Source: an uncultured Holophagaceae bacterium (GTDB lineage: Bacteria > Acidobacteriota > Holophagae > Holophagales > Holophagaceae). From it: 64,000 bases of DNA. A program made the position numbers and the translations under genes. The notes beneath the pieces are model-generated. The model had not been told where the DNA came from. It made no database searches and saw only the letters and a list, made by a program, of their open reading frames with translations. This document shows positions 1 through 64,000 of the stretch, piece after piece; position 1 is the first letter of the stretch, and each line of letters opens with the position of its first letter. The stretch covers positions 10,091 to 74,090 of the forward strand of contig CAIMQW010000277.1 in assembly GCA_903843705.1 (NCBI GenBank), in the 5' to 3' direction.

Positions 1-1284
1 AGTATCCGGCAGCGGTATCGGGTAGGTGCGGGCCTCCTTGCTGGCATCGTTCAGGGTAATCAGGAGGGCATAGGCCTCCGGCGACGCTGCCTGGGCCTCG
101 TCACGCTTGGAGGAGCCCAGCGCGGTGTCCAGCCGGTTGAAGGCGAGGATGCTCTGGTTCAGCAGCACCTCCATTTTCGGGGCCACGGACTGGGCCTGCT
201 CGAAGGCCTGCTGGGCGCCAGCCACATCGCCGGTCTGGAATTTCGCGACGCCCAGGTTGTTCAGCACCTCGGCCTGCTCGGGATGGCGACCCACCAGGCT
301 GCGGAAACTGGCCTCAGCAGCTGTCCATTCCTGGTTCTGCAGCTGCGCCCAGCCAGCGAGGAACACCTGGTCTGCCGGCGCCTGGAGGCGAAGGGTCGCC
401 GGAGAGACCGGGTAGACCTGGGGCTGCAACTGCAGGGTCAGCAGGCTGGGCTGGGGCTCCCGGGCGGCCCAGGGTTCGAGGGCGGCGAGGGCTGGATGCA
501 CCAACTGGAACACCAGGATGAAGGCGGTGACGCGGACTTCCGCAGGCAGCAGGAAAGGGGCTAGGAGGAACAGCCATAGGAAGGCCGCCACCATCGGATC
601 GAGGCCCAGAAGCACCGGCCCTGCCAGGATGAGGGCTCCCACCACGGCGGCGAGGAAAGCTGGAATTCGCCGACGCCGCAGACCCTCTTCCCAGAGGTTT
701 CTGAGGGCGTTGCGGTAGCGGAGTCCCATGGTGAGCGCCCACCCCCAGAGCAGCAGCGTCGCGGCCAGGCGAAGCATGCCCAGGTGCTGGACGAGCCAGA
801 GCCAGCGGTGCACCGGATGCTCGACGCGAAGTCGGGTGAGGCGGAGCAGGTCCGGGAAGCTCCAGAGCCAGCCCTGGAGGCCCTGCCGCCGCATGAGGAC
901 GATGCGGGTTCCCAGCAGGGTGGGATGGTCGGGCGCCCAGCGTTCCACCGCCTGGAGCCCCTCCAAGCCCAACGAAGCCTTGCCTGCCAGGCCCTGCTGG
1001 CGGGCCCAGAAGGCCATGGCCTCGACCAGGGGCGACATGTCCATGGTCGAGTAGCTGCGACGCAGCGCTTCCACTTCCAGCTGGGCGGCACGGATGCCTT
1101 CCGGGTCGGTGGCGGCCACTGCATCCATGAGGTGCCGGGCCCGGTGGCTGAGCGCAACCGCCGGGAGGGTTTCCGCCGGGGAGGGGGCTGGCGCGCCGGC
1201 CCCTGCGGCCGCCAGGTCTGCCGCGGGAAAGAGGAACGCAGCCGCCACCAGGAGGGTGATCCGGATGCCTCGCTTGAGTCCCAT
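1..1284 (-). CDS. Membrane protein with TPR repeats (3' end beyond window edge)
   Basis: Not in the ORF track because it runs off the edge. ATG at 1284 with GGAGG RBS. Reads MGLKRGIRITLLVAAAFLF..., has several hydrophobic segments and TPR-like AEVLNNLGVAKFQTGDVAGAQQAFEQA; frame open to position 1. Confidence 0.8.
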   Translation of the reverse strand, partial: MGLKRGIRITLLVAAAFLFPAADLAAAGAGAPAPSPAETLPAVALSHRARHLMDAVAATDPEGIRAAQLEVEALRRSYSTMDMSPLVEAMAFWARQQGLAGKASLGLEGLQAVERWAPDHPTLLGTRIVLMRRQGLQGWLWSFPDLLRLTRLRVEHPVHRWLWLVQHLGMLRLAATLLLWGWALTMGLRYRNALRNLWEEGLRRRRIPAFLAAVVGALILAGPVLLGLDPMVAAFLWLFLLAPFLLPAEVRVTAFILVFQLVHPALAALEPWAAREPQPSLLTLQLQPQVYPVSPATLRLQAPADQVFLAGWAQLQNQEWTAAEASFRSLVGRHPEQAEVLNNLGVAKFQTGDVAGAQQAFEQAQSVAPKMEVLLNQSILAFNRLDTALGSSKRDEAQAASPEAYALLITLNDASKEARTYPIPLPDT

Positions 1285-1310
1285 GCCAACCCTCCTGCCT
1301 GGCCACTGCT

Positions 1311-1598
1311 TCATGATTTTGAGCCTGCAGTGGCTTCGGGCGCGGGCTTCAGGCCCATGGCACGCATCCTCAGCTGGTAGAGGATCTCCTCCAGCTCCGC
1401 CGACTCGCTCTCGCTGCGGGCGCCTTCCGTTTTCTCCTTGAGCACGCCAAGCAGATCGACGTAAAACCTCGCGGCGGCAGGATTCGCGGGCGGAACTTCC
1501 TTCATCATCGGGTGCGGCACGCCCATGGCGAGCAGGGCCTGCTCAGTCAGCAGGTGCATCAGAGCCGTCAAGGATGCCTCGGGCATGGCTGGGGTCAT
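1311..1598 (-). CDS. DUF1844-family small protein
   Basis: 95 aa; ALLAMG..P...AARFYVDLLGVLKEKTEG pattern typical of DUF1844. Confidence 0.75.
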   Translation of the reverse strand: MTPAMPEASLTALMHLLTEQALLAMGVPHPMMKEVPPANPAAARFYVDLLGVLKEKTEGARSESESAELEEILYQLRMRAMGLKPAPEATAGSKS

Positions 1599-1784
1599 GG
1601 GATACCTCGAACACTTTCAGGAGTTGTCTGGCGGGAAGCCTACCACAGCCCGAATTTTCCTGCACCCTCCACGTGAATACGTGACCTCTAGGGCCTAACT
1701 GCCAAGACAAAGCCGTCTTTTGACGAAAAGCACTCGGCGGGGACCGGGCCCTGTGAAACCATGGATGGGTTTGGAGGAAGACCC

Positions 1785-2807
1785 ATGCGACGCCTTATTT
1801 TAGCCCTCATGCTCCCCGCAGCCTGCCTTTCCGTGCAGGCCGAATCCACCGGCCGGATCTCCGGACAGATCCTTACCAAGGATGGGAAGCCCGTTCCCGG
1901 GATCAAAGTCAACCTCAAGCGGACCGACCGCAACTGGACCAAGGACCTGACCCCGGACAAGAACGGGAAATACCTCCAGGTGGGCCTGGAGCCCAAGGAA
2001 TTCGAACTCTCCATCACGGCTGAAGGCTATTCGGACTACAAAGAGCTCATCAAGATCCCTCTTGGCGATGTCCTGGTCAAGAATGTCACCATGCTGACGC
2101 AGGCCGAGTCCCGCACCAAGACCCTGGCCAGCGGCGGCACCCCTGCGAAGGCCGAGGATCCCGGGGCGGCCCTGGACTCCGAGGGCCGGGAAGCCTTCAA
2201 TCAGGCCATTCCTTTCTACAACGAGGGTAAATACGAGGACGCCCTGCCCCTGGTCGAGAAGGCCTACAAGATCCTCGGGGATGCCAAGGCGAAGCTCACA
2301 GACGAGACCGCCAAGGCGGAGCTGGACGCCCAGTTCCTCAAGATCGAGCGGGTCCTGGGCATCTGCCTGGCTCAGGCCGGTGCCGTCAAGGAAGCCGGCG
2401 AGCCCTACCTGCTCAAGGCCCTGGAGCGCAATCCCAAGGACGAGCGGGTGCTGAATGCCCTGATTGCGACCAGCAAGGCGAAGCAGGACAAGGCCGCCGA
2501 GACAAAGTACACCGCTGCCCTGGAAGTCATCCAGGGGCCCAACCCGGACGTGGTCTACAACAAGGGCGTAGAGGCCTTCAACAACGGGCACAGCAAGGAG
2601 GCCAAGGCCTACTTCCTGAAGGCCCTCGAGATTTCCGCCACCTACGCCGAAGCCCACTTCCTCCTGGCAATGGTGGAGTTCGGAGACAACAACCTCCGGG
2701 GCACCAAGCAGCACCTCGAGAAGTACATCGAACTGGCACCCACCGGGAAGAATGCCGCCACCGCCAAGGAAATGCTCAAGGATCCCTCGCTGAAGAAGAT
2801 CAAGTAG
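1785..2807 (+). CDS. Secreted protein, carboxypeptidase-regulatory-like beta domain plus TPR repeats
   Basis: GGAGG RBS before ATG 1785, signal peptide, GRISGQILTKDGKPVPG domain, C-terminal TPRs (YNKGVEAFN, AEAHFLLA). Confidence 0.85.
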   Translation: MRRLILALMLPAACLSVQAESTGRISGQILTKDGKPVPGIKVNLKRTDRNWTKDLTPDKNGKYLQVGLEPKEFELSITAEGYSDYKELIKIPLGDVLVKNVTMLTQAESRTKTLASGGTPAKAEDPGAALDSEGREAFNQAIPFYNEGKYEDALPLVEKAYKILGDAKAKLTDETAKAELDAQFLKIERVLGICLAQAGAVKEAGEPYLLKALERNPKDERVLNALIATSKAKQDKAAETKYTAALEVIQGPNPDVVYNKGVEAFNNGHSKEAKAYFLKALEISATYAEAHFLLAMVEFGDNNLRGTKQHLEKYIELAPTGKNAATAKEMLKDPSLKKIK

Positions 2808-2817
2808 GCGAGTGCTT

Positions 2818-2859
2818 TCCCTAAAGTCAGGGCCCCGATCGGGGCACTGACTTTAGGGA
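2818..2859. terminator. Long hairpin between convergent genes (probable bidirectional terminator)
   Basis: TCCCTAAAGTCAG-g-GCCCC-gatc-GGGGC-a-CTGACTTTAGGGA inverted repeat between two stop codons. Confidence 0.7.
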
Positions 2860-2870
2860 TCTGTAAGAAA

Positions 2871-3647
2871 CTAATTCAGTTCAAGGCTGATGGGACAGTG
2901 GTCCGAGCCCAGCACGTCCGCGTGGATGCGGGCGTCGGTCACGCGGGCCAGCAACGGGCGGCTGGCCAGGAAGAGGTCGATCCGCCAGCCCACGTTCCGC
3001 TCCCGGGCACCGCCCCGGGCGGTCCACCAGGTGTAGAGGCCCGGCTCGTCGGGATGCCGCTCGCGCAGCACATCCCCCAGGCCCGCCGCCAGGTAGAGTT
3101 GGAAGTCCTCCCGCTCCTCGGGCGTGAACCCGGGGCTCTTGGTGTTGTCCTTGGGCCGGGCCAGGTCGAGTTCCTCGGGGGCCACGTTCATATCGCCCAC
3201 CAGGATCACCTCGTCGCCCGCGGCATGGTGCTTGGCCACGACCGCTGCCAGATCTCTCGCAAACTGCCGCTTGAAGGGCAGGCGCACCAAGCCCGAGGAG
3301 GCGTTCGGGAAATACCCTGCGAGGAAGACCAGGTGGTCCTTCCGGGACACGATGATGCGGCCCTCGGCGTCGTAGGCCGGGATGCCCAGGCCTTTGACAT
3401 GGCTGAAGCCCAGCTCCTTCTTTGTGAGGGTGGCCGAGCCGGCGTAGCCCTTCTTGCTGGTGGCGGGGAACCAGCAGACGTCGTAGGCGCTCTCCAGCTG
3501 GCGGCGCACGTCTAGGTCCACCTCTTCCCACTCTGCGCGGATCTCCTGGAGCGAGAGCACGTCCGGCTCGGCCTCCTCCAGCCAGTCCATGAAGCCCTTC
3601 TTGAGGACCGACCGGAAGCCGTTCACGTTCCAGCTGTAGAATTTCAC
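2871..3647 (-). CDS. xth: Exodeoxyribonuclease III (AP endonuclease)
   Basis: SWNVNG, LQE, GDMN, YTWW, GWRID and SDHCP motifs. Confidence 0.95.
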   Translation of the reverse strand: MKFYSWNVNGFRSVLKKGFMDWLEEAEPDVLSLQEIRAEWEEVDLDVRRQLESAYDVCWFPATSKKGYAGSATLTKKELGFSHVKGLGIPAYDAEGRIIVSRKDHLVFLAGYFPNASSGLVRLPFKRQFARDLAAVVAKHHAAGDEVILVGDMNVAPEELDLARPKDNTKSPGFTPEEREDFQLYLAAGLGDVLRERHPDEPGLYTWWTARGGARERNVGWRIDLFLASRPLLARVTDARIHADVLGSDHCPISLELN

Positions 3648-3988
3648 AGGTCCTCCACAAAGCGGTCGAGCAGACGGTCGGTGCGCCAGCGCAGCAAGCC
3701 CAGCAACAGGAAGCCGCTCCAGCCCTTCAGGCGGCCTTCCAGCCGCAAGTGGGCACCCCGCTCATCGGGCCGGATCTGGATGGCCCCCTGCTCGAGGGCG
3801 CCGGTCCGGGAGCGCTCCCAGCGCAGGGTAAGGGTCTCGGCGGCCACATCCACGGGCAACCAGCCGCGGAACGCCTTCAGGCTACTCAGCTCGGCGGGGG
3901 AGGCCAGGCCCTGCAGCCGGGCGGCGATCTGCTCGAAGGGGGCATCCGTGAGGATCTCCGCCTCGAAGGTGAAGACCGGCTGCCTCAC
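3644..3988 (-). CDS. Hypothetical protein (possibly SRPBCC-like fold)
   Basis: 114 aa with 4-bp overlaps to both metG and xth, indicating translational coupling. Confidence 0.65.
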   Translation of the reverse strand: MRQPVFTFEAEILTDAPFEQIAARLQGLASPAELSSLKAFRGWLPVDVAAETLTLRWERSRTGALEQGAIQIRPDERGAHLRLEGRLKGWSGFLLLGLLRWRTDRLLDRFVEDL

Positions 3989-5886
3989 TTGACCAGGAAG
4001 CCGGGCTGGGCGTCGTCCGGCGGCGCCACCAGGTAGGGCTTGCTGGCGTTGTCGCTGGCGGCCAAGAGCATGCCGTGGCTCTCGATGCCCATGAGTTTGC
4101 GGGGCGCCAGGTTGGCCACCACCACCACCAGCCGGTTCAGCAGTTGGTCGGGCTCGTAAGCCTTGCCGATGCCGCCCACGATGGTGCGCTGCTCGATGCC
4201 GAGGTCCACCTTCATCTTGATCAGCTTGTCGCTCTTGGGGACGCGCTCGGCCTCAAGGATCCGGCCCACGCGAAGGTCCACCTTGAAGAAGCTCTCGGCG
4301 TCCACGGTCTCGCGGATCTCCGGAACGTCTAGGGTGGCCTTGGTCTCGATGGGGGCCTCGGCGGCCTCGAGTTCACTCATTTCCTTCTCCTTGTCAATGC
4401 GCTGGAACAGAGGCTTGGACTCGCCAATGGGACCGATGGCGGGACCGTCCAGGGCAAAGCCGTGGAAGGTCCGCGCCGCGACCTGATCGGCGTGGCCCAG
4501 GCTCTCCCATAGGCTCTGGGCCAGGGCCGGCATCACCGGGGCCACCAGCAGCGCTGTGGCGCGCAGGGCCCGGTAAAGGTTTGCCAGCACCGCGTCCAGC
4601 TTGGGATCGTTGGCAGGGTCCTTGGCCAGCTTCCAGGGCTCGGCCTTGACGATGTAGCCGTCCAGGGCGCGCAGGTAGGACCAGAGGGCGTCCAGGGCAG
4701 CGTGGAAGTCGTTGGCGCGGGCCTTCTCCAGATACTCCGGGAAGACCTCCAGCAGCCGGGTCGCCATCTCCTGGTCCTGCTCATCCGGAAGCGCCGGAAT
4801 GGGCACCAGGCCCCCGCGGTAGCGCTGGATCATGCTGAGGGTCCGCGAGGCCAGGTTGCCCAGCCCATTGGCCAGGTCGGCGTTGAGTCGGTCCATGAAG
4901 CCCTCGAAGGAGAAGCCACGGTCGTGGCCGACCTGCATCTCCCGCATGAAGAAGAAGCGCAGCGCATCGTTGCCGAAGCGCAGCAGGGTGTCCGGGCGGA
5001 CCACATTGCCCTTGCTCTTGGACATCTTGTCGTCGCCCATGAGCCACCAGCCGTGGGCCAGGATGGTCTCGGGCAGGAACATGCCCGCGGACATGAGGAA
5101 GGCAGGCCAGTAGACCGCGTGGAAGCGGAGGATGTCCTTGCCCACCAGCTGCAGGTCCGGGGGCCAGCAGTTGGCCGGGCAGGCCGAGAGGTAGTTCAGC
5201 AGCGCATCGAACCACACGTAGATGACGTGCTTCTCGTCGCCGGGCACCGGGATGCCCCAGCTGATGCTGGTGCGGCTGATGGACAGATCCTGAAGGCCGC
5301 CTTCCACGAAGCGCTTGACCTCGTTGAAGCGGAAGTCTGGCTGCACGAAGCCGGGGTGCGCCTCAAAGTAGGCCAGCAGCCGGTCCTGATAGGCGCTGAG
5401 CCGGAAGAAGTAGGTCTCCTCCTCCAGCTCCACCAGCTGGTGGGCCAGCCCCTGGGCCTGGAGCTCCTTGGCCTGCATCTCCGTCACATAGGCCTCGTCA
5501 CTGACCGAGTAGAGGCCCTTGTAGGTGGCCTTGTAGATATCGCCCTTGTCCAGCAGGCGCTGGAAGAGGCGCTGGACCTGCTCTTTGTGGTCCTGGTCCG
5601 TGGTGCGGATGAGGCGGAAGTGGGTCATGCCCATGCGCTGCCAGAGGTCCGTGTAGTTGGCCACGACCTCGTCCGCCAGCTGCTTGGGGGTGATGCCCCG
5701 GGCCGCCGCGGCCTTCTCCACCTTCTGCCCGTGCTCGTCGGTGCCTGTGAGGAAATAGACCTCTTCCCCGCGCATGCGGTGGAACCGGGCGACCACGTCC
5801 GCCAGCACCGTGGTGTAGGTGTGGCCGATGTGGGGCCGGTCGTTCACGTAGTAGATGGGGGTCGTAACGTAGAAGGGCTTGGACAC
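3985..5886 (-). CDS. metG: Methionine--tRNA ligase with C-terminal tRNA-binding domain
   Basis: YVTTPIYYVN, HIGH, TGTDEHGQK, YVWFDAL, KMSKS; C-terminal DLRVG...NLAPRKLMGIESHGMLL. Confidence 0.97.
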   Translation of the reverse strand: MSKPFYVTTPIYYVNDRPHIGHTYTTVLADVVARFHRMRGEEVYFLTGTDEHGQKVEKAAAARGITPKQLADEVVANYTDLWQRMGMTHFRLIRTTDQDHKEQVQRLFQRLLDKGDIYKATYKGLYSVSDEAYVTEMQAKELQAQGLAHQLVELEEETYFFRLSAYQDRLLAYFEAHPGFVQPDFRFNEVKRFVEGGLQDLSISRTSISWGIPVPGDEKHVIYVWFDALLNYLSACPANCWPPDLQLVGKDILRFHAVYWPAFLMSAGMFLPETILAHGWWLMGDDKMSKSKGNVVRPDTLLRFGNDALRFFFMREMQVGHDRGFSFEGFMDRLNADLANGLGNLASRTLSMIQRYRGGLVPIPALPDEQDQEMATRLLEVFPEYLEKARANDFHAALDALWSYLRALDGYIVKAEPWKLAKDPANDPKLDAVLANLYRALRATALLVAPVMPALAQSLWESLGHADQVAARTFHGFALDGPAIGPIGESKPLFQRIDKEKEMSELEAAEAPIETKATLDVPEIRETVDAESFFKVDLRVGRILEAERVPKSDKLIKMKVDLGIEQRTIVGGIGKAYEPDQLLNRLVVVVANLAPRKLMGIESHGMLLAASDNASKPYLVAPPDDAQPGFLVK

Positions 5887-5907
5887 ATGAGCTCCGAGCC
5901 TTTCAGT

Positions 5908-6498
5908 CTACCGGGCCGGAGCCTGCTCCGCGAGGCCGCGCCCCCGACGCTTCCAGCAGGTGGCCACATGATCGTCCACCAGGCCCATGGACTGGAGGTA
6001 GGCGTACATGATGGTGGACCCCACGAAGGTGAAGCCGCGCTTCCGCAGGTCCCGGCTCAGGGCCTCGGCCTCCGGAGACACTGCGGGGATGTCCACCAGG
6101 GTCTCCGGGTGATTGACCTGGGTCCTGCCACCCACGAAGGGCCAGAGATAGGCGTCGAAGCTGCCGAACTCGGCCTGGATCGCCAGGAAGGCCCGGGCGT
6201 TCTTCCGGGCCCCGAACACCTTGAGCCGGTTCCGCACGATGCCCGGGTCCAGGAGGATCGCCTCCAGCTCGGCGTCCGTGAGCGCCGCCACCTGCTGGAC
6301 ATCGAAGCCGTGGAACGCCCTACGGTAGGCCTCGCGCTTCCGGAGAATGGTGATCCAGCTGAGGCCGGCCTGGGCCCCTTCCAGCACCAGCTTCTCGAAG
6401 AGCCGCCGGTCGTCGTGGACCGGAACGCCCCACTCCTCGTCGTGGTAGGCCACATAGGTCGCATCCGTCCCACACCACCCGCATCGAGTCAGGGTCAT
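5908..6498 (-). CDS. tag: DNA-3-methyladenine glycosylase I
   Basis: RCGW, YHDEEWG, LEGAQAGLSW, IVRNRLK, DDHVATC. Confidence 0.95.
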   Translation of the reverse strand: MTLTRCGWCGTDATYVAYHDEEWGVPVHDDRRLFEKLVLEGAQAGLSWITILRKREAYRRAFHGFDVQQVAALTDAELEAILLDPGIVRNRLKVFGARKNARAFLAIQAEFGSFDAYLWPFVGGRTQVNHPETLVDIPAVSPEAEALSRDLRKRGFTFVGSTIMYAYLQSMGLVDDHVATCWKRRGRGLAEQAPAR

Positions 6499-6521
6499 CT
6501 CCCCTCCTTCGCCTTTCCTAA

Positions 6522-6556
6522 CGCAGAATCGGGCGGCCTAGCCGCCCGATTCTGCG
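6522..6556. repeat. Perfect 16-bp inverted repeat with 3-nt loop
   Basis: CGCAGAATCGGGCGGC-cta-GCCGCCCGATTCTGCG between co-oriented cyclophilin and tag genes. Confidence 0.85.
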
Positions 6557-6572
6557 CGGGGCGAATGCCCTG

Positions 6573-7040
6573 TTAGGCCTCAGTGACCGTAGCTTTGATG
6601 ATTCGATCATCGCCCCGGATAGCCTTGACCACGGCGATGTCAGCCTCGCCCACGCACTGGCCGAAGACCGTGTGGACGCCATCCAGGTGCTGGACGTTGC
6701 GGCGGTCGCCGTTCACCACGAAGAACTGGCTGCCACCGGTATTTTTGCCGGCATGGGCCATGGAGAGGGCGCCCAGCTGGTGCTGGTGGGGGTTGCCCGC
6801 GGTCTCACAGGGGATCTTCCAGCCCGGGCCGCCGGTGCCGGGATGCCCGGAGGCGCCCGCGCGGCTGTTGGGGCAGCCGCCCTGGATCATGAAGTCCGGG
6901 ATCACGCGGTGGAAGGCCAGGCCGTCGTAGAAGCCGGCCTCGATGAGCTTCACAAAGTTGGCCACGGTGCCCGGGGCCTCCTTGGAGAACAGCTCGATGT
7001 TGATGTCACCCTTGTCGGTCTGCAGCAGTGCTCGGGTCAT
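6573..7040 (-). CDS. Cyclophilin-type peptidyl-prolyl isomerase (cytoplasmic)
   Basis: [36 protein letters not shown]. Confidence 0.95.
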
Positions 7041-7121
7041 GGTCCACCTCTCATGGTCAATCTCCCAGGATAGGATCCCCTGCCCCGGCCGTCAGCAGGA
7101 AGTTCCTGGGGAGGCCAGGAC

Positions 7122-9014
7122 CTACTCCGCGAGAGGTTCCACGTGGTAGGGCACGGAAATGACGATGATCTTGGGCTTGCGCAACAGGGTTCCCTTAAGG
7201 CGCCAGGCCGTCTGGTTGTGCAGAACGTTCTCCAGCCAGTGGCCGGTCACGAACTCGGGCAGGATCACGGTGAGGGTGTATTCTGGCTCGACCATGCGCA
7301 TGCGATCCAGCTCCTGCACGATGGGCTCGACGACCTTGCGGAAGGGGCTGCGCAGTGAGCGGAGGGGAATGCCCTCGCAATACCGGGGCCAGTCCGCCCG
7401 CAGCTTTTCCAGGGCAGCGCTGTCCCGGCCGTGTTCATCCGGAAAGTCAATGGTCAGGGCCTCCACCTCGCCGTGCTCGGCGATCACCTTGGCGTAGTTG
7501 AGGGCCTGCACCACCCCCGCGTGGATGCCGGACACCAGCACCACGACGCGGTTCCGGCGGGGGCCGAAGTAGTCCACCCGGCTGGCGGCGAGGAGGGATT
7601 TGATGCGGATGTAGTGTCGGTGGATGGAGAAGAAGGTCACCACCATGACCGGCACGAGCACGATGACGATCCAGGCGCCGTGGGCAAAGCGCGTCACGGC
7701 GATGACCAGCATGACGATCAGGGTCGTCACGGCGCCGATGCCATTGACCGCGGCCTTCAGCTGCCAGCTCTTGCCCTTGAGGCGGAACCAGCGCAGGACC
7801 ATGCCGCTCTGGCTGATGGTGAAGCCTAGGAAGACCCCCACGGCGTAGAGGGGCAGCAGGTGGTCCTCCTTCGCCCCGAAGAGCAGGACGAGGATACCCG
7901 CTGCCAGGGAGAGAATGAAGATGCCGTTGGAGAACACCAGCCGATCCCCCTGGCTGGTGAACTGCCGGGGCAAGAAGCCGTCCCGGGCGTGCAGGGCCGC
8001 CAGTCGGGGGAAGTCCGCGTAGGCCGTGTTGGCAGCCAGGGCCAGGATGGCCATGGTGAAGCCCATGCTGGTGAGGTAGATGAACTTCGGCAGGCCGTGT
8101 TCGGCACCACCCAGGATGATGCGGGTCATCTGCGACAACAGAGTCTCCGGCGCGTCCGGCATGTAGGTCAGGCCGTAGTGGTTGGTCAGGTAGGTGATGC
8201 CGAGGAACATGGTGCCCAGCAACACCACCATCCAAGTCATGGTCTTGGAGGCATTGTGTGAGACCGGTTCCTTGAAGGCCGTGACGCCATTGCTGATGGC
8301 CTCCACCCCGGTCAGGGCCGTACAGCCGGCGCTGTAGGCCCGGGCCAGCAGCCAGAGGGCGGCCAGCTTCGAGGTGCCCTCCATGTGGACTGGTGCGGCG
8401 TGGGCGACGATCACCTCGTGCCCCGTGGCGACGTTCCAGAAGCCCTTGGCCAGGAGGCCCAGGATGCAGATCACGAAGCCGTAGGTGGGCAGGCTGAAGA
8501 TCAGCCCGCTCTCCTTCACGCCCCGGAGGTTCATGAGGCCGATGAACCCGATGATGGCCTCGGCGAGGAGAACGCGGTGGGCCTCCAGCCCTGGGAAGGC
8601 GGAGACGATGGCGGAGACGCCGGCTGACACGGACACGGCCACAGTCAGGATGTAGTCGATGAGCAGTGAGGCCCCTGCGGTCTGGGCCGCCACCTCGCCC
8701 AAGTTGTCCTTGGCCACCAGGTAGGCGCCGCCCCCGCTGGGGTAGGCGTGGATGGTCTGCCGGTAGCTCACATTCAGCACCAGCAGCAGGCCTACAATGC
8801 CGATGGCCACCCACCAGGACCAGCCCAGGACCCCGGCACCGAAGATCGCGATGGCCGCCGTGAGAGGCGCCATGATCTCCTGGGTGCCGTAGGCCACGGA
8901 CGACAGCGCGTCAGAGCTGAACACCGCCAGGGCGATGGGGTTGCTGATCCGGGTCTCGTGGCTCTCCTCGCTGGCGAGGCGGCGGCCAAGGAGGAGGGTG
9001 CGGAAGTTGGGCAT
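7122..9014 (-). CDS. kimA: APC-superfamily permease, KimA/YdaO-like K+ importer
   Basis: SSDALSSVAYGTQEI (B. subtilis KimA-like TM1), YPSGGGAY, LTGVEAISNGV, C-terminal cytoplasmic domain ending LHNQTA. Start chosen at ATG 9014. Confidence 0.8.
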   Translation of the reverse strand: MPNFRTLLLGRRLASEESHETRISNPIALAVFSSDALSSVAYGTQEIMAPLTAAIAIFGAGVLGWSWWVAIGIVGLLLVLNVSYRQTIHAYPSGGGAYLVAKDNLGEVAAQTAGASLLIDYILTVAVSVSAGVSAIVSAFPGLEAHRVLLAEAIIGFIGLMNLRGVKESGLIFSLPTYGFVICILGLLAKGFWNVATGHEVIVAHAAPVHMEGTSKLAALWLLARAYSAGCTALTGVEAISNGVTAFKEPVSHNASKTMTWMVVLLGTMFLGITYLTNHYGLTYMPDAPETLLSQMTRIILGGAEHGLPKFIYLTSMGFTMAILALAANTAYADFPRLAALHARDGFLPRQFTSQGDRLVFSNGIFILSLAAGILVLLFGAKEDHLLPLYAVGVFLGFTISQSGMVLRWFRLKGKSWQLKAAVNGIGAVTTLIVMLVIAVTRFAHGAWIVIVLVPVMVVTFFSIHRHYIRIKSLLAASRVDYFGPRRNRVVVLVSGIHAGVVQALNYAKVIAEHGEVEALTIDFPDEHGRDSAALEKLRADWPRYCEGIPLRSLRSPFRKVVEPIVQELDRMRMVEPEYTLTVILPEFVTGHWLENVLHNQTAWRLKGTLLRKPKIIVISVPYHVEPLAE

Positions 9015-9112
9015 GGGGTGGGCTTCCTGAGTGAGGGGTCTTGCACCCGTCCCAGACCCTCCAGTCATCTATTCACTGGAGCCAGGGCGGCCCCAAAGCA
9101 TGCTCAGAAGAG

Positions 9113-9132
9113 GCGTTAAGACGCCGTTAGGA
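9113..9132. promoter_or_regulatory. Putative KdpE (OmpR/PhoB-type) binding site
   Basis: Direct repeat CGTTAAGA (9114-9121) / CGTTAGGA (9125-9132), 11-bp period, in the divergent kimA-kdpD intergenic region. Confidence 0.55.
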
Positions 9133-9190
9133 TTCACGACCGCGCGGTTCAGGCCCACTCGATTGGCCTCAGCTGCGCTAGGCTGGCCCC

Positions 9191-11872
9191 GTGCCTGAAC
9201 AACGTCGGACCCATCCAAATTCGCACTCCCCGCTGGTATCGGAAGCCCCTCCCCGCGCCGCGAGGCTGAAGATCTTCTTCGGCGCCGCACCGGGGGTCGG
9301 GAAGACCTTTGCCATGCTCACGGAGGCCAAGGCCCGCAGGGCCGGAGGCCTTGACCTGGTGGTCGGCGCGGTGGACACCCACGGCCAGCCCGAAACCGCC
9401 GCCCTGGCCGAAGGAATGGAGATCCTGCCTTCTCGGTCCCTGCCCTCCATGGGCGAGTTCCTGCCTGAGTTCGATCTGACCGCGGCCCTGGCCAGGCATC
9501 CGGGCCTGATCCTTCTTGACGACCTGGCCCATGTCAATGTGCGGGGTTCCAGCCACTCCCGACGCTGGCAGGATGTGCTGGAACTGCTGGATGCGGGCAT
9601 CGATGTCTACACCACGCTGAACGTCCAACACCTGGAGAGCCTGAAGGACGTGGTCACCCAGATCACGAGTCTCGTGGTGCGGGATACCGTGCCCGACACA
9701 GTCCTGGAGCGCGCCGATGAGGTGGAGCTCGTAGACCTGGCGCCGGATGACCTGCTCGTGCGCCTGAAAGAGGGCAAAGTCCACTTCCCGGACAGCATCC
9801 GCCACGCCCACGGCCAATTCTTCCGCAAAGGGAACCTGCTCGCCCTGCGGGAACTGGCGCTCCGCCATACGGCTGAGAACGTAGATGCCCAGATGCGCCG
9901 CTACATGGCCTCGGCGGGCATCCAGAAGACCTGGGCCGCGGGCGATCGGCTGCTGGTGTGCGTGACCGCGGATGCCCTCTCGGAACGGCTCATCCGCGCT
10001 ACCCGCCGCATGGCCGGCGCCCTCGGCGCACCCTGGATCGCGCTCTACGTCGAGGCTCCCCGGCACCTCAAGTTCAGCGAGTCCGAGATGAGCAGGGTGG
10101 AGGAGAACCTGCGCCTGACGGAGACGCTAGGCGGCGAGACCGCGGTGATCGAGGGCGGCGACCGCACCGACGAGGACATCCTGGCCTTTGCGCAGAGCCG
10201 CAACATCACCAAGATCGTGGTGGGCAAGCCCTCGCGCCCCAGGTGGCTGGACTTCTTCGTGGGCTCGCCGGTTGACGACCTCATCCGCCACAGTGGGGAT
10301 ATCGACATCTACGTCATCACCGGCGGCAGCGCGGAGGTGGCCCCGCCCCTCAACCTCAGGTCCCGCATCACCAGCCCCCTGCGGAACTACCTGCTCAGCG
10401 TGCTCACCGTGGCGCTTGCAACGGGCGTGGCAGCTCTGGCCTTTCGCCGCTCAGAACTGGCCGACATCGTCATGATCTACCTACTGGGCATTCTCATCGT
10501 CGCCACCCGCTTCGGCCGAGGCCCTTCCCTGCTGGCCTCCCTCCTCAGCGTCGCCGCCTTCGACTTCATCTTCGTGCCCCCTTACTTCACTTTCGCCGTC
10601 GCAGACTTCCGCCATGTCGGCACCTTCTCGGTGATGCTCCTGGTGGGAGTGGTCATCGGCAACCTCACCGAGCGCATTCGGGCCCAGGCCCGCCTGGCCC
10701 GAGCCCGCGAGCAGCGCAGCCAGGCCCTCTTCCTCCTGGGCCAGGAGCTGGCCCGAAGCTCCGGTACCTCGGCCCTGGCGGCTTCCGCCATTCAGAACGT
10801 GGCCAGCCGCTTCCACAGCCGAGCGGTGGTGCTGCTGCCGGACGCCACCGGCCGCCTGACAGCGCCAAGCCACCCGCAGGCGTTCCTCCTGGATGAGCGG
10901 GAGCAGGCGGTGGCCAAGTGGGTCTTTGAGCACGGCGAACCAGCGGGCCTGGGTACGCTCACCCTCCCGGAAGCCCGTGCGACCTATCTGCCCCTCAAAG
11001 GCGTCCGGGGAAACCTGGGGATCCTGGGCATGCTTCCGGACGACATCCCCACATGGTCGGAGCCGGACCAGCGGCAGCTGCTGGAAGCCTTCGCCAGCCA
11101 GACAGCCTTGGCCCTGGAGCGTTCCTTGCTGGCGGAACAGGGCGCCGTGGACCGCCGCCGGGCCGACGAGGAACGCCTCCGGAATGCCCTGCTGAGCTCG
11201 GTCTCCCACGACCTGCGGACACCGCTGGGGGTCATCACGGGCGCCGTGAGCACCGCTCTAGAAACGCCCGACCTCAGCGAGGCGGTGCGCAGTGACCTCC
11301 TGACCTCCGCCCTGGAAGAGGCCCAGCGCCTGCAGCGTCTCGTGAGCAACCTGCTGGACATCACGCGGCTCGAGGCCGGCACCCTGGACCTGCGCACCGA
11401 GTGGATGCCCGTGGAGGAAGTGGTGGGTGCTGTCTTGAACCGCCGCGAGCTTGGGGCCGCCGCCGCCCGAGTGCGTACACAACTACCCGAGGATCTTCCC
11501 CTGGTAGCCATGGACGCCGTCCTGATGGAGCAGGTCATGGTGAACCTCCTCGAGAACGCCCTCAAGTATTCGCCGCCCGGCTCCCCGGTGGAAATCAAGG
11601 CCTGGGCCGCCTGGAAATCGCTCACCCTCTCGGTGACCGATCAGGGGCCGGGCATTGCGCCCGGCGAAGAGGACCGGATCTTCGAGAAGCTTACTCGGGG
11701 CGAGGCAGGCACCAGCCGACCCGGCGCGGGGCTGGGCTTGGCCATCTGCAAAGGCATCGTCACCGCTCACGGCGGGCAGATCCAGGCCGTGAGTCGCCCC
11801 CAGGGAGGAGCCCAGTTCCTGGTCAGCCTACCTCTGGGTACGGCCCCGGCCATTCCCAAGGAGGGCCCATGA
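9191..11872 (+). CDS. kdpD: Sensor histidine kinase KdpD
   Basis: LKIFFGAAPGVGKT, YTTLNVQHLESL, NLLALRELALR, Usp domain, 4 TM helices, GAF, SHDLRTPL H-box, GLGLAIC. Confidence 0.96.
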   Translation: MPEQRRTHPNSHSPLVSEAPPRAARLKIFFGAAPGVGKTFAMLTEAKARRAGGLDLVVGAVDTHGQPETAALAEGMEILPSRSLPSMGEFLPEFDLTAALARHPGLILLDDLAHVNVRGSSHSRRWQDVLELLDAGIDVYTTLNVQHLESLKDVVTQITSLVVRDTVPDTVLERADEVELVDLAPDDLLVRLKEGKVHFPDSIRHAHGQFFRKGNLLALRELALRHTAENVDAQMRRYMASAGIQKTWAAGDRLLVCVTADALSERLIRATRRMAGALGAPWIALYVEAPRHLKFSESEMSRVEENLRLTETLGGETAVIEGGDRTDEDILAFAQSRNITKIVVGKPSRPRWLDFFVGSPVDDLIRHSGDIDIYVITGGSAEVAPPLNLRSRITSPLRNYLLSVLTVALATGVAALAFRRSELADIVMIYLLGILIVATRFGRGPSLLASLLSVAAFDFIFVPPYFTFAVADFRHVGTFSVMLLVGVVIGNLTERIRAQARLARAREQRSQALFLLGQELARSSGTSALAASAIQNVASRFHSRAVVLLPDATGRLTAPSHPQAFLLDEREQAVAKWVFEHGEPAGLGTLTLPEARATYLPLKGVRGNLGILGMLPDDIPTWSEPDQRQLLEAFASQTALALERSLLAEQGAVDRRRADEERLRNALLSSVSHDLRTPLGVITGAVSTALETPDLSEAVRSDLLTSALEEAQRLQRLVSNLLDITRLEAGTLDLRTEWMPVEEVVGAVLNRRELGAAAARVRTQLPEDLPLVAMDAVLMEQVMVNLLENALKYSPPGSPVEIKAWAAWKSLTLSVTDQGPGIAPGEEDRIFEKLTRGEAGTSRPGAGLGLAICKGIVTAHGGQIQAVSRPQGGAQFLVSLPLGTAPAIPKEGP

Positions 11873-12564
11873 CCAGCGCGCCGGTCCATGTCCTGCTCGT
11901 GGAAGACGAGCCACAGATGCGCCGCTTCTTGCGGGTAGCCCTGGAGGGCGGTGGCTATCGGTACCTGGAGGCTGGCACGGGTCAGGAGGGACTGGCCCTG
12001 GCCGTACAGCACAGGCCCGACGTGATCCTGCTCGACCTGGGCCTGCCGGACATGGACGGGCTTGAGCTCATGACCCGCCTCCGCGCCTGGAGCCAGACGC
12101 CGGTGATCGTGATCTCAGCACGGGGGCAGGAGACCGACAAGATCGGGGCCCTGGACGTGGGTGCGGACGACTACCTCACCAAGCCCTTCGGCACCGGCGA
12201 ACTCCTGGCCCGCATCCGGGTGGCGCTCCGCCACGCCGATCCCGGTGCCGCGGAGGAACCCGTCTTCAGGTTGGGCCGCTGGCAGGTCGACCTGACCAAG
12301 CGCCAGGTGGTGGTGGCGGGCCAGGAGGTACACCTGACGCCCCTCGAATACGGGCTGTTCACCACCCTGATCCGCCACGCGGGCAAGGTCGTCACCCAGA
12401 GGCAGCTGCTCAAGGAGGTCTGGGGCGGCGTGGCGGGGGCACAACCCCTCTACCTCCGCGTCTACATGGCCCAGCTCCGGCACAAGCTCGAAGAGGATCC
12501 CTCCCGTCCCCGCTACCTGCAGACCGAGCCCGGCATCGGCTACCGGCTGCGGCTGGAAGACTAG
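11869..12564 (+). CDS. kdpE: Response regulator KdpE
   Basis: ATGA overlap with kdpD; LLDLGLPDMDG, GADDYLTKPF, YLRVYMAQLRHKLE. Confidence 0.95.
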   Translation: MTSAPVHVLLVEDEPQMRRFLRVALEGGGYRYLEAGTGQEGLALAVQHRPDVILLDLGLPDMDGLELMTRLRAWSQTPVIVISARGQETDKIGALDVGADDYLTKPFGTGELLARIRVALRHADPGAAEEPVFRLGRWQVDLTKRQVVVAGQEVHLTPLEYGLFTTLIRHAGKVVTQRQLLKEVWGGVAGAQPLYLRVYMAQLRHKLEEDPSRPRYLQTEPGIGYRLRLED

Positions 12565-12598
12565 CCGACCGGGTGCGGGCTGCAGGAGAGGACGCCGC

Positions 12599-12844
12599 TT
12601 ACAGGTGCTTGTGGGCCCCGTCGCACATGGGCTTTTTGCCACTGTGCTTGCAGGCGCAGAACCACTTTTCGCCGGTCACCTCGGGCGTGTAGGCCTGGGG
12701 CACGAAGGTGCTGCCCTTGTGGGCGCCATCGCACATGGGCTGGTTCTTGCTGTTACCGCAGGTGCACCAGTAGTAGGTCTTCCCGGCTTCGACGGCGACC
12801 TTGATAGGTGCTTTCTGGGGGACGTTGGGTGTGGCGTCGGACAT
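12599..12844 (-). CDS. Tandem CDGSH iron-sulfur protein (MiNT/CISD3-like)
   Basis: Two motifs WCTCGNSKNQPMCDGAH and FCACKHSGKKPMCDGAH; AGGAG RBS. Confidence 0.9.
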   Translation of the reverse strand: MSDATPNVPQKAPIKVAVEAGKTYYWCTCGNSKNQPMCDGAHKGSTFVPQAYTPEVTGEKWFCACKHSGKKPMCDGAHKHL

Positions 12845-13026
12845 GGCTTGCTCCTGAGTGGGAGGTTCCAAGGCAGCAAGAACAACCCGCTAGGGATTGC
12901 CCCCACGTGCTGAAATTCTACTGCGCAAACATAGGCTCGTCTGAAAGTAACCTCCAAGACAAAGCCAGCTTTTCAGCGGATCATGAAGCCCCCCCGGGAT
13001 CGCTGTGGTGCCACGAGGAGCTGGAA

Positions 13027-13542
13027 ATGAAGGTGATTGGCATCGTCGGCTGGAGCGGCAGCGGGAAGACCAGCCTGGTGGTCCAGGTCCTGCCGATCCT
13101 GAAGGAGCGTGGGCTCAGGGTCTCGACCATGAAGCATGCCCATCATCGTTTCGACGTGGACAAGCCAGGCAAGGACTCCTTCCAGCACCGGGAGGCCGGG
13201 GCTTCGGAAGTCCTCGTGGTCACCTCCTCCCGCTGGGTCCTGATGCACGAATCCCGGGAGGAGCCCGAGCCCAGCATCGAGTCCCTGATTGAGCGAATGA
13301 CGCCCGTGGACCTGCTGCTCATCGAGGGCTTCAAGACCCATCACCACCCCAAGATCGAGATTTATCGGCAAACCGAAGGCAAGCCCCTGCTCTGCACGGT
13401 TGATCTCGAGATCGTCGCTGTGGCCAGTGACCGTCCCCTGCCACCCCTGACCATCCCGCAACTGGACCTGAACGATCCCAGAGCCATCGCCGAATTCATC
13501 CTGGTCCACACTGGGTTGAGCCCCCTTGGGGGAAGGGCCTAA
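13027..13542 (+). CDS. mobB: Molybdopterin-guanine dinucleotide biosynthesis protein B
   Basis: GWSGSGKT, KHAHHRFDVDKPGKDS, LLIEGFK; GAGGAG RBS before ATG 13027. Confidence 0.93.
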   Translation: MKVIGIVGWSGSGKTSLVVQVLPILKERGLRVSTMKHAHHRFDVDKPGKDSFQHREAGASEVLVVTSSRWVLMHESREEPEPSIESLIERMTPVDLLLIEGFKTHHHPKIEIYRQTEGKPLLCTVDLEIVAVASDRPLPPLTIPQLDLNDPRAIAEFILVHTGLSPLGGRA

Positions 13543-13638
13543 GGCACCTGCCCTGGCCCTCCACGGAGACATCCCTGAATGGTCATCTAACCTTGGACGG
13601 TGTCTCTCGAAGGGGCCATTGTGGAGCAACCACTCTTC

Positions 13639-13660
13639 TAATACACTGATTCATGTAATA
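13639..13660. promoter_or_regulatory. Putative ArsR/SmtB operator
   Basis: AT-rich imperfect palindrome TAATACA-N8-TGTAATA 15 bp upstream of the ArsR start. Confidence 0.55.
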
Positions 13661-13674
13661 GACAATTGGTAGCC

Positions 13675-14028
13675 ATGACGTGTCCGCTCAAAACAGATCC
13701 TGAACAGCGCCCCCTGCTTGGCTTGGCCGAGGCGGGAGAGCTGGCTGGGCTGTTCGAGGTGCTGGCTTCCGCTACGCGGGTGCGCCTGCTGCACGCACTG
13801 ATGACCATGGACGATCCCTGCATGTCCGACCTGGCTGCTGCCGTCGAGATGAAGGCGCAGGCCGTGTCCAACCAGCTGCGCAAACTGGTGGACCTCGGTG
13901 TCCTTGATACGTGTCGGCACGGCAACCACATCCACTATCGCATCGTGGAACCCTGCGTGACGAACCTCCTCCACCAGGGCCTCTGCATCAACGAGGATCA
14001 GGTGCTTCGGAAGGTGGGCTACTCATGA
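13675..14028 (+). CDS. ArsR/SmtB-family metalloregulator
   Basis: LFEVLASATRVRLL, CMSDLA, QAVSNQLRKL, HGNHIHYRI; five Cys. Confidence 0.9.
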   Translation: MTCPLKTDPEQRPLLGLAEAGELAGLFEVLASATRVRLLHALMTMDDPCMSDLAAAVEMKAQAVSNQLRKLVDLGVLDTCRHGNHIHYRIVEPCVTNLLHQGLCINEDQVLRKVGYS

Positions 14029-14294
14029 GGCGCTGGATCGCCATCCTGCTCCTCTGCCTGGCTGGCGCCTACTTGAGTGCAGCCGGGGTGGATGAGTGCG
14101 CCACTTCGCCGGACGAGGCCTGTGCGCCCATCTGCCACCTGCTCTGCTCAGACGGCTGCGCGACGGTCCCTGTACCTGAGCCACCGGTGGCACCCAGCCC
14201 TGACCCCCTGCCCAGGACTGCGTTCAAGGTGAGCCCGCCTTCCCGGCCGCTCCTCCGCACGGTGGAGCCAGAAATCACCCCGCCTCGGGGATAG
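14025..14294 (+). CDS. Small secreted Cys-rich, Pro-rich leader protein (DUF2946/CzcI-like position)
   Basis: ATGA overlap with arsR; 89 aa: signal peptide MRRWIAILLLCLAGAYLSAA, C-x3-CH-x2-C-x3-C, Pro-rich linker, C-terminus EPEITPPRG. Confidence 0.75.
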   Translation: MRRWIAILLLCLAGAYLSAAGVDECATSPDEACAPICHLLCSDGCATVPVPEPPVAPSPDPLPRTAFKVSPPSRPLLRTVEPEITPPRG

Positions 14295-14357
14295 GACGGA
14301 ATCCATTCCTGGATCCCGCCGGGCGCAGCTTTGCCCGAACAACCGCCTATTCCGAGG
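14283..14357 (+). promoter_or_regulatory. RBS-sequestering RNA structure upstream of the outer-membrane factor gene
   Basis: CCUCGGGGAUAGGACGG (14283-14299) is complementary, with two bulges, to CCGCCUAUUCCGAGG (14343-14357), which contains the GAGG SD of ATG 14364. Two small hairpins lie inside. Confidence 0.65.
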
Positions 14358-14363
14358 AAACCC

Positions 14364-15560
14364 ATGCGTCGTCTCCTGATCGGGGCCCTGCCCTGTCTCT
14401 TGCTGGCTCAAGCTCCCGCCAGTCCACCTTTATCCCCAGGCCTCACCTTCGAGAGCATCCTCAGCCATGCGAAGCCCGGCCTTGAGCGGCTCAGGCTGGC
14501 GGTCTGGCTGGCCGAGCGGAACCGCGAAGTGGCTGGCAGTGGGGGTTTCCTGCGGGAAGGGCCGACCTTTGGGGTGACGGCTGGCCCCCGTCGGTCGGTG
14601 GGCCTACCCGGCACCTCGGACCAATCCGCGGACGTGGATCTGCCCCTCTTCCTGTCACCGGGCACCCGAAGCAGTCTGGTGCGCGCCCTCGACCAGGCCG
14701 ATCCCCTGCTGCGGGAGGCTGCCCGCCGCGAGAGCCTTCTGCGCCTGCGCCAGGCCTACCTGGACGCCTGGCTGGAGCAGCAGGTCACGCAGCTGCGGCA
14801 GCAGGACCTCCAGACCGTGGAGGTGTGGCTGAACGCAGCGCAGGTCCGGCTGGAGTCCGGCGCCGACCCGGCCTTTCAGGTCGCACTGGTGGAAGGCGAG
14901 ATCCTCAAGGCCCAGATGGAGCTTGCAGACAGTCGACGCCGAGATTCAACGGCCTGGACCACGCTGCGCAGTCAGACCGACCTCCCAGAGCGTCCCGTCC
15001 CACTGGCAGAACCCGAGGCCCTGCCTACTCAGGATCCATCTGGGCTTTTCACACGTTACCAAGCGGCTCCCCTCCGCCGCGCCATGGCGGCGCGTCTCGA
15101 GGTGGAGCGCGAGAACCTCCGCCACCGGGAAGCCCTTGGCCTCAGCCGCTGGTCCCTGCGGGGCTCCTACGCCAAGGAAGGCGAGGATCGCATCGCCAAG
15201 GTTGGGATGGCCTATCGCTTCAGCCGCCCTGGTGAGGCGTCCGCCCTTCGGCGCGAGACCGAAGCCGGATTGGCCAGCCTCCAGCGCGAGCTTCAGATCG
15301 CCCTGGCCGAGCTGGATGGCCGGTTTCAGTCAGCGCTTGAGCGCCTCCAGCTTCTCGGCGGCATGGCCCCAAGGCGGTCCTTCCAACCGGCCATCCAGGC
15401 CGTGGGACTGCGTCTCCAATCCGGGCGGGAGCGTCCCTCCGATGCGATGCCCATCCGGCGCCAGCTGCTGGAGGCCGAGGTTGCGGGGCTTCGACGACAG
15501 CATGCGCAGCACCTCATCCAGGCCGAACTGCAGGCGCTCACCGAAGGAGTCACCCCATGA
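14364..15560 (+). CDS. TolC/CzcC-like outer-membrane efflux factor
   Basis: Signal peptide, long helical OEP-like segments (LRQAYLD, AAQVRLESG), first gene of a CBA triad. Confidence 0.75.
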   Translation: MRRLLIGALPCLLLAQAPASPPLSPGLTFESILSHAKPGLERLRLAVWLAERNREVAGSGGFLREGPTFGVTAGPRRSVGLPGTSDQSADVDLPLFLSPGTRSSLVRALDQADPLLREAARRESLLRLRQAYLDAWLEQQVTQLRQQDLQTVEVWLNAAQVRLESGADPAFQVALVEGEILKAQMELADSRRRDSTAWTTLRSQTDLPERPVPLAEPEALPTQDPSGLFTRYQAAPLRRAMAARLEVERENLRHREALGLSRWSLRGSYAKEGEDRIAKVGMAYRFSRPGEASALRRETEAGLASLQRELQIALAELDGRFQSALERLQLLGGMAPRRSFQPAIQAVGLRLQSGRERPSDAMPIRRQLLEAEVAGLRRQHAQHLIQAELQALTEGVTP

Positions 15561-16699
15561 AAGTTCTGACCACGCTAACCCTGCTGACCCTTCTGCTGGT
15601 TGGCGGGGGCTGCGGCAGAGAAAAGGCTGCGACAACGACCACCGAAGGGCATGAAGGCCATGAGAGTCATGGCTCAGCGAACGGCGCGTCGTCCAAGGTC
15701 CCTCTGAAGGAAATTCGGGGCCTGCGGCTCATGCAGGTACCGGAGTCTCGTCGCGAGGGAGCCTGGTATCCAGCGGAGGCCACCGGCGATGAAGGTGCCC
15801 AGGTCATTCTCTCTGCGCCGGTCAGGGGCATCGTGTCGGGACTGCTGGCCTCACCCGGACGCCCCGTTGCGCCAGGCGCTGCTCTGGCGGTGGTCCAGAG
15901 TCCGGAGCTCGCCCGCCTCAAGGCCGACTGGATCTCCTCCAAGGCCAAGCTCGAGCGGGCCGAGTCCGAAGCGGCCCGGGACGTGAAGCTCTACGAGGCC
16001 CAGGCAGGAAGTCGCCGGGAGCTGGAGGCTTCTCGTAGCGAGGTCGCCTCCGCCCGGGCCGATGAGGAGGCCAGCCGACTGGCCCTGGAGGCACGGGGGT
16101 TGCGGCCTGATCAGGCGGGGGCCACCTTCACGCTCAGAGCCCCGAAGGCCGGGGTCGTGGGGACCTGGAAGGTGCAGGTCGGCCAGGGCATCGAAGCAGG
16201 CCAGGAGCTGGGAACTTTCCAGGCCGCCTTCGCCGCCCTGGCCAAGGTGGAGCTCCCCCTCCCCGTGCCAGAAGCCTGGACGCCGGGGACGGTCACCAAG
16301 GTCCGTTCCAGCGGCGGCCATGCCTGGCAAGGGCGCCTTGAGAGCGCCCCCATGGCCCTCTCCCTGGACACACGCCGGCTCAACTACCGTCTGCGCCTCT
16401 CCGGTGCTGCGCTGCCCATGGCTGGCACCCCGCTGGAAGTGTACGTCCCGCTGGCCCAGGGTGTGAGTCTTCCACAGAGTGCCCTCCAACAGATGGAAGG
16501 CGTCTGGGGTGTGTTTGTCGGGGAAGGCGACTTTGCTGTCTTCCGTCCGGTGAAACGGGGCGTCGAGCTGGGCACCGAGGTGCTGGTCCTCGAAGGTGTG
16601 AAGCCGGGCGAGACCGTGGTCGCCGAAGGCGCCTACCTGCTGAAGGCCCTCCAGCAGAAGCGCTCTGAGCCCGCCGAAGGGGGTGGTCATGGGCACTGA
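15557..16699 (+). CDS. RND periplasmic adaptor (CzcB/CusB-like), lipoprotein
   Basis: Lipobox Cys, HEGHESH segment, SAPVRGIV lipoyl motif, EGVKPGETVVAEGAYLLK, C-terminal GGGHGH. Confidence 0.9.
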   Translation: MKVLTTLTLLTLLLVGGGCGREKAATTTTEGHEGHESHGSANGASSKVPLKEIRGLRLMQVPESRREGAWYPAEATGDEGAQVILSAPVRGIVSGLLASPGRPVAPGAALAVVQSPELARLKADWISSKAKLERAESEAARDVKLYEAQAGSRRELEASRSEVASARADEEASRLALEARGLRPDQAGATFTLRAPKAGVVGTWKVQVGQGIEAGQELGTFQAAFAALAKVELPLPVPEAWTPGTVTKVRSSGGHAWQGRLESAPMALSLDTRRLNYRLRLSGAALPMAGTPLEVYVPLAQGVSLPQSALQQMEGVWGVFVGEGDFAVFRPVKRGVELGTEVLVLEGVKPGETVVAEGAYLLKALQQKRSEPAEGGGHGH

Positions 16700-19600
16700 A
16701 CAAACCCAACACCGGTCCCTGGTCCGCCGCTGGTTTGACTGGATCCTCCCCCGGCGTGGCTGGGTGTTCGCGCTATCCATCGTGTGGGCAGTTGCCGGCG
16801 TCCTGGCCTTCTTCAACCTGAAGCGGGACCTCTTTCCGGACATGAGCCTGCCCGTGCTGTCAGTGCTCATCCAGAGCCCCGGGCGATCGACCACGGAGCT
16901 CGAGCTGTCCGTGGCGCAGCCCACTGAGCAGGCCCTGGGGGGCATGCCTGGCGTGCGCCGGGTCACCTCTCAAGTCCTGCCGGAGCTGCTCCAGGTGGTC
17001 GTCACCTTTGAGAGCGGCACTGATCCCTGGCGGGCACGGCAGCTGGTGGCCGAGCGCCTGGGTACGGTGGCGGGTGGCTTCCCGGCGGGTACCCGCCCTC
17101 CCCTCCTGTCCAGTGCCTCGGGGCGACTCCAGGAGCTCATGGAGGTGGTCCTGGAGGGAGAGAAGATCGATCCTCTGAAGCTGCGTGACCACGCTGAGCA
17201 GGTTCTGGTCCCACGCCTCCAGGCTGTGGCGGGCGTGGCGCGGGTGGAGCGCCTGGGGGGCCAGGAGCGGTCCCTGAGCATCATGCTCATCCCGGAACGC
17301 ATGCGCACCCTGGGGATCGGGTTGGATCGCGTCATGACCTCGCTGGAAGAGAGCCATCAGGACCTTGCGGCTGGGGTCCTGGAGATCCAGGACAAGGGCT
17401 GGTTCATCACTGTGGGCAACTTGGCGGCGACCTCCGAGGAAATTCGGCGCCTCCCCGTGCAGGGGCCAAAGGGCTTCGTCACCCTGGGGGAAGTGGCCGA
17501 GGTCCGCGAGGCTCCGGCTTTTCGCCGCGGCTTGGCCCGGCACGACGGGCACGAGGACGTCAGCCTGCGCATCGTCAAGCAGCCCACCGCGGCCTCACTG
17601 GAGGTGGCCGAAGGGGTTCGTGCGGCCATCGGGCAGCTGCGGCAGGAACTCCCCAAGGGCATGCTCCTGGAGGTGATCTACGACCAGGGACGCCTCGTCA
17701 CCAAGGCTCTGAACGGCGTGACCCTGGCGCTGCTTCTGGGCGGGCTGCTCGTGGCTGTGGTGCTGGTGGTATTGCTGGGCAGCCTCCGCGGAGCTCTGCT
17801 CGTGCTGACGGTGCTACCTCTCGCCACCTTCGGCGCAGCCATTCCCCTCTACCTCGCTGGACTTGGGCTGAACGCCATGACCCTGGGGGGCCTGGCCATT
17901 GCCGTAGGGCTGCTGGTGGACGCCGCCGTAATCATGGTGGAGAACCTGGCCCATCGTTTGCACTACCATCAAGATCAGATAGAGCCCCGGCGCGTGGCCC
18001 TGACGCGTGCCTCCGCCGAGGTGGCTGGGCCGATCCTCACGGCTGTGCTGGTAATCCTGGCGGTCTTCATTCCCCTGCTGTCCATGGGCGGGGTAGCCGG
18101 GAAGCTCTATGCGCCACTAGGCGTGGCCGTGGCCTCTGCCATGACCATCAGCCTCATCCTCAGCTTCACCCTGGTTCCAGCCTTGGTGGATCGCTTCCTG
18201 CCACCGGGGATCAGCCTGGAGGAACCGAAGCTAGTCGTGGCCATCAAGGCTGTCTACCGCCCGGCGCTGGACTGGGCCATGGGGCATGGCCCGCTGGTGA
18301 TGGGGCTCGCGTTTGCAGTGACCCTCCCCAGCATCTGGTTGGCGCTGCGGCTCGGCTCCAACTTCCTGCCGGCCCTGGATGAGGGCGCCTACATGCTGCT
18401 GTCCAAGCTGCCAGCGGAGTCCAGTCTCGATGCGGTAGACCAGGCGAACCTGCAGTTGGATGAGCGGCTGAAGGTCATTCCCGGCGTGCATGCGGTCTAC
18501 CGCCGAAGCGGCCGGGCCGAAGTGACGGAGGACCCCTGCCCCATCACCGACAGCGAGATCATGGTGATTCTCGAACCTGACGCCCAGGAGAAGATGGTCG
18601 CCAAGCAGCTGCTGGCGGTGGCCGAGGCCATGCCGTTCCCCGTGGAGGTGAACACCCCCATGCAGGAACGCATTGCCGAAGGCATCGGCGGGACGCCTGC
18701 CGACATCCAGGTGAAGCTCTTCAACCGGGACCTGATGGCCCTTCAGAAGGCGATACCAGAGCTGCAGGAACGCCTGGAGAAAGTGCCGGGGGTAAGAAGT
18801 GTCTCGCCCGATACCCCGGCCCCGATGCCGCGCTGGCGGGTGGTCCCCGATGAGGAGGCGCTGCGCCGCCTGGAAGTGCCGCGGATGCTCGTCTCTCGAA
18901 CCCTGCGCGCCGCCCTTCAGGGCCTGCCGTCCGAGGCCCGCTATGACGGCCCCCAGCGCATCGAGCGGGTGGTCCACTACCCCAACGATGGCCAGGTGAG
19001 CCCCCAGACCCTCAAGAACACGCCCCTGGTGCTAGACGATGGCCGGGTCATCTCGCTGGGCCAGGTGGTGGTCTTTCAGGAGGCCCAGACCCCGACCCTG
19101 ATCCGCCGGGAAGGCGGTCAGCGGCGAATTGGGCTGAATGTCCGCACGGACGGTGACCTGGGCAGCACTGCCCAGCGGATCGAGGCGGCCCTGTCCAAGG
19201 CGAAGCTTCCGGGAGGAACCTTCGTCGCCCTGGGGGGGAAGATCGAAGAGGCCCGCGAGACCCAGCGCCGCCTCTGGATAGCCATCGCTGCGGCCATGGC
19301 GCTGGTGGTCGCGCTGCTCTACCTGGCCTTGAAGCAGTGGCGCGAAGTCTTCGTGGTGCTGGCGACCCTGCCCAATGCCTTTGCCGGAGCCCTGTTTGCC
19401 CTCTGGCTGTCGGGGGAGACCTGGAACATCAGCTCCATCGTCGGCCTCATCGGCCTCTTTGGTGTGGCCGTGCAGAACAGTCTGGTGCTGATCACCCAGG
19501 CAAAGGGCCTCCGAGCAACGGGAATACCCTTCCAGGAGGCCCTGCGTGAGGCCAGCCTGGGCCGGGTCCGCCCCAAGCTGATGACCGCTGGGGCCGCCAT

Positions 19601-19823
19601 TCTCGGACTACTGCCCATGCTCTTTGGCTTCGGGGGGTCGGAGCTGGAACGTCCGCTGGCCGTGGCCATGGTCGGGGGACTCGTGACCAGCACCCTTTTC
19701 ACACTGCTGGCCTTGCCAAGCTTCTACGCTTGGGTGGCAACAGTCACAGGCACGCTGTCACGCTTTGGGAACCGAACCAGAGACATCACCATCGATTCAC
19801 AGGATCATGGTTCCCATGGATAG
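16689..19823 (+). CDS. Heavy-metal efflux RND permease (CzcA/CusA family)
   Basis: DLFPD, LNAMTLGGLAIAVGLLVDAAVIMVEN, FLPALDEG, RVRPKLMT, PLAVAMVGGL. Confidence 0.93.
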   Translation: MGTEQTQHRSLVRRWFDWILPRRGWVFALSIVWAVAGVLAFFNLKRDLFPDMSLPVLSVLIQSPGRSTTELELSVAQPTEQALGGMPGVRRVTSQVLPELLQVVVTFESGTDPWRARQLVAERLGTVAGGFPAGTRPPLLSSASGRLQELMEVVLEGEKIDPLKLRDHAEQVLVPRLQAVAGVARVERLGGQERSLSIMLIPERMRTLGIGLDRVMTSLEESHQDLAAGVLEIQDKGWFITVGNLAATSEEIRRLPVQGPKGFVTLGEVAEVREAPAFRRGLARHDGHEDVSLRIVKQPTAASLEVAEGVRAAIGQLRQELPKGMLLEVIYDQGRLVTKALNGVTLALLLGGLLVAVVLVVLLGSLRGALLVLTVLPLATFGAAIPLYLAGLGLNAMTLGGLAIAVGLLVDAAVIMVENLAHRLHYHQDQIEPRRVALTRASAEVAGPILTAVLVILAVFIPLLSMGGVAGKLYAPLGVAVASAMTISLILSFTLVPALVDRFLPPGISLEEPKLVVAIKAVYRPALDWAMGHGPLVMGLAFAVTLPSIWLALRLGSNFLPALDEGAYMLLSKLPAESSLDAVDQANLQLDERLKVIPGVHAVYRRSGRAEVTEDPCPITDSEIMVILEPDAQEKMVAKQLLAVAEAMPFPVEVNTPMQERIAEGIGGTPADIQVKLFNRDLMALQKAIPELQERLEKVPGVRSVSPDTPAPMPRWRVVPDEEALRRLEVPRMLVSRTLRAALQGLPSEARYDGPQRIERVVHYPNDGQVSPQTLKNTPLVLDDGRVISLGQVVVFQEAQTPTLIRREGGQRRIGLNVRTDGDLGSTAQRIEAALSKAKLPGGTFVALGGKIEEARETQRRLWIAIAAAMALVVALLYLALKQWREVFVVLATLPNAFAGALFALWLSGETWNISSIVGLIGLFGVAVQNSLVLITQAKGLRATGIPFQEALREASLGRVRPKLMTAGAAILGLLPMLFGFGGSELERPLAVAMVGGLVTSTLFTLLALPSFYAWVATVTGTLSRFGNRTRDITIDSQDHGSHG

Positions 19824-19952
19824 GACCACACTCGACCTAGCGGAGGCCCATCAAACCGCAGCGCATGGAGACCACGCTCTGCCACGCCAGACTCTTCGCC
19901 GTTCAGACGCAACAAATAGGCTCGCGACCGGGCACACCCTCCTTGAGACACA

Positions 19953-20843
19953 ATGAACAGGTCTAGTTATTTCAATCAATTCAAAGAACTCTTGGACATG
20001 ATTAAGTTCGAGCACACCGTGTTTGCGCTGCCCTTCGCGCTGCTCGGCGCGCTGGGCGCGGCGCAGGGCCTGCCGCCCCTGCGCACGGGGCTTTGGATCC
20101 TGGCGGCCATGGTGGGGGCCCGCACGTCAGCCATGACCTTCAACCGCCTGGTGGACGTGGACCTGGATGCGGAGAACCCGCGCACTGCCACCCGTGCCCT
20201 CCCTGCGGGCCGGGTCTCGAGGCTGGGCGCCATGCTGCTCCTGGGTGCGGGCGTCGTGCTCTTCGGTCTCTCTGCGGGCGCCCTGGGTCCGCTCCCCTGG
20301 GCGCTCTCGCCGCTGGCCCTGGTCATCATCCTCGGATACTCCCTCTGCAAGCGCTTCACGGCTTGGGCCCATGTGGTACTTGGGCTGTCTCTCGCGGGCG
20401 CGCCGCTGGGCGCCTGGATCGCCGTGGCGGGCCACATCGAGGCTCCGGCCCTGTGGCTGTCCGGGGGCGTCCTGGCCTGGACCGCAGGGTTCGACATCAT
20501 CTATGCCCTGCAGGACGAGGGCTTCGACCGGGACCGCGGGCTCCATTCGATTCCCTCGAAGCTCGGGGTGCATCGGTCGCTGCTGCTCTCCCGGTTCTTC
20601 CACCTGGTGGCCCTCGCCTGCTGGGCCACCTTCAACCACCTAATGGGCGGACACCTCTGGCCCTGGGCAGCCTGGGCCACGGTGGTGGTCATGCTGGGTC
20701 GGGAGCAGTGGCTGGTGCGCAGCGGCGACCTCTCGCGCATCGACCAGGCCTTCTTCACCCTCAATAGCCTGGTGGGGCTCGTGTTCTTCTTGGGGCACGC
20801 CATGGAATTCGTGTTGGCCAGGACGCTTCAGGCCGGGATCTAG
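19953..20843 (+). CDS. UbiA-family polyprenyltransferase (MqnP-like)
   Basis: IKFEHTVFALPFA, FNRLVDVDLDAENPRT, GFDIIYALQD. Confidence 0.92.
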   Translation: MNRSSYFNQFKELLDMIKFEHTVFALPFALLGALGAAQGLPPLRTGLWILAAMVGARTSAMTFNRLVDVDLDAENPRTATRALPAGRVSRLGAMLLLGAGVVLFGLSAGALGPLPWALSPLALVIILGYSLCKRFTAWAHVVLGLSLAGAPLGAWIAVAGHIEAPALWLSGGVLAWTAGFDIIYALQDEGFDRDRGLHSIPSKLGVHRSLLLSRFFHLVALACWATFNHLMGGHLWPWAAWATVVVMLGREQWLVRSGDLSRIDQAFFTLNSLVGLVFFLGHAMEFVLARTLQAGI

Positions 20844-20901
20844 TTTTCGTCAAGACTTCAGCAATCGCCACTCCTGGACGTCCCAGGTATGCTGGAGGGC
20901 C

Positions 20902-21870
20902 ATGCCTACGCCCAAACCCGCCAGCCGCCGAGCCCTGCGTCTCAGCCGCCCTGATTCCATGCGCTGGCTCACAGTCATGGTCGTGTTCAGCCATCGCACC
21001 TTCCGCTGGTCCCTGACCCGCCGCAAGATGCTCTGGGCCATCGGTCTGGTGCTGGGCTTTTGGGCCCTGGCCATGATCGGCTCGGGCTACGGTTTCTGGG
21101 CGACCAAGAAGATCATGAGCTTCGGCCGCCTCCAGAAGGAGACCCAGGAGCAGCAGGATCAGCTGCGCTCTTCGCTGGATCAGGCCCAGGCCCTGGAGAA
21201 CGAGGTGACGGCCCTCCGCAAGCAGCACACGGAGCTCATGCGGCTGCTGGACCCCAAGGCTCCCGCCGGCTCGGCCCTGCCCGCCCCACCGGGCCAGCCC
21301 TCCTCGGCCCCGGTGCCCCCGGGCACCCAGGAGAAGCTCTCCCGGCTCCGCCAGGACCTCGACTACACCGCCAAGCAGGCTGCCGTGGTGCGGGCCCGCA
21401 TGGAACCTGTCATTCACGCCTGGTCCCACACGCCGTCGATCCCCCCCACCGCGGGCTACCTCAGCTCCGGCTTCGGCGTGCGCCTCAGCCCCTTCATGCG
21501 GAAGAACGAATCCGATGACGGCCTCCTCGGCTATCACTCAGGCATCGACATCAGCAACACCCTTGATACCCCCGTGCAGGTCACGGCGGACGGAGAGGTG
21601 GTGGAGGCCGGCTGGATGGACCGCTACGGCTGGGGCGCCCGGGTGCGCCACTCCGCAGAGCAGGAGACGCTCTACGCCCACCTGAACCACCTCAACGTGG
21701 TTCTGGGCCAGCGGCTCTCACGCGGTGACATTCTCGGGACCATGGGCCGCTCCGGCAACGCCACCGGTGTCCATCTGCACTACGAAGTCCGCCGGAACGG
21801 TCAGCCCGTGAATCCTCAGCCCTACCTCCGCCTCCAGCGCCAGTGGCTCCAGGCCATCCGCAAATCCTGA
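20902..21870 (+). CDS. M23 metallopeptidase with TM helix and coiled coil
   Basis: HSGID, TLYAHL, TGVHLHYEV. Confidence 0.92.
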   Translation: MPTPKPASRRALRLSRPDSMRWLTVMVVFSHRTFRWSLTRRKMLWAIGLVLGFWALAMIGSGYGFWATKKIMSFGRLQKETQEQQDQLRSSLDQAQALENEVTALRKQHTELMRLLDPKAPAGSALPAPPGQPSSAPVPPGTQEKLSRLRQDLDYTAKQAAVVRARMEPVIHAWSHTPSIPPTAGYLSSGFGVRLSPFMRKNESDDGLLGYHSGIDISNTLDTPVQVTADGEVVEAGWMDRYGWGARVRHSAEQETLYAHLNHLNVVLGQRLSRGDILGTMGRSGNATGVHLHYEVRRNGQPVNPQPYLRLQRQWLQAIRKS

Positions 21871-21885
21871 TCGAAGGAGTGCCCC

Positions 21886-22329
21886 ATGGGTTTCTTCAAC
21901 AGCAAGCCCAAGCCTGAACCGGCCCCCGCCATCCACTCCCTCCTCGGCAAGGACGTGCTCCTCCGAGGGGAGATCCACACCGGCGGCCGCAGCTTCCGCA
22001 TCGAGGGCACCGTGGAAGGCACCATCCACTCGGTCGGGGAGGTCTCCATCGCCCCCGGCGGACTGGTGACCGGCACCATCCTGGCCAAGCATCTGGTGGT
22101 CACTGGGCGCGCCATCGGCGTCATGAAGATCTCAGACTGCCTCGAGATCCACGGCACCGGATACGTGGAGGGTGAAGTCGAGGTCGGTTCCCTCGTGGTG
22201 GACGAAGGCGGCACCCTGCAGGGCGTCTGCGTGCGCCGGGACCGCTCCGGCGCCCACGAAGCCCTCGCCGCGGGCACACTGCCCAGTCTGGACACCAGCG
22301 GGATTGGAACGCCCGGCAAGCTTCTCTAA
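21886..22329 (+). CDS. Bactofilin (polymer-forming cytoskeletal protein)
   Basis: N-terminal MGFFNSK, RIEGTVEGTI, G..V.G beta-helix repeats, LVVDEGGTLQGVC. Confidence 0.88.
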   Translation: MGFFNSKPKPEPAPAIHSLLGKDVLLRGEIHTGGRSFRIEGTVEGTIHSVGEVSIAPGGLVTGTILAKHLVVTGRAIGVMKISDCLEIHGTGYVEGEVEVGSLVVDEGGTLQGVCVRRDRSGAHEALAAGTLPSLDTSGIGTPGKLL

Positions 22330-23339
22330 CGGAAGAGCGGGCCGGGATCAGTCTTGACGCCCAGGTAGGCGTAGGCCGCGTCCGTGGCCTTGCGGCCCTG
22401 GGGCGTGCGATCCAGGAAGCCCACCTGCATGAGGTAGGGCTCCACCAGGTCCTCCAGGGCGCCTTCGTCCTCACCCAGGGCCGCGGCCAGGGTGCGCAGG
22501 CCCACGGGTCCACCCCGGTGCTTGTGGCAGAGGGCATAGAGGTAGTCCCGGTCGAGGCCGTCCAGGCCCAGGTCGTCGACCTCGTGCAGCTTTAGGCAGG
22601 CCTCGGCGGACTCGATGGTGATGGTGCCGTCGCCCTTCACTTCGGCGTAGTCCCGGCAGCGCCGCAGCAGGCGGTTGCAGATGCGCGGCGTCCCGCGGCT
22701 GCGCCGGGCGATGGCCTCGGAACCCGACTCCGAGAGGTGGATGCCCAGCAGCTCCGCTGAGCGTCGGCCGATGATGGCCAGGTCCGACCGGGTGTAGAAC
22801 TCCAGCCGGTGGACCATGCCGAAGCGATCGTGGAGCGGCTTGGAGATCAGGCCGGCCCGGGTCGTGGCGCCCACCAGGGTGAAGGGCCGCAGGTCCACCT
22901 TCAGTGTCTGGGCGCTGGGACCCTGGCCGATGAGGATGTCCAGCTTCCGATCTTCCATGGCCGAGTAGAGCAGCTCCTCGATGGGCGCCGAGAGCCGGTG
23001 GATCTCGTCGATGAACAGGAACTCGCCCGCCTCCAGGTTGGTGAGGATGGCCGCGAGGTCACCTTTCTTCTCCAGGGCCGGAGCCTGGATCACCTTGCAG
23101 GGCGCGCCCATCTCGTTGGCGAGGACGTGGGCCAGGGTGGTCTTGCCCAATCCCGGAGGACCGAACAGAAGCACGTGGTCCAGCACCTCGCCCCGCTGGC
23201 TGGCGGCCTGGAGAGCGATCTCCAGCCGGGCCTTCACCTTGGCCTGGCCGATATATTCCTGAAGCCGCTGCGGCCTGAGGGAATATTCGGCGGGATCCTC
23301 GGTGTCGGTGGTGGGATCTAGGTCGGGGTGTCGGTGCAT
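22326..23339 (-). CDS. ruvB: Holliday junction branch migration helicase
   Basis: LRPQRL, GPPGLGKTTLA, LFIDEIHRL, FTLVGATTRAG, RGTPR. Confidence 0.97.
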   Translation of the reverse strand: MHRHPDLDPTTDTEDPAEYSLRPQRLQEYIGQAKVKARLEIALQAASQRGEVLDHVLLFGPPGLGKTTLAHVLANEMGAPCKVIQAPALEKKGDLAAILTNLEAGEFLFIDEIHRLSAPIEELLYSAMEDRKLDILIGQGPSAQTLKVDLRPFTLVGATTRAGLISKPLHDRFGMVHRLEFYTRSDLAIIGRRSAELLGIHLSESGSEAIARRSRGTPRICNRLLRRCRDYAEVKGDGTITIESAEACLKLHEVDDLGLDGLDRDYLYALCHKHRGGPVGLRTLAAALGEDEGALEDLVEPYLMQVGFLDRTPQGRKATDAAYAYLGVKTDPGPLFR

Positions 23340-23449
23340 GACTACTATTCCCGCACGGGACTTCCACTTGTGTCCAGCCAGTGGACGGATAATCTTGGTT
23401 CACGCCTGACAATCCCCGCCTCTGTATCTCTGTCCACCCGAGACCTGCT

Positions 23450-24976
23450 GTGCACCAGCGCTACCAGCTCCTGATTCGCGACCGCCACGGGTTCGAACGC
23501 ACCGTGCCGGTCTCCCGCTCCATCACCCTGGGGCGCCAGAGCCTCTGCGATGTGGTGCTCTCGGACAGCATGATCAGCCGCGCCCACCTCCGGCTCGACC
23601 TGCAAGGGGAGACCTGGTGGGCCGAGGACCTCGGCACGACCCACGGCAGCACCTGCGGCGACCAGCAGCTGGGCCGCATCGTCTGGACGCCCGGAACCCC
23701 GCTGCGTCTGGCTGACGGCGCCTATACCATCACCCTGCTCTGCTCGGATCAGAGCAGCTCGGAGCTGCACCTGCAGGCCATCCTGGAGACGGCCCAGCTC
23801 CTGGCGGAGGAAGTGGACCTGGAAGACCTCCTGGAACAGTCCCTGGACAAGCTGCTGGCCATCTCGGGCACGGACCGGGGCTTCCTGATGCTGCTCGAGG
23901 ACGGGGAGCTCACCCCCCGGGTGCAGCGGAACCTGGGCCAGGAGCTGGAAGGCAGCATCCACTTGTCCCTGTCCAGCGTCCGCAAGGTCTTCGAGACCGG
24001 CGAGCCCGTCTGGATCCTCAATGTCTCCGAGAACGACCTCCTGCAGAACCAGCACTCTATCCAGCGGCTCGAGCTGAAGACCATCCTCTGCCTGCCCCTG
24101 CTGCTCCAGGGACGGCGTCTGGGTGTGGTTTACCTCGACAGCCGGAGACCCATCACCGAGCCCCCTGACCGCGAGACCTTCGAGGCCATCGTGGCCCTCT
24201 GCGCCATTGCCATCGAACGGACCCGCCTCTCCGAAGAGAACCTGCGGAGCCACGTGCTGGCCACCGTTGGCCAGGTCGCGAGCTCCATCGTGCATGACTT
24301 CAAGAACGGCCTGTTTGTGCTGCGAGGCCACGCCGACCTGCTGGAGCTCTCCACGGAGGACCCAAAGGTCCGGCACCACTCTGGCAAGATCCTCCAGTGC
24401 GTGGACCGACTGACCCACCTCAGCCAGGACGTCCTCGACTTCGCCAAGGTCCGGGAGCCCCGCCGCGAGACCGTGGATCTCCGGTCCTTCCTTGACGCCA
24501 TCCTCGAACCCCTGGTCCCCCGGGCCGCAGAGATGGGCGTCAACCTCCACGCCGAAGGTCCTTCCTGTCTCGTAAAGCTGGATCCTGCCCGCTTCACCAG
24601 GGTCATGGAAAACCTCCTGGCCAACGCCCTCGACGCCACCCAGGACCTCAGTGGCGAAATCCTCGTCGCCTGGCTGCCGGTCAATGGGGGCATCCAGATC
24701 CACGTCAAGGATCAGGGGTGTGGCATGCCGCGCCGGATGATCAAGCGGATCTTCGAGCCCTTCTTCACCTACGGCAAGAAGAAGGGCACGGGCCTGGGTA
24801 TGGCCACCGTGAAGAAGATCGTGGACGAGCACGGCGGCAGCCTGGAGTTCTTGAGCGAGGAGGGATCGGGCACCGAGGTCATCCTCACACTGCCGGACCA
24901 TCCCATCACCGGCGTGAGCAAGACCCTTGAGGCGAGCACCGGCAAGAACCCCATCGTGCCCACGGAAACGCCATGA
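23450..24976 (+). CDS. FHA-GAF histidine kinase
   Basis: FHA (LGRQ..D..SRAH...EDLGTTHGS), GAF (GVVYLDSR), H-box VHDFKN, FEPFFT, GTGLGM. Confidence 0.88.
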
Positions 24977-25464
24977 CCGCCTTCCGGATTGGCCAGGGCT
25001 TTGACGTCCACCGGTTCGCCGCGCCCGAGGAGGGTCGCCCGCTGATGCTCATGGGCTGCGCCATCCCCCATGACCGCGGCCTCGCCGGGCACAGCGATGC
25101 GGACGTGATGCTCCATGCCCTCATGGATGCCCTGCTGGGTGCGGCCGGGCTCGGCGACATCGGTCTGCACTTCCCGGACACCGAACCGGCCTACAAGGGC
25201 GCCGACTCCGCGCACCTGCTGGAACAGGTCATGGGTGACCTGGCCGAGCGGGGCTGGCGCGTCGTCAACGCCGACGTCTGCTTGGTCGGGGAGCGCCCCA
25301 AGATCGGTCCCCACCGCCAGCAGATGCGCGACCGGGTGGCACCCCTGCTCGGCATCCCCGCCGACCTGCTCAACGTGAAGGCCACGACCACGGAGCTTCT
25401 GGGCTTCACCGGACGCGGCGAAGGCCTAGCCGCCCAGGCGGTGGTCCTCCTCCAGCGCACCTGA
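24973..25464 (+). CDS. ispF: 2-C-methyl-D-erythritol 2,4-cyclodiphosphate synthase
   Basis: [31 protein letters not shown]. Confidence 0.97.
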
Positions 25465-25526
25465 CCGCACAGGCGATGAGACCCGGCGGGCCTTCATCGC
25501 ATATGATGGGTGTTCCCGGAGGCTTC

Positions 25527-25952
25527 ATGAAGTTTCACCCCGCTGTTCCCGCCCTGGTGCTGCTGGCCGCCGCATCCTTCACTGCCTGCAGGAAGGTGCC
25601 GCTCACTCCCAGTTCCCCAATTCCCGCGGGCACGGTGGTCTTCCGATTCACCCGGGCCGTGCGGGGTCCCCTCGAACTCACGCTTGATGGCGCCCGCATC
25701 CCCGTCAAACAGTCCTCGAAGGAAGGTCGCAGCCTTCAGATCAGTGGGCTTTCCACCGGCAAGCACCGCTTCTTCCTCACGAGCCAGGCGGAGACCTTCA
25801 GCCCCGACTCCGGGGAACTGGATCTCCCCGCCGACCGGGGACTCTACCTGGTCTCGCTCACGCAGAAATTAGAGGCCGTGCTCTACGGCACGCCGGATCA
25901 GCTCCCTCCCGCGGAGGGCCTGCCCGGGGTCACCGCGCTGCTCATCAAGTAG
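25527..25952 (+). CDS. Hypothetical lipoprotein
   Basis: GGAGG RBS, lipobox FTAC, beta-rich body. Confidence 0.65.
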   Translation: MKFHPAVPALVLLAAASFTACRKVPLTPSSPIPAGTVVFRFTRAVRGPLELTLDGARIPVKQSSKEGRSLQISGLSTGKHRFFLTSQAETFSPDSGELDLPADRGLYLVSLTQKLEAVLYGTPDQLPPAEGLPGVTALLIK

Positions 25953-25954
25953 CC

Positions 25955-26248
25955 ATGGCGCGGTTGGCCCGGACGCACCAAGGCGACCGCGTCCTCTGCG
26001 GCGGAGAGACCCTCCTGGCCAGTTGCCTGGATGCAGGCATTCCCGTGGCCTCCGCCTGCTCCGGCCGGTGCGCCTGTGGCCGCTGCCTCGTCACCGTCCT
26101 TCGGGGTGCGGAGCACCTGGATCCCCGCACACCCCGCGAAACAGCCCTGCTCGACAAGCTGGAAGCCGGGCAGAACCAGCGCCTCGCCTGCCAGTGCCCG
26201 CTGCCCGCCGAAACCAACGATCTGCTCATCACGGCTGGCTACTGGTGA
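25955..26248 (+). CDS. 2Fe-2S ferredoxin
   Basis: ACSGRCACGRC ... RLACQC. Confidence 0.88.
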   Translation: MARLARTHQGDRVLCGGETLLASCLDAGIPVASACSGRCACGRCLVTVLRGAEHLDPRTPRETALLDKLEAGQNQRLACQCPLPAETNDLLITAGYW

Positions 26249-27225
26249 GGCGGTCCGGCTGGGTTGCCCTGGGCCTCGCCCCTCTCCTGGGCCTAGGGGC
26301 CTTCTGTGCCTGGAAGACCCGGGCGGTGGCCCAGGAGCTCATCGACCCGCCCTTCTACCGGGCTCAGCCCCTCGCCCGGGTGGAGGGCACCTACCAGGAG
26401 CTGGCCCAGGGCCAGGACGGTGACCCCGGCGGCACCTGGACCAGCGCAGAGGTCGAGGGCCTGCAGCTCTGGCGCTTCGCCCGACCCACCCCCTCCCCGG
26501 GCCTGGTCCTGCTGCTGCACGGCTTCGGGGATGACCGCTGGGGCACCAGCCCCGCCCTGAAGTGGTTCCCGGGGCTGGATGCCGCCATCTTCACCTACCG
26601 GCGCCGGGATGATGCCATGCGCCGGGGCGGCCCCGTGCCACCCGTGACCTTCGGGGCGCTGGAAGCCAAGGAGGTGGTCCGCATGGTCCACCACTTGGAA
26701 GCCACGGGGCTGCCCCGCCGGCGGATCCTCCTGCTGGGCCGCAGCCTGGGCGCCTCCGTGGGTCTGCTGGCCCTGGCCGACCTTGAGCGGGAGGGCCGGG
26801 GTCCCCTGGCCGGCATCATCTGGGAGGGCGCCCCCGCCAGCTCCCGCAGCTTCGCGGAGCGCCTGGTGCGGGGACCGGAGGATCGGGTCTGGCACGTCCT
26901 GGCCCCGCCCATCGGGGCCGCCGCCGCCCGCCTGGCCGGGCGCTGGGGCGGCTATGCCCCCGCTGCCACAGACCTTGTCCAGGGCCTGGCGGGGCTGCGC
27001 CTGACCACCCCCAGCCTCTGCTTCCTGGCCACCCAGGACCGGCTGGCCCCGCCGCAGGTCCAGCGGCAGCTGGCGGCCCAGTTCCAGAACAGCCGGGTGG
27101 TCGAGGTGAACACCTGGCACCTCCACTGCGCCGAAGTGCTGGGCCCGGGCTATACCGCCGCCATTCACGGCGCCGTGCAGGCCTGGTTTCCGGCGGGCAA
27201 GGACAAGGGCCCCGAAGGGCCCTGA
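26245..27225 (+). CDS. Alpha/beta hydrolase with N-terminal membrane anchor
   Basis: GTG start overlapping ferredoxin stop; LLHGFG, GRSLG nucleophile elbow, QD and WHLH. Confidence 0.8.
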   Translation: MRRSGWVALGLAPLLGLGAFCAWKTRAVAQELIDPPFYRAQPLARVEGTYQELAQGQDGDPGGTWTSAEVEGLQLWRFARPTPSPGLVLLLHGFGDDRWGTSPALKWFPGLDAAIFTYRRRDDAMRRGGPVPPVTFGALEAKEVVRMVHHLEATGLPRRRILLLGRSLGASVGLLALADLEREGRGPLAGIIWEGAPASSRSFAERLVRGPEDRVWHVLAPPIGAAAARLAGRWGGYAPAATDLVQGLAGLRLTTPSLCFLATQDRLAPPQVQRQLAAQFQNSRVVEVNTWHLHCAEVLGPGYTAAIHGAVQAWFPAGKDKGPEGP

Positions 27226-27247
27226 GTCCGGCACCCTCGTCGGGGTG

Positions 27248-27985
27248 TCAGTCGTCTTCGTTGGCGGAGACTGTGGCGCGCAGGAGCTTAGGAGCGATGC
27301 GCTGCACGATGGGCTCGAAGACCTTGTTCACTAGCTCCTCGTCGTAGGAGACTTCAGAGCCGCCCCCAGCCACCTTCACGCTGGTGTCATCCAGCTTGTC
27401 CTCGTCCTTCCATGCGCCCAGGATCTCGCCGGTCTCGACCTCGATGAGGCGGATGTCCAGGCGGCCCGTGAAGGAGGCCTTCTTGACGTTGACGCTGCCG
27501 GCCACGGCGCCGGCCATGCCGCTGCCGGTCACCTTGCCCACCAGGGCGCCCACGCCCCACCCTGAGCTGAAGCCGGCTTCCTTGTATGCAAAGCGGGTGA
27601 CCTTGCCGGTCATCACGTATTTCACGCCCAGCAGCTTGCCGATCTTCTGAACCGTGGCGGTGTCCACCTCGCCGCTCTGCTGGAAGTTCAGCTCGCCGCG
27701 GATTTCCTGGAGGCGCTCCCGCTCGATGACCCGAATCTTGTTCTTGCCCTTCTCCACGATCTCGGTGGTGAAGAGGTCTCGTAGCTGATTGGAGATGGTC
27801 CCCATCTGGTTGCCCCACCCGCCGTGGCGCCAGCCGTGCCAGGCATCCGGCGCGGCCTTGAAGTCCAGGATGGCGATACGGGGAAGCTTCGCCTTGTCTT
27901 CCTTGGAGAGCTTCTTCTGGGCCAAGGCAGGAACCGTGATCGCAAATACTGCGAGCAGCGACAGGAATACTTTCCGGAGGCGCAT
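27248..27985 (-). CDS. CsgG/HfaB-family exported protein
   Basis: Signal peptide, RIAILDF, VIERERL, KIGKLLGVKYVMTGKVT, DIRLIEVETGEI. Confidence 0.82.
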   Translation of the reverse strand: MRLRKVFLSLLAVFAITVPALAQKKLSKEDKAKLPRIAILDFKAAPDAWHGWRHGGWGNQMGTISNQLRDLFTTEIVEKGKNKIRVIERERLQEIRGELNFQQSGEVDTATVQKIGKLLGVKYVMTGKVTRFAYKEAGFSSGWGVGALVGKVTGSGMAGAVAGSVNVKKASFTGRLDIRLIEVETGEILGAWKDEDKLDDTSVKVAGGGSEVSYDEELVNKVFEPIVQRIAPKLLRATVSANEDD

Positions 27986-28025
27986 GGAGACTCCCTGGGT
28001 TGTGACAGATCCTGAGGACGCTCGA

Positions 28026-28322
28026 CTAGTCGTCGATGAGCTTGCTGCGCAGTTCCTTGCCCAGCTTGAAATAGACCACCCGCTTGGGGGGGACCTGGAT
28101 GCTCTCCCCGCTGCGCGGGTTGCGCCCCTGGCGGGCGCGGCGATCGCGAAGGCGGAAGCTGCCGAAGCCGCGCAACTCAACACCCTCGCCGGTCCGGAGA
28201 GATTCAATGATGCTCTCCAGGAACGTGTTCACCAGGACGTCCGCGTCCTTCTTGCCAAGCTCAAGCCGCTCCATAAGGTGACGGGAGAGGTCAGCCTTGG
28301 TGAGGGTCTCCATTGATTCCAT
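28026..28322 (-). CDS. HU/IHF-family DNA-binding protein (IHF beta-like)
   Basis: LTKADL, VELRGFGSF, GRNPRSGE, FKLGKELR. Confidence 0.93.
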   Translation of the reverse strand: MESMETLTKADLSRHLMERLELGKKDADVLVNTFLESIIESLRTGEGVELRGFGSFRLRDRRARQGRNPRSGESIQVPPKRVVYFKLGKELRSKLIDD

Positions 28323-28423
28323 GGGAACTCCGTAAGGGTTAAGCACTATGGATGCACGAGGGCAGTCCTCAATAAATCCCCCATCCGGGCCCATTGGTCA
28401 AGGGGGACATCTCCATCTATTTG

Positions 28424-28465
28424 AAAAAAAGAGTGTACCCCCCTCCCAAGGAAGGGGGTAGCCCT
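28424..28465 (-). terminator. Rho-independent terminator of pepA
   Basis: Minus-strand GC hairpin (TACCCCCT...GGGGGTA) followed by a T7 tract right after the pepA stop. Confidence 0.75.
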
Positions 28466-29938
28466 TCAATCCATCAGCCACTCAAGCAGGAAGCGGGGAC
28501 CTTCGCCGCTCCCCCCGTGGGTCCGGTAGTCGCGCTCCTTGCCGGACCAGGACCCGGACAGGTCCACGTGGACCCAGGAGGCCTGGCCGACGAACTCCCG
28601 CAGGAAGAGGCCGGCGGTGATGGTGCCCCCCCACCGGATGCCCGTGATGTTCTTTAGGTCCGCCAGGGGACTCTTCAGGAGGTCCGAGTATTCCTCCACC
28701 AGGGGCAGCTGCCAGAGGTACTCGCCCACGGCGCCCCCCGAGTCCACGAGGCGGTCCACCAGCTTCTGGTCCGTGCCCATGACCGCGGAGACCCCGTCGC
28801 CCATGGCCACAAGCGCCGCCCCGGTGAGGGTGGCCAGGTCCACGACGTGGTCGGCGCCGAGCTCGCTGGCGAGGTGGAGCAGGTCCGCCAGGACCAGGCG
28901 GCCCTCGGCATCGGTGTTGAGCACCTCGACGGTCTTGCCGCTGCGGGTGCGCAGTACGTCACCTGGCTTGTAGCTGGAGCCCGAAGGCATGTTCTCCACC
29001 AGACCCAGGAGCCCCGTGACCTGGACCGGCACTTCCAGCTGGGCGCAGGCGACCAGGGTGGCCAGGACGATGGCCGCACCCGTCATGTCGTCCTTCATGG
29101 TCTCCATGCCGGAACCGTCTTTGAGGGACAGGCCGCCCGAATCGAAGCAGACGCCCTTGCCAACGAGCACCACATGCTTCTTCGGCTTTTCCTTGGGCTT
29201 GTACTCGAGCTTGACCACCCGGGGCGGCCGGACGCTGCCCTGCCCCACGGCCAGTACCGCCCGGAAGCCACCCTTTTCCAGGGCCGGCACGTCCAGAATT
29301 TCGCAGTGGATTTTGTGCTGCTTGGCGAGCTTCGCGGCTGTTTCCGCGAAAACCTCCGGATAGAGATCGCCAGCGGGGGTGTTGGCCAGGTCCCGAACCC
29401 GGTGGCAGGCGGCCACGCCGGCCTCGACCACGGGCAGCTTGCGGCGCGCCTTGCGGGTGTCGTCTCCATTGGTGAAGACCTCGACAGAGGTGAACTGCTT
29501 GGCCTCCGGCTTGCCGCCCTTGAACGCCACGAAATCGTAGTTAGCGAGCAAGGCCCCTTCGGTCACAGCAATCTGCACGGCGTCATGGTCGAGGGTGGAC
29601 GTGGACGGCGACAGCACGCCGATCTTCTTCCATTTCTTCTTCAGGCAGAACCGCCCCGCGGCGCCCACGGCCTTGCGGATCTTGTTGAGGGTCACCTTCT
29701 CTTCGTCGCCAAGGCCCACCAGCACCATCCAGCGGCTCTCCTTCACGCCATTGGGGTGATGCAGCGGCACAACTTCAAGATAGTCCGCCTTGAAATCCTC
29801 TTCATCCATCACCTGTCGAGCGACCTTGCTGATGGCAAGGGGCAGACGGTGGCGTTCACGGCCCGAAAAGACCGGAACGATGAGGGCATCTCCAGCAAAA
29901 TCCTTACCGGTCTGAGAACTGATATCCACTGAAGGCAT
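28466..29938 (-). CDS. pepA: Leucyl aminopeptidase (M17)
   Basis: VGKGVCFDSGG, MKDDMTGAA, NTDAEGRL, ATLTGA. Confidence 0.95.
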   Translation of the reverse strand: MPSVDISSQTGKDFAGDALIVPVFSGRERHRLPLAISKVARQVMDEEDFKADYLEVVPLHHPNGVKESRWMVLVGLGDEEKVTLNKIRKAVGAAGRFCLKKKWKKIGVLSPSTSTLDHDAVQIAVTEGALLANYDFVAFKGGKPEAKQFTSVEVFTNGDDTRKARRKLPVVEAGVAACHRVRDLANTPAGDLYPEVFAETAAKLAKQHKIHCEILDVPALEKGGFRAVLAVGQGSVRPPRVVKLEYKPKEKPKKHVVLVGKGVCFDSGGLSLKDGSGMETMKDDMTGAAIVLATLVACAQLEVPVQVTGLLGLVENMPSGSSYKPGDVLRTRSGKTVEVLNTDAEGRLVLADLLHLASELGADHVVDLATLTGAALVAMGDGVSAVMGTDQKLVDRLVDSGGAVGEYLWQLPLVEEYSDLLKSPLADLKNITGIRWGGTITAGLFLREFVGQASWVHVDLSGSWSGKERDYRTHGGSGEGPRFLLEWLMD

Positions 29939-30080
29939 AAGGTTTCCTCCTCGTTATCGAGCCTAGGTGCAGGACGGAAAAAAGGAAAGCCCATTTTTTG
30001 ATCGTTAGCTCTCGCAAGATTTCAGTTGATTAGGGCCAAATATTCCTTACTTATCAGTCGAATCAGGAGATTCAGCCGTA

Positions 30081-30106
30081 TTCGTTTGTTGTTTACAACA
30101 AACGAA
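30081..30106. promoter_or_regulatory. Perfect AT-rich palindrome (operator-like)
   Basis: TTCGTTTGTTGT-tt-ACAACAAACGAA, 12-bp arms, in the AT-rich region upstream of pepA. Confidence 0.6.
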
Positions 30107-30151
30107 CCAGTCTCCCAGCCCAGCCTCGGATTCATGCAGGGCCGCCCAGGG

Positions 30152-30658
30152 TTAGGCCGCGCTGGCCCGCTTCAGGAGCTCTTCGAAGCGCTCGAACAGG
30201 TGCGCCCGGGGCCCCTTGGGCTGGCGCTTGAGGATCATTCCGGCCTGCTCGGGCGTGCGTCCGCCCTTGGTCTGGTTGCAGGAAAGGCAGCAGCCCACCA
30301 GGTTCTGCCAAGTGGTGGAGCCGCCCTGGCAGACCGGGATGACATGGTCCACGGTGGTGGCCTTCTTGGCGCAACCCTCGTATTGGCAGATGAAATGATC
30401 CCGGCGCAAGACCCGGCGCTCCAACCGGCCCAGCAGCAGCTTGGAGTCGCTGCAGGCCTGGACGTGGGGGAAGATGATCAGCTCGAGGCGAGCCTCCAGG
30501 TTCCCGTGCCGCTCGAAGGTGGCTGGATTCAACACATGAGCCCGGCCTGACACAACGGCACAGAGCGCCCGGCGGCGGCTGACCTCCTGCATGGGGACAT
30601 AGTTCCGGTCCACGGCAATGACTTCCCCGGCCCCGTGTCGCTCCTTCCCTTTCAGCAT
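30152..30658 (-). CDS. HNH endonuclease (McrA/COG1403-like)
   Basis: VLRRDHFICQYEGC, TVDHVIP, GG.TTWQNLVGCCLSCNQTKG. Confidence 0.9.
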   Translation of the reverse strand: MLKGKERHGAGEVIAVDRNYVPMQEVSRRRALCAVVSGRAHVLNPATFERHGNLEARLELIIFPHVQACSDSKLLLGRLERRVLRRDHFICQYEGCAKKATTVDHVIPVCQGGSTTWQNLVGCCLSCNQTKGGRTPEQAGMILKRQPKGPRAHLFERFEELLKRASAA

Positions 30659-30712
30659 CGCACCCTCGCGGTTGCCCGAATCCTAAGGCAAACACGGGAA
30701 TTGTGAAGTGAA

Positions 30713-32011
30713 TTATTCGCTTTCTTCCGGCAGCGCGGCCGGGGTCCCGGGTTCCAGGACCGGCAAGGCCTCCACGTCCTTGAGCTTGCGGGTCATGACG
30801 TTGGACCGGGTGGTAACCTCGCCGACCTTGTTGGCCGCCTCCTGCAGTTTCTTCTCGACCGCCTTGAGGCTGTCTGTGAAGCGGCCGAACTCGGTCTTCA
30901 CCTCCCCAAGGACCTTCCAGACATCGGCGCTCTGGCGAGTGATGGCCAGGGTCTTAAACCCCACCTGGAGGGCGTTCAGCAACGCCGACAAGGTCGTGGG
31001 CCCGACCACCGTGACCCGGTAGTCCCGCTGCAGCCGCTCAAACAAACCCCGGCACCGCAGCACTTCCGCATAGAGCCCCTCCGAGGGGAGGAATAGCAGC
31101 GCAAAGTCCGTGGTGAGAGGCGGGCGGAGATACTTCTCGCAGATGCCCTTTGCTTCGGTGACGACTCGGGCTTCCAGGGCCTTGGAGGCCGCCTGGACCC
31201 CGGGCAGGTCCGCCAGCTCCTGGGCATCCATGAGCCGCTGGTAGTCCTCCAGGGGGAACTTGGCGTCGATGGGCAGCCAGACGGGCTGGTCCTCAGACGG
31301 GCCGGGCATGCGGACGGCAAAGTCCACGGCCTCGCGGCTGTCGGGGTTCACCCGGACCTGGGCCTCGAACTGCTGGGGCGCCAGGAACTGGGCCAGTAGG
31401 CCACCCAACTGGGCCTCGCCCAGCATGCCGAGGGTCTTGAAGTTGCCCATGACCCGCTTGAGGCCGCCCACGTCCTGGGCCAGGGTCTGCATCTCACCCA
31501 GGCCCTTGTGCACGGCCTCCAGGCGGTCGCTGACCTGCTTGAAGCTCTCGCCCAGGCGCTTCTCCAGGGTGTCGTGGAGCTTCTCGTCCACGGTCTGCCG
31601 CATCTGCTCCAGCTTGGCGTCGTTGCCCTTCTGGAGGGCTTCCAGCTGCGCGCGCACCGACTCCTGGACCTCTAGCAGGCTCCGGCGCTGCTCCTCCCGG
31701 CCCAGGGTCAGGGCCGCCTGGAGATCCTTGGCGAGTTCCCGGAAGCGGTCGGCGAGGCCCTCGGCCAGGGCCTTCTGGTGCTCTGCCTTCGAGGTGGCTA
31801 GGTTCTGCCCCAGGCCCGTCAGCTGGTCCCGCAGGGGGCCAAGCTGGGTGACCAGGTCCGCCTGACTGTCCCGCCGGGAGCGGCCGATCTCCTCGGTCAG
31901 CTGGCGATGGAGGGCCTGCAGACCGGGATCCCGCCGGGGCCGTAGGGCAGCCCAGGCGGCGATGGCCGCGGTGAGGAGCGTCAGAAGCGTGAGGAGCAGC
32001 TGGAGGTTCAT
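30713..32011 (-). CDS. rmuC: DNA recombination protein RmuC
   Basis: N-terminal TM, coiled coil, G.LGE..L, LPIDAKFP, DFALLFLPSEGLYAE, GPTTL. Confidence 0.93.
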   Translation of the reverse strand: MNLQLLLTLLTLLTAAIAAWAALRPRRDPGLQALHRQLTEEIGRSRRDSQADLVTQLGPLRDQLTGLGQNLATSKAEHQKALAEGLADRFRELAKDLQAALTLGREEQRRSLLEVQESVRAQLEALQKGNDAKLEQMRQTVDEKLHDTLEKRLGESFKQVSDRLEAVHKGLGEMQTLAQDVGGLKRVMGNFKTLGMLGEAQLGGLLAQFLAPQQFEAQVRVNPDSREAVDFAVRMPGPSEDQPVWLPIDAKFPLEDYQRLMDAQELADLPGVQAASKALEARVVTEAKGICEKYLRPPLTTDFALLFLPSEGLYAEVLRCRGLFERLQRDYRVTVVGPTTLSALLNALQVGFKTLAITRQSADVWKVLGEVKTEFGRFTDSLKAVEKKLQEAANKVGEVTTRSNVMTRKLKDVEALPVLEPGTPAALPEESE

Positions 32012-32018
32012 GGGTTGA

Positions 32019-32453
32019 TTATCGCCGGTCCGACTGGTCAGGCAGTGTCCATTCCGCGCGGCGGCCCTCGCCGTCGGCGGCCAGGGTCAGCTCAGCTACC
32101 CAAGTCGAGGGCCAGGGGCCGCTGCGGCCCGCCCACTCAACGACCAGCCGGTCCGTGGGGCTGAGGGTCTCCTCCAGGCCCAGGGTCCAGGCCCCTTCCG
32201 GCCCGGGCCGGTAGAGGTCCAGGTGGAACAGGCTCCCCCCGGGCAACTCGTAGTGGTGTAGCACGGCATAGGTCGGTGAGGCCACGGCGTCGGGATCGCC
32301 GCCCAGGCCCCGGAGGAAGCCCCGGGTCCAGGTGGTCTTGCCGGCGCCCAACTCGCCCCGCAGCAGCCAGGTCCCACCGGGGGGGGTGAGGCGGGCCAGG
32401 TCCTCGCCCAGGGCCTCGGTCTCCCCCTCGTCAGCCAGGAACCGCTCAGCCAC
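32019..32453 (-). CDS. tsaE: t6A biosynthesis ATPase
   Basis: GELGAGKT, SPTY, HLDLYR, VEW; GTG start overlapping the nnr stop. Confidence 0.92.
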   Translation of the reverse strand: MAERFLADEGETEALGEDLARLTPPGGTWLLRGELGAGKTTWTRGFLRGLGGDPDAVASPTYAVLHHYELPGGSLFHLDLYRPGPEGAWTLGLEETLSPTDRLVVEWAGRSGPWPSTWVAELTLAADGEGRRAEWTLPDQSDRR

Positions 32454-33840
32454 GCAGCAGCTCCGGGAGCAGGTCCGCGAGGTCCCGGGGCAGCAGCCCC
32501 GCGCCCGGCAGCCGATCCGCCGCCGCGCCGTGGAACCAGGCCGCCGTGGCCACCGCCTCGCGCATGGGCAGCCCCTGGGCGCGGAACCCTGCCACCATGC
32601 CCGCGAGCAGGTCACCGCTGCCGCCCGTAGCGAGCCCGGGGTGACCCGTCGGATTGATCCAGAGATCCGGGCTGGCGCCGCCGGCAATGACGCTCTGGGC
32701 ACCCTTCAGCAGCAGGACCCCGGGCTTGCCGGTGGCCACGTCCCGGGCCTGGGCCAGCCGCTCGTCCATCAGCAGGGGTCGGGCCAGGTGGAAGAGCCGC
32801 GCGAACTCGCCAGGATGGGGGGTGATGGCGGTGCCGGGCCGATTCATCCAGCGCGGGCCTTCACCTTCCTTGAGGGCCGAGGCGTCCACCACCAGGGGAC
32901 CCGGCCAGTCCGGCACCTCGGTGATGCCCCCGGGGCCCACCAGTAGCACATCGGCCTCGGCGGGCACCGTGCCGCGCCAGACCTGCACCATGGCCTCAGG
33001 CACCTGGGCGGCAATCTCAGCCCGGACCTCGGCGTCCGTCAGCACCGTCACCAGCCCGGCCCCGGCCCGCAGGGCGCCCAGGGCCGCGAGCACCGCGGCG
33101 CCGCTCATGCCGAGGCTGCCTGCGCGGATGGCCACATGGCCGAAGCTGCCCTTGTGGGAATCCCAGGCGCGGGGGGCCAGGACGGGCCGCTCCAGCAGGT
33201 GCAGGGTGCCAGCAGGGGGCTGATCAAGCGGGATGGGCACCACGGTGATCTCGCCGCACCAGTTCCGGGCGGGCAGCAGGCCGTGACAGACCTTGCGGGC
33301 GCCGAAGCAGGCGGTCTTCACCGCGTGCACGGCTTCGCCCGGCACCTCGGCAGAGCTGGGGTCCAGGCCCGAAGGCAGGTCCAGCGCCAGCACCGGCAGG
33401 CCGCTGGCGTTCAGCGCTTGCACCCAGGTGGCTGCGGGACCTTCGAGGGGCCGGGTCGTGCCGAGGCCGAAGAGGCCGTCCACCACCCAGCCCCGCCAGG
33501 CCGTCATGGCCCGGGCGGGCGCCTCGGTGGTCTGGATGGTCTGGCCAAGGCCCTGCCAGAGCCGGGCCTGCTGGGCCGCGTCCCCCTGCCAGTGGGGCTG
33601 GGTAAAGGGCGACCAGACGGTCACGACCCGCCCCTGCAGCTGGGCGAGGCGGGCCAGCGCCAGTGCGTCCCCGCCGTTGTTGCCGGGGCCCGCCAGCACG
33701 TGCAGTGGGGCGTCAACAGGCAGCAGGGCCAGGGCGCCCAGGGCGGCATGCTCCTGCAGGACCAGCGACGCCACTCCCCAGCCTTCGATGGCCTGGCGTT
33801 CGGCGGCCCGCATCTCGTCGGCGGTGAGGAGAGGGATCAT
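32446..33840 (-). CDS. nnr: Bifunctional NAD(P)H-hydrate epimerase/dehydratase
   Basis: GPGNNGGDA, DLPSG, HKGSFG, TPHPGEF, ATGGSGDLLAG. Confidence 0.93.
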   Translation of the reverse strand: MIPLLTADEMRAAERQAIEGWGVASLVLQEHAALGALALLPVDAPLHVLAGPGNNGGDALALARLAQLQGRVVTVWSPFTQPHWQGDAAQQARLWQGLGQTIQTTEAPARAMTAWRGWVVDGLFGLGTTRPLEGPAATWVQALNASGLPVLALDLPSGLDPSSAEVPGEAVHAVKTACFGARKVCHGLLPARNWCGEITVVPIPLDQPPAGTLHLLERPVLAPRAWDSHKGSFGHVAIRAGSLGMSGAAVLAALGALRAGAGLVTVLTDAEVRAEIAAQVPEAMVQVWRGTVPAEADVLLVGPGGITEVPDWPGPLVVDASALKEGEGPRWMNRPGTAITPHPGEFARLFHLARPLLMDERLAQARDVATGKPGVLLLKGAQSVIAGGASPDLWINPTGHPGLATGGSGDLLAGMVAGFRAQGLPMREAVATAAWFHGAAADRLPGAGLLPRDLADLLPELLRG

Positions 33841-33849
33841 GGGACCAGT

Positions 33850-34431
33850 CTAATCCCGTTGGGCGAGGTACGCCGTCAGGGCCCGGGGATAGAGCTCCAT
33901 TTCCGCGGCATAGACCCGCCGCTGGAGCTCCTCCGGGGTGTCCCCGGGCAGCACCGGCACCCGCAGCTGATCCAGGACCCCACCGTGATCGTATTCACCG
34001 TCCACCAGATGCACGGTGGCACCGGACTCGGCCTCGCCCGCCGCCAGGACCGCGCGGTGGACGTGCATGCCATACATCCCGGGGCCGCTGAAGCGGGGCA
34101 GCAGGCCCGGGTGGATGTTGAGGATGCGCCCGTTCCAGCGGGTCGGCACCGTGAGCTTCTTCAGCCAGCCGCAGAGGCAGATGACCTCCGCGCCCGCACT
34201 CTCGGCAGCCTGGTAGCAGGCCTCTGAAAAGGCCTCGTCGGAGTCAAAGGTCCCACGCACCGCCACGGCCACGGACAGGCCCTCGGCCTCGAGCCGGGCG
34301 ATGCCGCCCGCCTTGGGGGTGGAGGCCACCCCCAGCACGGGTAGGCCCGGCACCCGGCCCTCGCGGCAGGCCCTGAGGAGGTTCAGGGCGTTGCCGCCGG
34401 TGCCGGAGATGAAGAAGGCGATGCGCCTCAC
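33850..34431 (-). CDS. purN: Phosphoribosylglycinamide formyltransferase
   Basis: [27 protein letters not shown]. Confidence 0.92.
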
Positions 34432-35432
34432 TGCAGGGCCGTCAGGACCGCCACATCCGCGATGTCCTGGGGGCTGCAGCCGCGGCTCAGGTCGTTGGCC
34501 GGCCGCGCGAGGCCCTGGAGGAAGGGCCCGATGGCGGCCGCCCCGCCCATGCGCTCGGCGATCTTGTAGCTGATGTTGCCAGCGTCGAGGTCCGGGAAGA
34601 CCAGCACGTTGGCCCGTCCCGCCACGGCGGAACCCGGCGCCTTGCGGCTGCCCACGGAGGCCAGCAGCGCTGCATCGGCCTGCAGCTCGCCGTCCGCTGC
34701 CAGGTCCGGCGCCTTCTCCTTCAGGATGGCCAGGGCCGCGCGCACCTTGTCCACCCGGGGGTGCTCGGCGGAGCCGCGCGTCGAAAAGCTCAAGAGCGCC
34801 ACCCGGGGCTCCACACCCATAACACTGCGGGCGTTCCCCGCGGCCGCGAGGGCGATGTCCGCCAGCTGCTCGGGCGTGGGATCCGGCACCACCGCGCAGT
34901 CCGCGAAGATCACCGCGCCCTGCTCCCCGAAAGAGGCGTCGGGGTGGATCATCATGAAGAAGCTGGAAACGGTCTTGATGCCCTTGGCGGCGCCAATGGC
35001 CTGGAGGCAGGCGCGGACGGTCTCGGCGGTCGTGTTGAGCGCTCCAGCCACCATGCCGTCCCCGTGCCCGGTCTGGACCTGCATGGCCCCGAACCAGAGG
35101 GGGTTGCCGAGGGCTTCAAGAGCCTGGGCCTCGGTGATGCCCTTGGCCTTGCGGCGCTCGTAGTAAGCGCCGGCCAGCTCTGGCAGCAGCGGACTGGTGG
35201 CGGGATCCACGAGCTCCGCCCCCTGCAGGGAGAGGCCCAGGGCCGCGCCCCGCTTGGTCATGTCCGCCGGATCCCCCAGGATGGTGAGGTGGCAGAGGCC
35301 CTGGTCCAGCAGCATCTGGGCGGCCTGGAGCGTGCGGTCCTCGCGACCCTCCGGCAGCACGATGTGGCGCTGCAGTACCTTGGCCCGCTCGCGGAAGCGC
35401 TCCATCCAGAGGGAGTGGTTGGCGTTGGTCAA
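34428..35432 (-). CDS. pta: Phosphate acetyltransferase
   Basis: [48 protein letters not shown]. Confidence 0.95.
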
Positions 35433-35466
35433 GGGAGCCTCCTGCGGCGGTAGGTGAGGTTGGGGG

Positions 35467-35790
35467 TCAGGCGTCGGCGAGGAAGGTCCGGGCGTCGGTG
35501 CCCGTGCGCTCGCGGAAGGTGTCCACCAGGCTGGGCACGCCGGAGCTGGCCTCGTCGAGGTACATCGCTTCGATGCGATGCATGGGGATGAATCGAGTAC
35601 TGAGGGCCACCTGGTCGCCCTGCCCGGTGCGGACGAGGCTCAGCACCTCCTCCCAGGGGGTCAGGTCCAGGCCACGCAGGGCGATGCCCGCGGCTTCGAG
35701 GCCGAGGATGCGGCCCCAGAAGCGCTCCCGGGGCGATTGCGCCACCACCACCACCAGGTCACCGGAATGGAAGGGCATGGGCATGGGCAT
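35467..35790 (-). CDS. Hypothetical protein
   Basis: 107 aa, host-like codon use, GGAG RBS, within a co-oriented run. Confidence 0.7.
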
Positions 35791-35808
35791 GGGTGGACTC
35801 CGGGGTCT

Positions 35809-37140
35809 CTACAGGGCCGGCCCCTCGACAATGAGGCGCCCTTCCGTGAAGCCTTCCATGGCCCAGCGCGGTCCTTCAAAGCCGTTGCCGCTGGCGCGGA
35901 CGCCGCCAAAAGGGGCGGCATCGAGCCGGAAAGTGGGAGGCAGGTTCAGCAGCACCCCGCCCGCCCGCAGCGTGGCCTCCGCGAGGCGGAGGTGGCGCTG
36001 GTCCCGGCTGTAGGCGCTGGCCCGTAGACCAAAGCGGGTGGCCGCGGCAAGCGTGAGACCCTCTTCGAAAGAGGTCACCGGGGTGAGCACCGTCACCGGC
36101 GAGAAGGCCTCCTCGCACTGCAGCGGATCCTCCTCGGCCAGGCCGGTCAGGATGGCCGGCGGGAGCAGCGCGCCCTGGCGCTGGCCGCGCAGCAGGAACT
36201 GGGCACCCGCCTGGGCCGCCCGGTCCAGACCCTCGTCCACCCGCCGGGCCGTGGCTTCGTCGATGACGGGGCCCACCAGGGTGGCGGGATCCAGGGGATC
36301 GCCACAGGGCAGCGCCTGGACGGCCGCGACGAAGGCGGGAACAAAGGCCTCCCAGAGGTTGCGGTGGATATAGATGCGCTGGGCCTTGGAGCAGCTCTGC
36401 CCCGCGCCAGCCACCGCCGCCGGGGCGATGCTCCTGGCGACGGCCACGGGATCCACGCCCTCGTCCACCACCACGGCACCGTTGCCGCCCAGCTCCAGCA
36501 GCAGCCGCTTCCCGGCCAGCACCTGCTCCAGGTGACGGCCCACGCGCTCGGAGCCGGTGAAGCTCACCACGACGATGCGGGGGTCTTTGGCAAGGGCCTC
36601 GGCCTGCACCGGGTCCGGCCCGGCCAGCTGCAGCAGCGCCACGGGCGCGCCCACCTGCACCCGGGCCGCCTCGAAGCTCGCCCAGAGCAGCTGGGACGTA
36701 CGCGGCGCCTGGGGACAGGGCTTCCAGATCACGCTGCAGCCCGCGCCCAGGGCAGGCGCCAGCTTGTGGACCGCCAGATTCACGGGGAAGTTGAAGGGCG
36801 TGATGGCCAGGGCGGGCCCCAGGGGGAACCGCCGGAACACCGCCCGGCAGCCGTCAGCCCCGGGCATCAGGTCGTAGGGAATGGCCTCTTCGCCAAAGGT
36901 CGCGATGGCCTCGATCGTCGCCCGCAGGGTCATCTCAGCCCGGCCGACCTCACCCCGCGCCATGGTGATGGGCTTGCCCGTTTCGACCGCCATGGCCTGG
37001 GCCAGCTCCTCCCGAACCGGGACAATGTGCCCCAGCCAAGCCTCCAGCAGCGCCCTCCGGGACAGCCGGGAGGCCCCCTTCCAGGACTCGAAGGCAAGTT
37101 CCGCCTGCCTGGCCAGTTCTTCCCACGCTTCTGCGCCCAT
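35809..37140 (-). CDS. Aldehyde dehydrogenase family protein
   Basis: ITPFNFP, SFTGS, LELGG, GQSC, EEAFSP, PFGGV. Start uncertain (37140 or 37170). Confidence 0.9.
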   Translation of the reverse strand: MGAEAWEELARQAELAFESWKGASRLSRRALLEAWLGHIVPVREELAQAMAVETGKPITMARGEVGRAEMTLRATIEAIATFGEEAIPYDLMPGADGCRAVFRRFPLGPALAITPFNFPVNLAVHKLAPALGAGCSVIWKPCPQAPRTSQLLWASFEAARVQVGAPVALLQLAGPDPVQAEALAKDPRIVVVSFTGSERVGRHLEQVLAGKRLLLELGGNGAVVVDEGVDPVAVARSIAPAAVAGAGQSCSKAQRIYIHRNLWEAFVPAFVAAVQALPCGDPLDPATLVGPVIDEATARRVDEGLDRAAQAGAQFLLRGQRQGALLPPAILTGLAEEDPLQCEEAFSPVTVLTPVTSFEEGLTLAAATRFGLRASAYSRDQRHLRLAEATLRAGGVLLNLPPTFRLDAAPFGGVRASGNGFEGPRWAMEGFTEGRLIVEGPAL

Positions 37141-37247
37141 GGGCCACCATCCCCGGTTCTGCCCTGCCATCAGCCGGGCCCATCCAGCTTATCCGCGCTG
37201 GTCCCCGCGGCCCATGAACCAGATCACATCGCCTCCAGGTCAATTAA

Positions 37248-37275
37248 TCATCCTTCCCTTGGAGAAGGCCGATGA
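37248..37275 (+). promoter_or_regulatory. Putative sigma28 (FliA) promoter
   Basis: TCAT-N16-GCCGATGA upstream of the STAS gene. Confidence 0.45.
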
Positions 37276-37308
37276 AGGGGACTCGGCGACGCGACAAAGG
37301 CCCACACC

Positions 37309-37620
37309 ATGATGCTCACCCTGCACCGAGAACCCTCGGCATCCCTGATCCGGCTGGAGGGGAACTTCACCTTCGAGTCCCACACGGCCTTCCGGTCAGC
37401 CACCCAGGAACTGCTCGATGACCCAGGGACCGAGCAGATCACCCTGGACCTCTCCGGCCTGCACTACATGGACTCTTCGTCCCTGGGCATGCTGCTGGTC
37501 CTGCGGGAGAAGACCGAAGAGAAGGGCATCAAGGTGGTGCTGATCAAGCCCTCCCCCGCGGTGATGGGGATCCTCAAGATCGTGCAGTTCGGAAAGCTGT
37601 TCGAGATCCGGGAGGACTGA
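37309..37620 (+). CDS. STAS-domain anti-sigma antagonist (HsbA-like)
   Basis: LDLSGLHYMDSSSLGMLL phosphoserine motif. Confidence 0.92.
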   Translation: MMLTLHREPSASLIRLEGNFTFESHTAFRSATQELLDDPGTEQITLDLSGLHYMDSSSLGMLLVLREKTEEKGIKVVLIKPSPAVMGILKIVQFGKLFEIRED

Positions 37621-37622
37621 GT

Positions 37623-39299
37623 TTGCGGATCCTGGTCGCCGACGATGACGCCCTCTTCCACATCGTGGCGAATGCGGTCCTGGTGGGCGATGGCTACGAG
37701 GTCATCCACGCCCGGGACGGCCTGGAGGCCCTGAACCTCTACCAGGAGCACAAGCCGGACCTAGTCCTCACCGACTACCAGATGCCCGGGTTGAACGGCA
37801 TCGAGCTCTGCCGGAGTGTCAAGGCGTTGGACCCCCAGCGGTTCATCCCCATGGTGATGCTGACCGGGGAAGAGAAGTCCCAGGTCCTGAGGGAGAGCCT
37901 GGACGCGGGCTTCGTGGAGTTCCTGACCAAGCCCGTCACCCCGGACGAGTTGCGCCTTCGGGTGCGCTCGCTCTTCGAACTCATCTTGCTCCACAAGGAC
38001 CTGGCGCTCGCCAAGTCCGAAAGTGACGAGGAGATGCTCATCACGAAGCACATCCTGCACCGACTGGTGGAGCCCGGCCTGCGGACCCTGCCCTCCCACA
38101 TCCACATGGAGACCCTCCATACCCAGCGCATCAACGGGGACGCCTGCGCCTACCAGCAGGGACTCCCCGGCATCCACTTCGGCCTGCTCTGCGACGCCAC
38201 GGGCCACGGATTGGCCGCCGGGGTCTCCACCATTCCGGCCATCCAGGCCTTCCTGGGCATGGTCAGCCGAGACATCCCCCTGGAGATGATTTACCGCGAG
38301 ATCAACGTCAAGCTTCGGAAGATCCTCCCCTCCGGACGCTTCGTGTGCCTGATGCTCACGCGCCTGGATCTCCACCGCGGAACCCTGTCAGTGCTCAACG
38401 CGGGCCTGCCCGACGCCCTGTTCCTGACGCCCAAGGGGACCGCCCGGCGCTTCGCCTCCCGCAACCTGCCCGCGGGGGTTCTGGACCAAGTCGAGAAACC
38501 CGTGGTGGAAGAAGTCGCCCTCTCAGGCGGGGAGCGCCTCCTGGCCTTCACAGACGGCCTTCAGGATTTCCTCGGTGCTGAGGCTGCCTATCGGATCCTG
38601 GCAGAGGGCGTGGCTAAGGTGCCCTTCCGGGTCCATAAGTTCATCATTCAGGAGTGCCTCAACCTCGCCATCCACAACCACGAACAGCATGACGATGTCA
38701 GCTGGGCACTGTGGGAAGTGCCCCGTCCTGAATTCGTCAAGCTGCCCATTCAAAGCAATTTACACTGTTCATTACAGGCCCTCCAGTGTCCGTCCCCAAC
38801 CCTCCGGAGCACTCCCTTCGCCTTCGAACTCTGCTTCGACCCTCGGAGTCACCCGCTGCGACAGGTCCTGCCCGACTGCCTCCGCCTGCTCGGTAACCAC
38901 GGTGTGCCCAGCGCCGCCACTCAGACCCTGGCCATGGCGCTTACTGAAGCCACCACCAACGCCCTGGACCACGGCCTCCTGGGGATGGAGTCCACGCTCA
39001 AGCAGGAGGGTTTCGAGGTCTATGACACCGTGCGGAAGGAACGCTTGGCTGCCCACGAGGTTGGCACCCTGACCCTCCGCTTGCAGTTGCATCGGTGCTC
39101 AAGCGGGTCAATCTGCTCGCTCGGAGTGGAGGTCGAAGATACCGGCCCTGGCTTCGACTGGCGGGCCTGGGAGCAGCGCCAGGCAGCCGAAGACACCATG
39201 GTCAGCGGACGGGGCCTAGTCATCCTCCGGTCCATCGCCTCGGAAATGAGTTTCAACGAATCCGGCAACTGCCTGCGCTTCTCCTTACCCTGCGGATAG
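37623..39299 (+). CDS. REC + PP2C (SpoIIE) + anti-sigma kinase-like HATPase fusion (HsbR-like)
   Basis: REC DYQMP, NGD, DATGHG, NAGLP, FTDG, HDDVS, EATTNALDHG, DTGPGF, SGRGL. Confidence 0.88.
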   Translation: MRILVADDDALFHIVANAVLVGDGYEVIHARDGLEALNLYQEHKPDLVLTDYQMPGLNGIELCRSVKALDPQRFIPMVMLTGEEKSQVLRESLDAGFVEFLTKPVTPDELRLRVRSLFELILLHKDLALAKSESDEEMLITKHILHRLVEPGLRTLPSHIHMETLHTQRINGDACAYQQGLPGIHFGLLCDATGHGLAAGVSTIPAIQAFLGMVSRDIPLEMIYREINVKLRKILPSGRFVCLMLTRLDLHRGTLSVLNAGLPDALFLTPKGTARRFASRNLPAGVLDQVEKPVVEEVALSGGERLLAFTDGLQDFLGAEAAYRILAEGVAKVPFRVHKFIIQECLNLAIHNHEQHDDVSWALWEVPRPEFVKLPIQSNLHCSLQALQCPSPTLRSTPFAFELCFDPRSHPLRQVLPDCLRLLGNHGVPSAATQTLAMALTEATTNALDHGLLGMESTLKQEGFEVYDTVRKERLAAHEVGTLTLRLQLHRCSSGSICSLGVEVEDTGPGFDWRAWEQRQAAEDTMVSGRGLVILRSIASEMSFNESGNCLRFSLPCG

Positions 39300-39318
39300 A
39301 ATGAGGTCAGGAGTACCT

Positions 39319-39504
39319 ATGACCAAGCCACTCGTCCCCGCCGACCTCCTGAAGTCCCTGCAGGCCGTGGACAAGGCCGCTGCCAGCCCCGCGACTGCCA
39401 AGCCCAAGGCTGGACCCGGCCCGAAGCCCCTCCAGAAGGCCTCCACTAAGCCCCAGGGCAAGAGCGGCGTGACCCACACCCGCATGAGCAACCGCGGCAA
39501 GTAG
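39319..39504 (+). CDS. Small basic Lys/Pro-rich protein
   Basis: AGGAG RBS, host-like codons, 61 aa. Confidence 0.6.
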   Translation: MTKPLVPADLLKSLQAVDKAAASPATAKPKAGPGPKPLQKASTKPQGKSGVTHTRMSNRGK

Positions 39505-39509
39505 CTCGA

Positions 39510-39983
39510 CTAGTCCGCCAGGGACCAGACCTGCAGCTGGCTGGTCTGCTTGAGGACCTCCGCCACGAAGTCAGGGGCGGGTGTGCCAAAGATGCGGGCC
39601 CGGAAGGTGGCCCCGCCGGGCAGGTGCACAAGATGCACGGAGGCCCCCCCCGGAAAGTCCGGATGCTGGGCCAGGGGTCGGGCCAGGGCCTCGAGATCGA
39701 GGGCCTCCAGCCAGCCCTCGGGCAGCGCCTGGATGCGGGCGCCGGGCACCAGGGCCCCCACCTCCCGGGCCTGGAGCAGGGCCAGGTGCCAGTGGCCCTC
39801 CTGGACCCCCTGCCAGCAGAGAAAAGGCGGCAGAACCCCAAAACCGACCCCGCCCTTCCGGTGCTCCGGCCAGGCATGCAGCTCACTGATGCCCGCCGCA
39901 TCCGCGGCCTCCATGGCCAGGGTGGCCAGGTCCGGCCGGGTGGGAGGAATCCAGGGTTTGATGCTCCACATGCGGATGAGCAT
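39510..39983 (-). CDS. Hypothetical protein
   Basis: Fills the gap divergent from bshC with host-like codon use; start uncertain (39983 or 39971). Confidence 0.6.
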   Translation of the reverse strand: MLIRMWSIKPWIPPTRPDLATLAMEAADAAGISELHAWPEHRKGGVGFGVLPPFLCWQGVQEGHWHLALLQAREVGALVPGARIQALPEGWLEALDLEALARPLAQHPDFPGGASVHLVHLPGGATFRARIFGTPAPDFVAEVLKQTSQLQVWSLAD

Positions 39984-40007
39984 CGCATATCGGGTAGGCT
40001 GGGGCGC

Positions 40008-41195
40008 ATGGTTACAACGCAACCGGGCGGCCAGCCCGTCATCGCCACGGGGCAGCAGATCGGCGCGGGCTGGAGCCCGGCCCTCTCCGTGGCAAAGGCC
40101 CTGGCGGCACTGGCTGAGGCCCGCCGCACCGGGGCCCAGGCGGTGTACTGGCTGGCGGATGAAGACCATGACCGGGCCGAGGTTGCCTCTGTGGTGGGCT
40201 GGCGGCAGGACCGCCTGCTTCGGCACCGGTTCCGCTTCGACAGCCGACCCGGCACCGCCACGGGCTGGCTGCCCTGGACCTCGACCCACCAGGCCGAAGC
40301 GGCGGACCTCTGGGGGGCCCTGGCCGAACCGAAAGAGCCCACCCTACGAGGCCACACCCTGGCCCTCGGCCAGCCCCTCTGGGCCCTGGGGCTGCGGCCC
40401 TTCTCCCCGACGGATCCTGCGATTCGCGAGCCCATCCAGGCCGATCTGGAGCGCTGGCGGAGCCTGGGCCTGGAGGCCCTCCTGGCGCGCCAGGCCGAGC
40501 GCCTGCAGGCCGAAGGCGCCGCCCTGCCCCTGGATCCGCGGGTGCAGGCCGCCTGGTTCTCCCTGGACCCCCACAGCGGACGTCGCCAGCGGCTCGAGGC
40601 GGGCGAACCCCTGCCCGGGGGCCACTGGCTGAGCCCCGGCGCCGCCCTCCGGCCCCTGATGCAGTCGCTGCTGCTGCCGGTCACCGGGGTGGTCCTCGGT
40701 CCTTCGGAGCGGGCCTACTGGCGCCTCTGCGAACCGCTCTGGGAGCAGGTCGGCCTCCCCGTCCCCCGGATCCTCCCACGCCCCAGCGTCTATGTGGTGC
40801 CGCCAGGCTTCCGCGTGGCCCCCAGCCAGCTCGACGCCCTGCGCCTGGGCGCCTGGGACCGCCTGGGTGCCTGGCCCGGCGCCCTGCCCACGACCACCTT
40901 CCCCACCGCCGATCCTGACCCAGCCTGGCCCGAGGCCGCGCGCAGGCGCTTCCGGAGTGAGCTGGCCCGGAGCCGCGACCGGCTCGCCAAGCTGGACCGC
41001 AGGCTCCATCGCGAAGCTGCCGCCGAGGCCCTGGGGGGCGATCCCGAGCGGCTGCGCCAGGCCCTGTTTCCCTTCGGCCGCCCCCAGGAGCGGGTCCTGC
41101 CGGGCCTGCCTTGGCTGCGCGACGAGGCCCTCCTGGCTGCCATCCTGGAACGCATGGACGGCACCGCGCCGGTGATCCTGGTGGAGCAAGCATGA
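40008..41195 (+). CDS. bshC: Bacillithiol biosynthesis cysteine-adding enzyme (compact form)
   Basis: ATGQQ.G, YWLADEDHD, SP.A.LRPLMQ..LLP, GPSE.AYW, PQER. Confidence 0.8.
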   Translation: MVTTQPGGQPVIATGQQIGAGWSPALSVAKALAALAEARRTGAQAVYWLADEDHDRAEVASVVGWRQDRLLRHRFRFDSRPGTATGWLPWTSTHQAEAADLWGALAEPKEPTLRGHTLALGQPLWALGLRPFSPTDPAIREPIQADLERWRSLGLEALLARQAERLQAEGAALPLDPRVQAAWFSLDPHSGRRQRLEAGEPLPGGHWLSPGAALRPLMQSLLLPVTGVVLGPSERAYWRLCEPLWEQVGLPVPRILPRPSVYVVPPGFRVAPSQLDALRLGAWDRLGAWPGALPTTTFPTADPDPAWPEAARRRFRSELARSRDRLAKLDRRLHREAAAEALGGDPERLRQALFPFGRPQERVLPGLPWLRDEALLAAILERMDGTAPVILVEQA

Positions 41196-41938
41196 GCCCT
41201 GCACCCAACGCAGCCCCCCTCGAGATCCTGGCCCTGGGCGCCCATCCCGATGATGTGGAAGTCCACGTGGGCGGCCTGCTCGCACTGGCGGCAGACCGGG
41301 GCCTGCGGGGGGCCATCCTGGACCTGACGGCGGGCGACCTGGGCACCCGGGGCAATGCCGAGACCCGCCGGGCCGAAGCTCAGGCTGCGGCCCGCATCCT
41401 CGGGGTGGAGCGCGTCATCCTGGACTTCCCTGACGGCCGCTTCACCGAGGACGAACATTACCTCCAGCGCCTCATGGCTGAGCTCCGCCGCCTGCGGCCC
41501 CGGGTGCTGATCCTGCCCGCGCCTGACGACCGACACCCGGATCACCGCCGGGCCTTCCGCCTGGGCCGGGAGGCCGCCTACTACGCGGGCCTCAAGAACC
41601 ATCCCTGCCCCGGCACGCCCTGGCGCCCCGAGGCCATTGCATGGGTCGGCGGCGAGAACCCTGGCCAGCCCGACCTGCTGGTGGACGTGAGCGCCGTGTG
41701 GGACCGCCGCATGGCCGCCTTCGACACCTTCGGCAGCCAGTTCGCGCAGGACGCATCCCAGCCCGCCACCCGCATCGCCCACCCCGCCTTCCGCCGCGGC
41801 GTCCTGGGCCGCGCCATGCACTGGGGCTCCCTCCGCATGTGCGACTGGGCCGAGGCCCTCTGGTGCGAAAAGCCCGTGCCGAAGGCGTTGATAGAGCTGA
41901 TGGCTCGGCTGGAGTCGAGCCCGAGCCCCCAGCCCTGA
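41192..41938 (+). CDS. bshB1: Bacillithiol biosynthesis deacetylase (PIG-L family)
   Basis: GAHPDDVE, DLTAGDLGTRG, DRHPDH; ATGA-coupled to bshC. Confidence 0.88.
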   Translation: MSPAPNAAPLEILALGAHPDDVEVHVGGLLALAADRGLRGAILDLTAGDLGTRGNAETRRAEAQAAARILGVERVILDFPDGRFTEDEHYLQRLMAELRRLRPRVLILPAPDDRHPDHRRAFRLGREAAYYAGLKNHPCPGTPWRPEAIAWVGGENPGQPDLLVDVSAVWDRRMAAFDTFGSQFAQDASQPATRIAHPAFRRGVLGRAMHWGSLRMCDWAEALWCEKPVPKALIELMARLESSPSPQP

Positions 41939-41945
41939 GCCTAAA

Positions 41946-44201
41946 TCAGGGCTTCTTCGCCGGTGCGGATGACCGAGCCTGGCGCCAGCGCCGCTCCGCC
42001 TCTGCAGCTTCGGCAGTCTGCTTTAGAGCCTTCAGCGCCTCCAGGTAGCTCTCGTGGATCGCCGTCTCCTCCTCGGTGGCGGCAGGCAGCTCCGCGGGCT
42101 TTTCCTCGGGTGGCGCGACGAGCTCCCGCCAGGGCTCCCGGAACCAGTCCGTCATCGGTTCGAAGCGACGGGTCTTAAGGAACTCGGCGGCAATTGCCCT
42201 GTGCGCCGCGGCTGGCAGCATGACCTTCCAGCTGGACCGGGAGCCGAAGACAGGCAGCCCCTCAGCGAAGGCCACCACGGAAGGCGGCCCTGGTAAAAAG
42301 GCCGACCAAGCGAGCCAGGCCTGCCAGAGGCTCCGGTTCGCGGGCCAACGCTGGAGCGCCGCAGCCAGCTCCGGCACCACCCTGCGGGCCTGGAAGCGCC
42401 AGCTCTCGGGCGTCGAGAGCCACGGTGCCTCGGGGCCGAAATCCACGGGAATCGTGGCGGCCACGGCGTCTTCGAGTAGCCGTCCCTCCAGGGCCGGCAG
42501 CGGCATGCGCGCCCTGGTCAGGTTGTAGCGGTCCCTCCGGGCATCCAGCTGGTCAGGGTGCTTGCCCAGAAAGGCATCCAACACCTGCATCCGGGCCGGA
42601 GCCACGGTGCGCAGTTGCAGAGCCAGGCGGGCCGGGTTGGGCGCATCCAGGCCCGTGGCCACGATGTCGGTCTCGCCCTGGAAGACGGCCCACCCCTCGC
42701 GCGGGAGCTGGACCTGCTGGAGCCGCCCAGAATCGGCCTCCGTGGGGGCCTCAAGCCGCAGCTCCTCGGGTGCCCAGGGGGCGAGCTCGGGCGCGTTCCG
42801 GAGGGCAGCCCAGCCCTCGGCCCAGGCGGGTTTGCCCCAGACCAGGAACCGCAGGGGCTTTGGCGCCGGGGGCAGCGCCGGCGGCTCCAGGGGCGGCAGC
42901 TCCAGCAGCTCCAGGAACTCGGCAGGGGCCGGTGGCGGCTTTGGTGGCAAGAGCTTCCCTTCCTGGGCAGAGGGCTCCACCGGGCCGTAGATGGATTTCA
43001 GGGAAGCCGCCCATTCCCGCCAGGCGGCCCCGCCCAGCCGCCGAGTTTCCTGCAGCCCCGCCAGGGCCTCGGGCCACCGGTTCAGCTCTGCCAGGGTGAC
43101 CATGCGCCAGAAGGCCACAGCGGACCGGAGGGCCAGCCAGTCAGCCCAGGCGCCTACCGGTGGAGGCTGTTCCGGCAGGTGGTCCAGAAACCCCAGCAGC
43201 TCCCGGGCCTGCTGCCTCTCCATGGCGTTGGCGGAGATGTCCCGGAGCAGGCCGGAAGACAACCAGAGGCGACCGGGGGAAGGCTGCATCTGGGCCAGTG
43301 CTTCCAGATCCAGGGAGGCCGGGCTGCCTGACTGGCAGGCCAGCCACATCCGGGAGACTCCTTCCACGCCGGAGCTGCGCTCCTCTGGGATCACGGTGCC
43401 TCCCGTGTGGGGGTGGGCCTGCCAGACCCGCAGCACCGTCTCCCGCAGCAGGGTGACTTCAGGCTGGAGCGCGGGAGCATCGAGCGTCCCCATCATGGTC
43501 AGCCAGAACGTGAGCATGTCCCGATCCGTCCGCCAGCCATCGGGCAGCTGATTTAGACGGTGGAGGGTCTCCACCACTTCCCGCGAGATACCTGCAGCAG
43601 CTTCGGGCTTCGTCACGTTGGCGGTTCGGAAGGCTGGCCAGCGGTTGCCTGTGGCCCCGGTAAAGCCCTCGCCCTGACCTTGGCTCCGGAGCAGCCGGAA
43701 GCGGGCCACGGACATGCGGAAGGCAATCATCAAACGCTTCTCCAGTGCAAAGCCACTATCCGGATGAAGCACCAGGAACTGATTCAGGGCCTCCCAGGTG
43801 GGCTGCAGGCCCAGGGAGAGTAGGTGATCCCGAAGCGTCGCGCCCGTGGGCAGCGCCACGCCCTCCGCCAGGGGCCGGCCCTCCCGGTCCAGCAGCACCC
43901 AGCGCGGGCCTTCGGGCCAGCCACGGGCCTGGCGGAGCCGGGCGAACTCCGGCGGCGGAAGCGACGCCACCGAGACATCCCAGGCCCTGGTCAGCTGCAG
44001 GAACTGCTCATCAGCGGCCTGATGGGGAGCCGTGGGCATAGAGGCAGGAACGAGGAGGGTGAGCGGGGTATGGGACGCCTGGCGCCAGGAGTCCGCATAG
44101 GACTGCCAGGCCTCGGTCTGCGCGGACAAGTTACTCCCCAGGACCAATGCAGCAAGGCCCACAAGTTTCTTCAGGACACGCTTGCGATCCGGCACACCCA
44201 C
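41946..44201 (-). CDS. Large exported hypothetical protein with internal duplication
   Basis: 751 aa, signal peptide-like N-terminus, two copies of W.hh...G..hA.G...P....L...L......L..FL..HPD. Confidence 0.75.
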   Translation of the reverse strand: MGVPDRKRVLKKLVGLAALVLGSNLSAQTEAWQSYADSWRQASHTPLTLLVPASMPTAPHQAADEQFLQLTRAWDVSVASLPPPEFARLRQARGWPEGPRWVLLDREGRPLAEGVALPTGATLRDHLLSLGLQPTWEALNQFLVLHPDSGFALEKRLMIAFRMSVARFRLLRSQGQGEGFTGATGNRWPAFRTANVTKPEAAAGISREVVETLHRLNQLPDGWRTDRDMLTFWLTMMGTLDAPALQPEVTLLRETVLRVWQAHPHTGGTVIPEERSSGVEGVSRMWLACQSGSPASLDLEALAQMQPSPGRLWLSSGLLRDISANAMERQQARELLGFLDHLPEQPPPVGAWADWLALRSAVAFWRMVTLAELNRWPEALAGLQETRRLGGAAWREWAASLKSIYGPVEPSAQEGKLLPPKPPPAPAEFLELLELPPLEPPALPPAPKPLRFLVWGKPAWAEGWAALRNAPELAPWAPEELRLEAPTEADSGRLQQVQLPREGWAVFQGETDIVATGLDAPNPARLALQLRTVAPARMQVLDAFLGKHPDQLDARRDRYNLTRARMPLPALEGRLLEDAVAATIPVDFGPEAPWLSTPESWRFQARRVVPELAAALQRWPANRSLWQAWLAWSAFLPGPPSVVAFAEGLPVFGSRSSWKVMLPAAAHRAIAAEFLKTRRFEPMTDWFREPWRELVAPPEEKPAELPAATEEETAIHESYLEALKALKQTAEAAEAERRWRQARSSAPAKKP

Positions 44202-44303
44202 CCTCGATTCCCACAGCCTGAATGGGCAAGACTGGGAACGTCAAGCCCAGGCACTGAGCTTCTAGGCGTATTCAGCTCCTGGACTCTGCATTAGCCTGAG
44301 GAG

Positions 44304-45287
44304 ATGAACCGGTTTGAAACAGAGGTGCTGGCCCAGATCCAGGCGCGAGGTGACGCGGTCAGCGGCCGCGTGATGGTGGCCTGCTCCGGGGGCGGGGACT
44401 CGGTAGCGCTGCTGGTGCTGCTCTGGACGCTGCGGAAGAGCTTGGACCTGGAGCTGGAAGTGCTCCACGCGGACCACGGCCTGCGCGCCGAGTCGGCGGA
44501 CGATGCGGAGTTCGTCCGCACGCTCTGCCGGAACCTGGACCTGGATCTGGCCGAGGCATCCCTCGGCGTGCGGGCCCACCAGGAGGCGCAGAAGGTCGGC
44601 CTGGAGATGGCCGCCCGGGCGCTGCGCTGGGACTGGTTCCTTCAGGAGGCCGAGCAGGCCGGGGCCACGGCCGTCGCCACGGGCCACACGCTCGACGACC
44701 ACACCGAGACGGTCTTCCTGCGGCTGGCCCGCGGCGGCGGGCTGGGCAGCCTCAGGCCCCTGGCGCCCCGCCAGGGGCTGCGCTGGTCGCCGCTGGCGGA
44801 AGTTCGCCGCGCGGAGCTGCGCGCCTATCTGAGCGCCAAGGGGATTCCGTGGCGGGAGGATGCCAGCAACCTGGAGCCCTTCACCGCCCGGAACCGCTGG
44901 CGCCCCCTCCTGGAGGCCCTCCGTCAGGAAGCCCCGGAGCTGGACCGCCACCTCTTCGAGACACACCTCCAGGCCGAGGAGGCCCACCGGCTGGCCCGGG
45001 CCCTGGTCGCCTCTTGGGAAGGCACCCGCTGGTCCCTCCACGAAGGGGCGCTCTGCCTCCATCGGGAGACTTGGGCCGAGCCGGAACTGCGCTGGACGCT
45101 CGAGTTCGCCTTCTCCCACCTGGGCTGGCCCCGGGAGGCGGCGCTCCTGCGGGGGCTGACACCCTGGGTGCTGGAACGCCTCGCCCGCGGCCGCAAACCA
45201 GCCTCCTGGGGGAATTTCTGTCTAAACCTCGAACCTGGGGAAGGGTATCTGCATCTAACTACAGTGCCGCCGCCTTCCCGGGCCTAG
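44304..45287 (+). CDS. tilS: tRNA(Ile)-lysidine synthase
   Basis: ACSGGGDS, DHGLR, ATGHTLDDHTET, EDASN, RNR. Confidence 0.93.
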   Translation: MNRFETEVLAQIQARGDAVSGRVMVACSGGGDSVALLVLLWTLRKSLDLELEVLHADHGLRAESADDAEFVRTLCRNLDLDLAEASLGVRAHQEAQKVGLEMAARALRWDWFLQEAEQAGATAVATGHTLDDHTETVFLRLARGGGLGSLRPLAPRQGLRWSPLAEVRRAELRAYLSAKGIPWREDASNLEPFTARNRWRPLLEALRQEAPELDRHLFETHLQAEEAHRLARALVASWEGTRWSLHEGALCLHRETWAEPELRWTLEFAFSHLGWPREAALLRGLTPWVLERLARGRKPASWGNFCLNLEPGEGYLHLTTVPPPSRA

Positions 45288-45332
45288 TAGACTGGAAGGC
45301 CACCCGGGCCAAAGGCCCCAAGGAGTCACCCT

Positions 45333-47257
<1,925 letters not shown>

Positions 47258-47261
<4 letters not shown>

Positions 47262-48094
47262 GCTCAGCACCGTTCGACTGGGGACCACTCCTCAGGGGTG
47301 GTCCCCTTTTCATCGGCATCCTGAACCTCACGCCAGACTCCTTCAGTGATGGCGGCCGCTACCTGGATCCGGAAGCCGCCCTGGCCCAGGCCCAGCGGCT
47401 GGTGGCCGCCGGTGCGGGGATGCTGGATCTGGGTGCGGAGAGCACCCGGCCCGGCTCCGTCCCCGTCAGCAAGGACACCGAGTGGGAGCGGCTGGCCCCG
47501 GTGCTGGCGCGACTGCGGACGGAGCTGCCGGACGTACCGCTCAGTCTGGACACCCGCCACGCAGTGGTGGCTGCCCGCGGCCTGGAGGCGGGTGTCGCCG
47601 TGCTCAACGACGTCACCGGTTTCTCGGCTCCCGCAATGCTGGACCTCGCCCGCAGCACCTTCTGCGGGTGCATCGCCATGCGCAGCCGGTTGACCGACGA
47701 GCACCTGCTGATGCCTCCCTACGACGATCCCACACCCGGTCGGGCTGATGCAGCCATCGCCGAGCTGCGGGTGGTCCGGGACCGCCTCTGTCTGGCCGGC
47801 GTCCCCGATGCCCGCATCCTGCTCGACCCCGGCTTTGGTTTCGGTACCACCTTCCAGGAGGATCTGGCCCTCTGGCAGGCCCTCCCGGAGCTCCCAGGGG
47901 ACCTGGGCTGGCCCGGGGACCACTTCTGCATCGGCATCTCCCGCAAGCGGTTCCTCGCCGCCCGGGCAGGGACCCCGGGCCTGGCACCGGCCCTGCGCGA
48001 CCCCCTGACGGCAGCCGCCCATGCCGAGGCCCTGGGATGGGGCTTCCGCGTGTTCCGGACCCATGCCATTGTCGCCCCCGGGCAGCCACTCTAA
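47258..48094 (+). CDS. folP: Dihydropteroate synthase
   Basis: [36 protein letters not shown]. Confidence 0.95.
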
Positions 48095-48103
48095 GCTGAC
48101 AGG

Positions 48104-49423
48104 ATGAGTCTTCGCTACTTTGGCACCGATGGCATCCGCGGAGTTGCCCTGCAGCCCCCCTTGACCCTGGGGGAAGTCACCCGCTGGGGCGCCGCCTGGG
48201 CCCAGGTGGCGCGTGAGGCCGGCGTGCGGCGACTAGTGGTGGGCTGGGATCCCCGATCCAGCTCCGAGGCGCTGGCCGAGGCCTTCGCCCTCGGCGTCGG
48301 CGCCGCCCTGGACGTGCTCGTGCTCGGCATGGCCCCCACTCCAGCCGTCGCCTGGAATGTCGCGCAGCTGAGCGCGGAGGGCGCCAAGACCTGGGGCCTC
48401 ATGATCTCGGCCAGCCACAACCCTCCGAAGGACAACGGCCTGAAGGGCTTCAACGAAGTCGGGGAGAAGCTGGAAGAAGACCAGGAGCTGGCCATCGAGG
48501 CGGCCTTCGAGGCGCATCCCGAGCCCCTCACCCTGGCGGCGCCCACGGCCCCCCTGGAGCTGGGGCCCTACGTCGCACACCTGGGTGGCCTGAACCTGCC
48601 CGAGGACTTCCACATCGTGATCGACTGCGCCCATGGGGCCACGGCGGAAGTAGCCCCGCAGCTCTACCGCGGTGGCGACATCCACTGGATCGGTGTGCCC
48701 GCGAACGGCCCCTCCATCAACGTGGGGGTTGGCTCCACCCACCTGGATGCGCTGGCCGCCACAGTCCTGGCCCGGGGCGCCCAGCTGGGCATTGCTTTCG
48801 ACGGGGACGGCGACCGCTGCCTGCTGGTGGATGGCGAGGGCCGGGCTGTGGACGGCGACCAGATGGTCTGGCTCCTGGCCCAGGACCGCGTGGCTTGCGG
48901 GGACATCCCGCCGGGGGTGGTGGGTACCCTGATGACCAATGGAGGCCTGCCCCAGGCCCTGGCTGGGCTGGGCGTCCCCTTTGTGCGTACAGCCGTGGGG
49001 GACAAGTTCCTGCTGCGCGAGATGGCCAAGCTGGGCTGGGATCTGGCCGCGGAGGCCTCGGGCCACCTCATCCAGAAGCGGGTGGGACCCAGTGGCGACG
49101 GCTTGGCCGCCGCGCTAGCCGTGCTGCGGGCCCTGCTCCACCGGCCTGTGGAACATCGCTGGGCCTGGACCTTTCCCTCCTGGCCCCAGCGCCTTGTGAA
49201 CCTCAAAGCCCGCGAGCGCAAGGTCGTGGAAGACTGCGGCAGCCTCGTCGCTGCCATGGCCGCCATCGACCAGCGCTGGGGCGAGGGCGTACGGCAGGTG
49301 GTGCGCTGGTCCGGCACCGAGTCCAAGCTGCGGCTCATGGTGGAGGCCCAGGAAGTCGCCTGGGTGGATCAGGCACTTGATGAGCTTGAAGTCGCGGCCC
49401 GAATCGATCTGGTACTGAGCTGA
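48104..49423 (+). CDS. glmM: Phosphoglucosamine mutase
   Basis: YFGTDGIRG, SASHNP, FDGDGDR, VGDK, VRWSGTE. Confidence 0.92.
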   Translation: MSLRYFGTDGIRGVALQPPLTLGEVTRWGAAWAQVAREAGVRRLVVGWDPRSSSEALAEAFALGVGAALDVLVLGMAPTPAVAWNVAQLSAEGAKTWGLMISASHNPPKDNGLKGFNEVGEKLEEDQELAIEAAFEAHPEPLTLAAPTAPLELGPYVAHLGGLNLPEDFHIVIDCAHGATAEVAPQLYRGGDIHWIGVPANGPSINVGVGSTHLDALAATVLARGAQLGIAFDGDGDRCLLVDGEGRAVDGDQMVWLLAQDRVACGDIPPGVVGTLMTNGGLPQALAGLGVPFVRTAVGDKFLLREMAKLGWDLAAEASGHLIQKRVGPSGDGLAAALAVLRALLHRPVEHRWAWTFPSWPQRLVNLKARERKVVEDCGSLVAAMAAIDQRWGEGVRQVVRWSGTESKLRLMVEAQEVAWVDQALDELEVAARIDLVLS

Positions 49424-49424
49424 C

Positions 49425-50537
49425 ATGGCCGCCGACGTCCGCCGCCCTGTGGACCGCTGGTTGGTGTTCTTCGCGCTGGCCCTCGTGGCCATCGGCATGG
49501 TGTGGATCTATTCCGCGTCGGCCATCAAGGCCTCCCAGAACCACACCGCCGCCACGGCCTTCCTGATGCGCCAGCTCGTGGGCGGCGCCATCGGCATCGC
49601 CTTCATGCTGGCCCTCTCGCAAGTCGATCTCGCCACCCTGCAGGACCACCCGCGTCCCCTGATGGTCACCTACTTCATCATGCTCGGCCTCCTGGCAGCG
49701 GTGCTTGTCATCGGTCCGAAGATCAACGGCGCCCATCGCTGGCTGCGCTTCGGCCCCATGAGCATCCAACCCTCCGAGCTGTTCAAGCCGGTCTCGGTGC
49801 TCATCGCGGCCTACTGGATGGTTCGACATCGCGAGGCCTGGCGGAACCACCGCGATGCCCTGCCCAAGCTGCTGAGCCTCGCAGGTATTCTCGTGGTGCC
49901 CCTGGCCCTCATCCTTCGCGAACCGGACTTCGGCACCACCTTCCTCATCGTCTTCGTGGCCTTGATGGTGGTCTACCTCGGCGGTGCGCCCAAGTGGATC
50001 TTCGCCATCGCCATCCCCGTCCTCGGCGCCCTGGGCACGGCCTTCGTGGTGCTCTCCCCCTACCGCCTGGCCCGCGTCACGAGCTTCCTCAATCCGGAGG
50101 CGGATCCCCTGGGCAAGGGCCACCAGGCCCTCCAGAGCCTCGTGGCTGTGGGCAACGGCGGCCTGATGGGCGTCGGCCTCGGGGCGGGTCGGCAGAAGCT
50201 CTTCTACCTGCCCGAGGCCCACACCGACTTCATCTATGCAGTCATCGCTGAGGAGGCCGGCCTCATCGGCACCGCGGCGGTCCTCACGCTCTTCGTGGCC
50301 ATCCTGTGGCGCGGCTACCGCATCGCCAGCCGCGTGGGCGACAGCTACCTGAAGCTCTGCGCCATGGGCTTCGTCCTGCTGCTGGTGGTGCAGGCCCTCA
50401 TGAACATGAGCGTGGTGCTCTCCCTGGCGCCCAACAAGGGCATCCCCCTGCCCTTCATCTCCTTCGGCCCCAACAGCCTCATCACCAGCCTCATATGCCT
50501 GGGCTTCCTGCTGGCCATTAGCAAAGACACCGCCTGA
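49425..50537 (+). CDS. ftsW: SEDS peptidoglycan glycosyltransferase
   Basis: IYSAS, NGAHRW, QPSE, EPDFGT, QKLFYLPEAHTDFI, KGIPLPFIS. Confidence 0.85.
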   Translation: MAADVRRPVDRWLVFFALALVAIGMVWIYSASAIKASQNHTAATAFLMRQLVGGAIGIAFMLALSQVDLATLQDHPRPLMVTYFIMLGLLAAVLVIGPKINGAHRWLRFGPMSIQPSELFKPVSVLIAAYWMVRHREAWRNHRDALPKLLSLAGILVVPLALILREPDFGTTFLIVFVALMVVYLGGAPKWIFAIAIPVLGALGTAFVVLSPYRLARVTSFLNPEADPLGKGHQALQSLVAVGNGGLMGVGLGAGRQKLFYLPEAHTDFIYAVIAEEAGLIGTAAVLTLFVAILWRGYRIASRVGDSYLKLCAMGFVLLLVVQALMNMSVVLSLAPNKGIPLPFISFGPNSLITSLICLGFLLAISKDTA

Positions 50538-50540
50538 AGC

Positions 50541-51704
50541 TCAACCCAGCCGCAGGGGTTCGTCGTCGTCTTCGTCCACGAGGGTGATGTTGGAGCCCCC
50601 GCCTAGCAGCACCGCGTCCTCGAACATGTTCTTCAGCTTCGGCTCGAACCGCTCGGCCTGACCCAGGCGCGGATCGATCTTCACATCCACGTCGGTGCGG
50701 ACGAGACCTCTCACTTCCGTCTCCTCCAGACCGAAGAGGGCGCCGAGAACCTTGAGCGGATTTAGCGCGTGGAAGTCTCCCAGGCGCGTGCTGAAGGTGA
50801 GGACGGCATCCTCGAGACGCGGTTCCTGAACGATCGTGCGCAGGTCCAGGGAGGCCTCCCCCTTCGCGCCGCCGCGATCCCATCGCCAGGTGTCCGCGGC
50901 GAGGAAGCCGTTGAGTCCGGCCGCCACCCGGTCCTGGAGACCCACGGGCAGTTCCCAGCGCCACCACGCGCGGAGGGCGAGGTCAGCCAGGGGCGTCGCA
51001 TAGGCGGGTAGAGCGGTCCAGGTGTGCACGTGGAGCCCCAGCGGCAGGCGCCGGTTCAGGCGCGCGAGCAAGAGGGGCGCGGCCTCCATGGGCTCCCGCT
51101 TCAGCACCGCATCCATGCACTCCGCCCTGCCGCCAACCTGGGCGGGAAGGGGCAGGCCGACGCTGAACAGCGGCCGCGGACGCTTGCCCATGTCTAAGGC
51201 CAGGCCGATGCCTTCGAGGCGGAAGGCATGCAGGAAGAGTGCATGGAGATCGCCATCGTCGAAGGGGAGCGCACCATTTTCCTTCACGTAGGAGAACCGG
51301 ATGAGCTGCCGCCTCGTATCAAGATGCCAGAGGGCGGCGCGGCGCTTTCGGGCCTTCTCGACGAGCGGCTTCAGGCCCGACTCCAGAACGCGAAGATCAC
51401 TCCGTTCCGCCAATACGTGTCGAGCCGACCGGAGGACTTCTCCGGCATCCTCCACAAGATCTGAAGCAATGAGTGCCTGCGTCCAGGCAGCGGCATCGAG
51501 AGGGATCGAATGTTCAATGACGGCCCGGAGATCCAGCATTGGCGAGGGTTCCAGGCTGGTGTTCGCGGCCTCCATCACGGCGTGGGCGGCCTGCAGCAGC
51601 TGTTTTTTGAGCTGGACTTCGACAGGAATTCCCAGAGGCGGGATACGTCCGGTTACGTATCCAGACTCGGAGCGGGAGGGCGGAATGGATGAGGAAGAGG
51701 TCAT
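50541..51704 (-). CDS. DUF2344 / TIGR03936 radical-SAM-associated family protein with N-terminal extension
   Basis: RFSYVKE....F....DL...F..AFR..G......G..PRP..S.G.PLP..V.G.AE pattern; ATG 51704. Confidence 0.7.
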   Translation of the reverse strand: MTSSSSIPPSRSESGYVTGRIPPLGIPVEVQLKKQLLQAAHAVMEAANTSLEPSPMLDLRAVIEHSIPLDAAAWTQALIASDLVEDAGEVLRSARHVLAERSDLRVLESGLKPLVEKARKRRAALWHLDTRRQLIRFSYVKENGALPFDDGDLHALFLHAFRLEGIGLALDMGKRPRPLFSVGLPLPAQVGGRAECMDAVLKREPMEAAPLLLARLNRRLPLGLHVHTWTALPAYATPLADLALRAWWRWELPVGLQDRVAAGLNGFLAADTWRWDRGGAKGEASLDLRTIVQEPRLEDAVLTFSTRLGDFHALNPLKVLGALFGLEETEVRGLVRTDVDVKIDPRLGQAERFEPKLKNMFEDAVLLGGGSNITLVDEDDDEPLRLG

Positions 51705-51951
51705 GTTTGGCCCTTGGATTCCCAGGATGACAGGGTCGCTGGCGGTCAATCCGGGGAGCGATATCCACATCCACTGTGGGAACCTGCGGGCCGGAATCCA
51801 AGAATTCCTTTTATCAAAAGCCACTTGCCGGTTTGCCCGTTTTTGGTGGCAGGGGCAGTCCCGATTGACCGGTTGACATCTGCCTTTGGGTTCGTTCCCG
51901 GAACCACTCTTTGCCTTCTTTGCCCAGTCGAGGCAAGCTGGAAAGGCCGCC

Positions 51952-52662
51952 ATGATCCATGATCCCTACATCATTCCTCCGCTTCCCGCCGACTGGCCGT
52001 ACCCGCCCGGCGTTCCCCGCCTGCCCCTGGGCTGCCGCGTGAATCGGGAACTCCCGGGCCTGGGCGGCGGCTGGCGAATCTGCACCCCCGGCGCCGTCGA
52101 GCCCTCGGGCAAGGCGGTGCCCGTCCAAGGAGCCTTCGGCCGTGGTGGCGTGTTGCGCGTCGGTGATCTGGTGCTTCGACCCTATCGCCGCGGGGGACTC
52201 CTTCGCCACGTCAACGAGCGCACCTATCGATCAAATCTTCGCTTCGCCGCCGAGTACGCCGTGCACCGCGGCCTATGGGAGGCGGGCTTCCCCACCGTGG
52301 AGCCCATGGGCTACGCGTGGCGCCCTGTGCGGTTCGGCGTGGAGGGTGTGCTGATCACCCGACTGGCGCCGGGCCAGCCCTGGCCGAGCCGCTGGGACCT
52401 GAGTGGCGAGCGCGCCGGAGACATCCGTCAGGCCCTCGCCTGTCTCTGCGAGTGGGGCCTCTGGTCACCGGATCTGAATGCGACGAACGTCATGCTGCCA
52501 CCCGACGGCGGGGCGCTCTTCTTGGACTGGGACCGCGCCGGCTTCGTGGCCTCTGCGGTGGATCTGATGCCCCGGTACCGGGCCCGGCTGGACCGAAGTT
52601 TGCAGAAGCTCGGCGCCCCCGCCGAGGCCTTCGCCGTCACTGCACCTGCACCGCGTCCGTGA
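51952..52662 (+). CDS. Kdo kinase-like LPS kinase (KdkA/InaA family)
   Basis: VLRPYRRGG, PDLNATNV, LDWDR. Confidence 0.78.
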   Translation: MIHDPYIIPPLPADWPYPPGVPRLPLGCRVNRELPGLGGGWRICTPGAVEPSGKAVPVQGAFGRGGVLRVGDLVLRPYRRGGLLRHVNERTYRSNLRFAAEYAVHRGLWEAGFPTVEPMGYAWRPVRFGVEGVLITRLAPGQPWPSRWDLSGERAGDIRQALACLCEWGLWSPDLNATNVMLPPDGGALFLDWDRAGFVASAVDLMPRYRARLDRSLQKLGAPAEAFAVTAPAPRP

Positions 52663-53215
52663 TGATCACCGGCTTCACCGGCAGGTTCAGGAAGTCGCTG
52701 CGCTTGTTGCTGGTCTTCACCGCCTTGATGCGGTCGACCACATCCATGCCCACGACCACCTTTCCGAATACGCAGTAGCCCCAGGTCTGGTCGTTGACCT
52801 TGCTCTTGAAGTCCAGCGCCGGATTGTCCACCACGTTGATGAAGAACTCCGCGGCCGCGCTGTTGGGATCGGGCGTCCGGGCCATGGCGAGGGTGCCCCG
52901 CTTGTTCTTCAGCCCTGCTGCCAGGGCGCGGTCCGCCTCGTTGGGAATGGCGGGATCCGTCCGCTTCTTGCCGAGGTAGTCCACATAGCCGCCGCCCTGG
53001 ATCATGAAACCCGGGATGACGCGGTGGAAGATGGTCCCCTTGTACTGGCCCTTCTTCACATACTTCAGGAAGTTCTCCACGGTCCGAGGCGCGGCCTCCG
53101 GCTCCAGTTCCAGGACGATGGGGCCCAGGGATGTGGTCAGCTTCACGCGGGGCTTCGGCCCGGCGGTGAGGCCGAGCGCGGCGAGGGATAGAAGGACGGC
53201 GATCAGGGGGCGCAT
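52637..53215 (-). CDS. ppiA: Cyclophilin-type PPIase, periplasmic
   Basis: Signal peptide, FHRVIPGFMIQGGG, LAMART, GYCVFGKV. Confidence 0.9.
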   Translation of the reverse strand: MRPLIAVLLSLAALGLTAGPKPRVKLTTSLGPIVLELEPEAAPRTVENFLKYVKKGQYKGTIFHRVIPGFMIQGGGYVDYLGKKRTDPAIPNEADRALAAGLKNKRGTLAMARTPDPNSAAAEFFINVVDNPALDFKSKVNDQTWGYCVFGKVVVGMDVVDRIKAVKTSNKRSDFLNLPVKPVIITDAVQVQ

Positions 53216-53259
53216 CAGGATCTCCGGGACTGCCCCATGGTAGCCGCAACCGGCACCGA

Positions 53260-55065
53260 TCAGTAGGCGCCGAGACTCCGGGCAATGGCGTCCCGCTGGC
53301 CCTTGAAGCCCTGCTCTTCCCGGCTCTCCTTGATCACGGACCGGGCCTGTTCCCGCTGGCCCAGCTTCAGCATGGCCTGGGCCCGCATGAGGGCCACCCA
53401 GCCCCGCTGCTCCGGCGCGAGGGACTTGCCCGGGTATATGGCCAGGGCGCCCCGAGCGTCGCCGGCCTGCAGCCGGAGGTCGCCAACCAGGATGTTCACA
53501 GGTTCACGCAGCTCCACCTTCTCGGTCAGCCGCGATAGCCAGCCCTCCGCCTCGCTGTGCCGCTGCGCGGCGTTCTCCTTGGGCCCCAGAGGACGCTGGA
53601 GCAGCCGCAGGATCACCTTCACCCGCTCTGGACCCGGCAGGGCCCGCGGCAGGGCGCTGCGGACGGCGGGCCAATTCTCCAGGGCCGCCTCTGCTCGGGC
53701 CCGGATCAGGGCCTCTTCCGGGGTGTCGCCCTTGGGCGGCATGAGCTTCAGGACCTGCCTGGGCTGGGCCTCGGGCTGGACCTTGGCAAGTGCGGCATTG
53801 CGCGGCGCGGTGCGCTGGGCCACAGGTACGTCGGCCAGCAGCGAGGGCAGCACCTCCAGCAGACCGTGCACGGCGAACAGCTCCGCAACACCGAGGCGCA
53901 GCCGGGGGTCCAGTGCACCGAAATGGCCCGGCTTCATCCGCACCAACAGCTCGCCCGGAAAACCCTTCTCGAGGCGCTGGCCTACCCAGGCGTTCCAGGC
54001 CTCGGCCCAGAGTTTCCTCACCTCTGCGCCTTCGCGCAGGACCGGGTCCATCCGCTCGACCAGGTTCAGGCACTCCTCCCACTGAGTCTTGCCGATCAGC
54101 AGCCGCAGCTCTACGACCTGGGCGGTCCCCTTAGGCAGGTTCTTGCCGCCCTTCCGCACCTCGGCCAGCAGGGACTCGGCGCTGGGTAGATCCTTGGCGT
54201 CCGGCAGGCTGCCGTCCGTCAGCAGGCTGGCGAGGGCCAGCCGAGCATCATCGGCCTGGGAGGACTTCGGGAAATCCTTGACCAATTTGCGGAGCACCTG
54301 GGCCGCCCCCTTGGCGTCACCGGATCGGCCGAGTAGCCGGCCCCAGGCCAGTTCCAGGCGAGGGGTCAGCTCGCTGCTCGGGTAGAGCCTGGCGAAGTCC
54401 TTGCGGGCCGCTTCGGCCTGATCCCGGGCACCTGTGACCGTGAGCACCTCGGCGATGGCCGCCAGACCCCGCTCAGAGGTTTTCTCGCCGCCGTTGAGGG
54501 GCTTAAGGGCCTGCACGATGGGCAGGGCTTCCTGGGGCCGTCCCTGCTCCACCAGCAGCCAGATCAGGAGCTCCTGGGAGCCCCGCTTGCGCTCGGCAGG
54601 CATGTCCGAGGCCAGCGCTTGGTGGAGCCGTCCCTCGGCATCCTTGTAGCGCTTCTGGTTCAGGGCATCCTCCGCCAGGATGGTATTGGCCTCCCCCATG
54701 AACGGTGACTTGGGCCATTGCCGCTCCAGCTTCTTGAGCGCCACGGCCGCGGCCGGGAGATTGCCCACCCGGGCCTCGAGGATGCCCTGGGCGTAGAGCA
54801 CTAGCTCCCGCTCGGGCACCTTGCTGGATTTGAAGCTGTGGCCCTTCAGGCGGGCCAGCGCGGCCTTGATGGAGATGGCGTTCTCTGCGTGAAGGGCCTC
54901 CTTGGCCAGCTCCGCCGCCTGGGCATCGCTCATGCTTCCGCTGCGGGTCGGGCCCTGCTTCGCCGCAGGCGCGGCGGCGTGGGAGGGGTCCTGTCCCGCG
55001 GCCAGGAGGGGCGCGACCAGCAGCAGCGCCGCCGACCAGGGCCGCCTGAGGCTCACGAGAGCCAC
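53260..55065 (-). CDS. Exported TPR-repeat protein
   Basis: Signal peptide; TPR/YfiO-like repeats (LERQWPKSPF, ARLYPSSE, LVKDFPKSSQADDA). Confidence 0.8.
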   Translation of the reverse strand: MALVSLRRPWSAALLLVAPLLAAGQDPSHAAAPAAKQGPTRSGSMSDAQAAELAKEALHAENAISIKAALARLKGHSFKSSKVPERELVLYAQGILEARVGNLPAAAVALKKLERQWPKSPFMGEANTILAEDALNQKRYKDAEGRLHQALASDMPAERKRGSQELLIWLLVEQGRPQEALPIVQALKPLNGGEKTSERGLAAIAEVLTVTGARDQAEAARKDFARLYPSSELTPRLELAWGRLLGRSGDAKGAAQVLRKLVKDFPKSSQADDARLALASLLTDGSLPDAKDLPSAESLLAEVRKGGKNLPKGTAQVVELRLLIGKTQWEECLNLVERMDPVLREGAEVRKLWAEAWNAWVGQRLEKGFPGELLVRMKPGHFGALDPRLRLGVAELFAVHGLLEVLPSLLADVPVAQRTAPRNAALAKVQPEAQPRQVLKLMPPKGDTPEEALIRARAEAALENWPAVRSALPRALPGPERVKVILRLLQRPLGPKENAAQRHSEAEGWLSRLTEKVELREPVNILVGDLRLQAGDARGALAIYPGKSLAPEQRGWVALMRAQAMLKLGQREQARSVIKESREEQGFKGQRDAIARSLGAY

Positions 55066-55700
55066 CGGGCGAGGAGGTTCTTCTTGCCGTGCTCGAACTC
55101 CTCTTCCGAGAGCAGGCCCTTCCCTCTCAGGACTGCGAGGCGCTCGAGGTCTGCCAGGGCGTCCGGCTTCGCGGCCGCAGCGCTGGGCGCGATCTGGTTG
55201 GCGAGGATCTCCATGCGGCCCAGGGTCGTCTCCAGCCGCTCGGCCCGCTCCATCAGGGCCTTCACTTGGGCGCGCAGGGCGTCGCGCTCGTGGGCCAGGT
55301 CCCGACGCTCCATGAGCCGCCGCAGCGTGTTCCGGAACTGGTCGATCTGCATGGGCTTCGTGACGAAATCAAAAGCGCCCAGCTCCATGGCCTCCGTGGC
55401 CTCGCGCACACTGCCGAAGCCCGTAAGCACCAGCACCGTGCAGCTGGGGTTCAGCTTCAACGCGCACTTGAGGACATCCATCCCGGTCTTCCCGGGCATG
55501 ACCAAGTCCGTGATCACCAGGTCGAAGGGGGGCTGCTCGCTCCGCAGCTTCACTTCGGCCTCCTCCCCGGTGGCGGCCGTGACCACGTGGAATCCCTCCT
55601 GGGTAAGCAGGGTCGAGAGGGTCTCCCGGGGCATGGGATCATCATCCACCAGCAGCAGGCTGGGGGTCGGACGGTGGGGCGGAACGATGGGGCGGGTCAA
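55053..55700 (-). CDS. Response regulator with coiled coil and C-terminal SHOCT domain
   Basis: LLVDDD, ITDLVMP, GAFDFVTKP; C-terminal LERLAVLRGKGLLSEEEFEHGKKNLL. Confidence 0.85.
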   Translation of the reverse strand: MTRPIVPPHRPTPSLLLVDDDPMPRETLSTLLTQEGFHVVTAATGEEAEVKLRSEQPPFDLVITDLVMPGKTGMDVLKCALKLNPSCTVLVLTGFGSVREATEAMELGAFDFVTKPMQIDQFRNTLRRLMERRDLAHERDALRAQVKALMERAERLETTLGRMEILANQIAPSAAAAKPDALADLERLAVLRGKGLLSEEEFEHGKKNLLARWLS

Positions 55701-55782
55701 AGGAGTCCCCTGGAATAATCTGACAATACCCTCTTCGGAGCCGAAGCGCGGGAACTCAAGCCTTGGAACTGTTCCTTTTGCT

Positions 55783-56838
55783 TCATGCAGCTCCCCTCAG
55801 CCGGTAGACGAAGGCGAGCACCTGCGCCACGGCCTGGAAAAGCTCATTGGGAATGGGTTGGTCCAGGTTTACCTGGCGGTAGAGCGCCCTCGCCAGTTCC
55901 GGGCGCTCCAGGATCGGCACGCCCGATTCCCGGGCCCGCTCCCGGATCTTGAGCGCCAGGTGATCCAGCCCCTTGGCCACACAGACCGGGGCGGCGGTCT
56001 TCTCGTCATAGCGCAGCGCCACCGCCACGTGCGTGGGGTTTGTCACCACCACCGTGGCCTTGGGTACCGCGGCCAGCATGCGGCGGCGCGCGGAAGCCAG
56101 CATGAGGCCCTTCTGCCGCTGCTTGATCTCGGGGCTGCCGTCCGCATCCTTGGCCTCGTCCTTCACTTCCTGCTTGGTCATGCGGATGCTCTTCTCCCAG
56201 GAGCTGCGCTGCCAGGCGAAGTCCGCGATGGCCAGCACTAGCATGGCGAGCATCACGTTGCGGTAGAGCGCGAAGACCGCGCTCTGGAAGAGGTCGAGGG
56301 AGTGCCCCAGGGGCAGCTTCAGGGTGGACAGCAGCGCGGGGATTCGGGGCTCCAGGACGGAATAGGCCACCCAAGCCAGGATGGCGAACTTGGCCAGGCT
56401 CTTCACCAGCTCTACCAAGGACTTCAGGGCGAACAGGCGCTTGAAGCCCTGGGCCGGGTTGAGCCGGTCGAACTTCAGCTGGAGCGGCTTGGTGTTGAAG
56501 CTGAAACCCCGCTGACTGAAGCCCACGGCCAGGGCGAGCAGCAAGTTGAGGGCAAGGAAGGGCAGCAGGAGCCGCCCGAGGATCATAATCAGGTCGCCAA
56601 CCAGAGTTATCCGTCCCGCTTCGGCGAGGGCGCCCGGCCGGGCCAGCTGGAGGAAGTGCGCCACCTGCTTGGCCAGAAGCGCCAGGGTGGCACTGCCCAG
56701 ACCCAGGAACAGGAAGAAGTTTCCCCAGAGCAGGATGGCCCCGTCGAAATCCGCGCTGCGCGGTACCGAGCCCTCGTCCCGGGCCTTTTGTCGGCGGCGA
56801 GGAGTGGCGGTCTCGGTGCGTGCGGGATCCTGGGGCAC
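55783..56838 (-). CDS. flhB: Flagellar export switch protein
   Basis: TETATPRR..KAR.EG, MTKQEVKDEAK, NPTH autocleavage motif. Confidence 0.93.
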   Translation of the reverse strand: MPQDPARTETATPRRRQKARDEGSVPRSADFDGAILLWGNFFLFLGLGSATLALLAKQVAHFLQLARPGALAEAGRITLVGDLIMILGRLLLPFLALNLLLALAVGFSQRGFSFNTKPLQLKFDRLNPAQGFKRLFALKSLVELVKSLAKFAILAWVAYSVLEPRIPALLSTLKLPLGHSLDLFQSAVFALYRNVMLAMLVLAIADFAWQRSSWEKSIRMTKQEVKDEAKDADGSPEIKQRQKGLMLASARRRMLAAVPKATVVVTNPTHVAVALRYDEKTAAPVCVAKGLDHLALKIRERARESGVPILERPELARALYRQVNLDQPIPNELFQAVAQVLAFVYRLRGAA

Positions 56839-56839
56839 C

Positions 56840-57625
56840 TCAGCCTCCCAGCAGCTTCAGGGCCAGCCTGGGACCCGACTCCAGCATGGGCCGCAGCCAG
56901 GGGCCCAGCTCCCGGAGGACCAGGCCCAGGATCACCAAGCCGAGGGAGATCTTCAGCGGGAAGCTCAGCTGGAGGAGCTGGAGCTGGGGCATGAACTTGC
57001 CGGAGATGCCCAGGATCAGGTCCAGCAGGAACAGCACGGCCAAGACGGGAAAGGCTAGCTGGAAGCCCTTGGCCAGCAGCTGGCCAATTAGGGTGATGAG
57101 ACCCATGACCTGCAGCGGGACGCCTTGGCCCATGGGAGCGACCCGGTAGCTGTCCACCAGGGCGAGGATCAGCTGGTGGTGCAACCCGGTGACGAAGACC
57201 AGGAGCGTCGCCATCTGCATCATCAGCGACCCGGAGACCGAAGCACTCTGGCCGGTGGCGGGATCCAGGAACTGCACGAAGGAGAAACCCATCTGCGTAT
57301 CCATGAGCGTGCCGGCGAAGGCCACGGCCTCCAGGATCCAGGCCACCACGGTGCCCAGCAGCATGCCGATGGCCAGTTCCGCCGCCATCAGGGCCGCCAG
57401 GCCCGGGATGCCCGTTGGCAGCGCGGAGGGCGTCGGCAGCACCGGCAGGATCACCGTCGCCAGCAGGGCGCCCAGCGCCGCCCGGAGCTGCATGGGCATC
57501 TGTTCAGAACCCAGGATGGGAAAGGTCGCCAGCAGCCCCGTGACCCTCGTGAGCACCAGCACCCACAAGGCCGCCTTGGCCCCCGTGAAGGCCCAGAGCC
57601 CCGAGTCCATCAGGGTCGGCGTCAT
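56840..57625 (-). CDS. fliR: Flagellar export gate protein
   Basis: Hydrophobic, AG.LMDTQMGFS, DP, PQLQ...FPLKI. Confidence 0.92.
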   Translation of the reverse strand: MTPTLMDSGLWAFTGAKAALWVLVLTRVTGLLATFPILGSEQMPMQLRAALGALLATVILPVLPTPSALPTGIPGLAALMAAELAIGMLLGTVVAWILEAVAFAGTLMDTQMGFSFVQFLDPATGQSASVSGSLMMQMATLLVFVTGLHHQLILALVDSYRVAPMGQGVPLQVMGLITLIGQLLAKGFQLAFPVLAVLFLLDLILGISGKFMPQLQLLQLSFPLKISLGLVILGLVLRELGPWLRPMLESGPRLALKLLGG

Positions 57626-57632
57626 GGGCGAC

Positions 57633-57911
57633 TCAGGACAGCTGCCGGACGAGGGTGTTGAACTCGGTGAACATCCGGGTCGTGAAGTGGACCATGGTCT
57701 GCATCATCCAGGGGAAGCTGACAGCGACCACGAGCATCACGGCGATGACCTTGGGCACAAAGGCGATGGTCTGGTCCTGGAGGCTGGTCACCACCTGGAA
57801 CACCGAGATGATGAGGCCCACCACCAGCGATACCACCAGGGCCGGTCCCGCCACCAGCAGCGCCGTCTTGAGGGCTTCCTTGCCAATCTGTGCGATCACG
57901 AGTTCATTCAC
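57633..57911 (-). CDS. fliQ: Flagellar export gate protein
   Basis: P.LVVSLVVGLIISVFQ..TSLQDQTIAFVPK. Confidence 0.94.
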   Translation of the reverse strand: MNELVIAQIGKEALKTALLVAGPALVVSLVVGLIISVFQVVTSLQDQTIAFVPKVIAVMLVVAVSFPWMMQTMVHFTTRMFTEFNTLVRQLS

Positions 57912-57931
57912 AGCTCACTCCCCGGCCCAAG

Positions 57932-57966
57932 GCCGATAGCCGTTTGCCGATAGCTGATAGCTGAAT
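57932..57966. repeat. Five degenerate tandem heptamers (GCYGATA-type)
   Basis: GCCGATA GCCGTTT GCCGATA GCTGATA GCTGAAT in the fliP-fliQ spacer. Confidence 0.7.
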
Positions 57967-57969
57967 ACC

Positions 57970-58725
57970 TCATCCCGTGTACCCCCGCACCAGGGAGCCC
58001 ACGATGAGGTACCAGCCGTCCACCAGCACGAATAGCAACACCTTGAAGGGCAGCGAGATCACCACCGGCGGCAGCATCATCATGCCCATGCTGAGCAGGA
58101 TGCTCGCCACCACCATGTCCACCACCAGGAAGGGCAAGAAGATCATGAAGCCGATCTCGAAGGCGGTCTTGAGCTCGCTGATGAGGAAGGCTGGGAGCAG
58201 GCACTCCATGGGCACGTCGGCCTTGGTCTTGGGCGCCGGAGCCTTGGCGATCCGCAGGAAAAGGCCCAGGTCCTTCTTCCGCGTGTGGCGCAGCATGAAG
58301 ACCTTCAGTGGCGCCCCGGTCCGCTCCAGAGCCTGCTCGGCGGACAGTTCGTTGCGCTGCAGGGGCTGCAGGGCCGTGGTGTTAATCTCCCGCGCCGTGG
58401 GCGCCATGATGAAGAAGGTCAGCACTAGCGAGAGGCTGATGAGCACCTGGTTCGAAGGCGTCTGCTGCGTGCCAAGCCCCTGGCGGAGGAAGTGCATCAC
58501 CACGGCGATGCGGGTGAAGCTGGTCGCGGTCATGAGGATGGTCGGGGCCAGGGAGAGGACGCTGAGGAGCAGCATCGCCTGGAGGCTGGTGCTGAGGGCC
58601 GGACCCGAGGGGGTCTTGCTGAAGTCCACGGTCACCGAGGGCAGCGGGGCCGCAGGCTGCGCGCAAAGCGTGGCGGCCGCCAGGAGCAGCAGGACCGCCG
58701 GCAGCCAGCGCAGCAGGCGGCTCAC
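57970..58725 (-). CDS. fliP: Flagellar export gate protein
   Basis: TSFTRI, LGTQQTPSNQ, PAFLISELKTAF, PFKVLLFVLVDGW; cleavable signal peptide as in FliP. Confidence 0.95.
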   Translation of the reverse strand: MSRLLRWLPAVLLLLAAATLCAQPAAPLPSVTVDFSKTPSGPALSTSLQAMLLLSVLSLAPTILMTATSFTRIAVVMHFLRQGLGTQQTPSNQVLISLSLVLTFFIMAPTAREINTTALQPLQRNELSAEQALERTGAPLKVFMLRHTRKKDLGLFLRIAKAPAPKTKADVPMECLLPAFLISELKTAFEIGFMIFLPFLVVDMVVASILLSMGMMMLPPVVISLPFKVLLFVLVDGWYLIVGSLVRGYTG

Positions 58726-59252
58726 AGGCCACCCCCGCCCTGTTTGAGGAGCGCCTCCATCTCCTTGACCGGCACTGGGCGGCTCAGGTCCACCTGGCGG
58801 GACAGGGCCTCATCGAAGGTGCCGGGCTCGCCCCGGTCGCCGGGATCCAGGCGGGAAAGCAGGCTGATGCTCTGGGGGGTCAGGGCGAGGAGGAAGCGCT
58901 CGCCCTCGACATCCAGAATCGACACGAAGCGGCGGTCGCCCAGGGCCAGGGTCTCCTCGACCCGCAGCCGGCCGCCTCCGCTGCCAGGCAGCCGGCCCCG
59001 ACCGTATTTCTTCAGGCCCCAGAGGCTGGCACCCGCCAGTCCCAGCACCAGGACCAGGGACCCGAAGGCCCGCCAGCCTGAGGCAGGGGCCTCCGGGGCC
59101 TGGGCCGGCGTCGGTTTTCCGTCGTCCAGCGTCAAGGGAGCCTGCAGTTCCCTCTCGGAGGCCGTGGGCGGCAGGGGCGCCGGCTTGGCACCTTGGGCCC
59201 CAAGACCCAGGCCCGCCAGCAATCCAAAGAGCAGCACCATCCGTCGCAGCAC
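58722..59252 (-). CDS. fliO: Flagellar biosynthesis protein
   Basis: GTG start with GGAG RBS; TM then LRVEETLALGDRRFVSILDVEGERFLLALT. Confidence 0.82.
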   Translation of the reverse strand: MLRRMVLLFGLLAGLGLGAQGAKPAPLPPTASERELQAPLTLDDGKPTPAQAPEAPASGWRAFGSLVLVLGLAGASLWGLKKYGRGRLPGSGGGRLRVEETLALGDRRFVSILDVEGERFLLALTPQSISLLSRLDPGDRGEPGTFDEALSRQVDLSRPVPVKEMEALLKQGGGGL

Positions 59253-59282
59253 GACAAACTCCCGACACAGGCAGGGAGTAGG

Positions 59283-59297
59283 GCGAGAGCGATGCCA
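59283..59297 (-). promoter_or_regulatory. Sigma54 (-24/-12) promoter of fliOPQR-flhB
   Basis: Minus strand TGGCATCGCTCTCGC = GG-N10-GC, about 30 nt upstream of fliO. Confidence 0.65.
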
Positions 59298-59301
59298 GGA
59301 C

Positions 59302-60150
59302 TTACGGGTGCGGCAGACGCACGTCGAACAGCACCTTCCAGACTCCAGCCTCCTGGATCCAGACGCGCAGGAAGCTCGCGGCGGCGCCTCTGGCTGAGGC
59401 CGGGGTCTCGCCGCAGGTCCAGGCCAGGTCGCCACTGGGGGCCACCTGGAGCCGGGCGGGCTCCCACCGCGTTCCGGGGGGATCCCTTGCCAGCAGTGCC
59501 CCGATGGCCCCCTCTCCCCGAGCCGGTGGAGACCCTGGGCGGAGGACTCGGGCATCCCGGGCCAGCCAGGGGACCAGCCCCGGCCCACCCCGCTCGCCCC
59601 GGGCCACTGCCAGGGCGCCTTCGGCTTGACGCAGGGCTCGGCCTCTTCCCTGGGGATCTGCCGCGCATAGGGCCGGCCTGAGGGTGGCCTCCGCCGGGGC
59701 CGCGAAGGGCTCGATGGGCTTGTCGGGCGCCGCGTGAGGCACGCCGATGTCGGCCACTACCTTCCAGCTGCCGGTGGCCTGCCGCTGCCAGACCGAGAGA
59801 AAGTGGCCATGGGCCAGGGCCGGAGTTCCAGGCCCGGCGGCGTAGGTCCAGGGGCCGAAGCTCCAGGCCAGGTCCCTGGAGGCGGCCATACCCATGGCCT
59901 CCGGAAACCAGACCAGGTGCCCAGAATCCCCCGGAGCGGCCCCGTAGGCCTCCTGGACCGTTGTCATCCGGGGGGTGAAGACCCGGGCATCCTCAGCCAA
60001 CCAGGCCAGGAACGCCGCCCGGATACCCGCCTGGGACGCCTGCCGAGCGAAGGCCAGCTCCGCCTGGTGCACCGATTCCAATCCGGGGACCTGGGCCCCA
60101 GCCACCCCGGCCATGAGCAACCACACCGGGGTCGGCAGCAGGCGCACCAT
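59302..60150 (-). CDS. Exported protein with tandem NTF2-like (DUF4440) domains
   Basis: Two repeats of AE.A.A ... W.P....A.S.DLAW..G ... VW.....G.WKV..D. Confidence 0.8.
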   Translation of the reverse strand: MVRLLPTPVWLLMAGVAGAQVPGLESVHQAELAFARQASQAGIRAAFLAWLAEDARVFTPRMTTVQEAYGAAPGDSGHLVWFPEAMGMAASRDLAWSFGPWTYAAGPGTPALAHGHFLSVWQRQATGSWKVVADIGVPHAAPDKPIEPFAAPAEATLRPALCAADPQGRGRALRQAEGALAVARGERGGPGLVPWLARDARVLRPGSPPARGEGAIGALLARDPPGTRWEPARLQVAPSGDLAWTCGETPASARGAAASFLRVWIQEAGVWKVLFDVRLPHP

Positions 60151-60291
60151 GAGGGATCTCCGGGAATCCGCCACCCTACCACCGTTGCGACCGTCCGCGG
60201 CAAGGCGTAGGGTTAAGCACTAATCACCCCATGGAGTTGCCGTGCCCGCTTTCCAGCTCACCGTGAATGGCTGCGGCCCTGGGAGCTTCGC

Positions 60292-60840
60292 GTGATCCCG
60301 GGCGTGGTGCTCGCGGCGGGTTCCGGCCGGCGCATGGGGGGACCCAAGGCCCTGCTGGAACTCGACGGCGAGACCCTGCTGCAGCGGGCGGCGCGCCTCC
60401 TCGGCGAGGCCGGGTGCAGCCCAATCTTCGCGGTCGTCGGGGACTGGGACCCGGGCGAGGTGGACGCCTTCCTGGTGCTCAACGCCGAAGCCGCCGAAGG
60501 CATGGCCAGCTCGATCCGGGCCGGGGTGGGCGCGCTGCCGAAGACGGCCCCGGCCGCCCTCTTCATGGCCGTGGACCAGCCTGCGGTGGATGAACCCCTG
60601 CTGCGCCGCCTGCTGGCCCTGGCTGCGGCCGACCCGGACCGCCCCACCGCCTGCGGTTACGGCGAGACCCTGGGCATTCCCGCCGTGGTGCCCAGGCGCC
60701 TGTTTCCCGACCTGCTCAACCTGCACGGCGACCGGGGCGCCAAGGCCATCCTCGTCCGGGAACAGGCGGCGGTCCTGCCCTTCCCCGAAGGTCTCGCCGA
60801 CCTCGACACCCCCGCGGACCTGGAGCGCCTCAGGCGCTGA
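60292..60840 (+). CDS. MobA/MocA-like nucleotidyltransferase
   Basis: VLAAGSGRRMGGPKALL, GMASSI, VDQP, GDRGAK, DLDTP. Confidence 0.88.
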   Translation: MIPGVVLAAGSGRRMGGPKALLELDGETLLQRAARLLGEAGCSPIFAVVGDWDPGEVDAFLVLNAEAAEGMASSIRAGVGALPKTAPAALFMAVDQPAVDEPLLRRLLALAAADPDRPTACGYGETLGIPAVVPRRLFPDLLNLHGDRGAKAILVREQAAVLPFPEGLADLDTPADLERLRR

Positions 60841-60919
60841 GTTTGAGCAGCTTCTGGCTGTCGTGACGCCAATCGGGTCCCGAATCCGTTACCCTGAGGG
60901 CCGCCACAGGAGCTCCTCC

Positions 60920-61240
60920 ATGTCCGACCTCATCCATGACCTCACCGACAAGTCCTTCGCCCAGGCCGTTTCCAGCGGCATTACCGTGGTGGACTTCTGG
61001 GCACCCTGGTGCGCCCCCTGCCGCGAGCTGGCCCCGATCACCGAGGCCCTGGCTACGGAGCTCAAGGGCAAGGTGACCTTCGCCAAGCTGAATGTTGACG
61101 ACTACATCCCCCTCTCCGAGCAGTACGACGTGTTGAGTATGCCGACCCTCGTGATATTCAAGGACGGTGAGCCCCTGGACCGCATCGTGGGGACCCTGCC
61201 CCTCGACCAGCTGCGCATCCGCATTGAAAAATCCTTCTGA
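60920..61240 (+). CDS. trxA: Thioredoxin
   Basis: VVDFWAPWCAPC, KLNVD, SMPTL; AGGAG RBS. Confidence 0.9.
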   Translation: MSDLIHDLTDKSFAQAVSSGITVVDFWAPWCAPCRELAPITEALATELKGKVTFAKLNVDDYIPLSEQYDVLSMPTLVIFKDGEPLDRIVGTLPLDQLRIRIEKSF

Positions 61241-61268
61241 TCCTTCTCCCTTCCGACTCGAGGCACCC

Positions 61269-61919
61269 ATGAGCACCCTTACCGGCGAGAGCCTTCTCCA
61301 GCAGCTGAACTGGCGCTACGCCACCAAAAAGTTCGATCCCACCCGGCAGATCCCCGCGGCGGACTGGGCTGTGATCGAGCAGGCGCTGGTCCTGTCTCCC
61401 TCCAGCTACGGCCTGCAGCCCTGGAAGTTCATCGTGGTGACGGACCCCGCCCTCAAGGCGAAGCTCCGCCCCGCCACCTGGAACCAGTCCCAGGTGACAG
61501 AATGCAGCCACTACGTGATCCTCACCGCTAAGCAGGACCTCACCGAAGCCGATGTGGACGCCTTCGTGGCCCGCATCGCCAAGGTTCGCGGTGTCAGCCC
61601 CGAGAGCCTCGCCGCCTATAAGAGCTACATGGTGGGCGACCTCGTGAAGGGCCCCCGCCACGCGGTCATCGCCGAGTGGGCCGCCCGCCAGGCCTACATT
61701 GCCCTGGGCAACCTGCTGACCAGCGCTGCGGTCCTGGGCGTGGACGCCTGCCCCTTTGAGGGCCTCGAGCCGGACAAATACAACGAGATCCTCGGCCTCG
61801 TGGGCACCGGCTTCCACACCGTCTGCGCCTGCCCCATGGGCTACCGCTCCACGGACGACAAATATGCCAGCACCCCCAAGGTGCGCTTCGAAGCCTCGGA
61901 CGTCGTCGAGCACCGGTGA
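61269..61919 (+). CDS. Nitroreductase (NfsB-like)
   Basis: [32 protein letters not shown]. Confidence 0.92.
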
Positions 61920-61926
61920 GGCGGCC

Positions 61927-62916
<990 letters not shown>

Positions 62917-62982
62917 AACAGACCGGCCTCAGACAGCGTGCGCGGGCCGTGGGAGACTAGGGCCGTTCCGCCGGAGTTCCCC

Positions 62983-64000
62983 ATGAGCGACGCCTCGCCC
63001 GTACCCATCGTCACCGCCCCCCGGGGCAACCATCTCCACTGCAAGGGCTGGGTGCAAGAAGCCGCCCTGCGCATGCTCATGAACAACCTGGACCCAGAGG
63101 TGGCGGAGCGTCCCGAAGACCTAGTGGTCTACGGCGGCCTGGGCAAGGCCGCGCGGAACTGGGATTGCTTCCACGCAATCGTGAAAGAGCTGAAGCACCT
63201 GCATGACGACGAGACACTGCTGGTGCAGAGCGGCAAGCCCGTGGGCGTGGTCAAGACCCACGTGGACGCGCCCCGCGTGCTCATCGCGAACTCGAATCTG
63301 GTCCCCAAGTGGGCGACCTGGGAGGTCTTCCGCGAACTGGATCAGAAGGGCCTGATGATGTACGGCCAGATGACCGCCGGCAGCTGGATCTACATCGGCA
63401 GCCAGGGCATCGTCCAGGGCACCTACGAGACCTTCGCCGAGGCCGCCCGCCAGCACTTCAATGGCACCCTCGCCGGCACCTGGACCCTCACCGCGGGCCT
63501 GGGCGGCATGGGTGGGGCGCAGCCTCTGGCCGTGACCATGAACGGCGGTGTCTGCCTGGCCGTCGAGGTGGACCACACCCGCATCCAGAAGCGCCTGGAC
63601 ACCCGCTACCTGGACGAGTGGACCGACAGCCTGGAAGAGGCCGTGGCCCTGGTGGAGCGCTACGTGGCCCGCCGGGAGGCCCGCAGCATCGGGCTGCTGG
63701 GCAACGCCGCAGAGGTGCTGCCGGAGCTCCTGAAGCGGGGCCTGAAGCCCCACCTGGTCACGGACCAGACCTCGGCCCACGACGAGTACAACGGCTACAT
63801 CCCGGCCGGTCTCAGCCTGGAGCAGGCCGCCGCGCTGCGTCAGGAGCAGCCGGAGACCTATGTCCAGCGGGCCCTGGCCTCCATGCGCACCCACGTGGAG
63901 GCCATGCTCGGGTTCCAGGCGGGCGGTGCCGTCACCTTCGACTACGGCAACAACCTCCGCGCCCAGGCCCAGCGGGCGGGCTGCGAAAACGCCTTCGCCT
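62983..64000 (+). CDS. hutU: Urocanate hydratase (partial, continues beyond window)
   Basis: Not in the ORF track. [63 protein letters not shown]. Confidence 0.96.

What the first reader, a model, noticed from the sequence alone, without database searches (positions are those of the whole stretch)
14025..14366. Candidate metal-sensing ribosome-arrest leader controlling a heavy-metal RND pump, with a non-RAPP (TPPRG) tail
Seen: an 89-aa ORF between arsR and the outer-membrane factor gene has a signal peptide, a C-x3-CH-x2-C-x3-C cluster, a Pro-rich linker and the C-terminus EPEITPPRG*. The mRNA of its last codons and stop (14283-14299) is complementary to 14343-14357, which contains the GAGG SD of the next gene; two internal hairpins complete a multi-branch structure. 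Known: DUF2946-type leaders (CruR of Bordetella pertussis, CutF of Rhodobacter capsulatus) combine a signal peptide, a Cys motif and a Pro-rich arrest tail to control downstream copper genes in cis, and CzcI occupies the same position in czc operons. Inference: a ribosome paused at PPRG would melt the stem and permit translation of the pump, coupling expression to secretion and metal-dependent folding of the nascent Cys domain. This adds a translational layer on top of ArsR repression, using a different Cys pattern and tail motif from the described cases.
Basis: partly seen in the sequence, partly recalled or inferred. Interest (0 to 1): 0.8.

Follow-up and report, generated by a model that had tools for sequence, protein, structure and literature searches.

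The report
CutF-type metal-sensing leader before pump
A small exported cysteine-motif gene in front of a copper-type efflux pump is a conserved relative-by-design of the known ribosome-stalling copper sensor CutF, so it is probably a translational switch for the pump, but of a kind already described.

Summary
An 89-codon ORF (14025-14294) overlaps arsR by ATGA. It ends EPEITPPRG-stop, and its last codons pair with the GAGG ribosome-binding site of the outer-membrane factor gene.

The ORF is a real gene. Full-length copies occur in 69 of 133 Holophagaceae genomes, and 72 of 74 loci have the same pump gene directly downstream.

- **Invariant residues:** H38, C41, C45, P82, E83, P86 and P87.
- **Fixed spacing:** the last Cys of HxxCxxxC lies 39-40 residues before the terminal Pro-Pro in 58 of 61 family proteins, although the linker sequence diverges.

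The tail is not new. It matches the published CutF tail (PEPEGPPPRL-stop) at 6 of 9 positions, and CutF has the same roughly 40-residue spacing. Pfam DUF2946 does not detect the family.

The pairing with the ribosome-binding site is strong in the window's own clade but shows no covariation. Across the family only a central hairpin covaries.

Published work already lists CutF-like genes upstream of Cus/Czc-type outer-membrane factor genes as their commonest context. Earlier notes of this scan describe similar leaders in at least 24 other genomes.

Verdict: a new member of a known kind, untested at the bench. Stalling and metal response are inferred.

The parts
13675..14028 (+). ArsR/SmtB-family metalloregulator gene; its stop overlaps the leader's start (ATGA)
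   Evidence: Pfam HTH_5 and NCBIfam HTH_metalloreg above cut-off. An ArsR homolog with the same 4-nt overlap precedes the leader in at least 44 of 74 loci.
14025..14294 (+). Leader ORF, 89 aa (P0001): a CutF-like exported Cys/His-motif peptide
   Evidence: Translation. Full-length homologs without stops in 69 of 133 Holophagaceae genomes. 43 clusters at 50% identity in 1.84 billion proteins. Amino-acid-level conservation with free synonymous change. No Pfam or NCBIfam hit.
14025..14087 (+). Signal peptide or membrane anchor (residues 1-21: MRR, hydrophobic core, SAAG)
   Evidence: Sequence. AlphaFold2 models a helix at 2-21 and no other secondary structure. No signal-peptide predictor was run.
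14097..14159 (+). Metal-binding candidate C25-x7-C33-x3-C37-H38-x2-C41-x3-C45; core H-x2-C-x3-C
   Evidence: H38, C41 and C45 are invariant in 67 distinct CDS and in 37 distant representatives. C25, C33 and C37 are less conserved and are replaced by His in some genera.
14160..14279 (+). Pro-rich linker of fixed length (40 residues) and variable sequence: a 'ruler'
   Evidence: The spacing from the last Cys to the terminal PP is 39 or 40 residues in 58 of 61 family proteins. No secondary structure is predicted.
14265..14294 (+). Tail E81-P-E-I-T-P86-P87-R88-G89 plus stop TAG; candidate arrest motif
   Evidence: P82, E83, P86 and P87 are invariant; E81 is 94% and R88 90% conserved (otherwise K). 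All four Pro codons are used. R88 is CGG in 55 of 60 cases against 29% genomic use. The tail matches CutF P109EPEGPPPRL118.
14283..14299 (+). 5' arm of the outer stem (P87-R88-G89 codons, stop, 5 nt)
14301..14314 (+). Inner hairpin 1 (AUCCA-UUCC-UGGAU)
   Evidence: kept in the clade consensus.
14320..14337 (+). Inner hairpin 2 (CGGGCG...UGCCCG), the counterpart of the family-wide central hairpin
   Evidence: The central hairpin is 91.7% paired with compensatory changes in 18 loci.
14343..14357 (+). 3' arm of the outer stem, including the Shine-Dalgarno GAGG (14354-14357)
   Evidence: GAGG is invariant and lies 5-6 nt before the start in 72 of 74 loci.
14364..15560 (+). Outer-membrane factor gene (P0002)
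   Evidence: Pfam OEP. A homolog lies directly downstream of the leader in 72 of 74 loci.
15557..16699 (+). Periplasmic adaptor (CzcB/CusB-like)
   Evidence: Pfam HlyD_D23 and NCBIfam TIGR00999/TIGR01730 matches.
16683..19823 (+). Heavy-metal RND pump with a CusA-type TM4 motif
   Evidence: ACR_tran, and CusA/CzcA-family TIGR00914 at 592 bits. TM4 GGLAIAVGLLVDAAVIMVEN aligns with CusA [20 protein letters not shown], not with ZneA AIDFG..VDGA. CusA and ZneA are equally close overall.

Best explanation
The 89-codon ORF is most likely a cis-acting, CutF-type sensor leader for a CusCBA-like efflux operon. Every step below is inferred by analogy with CutF; none was tested here.

1. The leader is translated from the arsR-leader-pump transcript, coupled to arsR through the ATGA overlap.
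2. Its signal peptide sends the nascent chain into the Sec channel.
3. When the ribosome reaches Pro86-Pro87-Arg88, one codon before the stop, the HxxCxxxC motif lies 40 residues back. That places it beyond the exit tunnel, in or just past the translocon.
4. Metal binding there, probably Cu(I) or Ag(I), prolongs the Pro-Pro pause.
5. The paused ribosome covers the last codons, the stop and the first bases of the spacer.
6. This keeps the helix that sequesters the downstream GAGG open, so the outer-membrane factor gene, and with it the pump, is translated.

ArsR would supply a transcriptional layer responding to cytoplasmic metal, and the leader a translational layer responding to periplasmic metal.

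Shown here: the gene is real and its anatomy is conserved, the spacing is fixed, the tail resembles CutF's, the link to the pump gene is conserved, and the pairing is predicted in this clade.
For: **The gene is real and tied to the pump.**
- It is found in 69 of 133 Holophagaceae genomes, in 10 of 16 genera.
- The same outer-membrane factor gene follows in 72 of 74 loci.
- The median spacer is 72 nt, and 80% of spacers are 65-82 nt.

**The peptide is under selection at the right places.**
- H38, C41, C45, P82, E83, P86 and P87 are invariant with free synonymous codon use. The tail is therefore selected as a peptide.
- The Cys-to-PP spacing is 39-40 residues in 58 of 61 proteins despite linker divergence.
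- No globular fold is predicted beyond the N-terminal helix.

**It resembles CutF closely.**
- The tail E-P-E-x-x-P-P-R-x-stop equals CutF's EPEGPPPRL-stop at 6 of 9 positions.
- CutF's C69xxHC73 lies 40-41 residues before its PP(P).
- For CutF, the CxxxC motif, the tail and the signal peptide are needed, and stalling at PPP has been reported.
- CutF-like genes are most often found upstream of OEP/CusC-type genes.

**The RNA fits in this clade.**
- The window duplex is -23.7 kcal/mol, z = -3.5.
- Codon choice in the last five codons favours pairing with the ribosome-binding region: mean z = -1.17 over 74 loci, and -1.7 to -4.3 in the window clade.
- The clade consensus structure contains the stem.

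**The pump is copper-type.** Its TM4 motif is CusA-like.
Against: - No experiment exists for this family, and 'PPR' is not among the strongest known Pro-Pro stall contexts (my recollection, not tested here).
- The stem's two arms are invariant in the clade, so there is no covariation.
- Across the family the predicted partner of the ribosome-binding site varies: the Pro-Arg codons, the stop region, or codons 28-46 nt upstream.
- Duplex energies are mostly no better than composition predicts (mean z = -0.57).
- With the 5' arm masked, the GAGG is still predicted to pair elsewhere.
- Pfam DUF2946 does not detect any of 37 representatives, and a profile comparison with six Acidobacteriota DUF2946 proteins aligns only the signal peptide.
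- The CGG and CCU bias could instead reflect slow decoding.
Confidence: 0.55

Rival explanations
1. The ORF encodes a stable, trans-acting exported or membrane-anchored metal-binding accessory protein of the pump, such as a chaperone or docking peptide. On this reading the conserved C-terminus is a protein-binding epitope, not an arrest motif.
For: The Cys/His cluster and signal peptide are conserved. The Pro-rich segment could be an extended spacer. CutF itself was first read as a possible chaperone.
Against: No fold is predicted beyond the N-terminal helix. The exact 39-40-residue spacing with a divergent linker and exactly one residue after PPR in most members fit a position counted from the ribosome better than a binding epitope. 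CutF is undetectable in vivo and works only in cis. The constrained spacer and hairpin are not explained.
Confidence: 0.2
2. The parts are the same but the logic is CruR-like. The ribosome stalls by default, and metal binding relieves the stall. Alternatively, the stall acts by blocking Rho loading on the C-rich spacer rather than by opening the ribosome-binding site.
For: CruR works this way. The 3' half of the spacer is pyrimidine-rich (63% pyrimidine, 40% C versus 23% G). There is no intrinsic terminator in the spacer. The pairing with the ribosome-binding site is not consistently conserved.
Against: An export pump should be switched on, not off, by metal. The tail matches CutF, not CruR's RAPP. 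The C-rich stretch is only about 25-35 nt.
Confidence: 0.12
3. There is plain structure-mediated translational coupling. Any ribosome finishing the leader opens the helix around the stop codon and lets the pump gene be translated. The Cys motif and Pro-Pro play no sensing role.
For: A helix involving the stop codon and the pyrimidine tract before the ribosome-binding site is about 70% paired in 18 loci. arsR and the leader overlap by ATGA.
Against: This does not explain the invariant H, C, C and PP residues, the fixed spacing or the signal peptide.
Confidence: 0.08

Closest known systems
CutF of Rhodobacter capsulatus (cutFOG; PMC8456105, PMC9973294, bioRxiv 10.1101/2025.02.05.636593)
   Same: Both are small exported proteins with a CxxxC-type motif that includes a His. 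Both have about 40 residues between the last Cys and the Pro-Pro. The tails match: EPE-x-x-PPR-x-stop here, PEPEGPPPRL-stop in CutF. Both have a short spacer with RNA structure before the next gene's ribosome-binding site, and both sit next to a copper-type detoxification gene.
   Different: The downstream gene is an RND outer-membrane factor, not the multicopper oxidase CutO. The motif is PP rather than PPP. The Cys motif is H-x2-C-x3-C plus up to three further Cys, rather than C-x2-H-C. The operon begins with arsR. The host is Acidobacteriota (Holophagaceae).
CutF-like proteins upstream of OEP/CusC/CzcC/SilC genes, including SilD and CusD nodes (survey in PMC9973294)
   Same: The rule set and the gene context are met: under 150 aa, signal peptide, Cys/His motif, PP in the last 15 residues, and an RND outer-membrane factor gene downstream within 100 nt.
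   Different: That set is bioinformatic only. It is dominated by Pseudomonadota and Bacteroidota, and Acidobacteria are not mentioned in the main text or in the held supplements. I could not check whether this family is in their list.
CruR of Bordetella pertussis and Pfam DUF2946 (PF11162)
   Same: These are small exported Cys-motif leaders with a C-terminal proline arrest motif, controlling a downstream metal gene in cis.
   Different: DUF2946 has a CxxC motif and an R-A/G-P-P tail, as seen in four Acidobacteriota examples. The Pfam model hits none of 37 family members. In CruR, metal relieves the arrest and the output is Rho-dependent.
SecM and RAPP-type monitoring substrates (ApdA, ApdP, ApcA)
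   Same: All are exported nascent chains whose C-terminal arrest opens the next gene's ribosome-binding site.
   Different: Those sense translocation force, not metal, and use RAGP/RAPP/RAPG motifs upstream of Sec/YidC genes.

Membership tests
CutF-like proteins (rule set of PMC8456105 / PMC9973294) | Protein shorter than 150 aa | tested here: met
   89 aa. Family members are 74-119 aa.
CutF-like proteins (rule set of PMC8456105 / PMC9973294) | N-terminal Sec signal peptide | tested here: inconclusive
   The N-terminus has MRR, a hydrophobic core and a small-residue site. AlphaFold2 models a helix at 2-21. No signal-peptide predictor was available.
CutF-like proteins (rule set of PMC8456105 / PMC9973294) | Central CxxxC (or Cys/His variant) metal motif | tested here: met
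   C41-x3-C45 with H38 is invariant in 67 CDS and in 37 distant representatives.
CutF-like proteins (rule set of PMC8456105 / PMC9973294) | [quoted passage not shown] | tested here: met
   P86-P87 are invariant and lie 2 residues before the stop. The tail matches CutF at 6 of 9 positions.
CutF-like proteins (rule set of PMC8456105 / PMC9973294) | [quoted passage not shown] | tested here: met
   A 69-nt spacer leads to the outer-membrane factor gene of a CusA-like RND operon. This holds in 72 of 74 loci.
CutF-like proteins (rule set of PMC8456105 / PMC9973294) | Stem-loop shielding the downstream ribosome-binding site | tested here: inconclusive
   It is predicted in the window and its clade. 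There is no covariation, and the partner varies across the family.
CutF-like proteins (rule set of PMC8456105 / PMC9973294) | Metal-dependent ribosome stalling and cis-only action | not testable with these tools
   This needs toeprinting and reporter genetics.
Pfam DUF2946 (PF11162) | Match to the family model at or above its gathering score | tested here: not met
   There is no hit for P0001 at E<=10, none of 37 representatives hit at E<=1, and there is none over the cut-off in the window's genome. hhalign against six DUF2946 proteins gives probability 12%, covering the signal peptide only.
RAPP-type arrest peptides | C-terminal R-A/G-P-P or R-A-P-G/R-A-G-P core | tested here: not met
   The tail is x-P-P-R-x, and no RAPP-like tetrapeptide occurs in any member listed.

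The most novel reading that the evidence does not exclude
The family would be a separate, Pfam-invisible branch of CutF-type sensors. In it, a strictly fixed 39-40-residue ruler sets where the HxxCxxxC motif sits in the translocon at the moment of a Pro-Pro-Arg pause. It would give a heavy-metal RND pump two-compartment control: ArsR sensing the cytoplasm, the leader sensing the periplasm, and the two chained by an ATGA overlap. The near-identity of ruler and tail between an alphaproteobacterial oxidase leader and an acidobacterial pump leader would then define the minimal, portable 'metal-gated arrest module'.
Probability: 0.3. Interest if true: 0.55.

Novelty: new member of a known kind. Interest (0 to 1): 0.4.

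Why it matters
CutF-type control has been shown at the bench only for a multicopper oxidase, and CruR-type control only for a TonB-dependent receptor. No metal RND pump has yet been shown to be gated by a nascent-chain sensor, although surveys list pump genes as the commonest neighbour.

This family offers a clean test case. The leader is short and strictly 89 codons, with seven invariant residues. The ruler is fixed and can be lengthened or shortened. There are cultured hosts in Geothrix.

The fixed spacing, shared with CutF, makes the proposed geometry directly testable: the metal site sits at the translocon while the Pro-Pro sits at the peptidyl-transferase centre.

For annotation, these genes are currently called 'hypothetical' or are not called at all.

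Tried and rejected
- **Domain searches.** Pfam and NCBIfam found nothing for the leader, and Rfam found nothing on 13400-14600.
- **DUF2946 membership** was rejected.
- **Family-wide structure.** RNAalifold over 65 loci found only three pairs of the central hairpin. The MAFFT alignment of the spacer across genera is poor.
[quoted passage not shown] I judge these GC-rich folds uninformative for that question.
- **Alternative roles for the spacer hairpin.** Reading it as an intrinsic terminator is rejected, because there is no T-run and no + strand terminator hit. No promoter-like site was found either. No inverted repeat was found upstream of arsR at seed 6.
- **Metal specificity.** It cannot be settled by overall similarity, because CusA and ZneA tie. 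Only the TM4 motif points to the CusA type, and the CusA Met triad does not align cleanly.
- **Closed or limited tools.** A DUF2946 query gave only three relatives.
- **CutF sequence.** It could not be brought in as a reference, so the comparison rests on the motifs and residue numbers printed in the papers.
Full report
**1. What is in the window**

Bases 14025-14294 (+) encode an 89-residue protein, MRRWIAILLLCLAGAYLSAAGVDECATSPDEACAPICHLLCSDGCATVPVPEPPVAPSPDPLPRTAFKVSPPSRPLLRTVEPEITPPRG.

- The start codon overlaps the stop of an ArsR/SmtB-family gene (13675-14028) as ATGA.
- After a 69-nt spacer come three pump genes: an outer-membrane factor gene (14364-15560), a CzcB/CusB-like adaptor (15557-16699) and a CusA/CzcA-family RND pump (16683-19823).
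- The pump's TM4 motif GGLAIAVGLLVDAAVIMVEN aligns with CusA ([20 protein letters not shown]). It does not align with the D-F-G/D-G-A motif of ZneA.
- Overall, CusA and ZneA are equally similar to the pump, and the CusA methionine triad does not align cleanly.

**2. The observation**

- 14283-14299 is complementary to 14343-14357, which contains GAGG six bases before ATG 14364.
- RNAfold of 14270-14370 gives that outer stem around two inner hairpins at -35.6 kcal/mol. The region as a whole is only modestly better than shuffles (z = -1.65).
- The duplex itself (-23.7 kcal/mol) is well beyond dinucleotide shuffles of the 5' arm (z = -3.5).
- It is also beyond synonymous recodings of the last five codons (z = -2.5).

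**3. The ORF is a real, conserved gene**

- A search of relatives found full-length, stop-free copies in about 20 of 36 genomes of the same genus.
- A profile search found it in 69 of 133 genomes of the family, in 10 of 16 genera.
- Public names identify these as Holophagaceae, Geothrix and Holophaga.
- In a sample of 401 Acidobacteriota genomes it occurred only in this family: 18 of 30 genomes there, against 0 of 370 elsewhere.
- An exhaustive profile search of 1.84 billion representatives found only 43 clusters.
- No Pfam or NCBIfam model matches.

**4. What is conserved**

- In 67 distinct 89-codon genes, H38, C41, C45, P82, E83, P86 and P87 are invariant. E81, K84 and R88 are 90-94% conserved.
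- All four proline codons are used at P82, P86 and P87, so selection acts on the peptide there.
- R88 is CGG in 55 of 60 cases (genomic use 29%), and P86 is CCU in 54% (genomic use 12%).
- The last sense codon is free: G, V, A, T, S, H, P or I.
- The N-terminal cysteines (C25, C33, C37) are replaced by histidines in some genera.
- The spacing is the sharpest signal. The number of residues between the last Cys of H-x2-C-x3-C and the terminal Pro-Pro is 39 or 40 in 58 of 61 family proteins. This includes representatives whose linker sequence is unrelated.
- AlphaFold2 with a 37-row alignment predicts only the N-terminal helix (2-21) and no other secondary structure (pTM 0.39).

**5. Link to the pump**

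- A homolog of the window's outer-membrane factor gene follows the leader in 72 of 74 loci.
- The spacer has a median of 72 nt, and 80% of spacers lie between 65 and 82 nt. The GAGG is invariant and sits 5-6 nt before the start.
- An ArsR homolog with the same ATGA overlap precedes the leader in at least 44 of 74 loci.
- A second, longer leader type (…CHFFCNHGC…, 38 residues, …KAPPR[FL]LA-stop) precedes a paralogous outer-membrane factor gene in several genomes.

**6. Comparison with the literature**

- *Survey.* Öztürk et al. define CutF-like proteins as under 150 aa, with a signal peptide, a Cys/His motif, PP in the last 15 residues and a same-strand neighbour. They report that the commonest downstream neighbours are OEP (CusC/CzcC/SilC) genes of RND systems. 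SilD and CusD are among the labelled nodes (PMC9973294).
- *CutF itself.* It is 118 aa, with C69-x-x-H72-C73 and the C-terminus P109-E-P-E-G-P-P-P-R-L118 (PMC8456105; bioRxiv 10.1101/2025.02.05.636593).
- *Tail.* Counted from the stop, the family consensus E-P-E-K-D-P-P-R-A and CutF's E-P-E-G-P-P-P-R-L agree at E, P, E, P, P and R. These are exactly the family's most conserved tail positions.
- *Spacing.* CutF's last Cys lies 40 residues before its first Pro of PPP (41 before the PP that precedes Arg). The authors themselves suggest that this distance may be critical.
- *Experimental basis.* For CutF, the signal peptide, the CxxxC motif and the proline tail are required. [quoted passage not shown] Cu-induced, EF-P-sensitive stalling at PPP has been reported.
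- *Contrast with DUF2946.* CruR carries RAPP, and its arrest was shown in vitro (PMC12992588). Genuine DUF2946 proteins in other Acidobacteriota carry CxxC and G-R-A/G-P-P tails.

**7. The RNA across the family**

The eight outer-stem pairs never vary, so they carry no covariation evidence.
- In 18 same-genus loci only the central hairpin is in the consensus. It shows compensatory changes and is 91.7% paired.
- A helix between the stop codon plus following purines and the pyrimidine tract after the hairpin is about 70% paired.
- In ensemble folds the partner of the GAGG varies: the Pro-Arg codons in the window clade, and elsewhere the stop region or codons 28-46 nt upstream.
- The best duplex between the zone a paused ribosome would cover (-9 to +12 around the stop) and the ribosome-binding zone includes at least 3 of the 4 GAGG bases in 78% of loci. 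It beats composition clearly (z < -2) in only 15%.
- Synonymous codon choice in the tail is biased toward such pairing: mean z = -1.17, 57% of loci below -1 and 3% above +1. These loci are related, and slow-codon selection is an alternative reading.
- There is no intrinsic terminator or promoter-like site in the spacer and no Rfam match.

**8. Reading**

The protein-level evidence makes a CutF-type cis-acting sensor leader the best explanation (about 0.55). That evidence is the invariant HxxCxxxC, the 39-40-residue ruler, the CutF-like EPE..PPR tail one codon from the stop, the lack of a predicted fold, and the obligatory pump neighbour at a fixed distance.

The RNA half of the model is plausible for this window but is not demonstrated as a family-wide feature. 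Nothing here shows stalling, metal binding or cis action.

The rivals are a trans-acting exported metal-binding peptide, CruR-like or Rho-based logic, and plain structure-mediated coupling.

**9. Novelty**

The kind is published, including its commonest context in front of RND outer-membrane factor genes. Earlier notes of this scan describe comparable leaders in at least 24 other genomes. Those notes were not used as evidence.

What is added here:
- a Holophagaceae family that Pfam does not see;
- its close match to CutF's own tail and spacing;
- the strict ruler;
- the arsR-leader overlap.

This is a new member of a known kind, of moderate interest, chiefly as a tractable test of nascent-chain metal sensing for an efflux pump.

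Noticed in passing
L020:1299-1662 (- strand), L091, L092, L093; also L148, L153-L156: There is a second, longer leader type in several Geothrix-like genomes: signal anchor, CHFFCNHGC, 38 residues, then QP[EI]KAPPR[FL]LA-stop. Each is followed 68-119 nt later by a paralog of the outer-membrane factor gene (phmmer E about 1e-91).
   Followed up: partly
window 14280-14288 and homologous codons in 67 loci: Codon bias sits inside an otherwise synonymously free tail. Arg88 is CGG in 55 of 60 cases (genome 29%) and never CGC or CGT. Pro86 is CCU in 54% (genome 12%). This could reflect pairing with the ribosome-binding site or deliberately slow decoding.
   Followed up: partly
L094-L097 (other Acidobacteriota): Genuine DUF2946 small proteins, found in 3-4 of 301 Acidobacteriota genomes sampled, carry CxxC motifs and G-R-A/G-P-P tails 2-8 residues before the stop. 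That is the CruR/RAPP type, clearly distinct from the Holophagaceae family.
   Followed up: partly
window 15557-15700: The adaptor protein starts with a lipoprotein-like signal (LLLVGGGC), followed by a His-rich stretch (TTEGHEGHESHGS) that may be an extra metal-binding arm.
   Followed up: no
L004 (G012:C7) and L025 (G080:C39): In two loci the leader is intact but the usual outer-membrane factor start is missing or replaced. L025 is followed by a lipoprotein-like ORF. These may be rearranged operons.
   Followed up: no
window 19953-20843: A UbiA/MqnP-type prenyltransferase gene follows the pump operon directly. It is probably unrelated to it.
   Followed up: no
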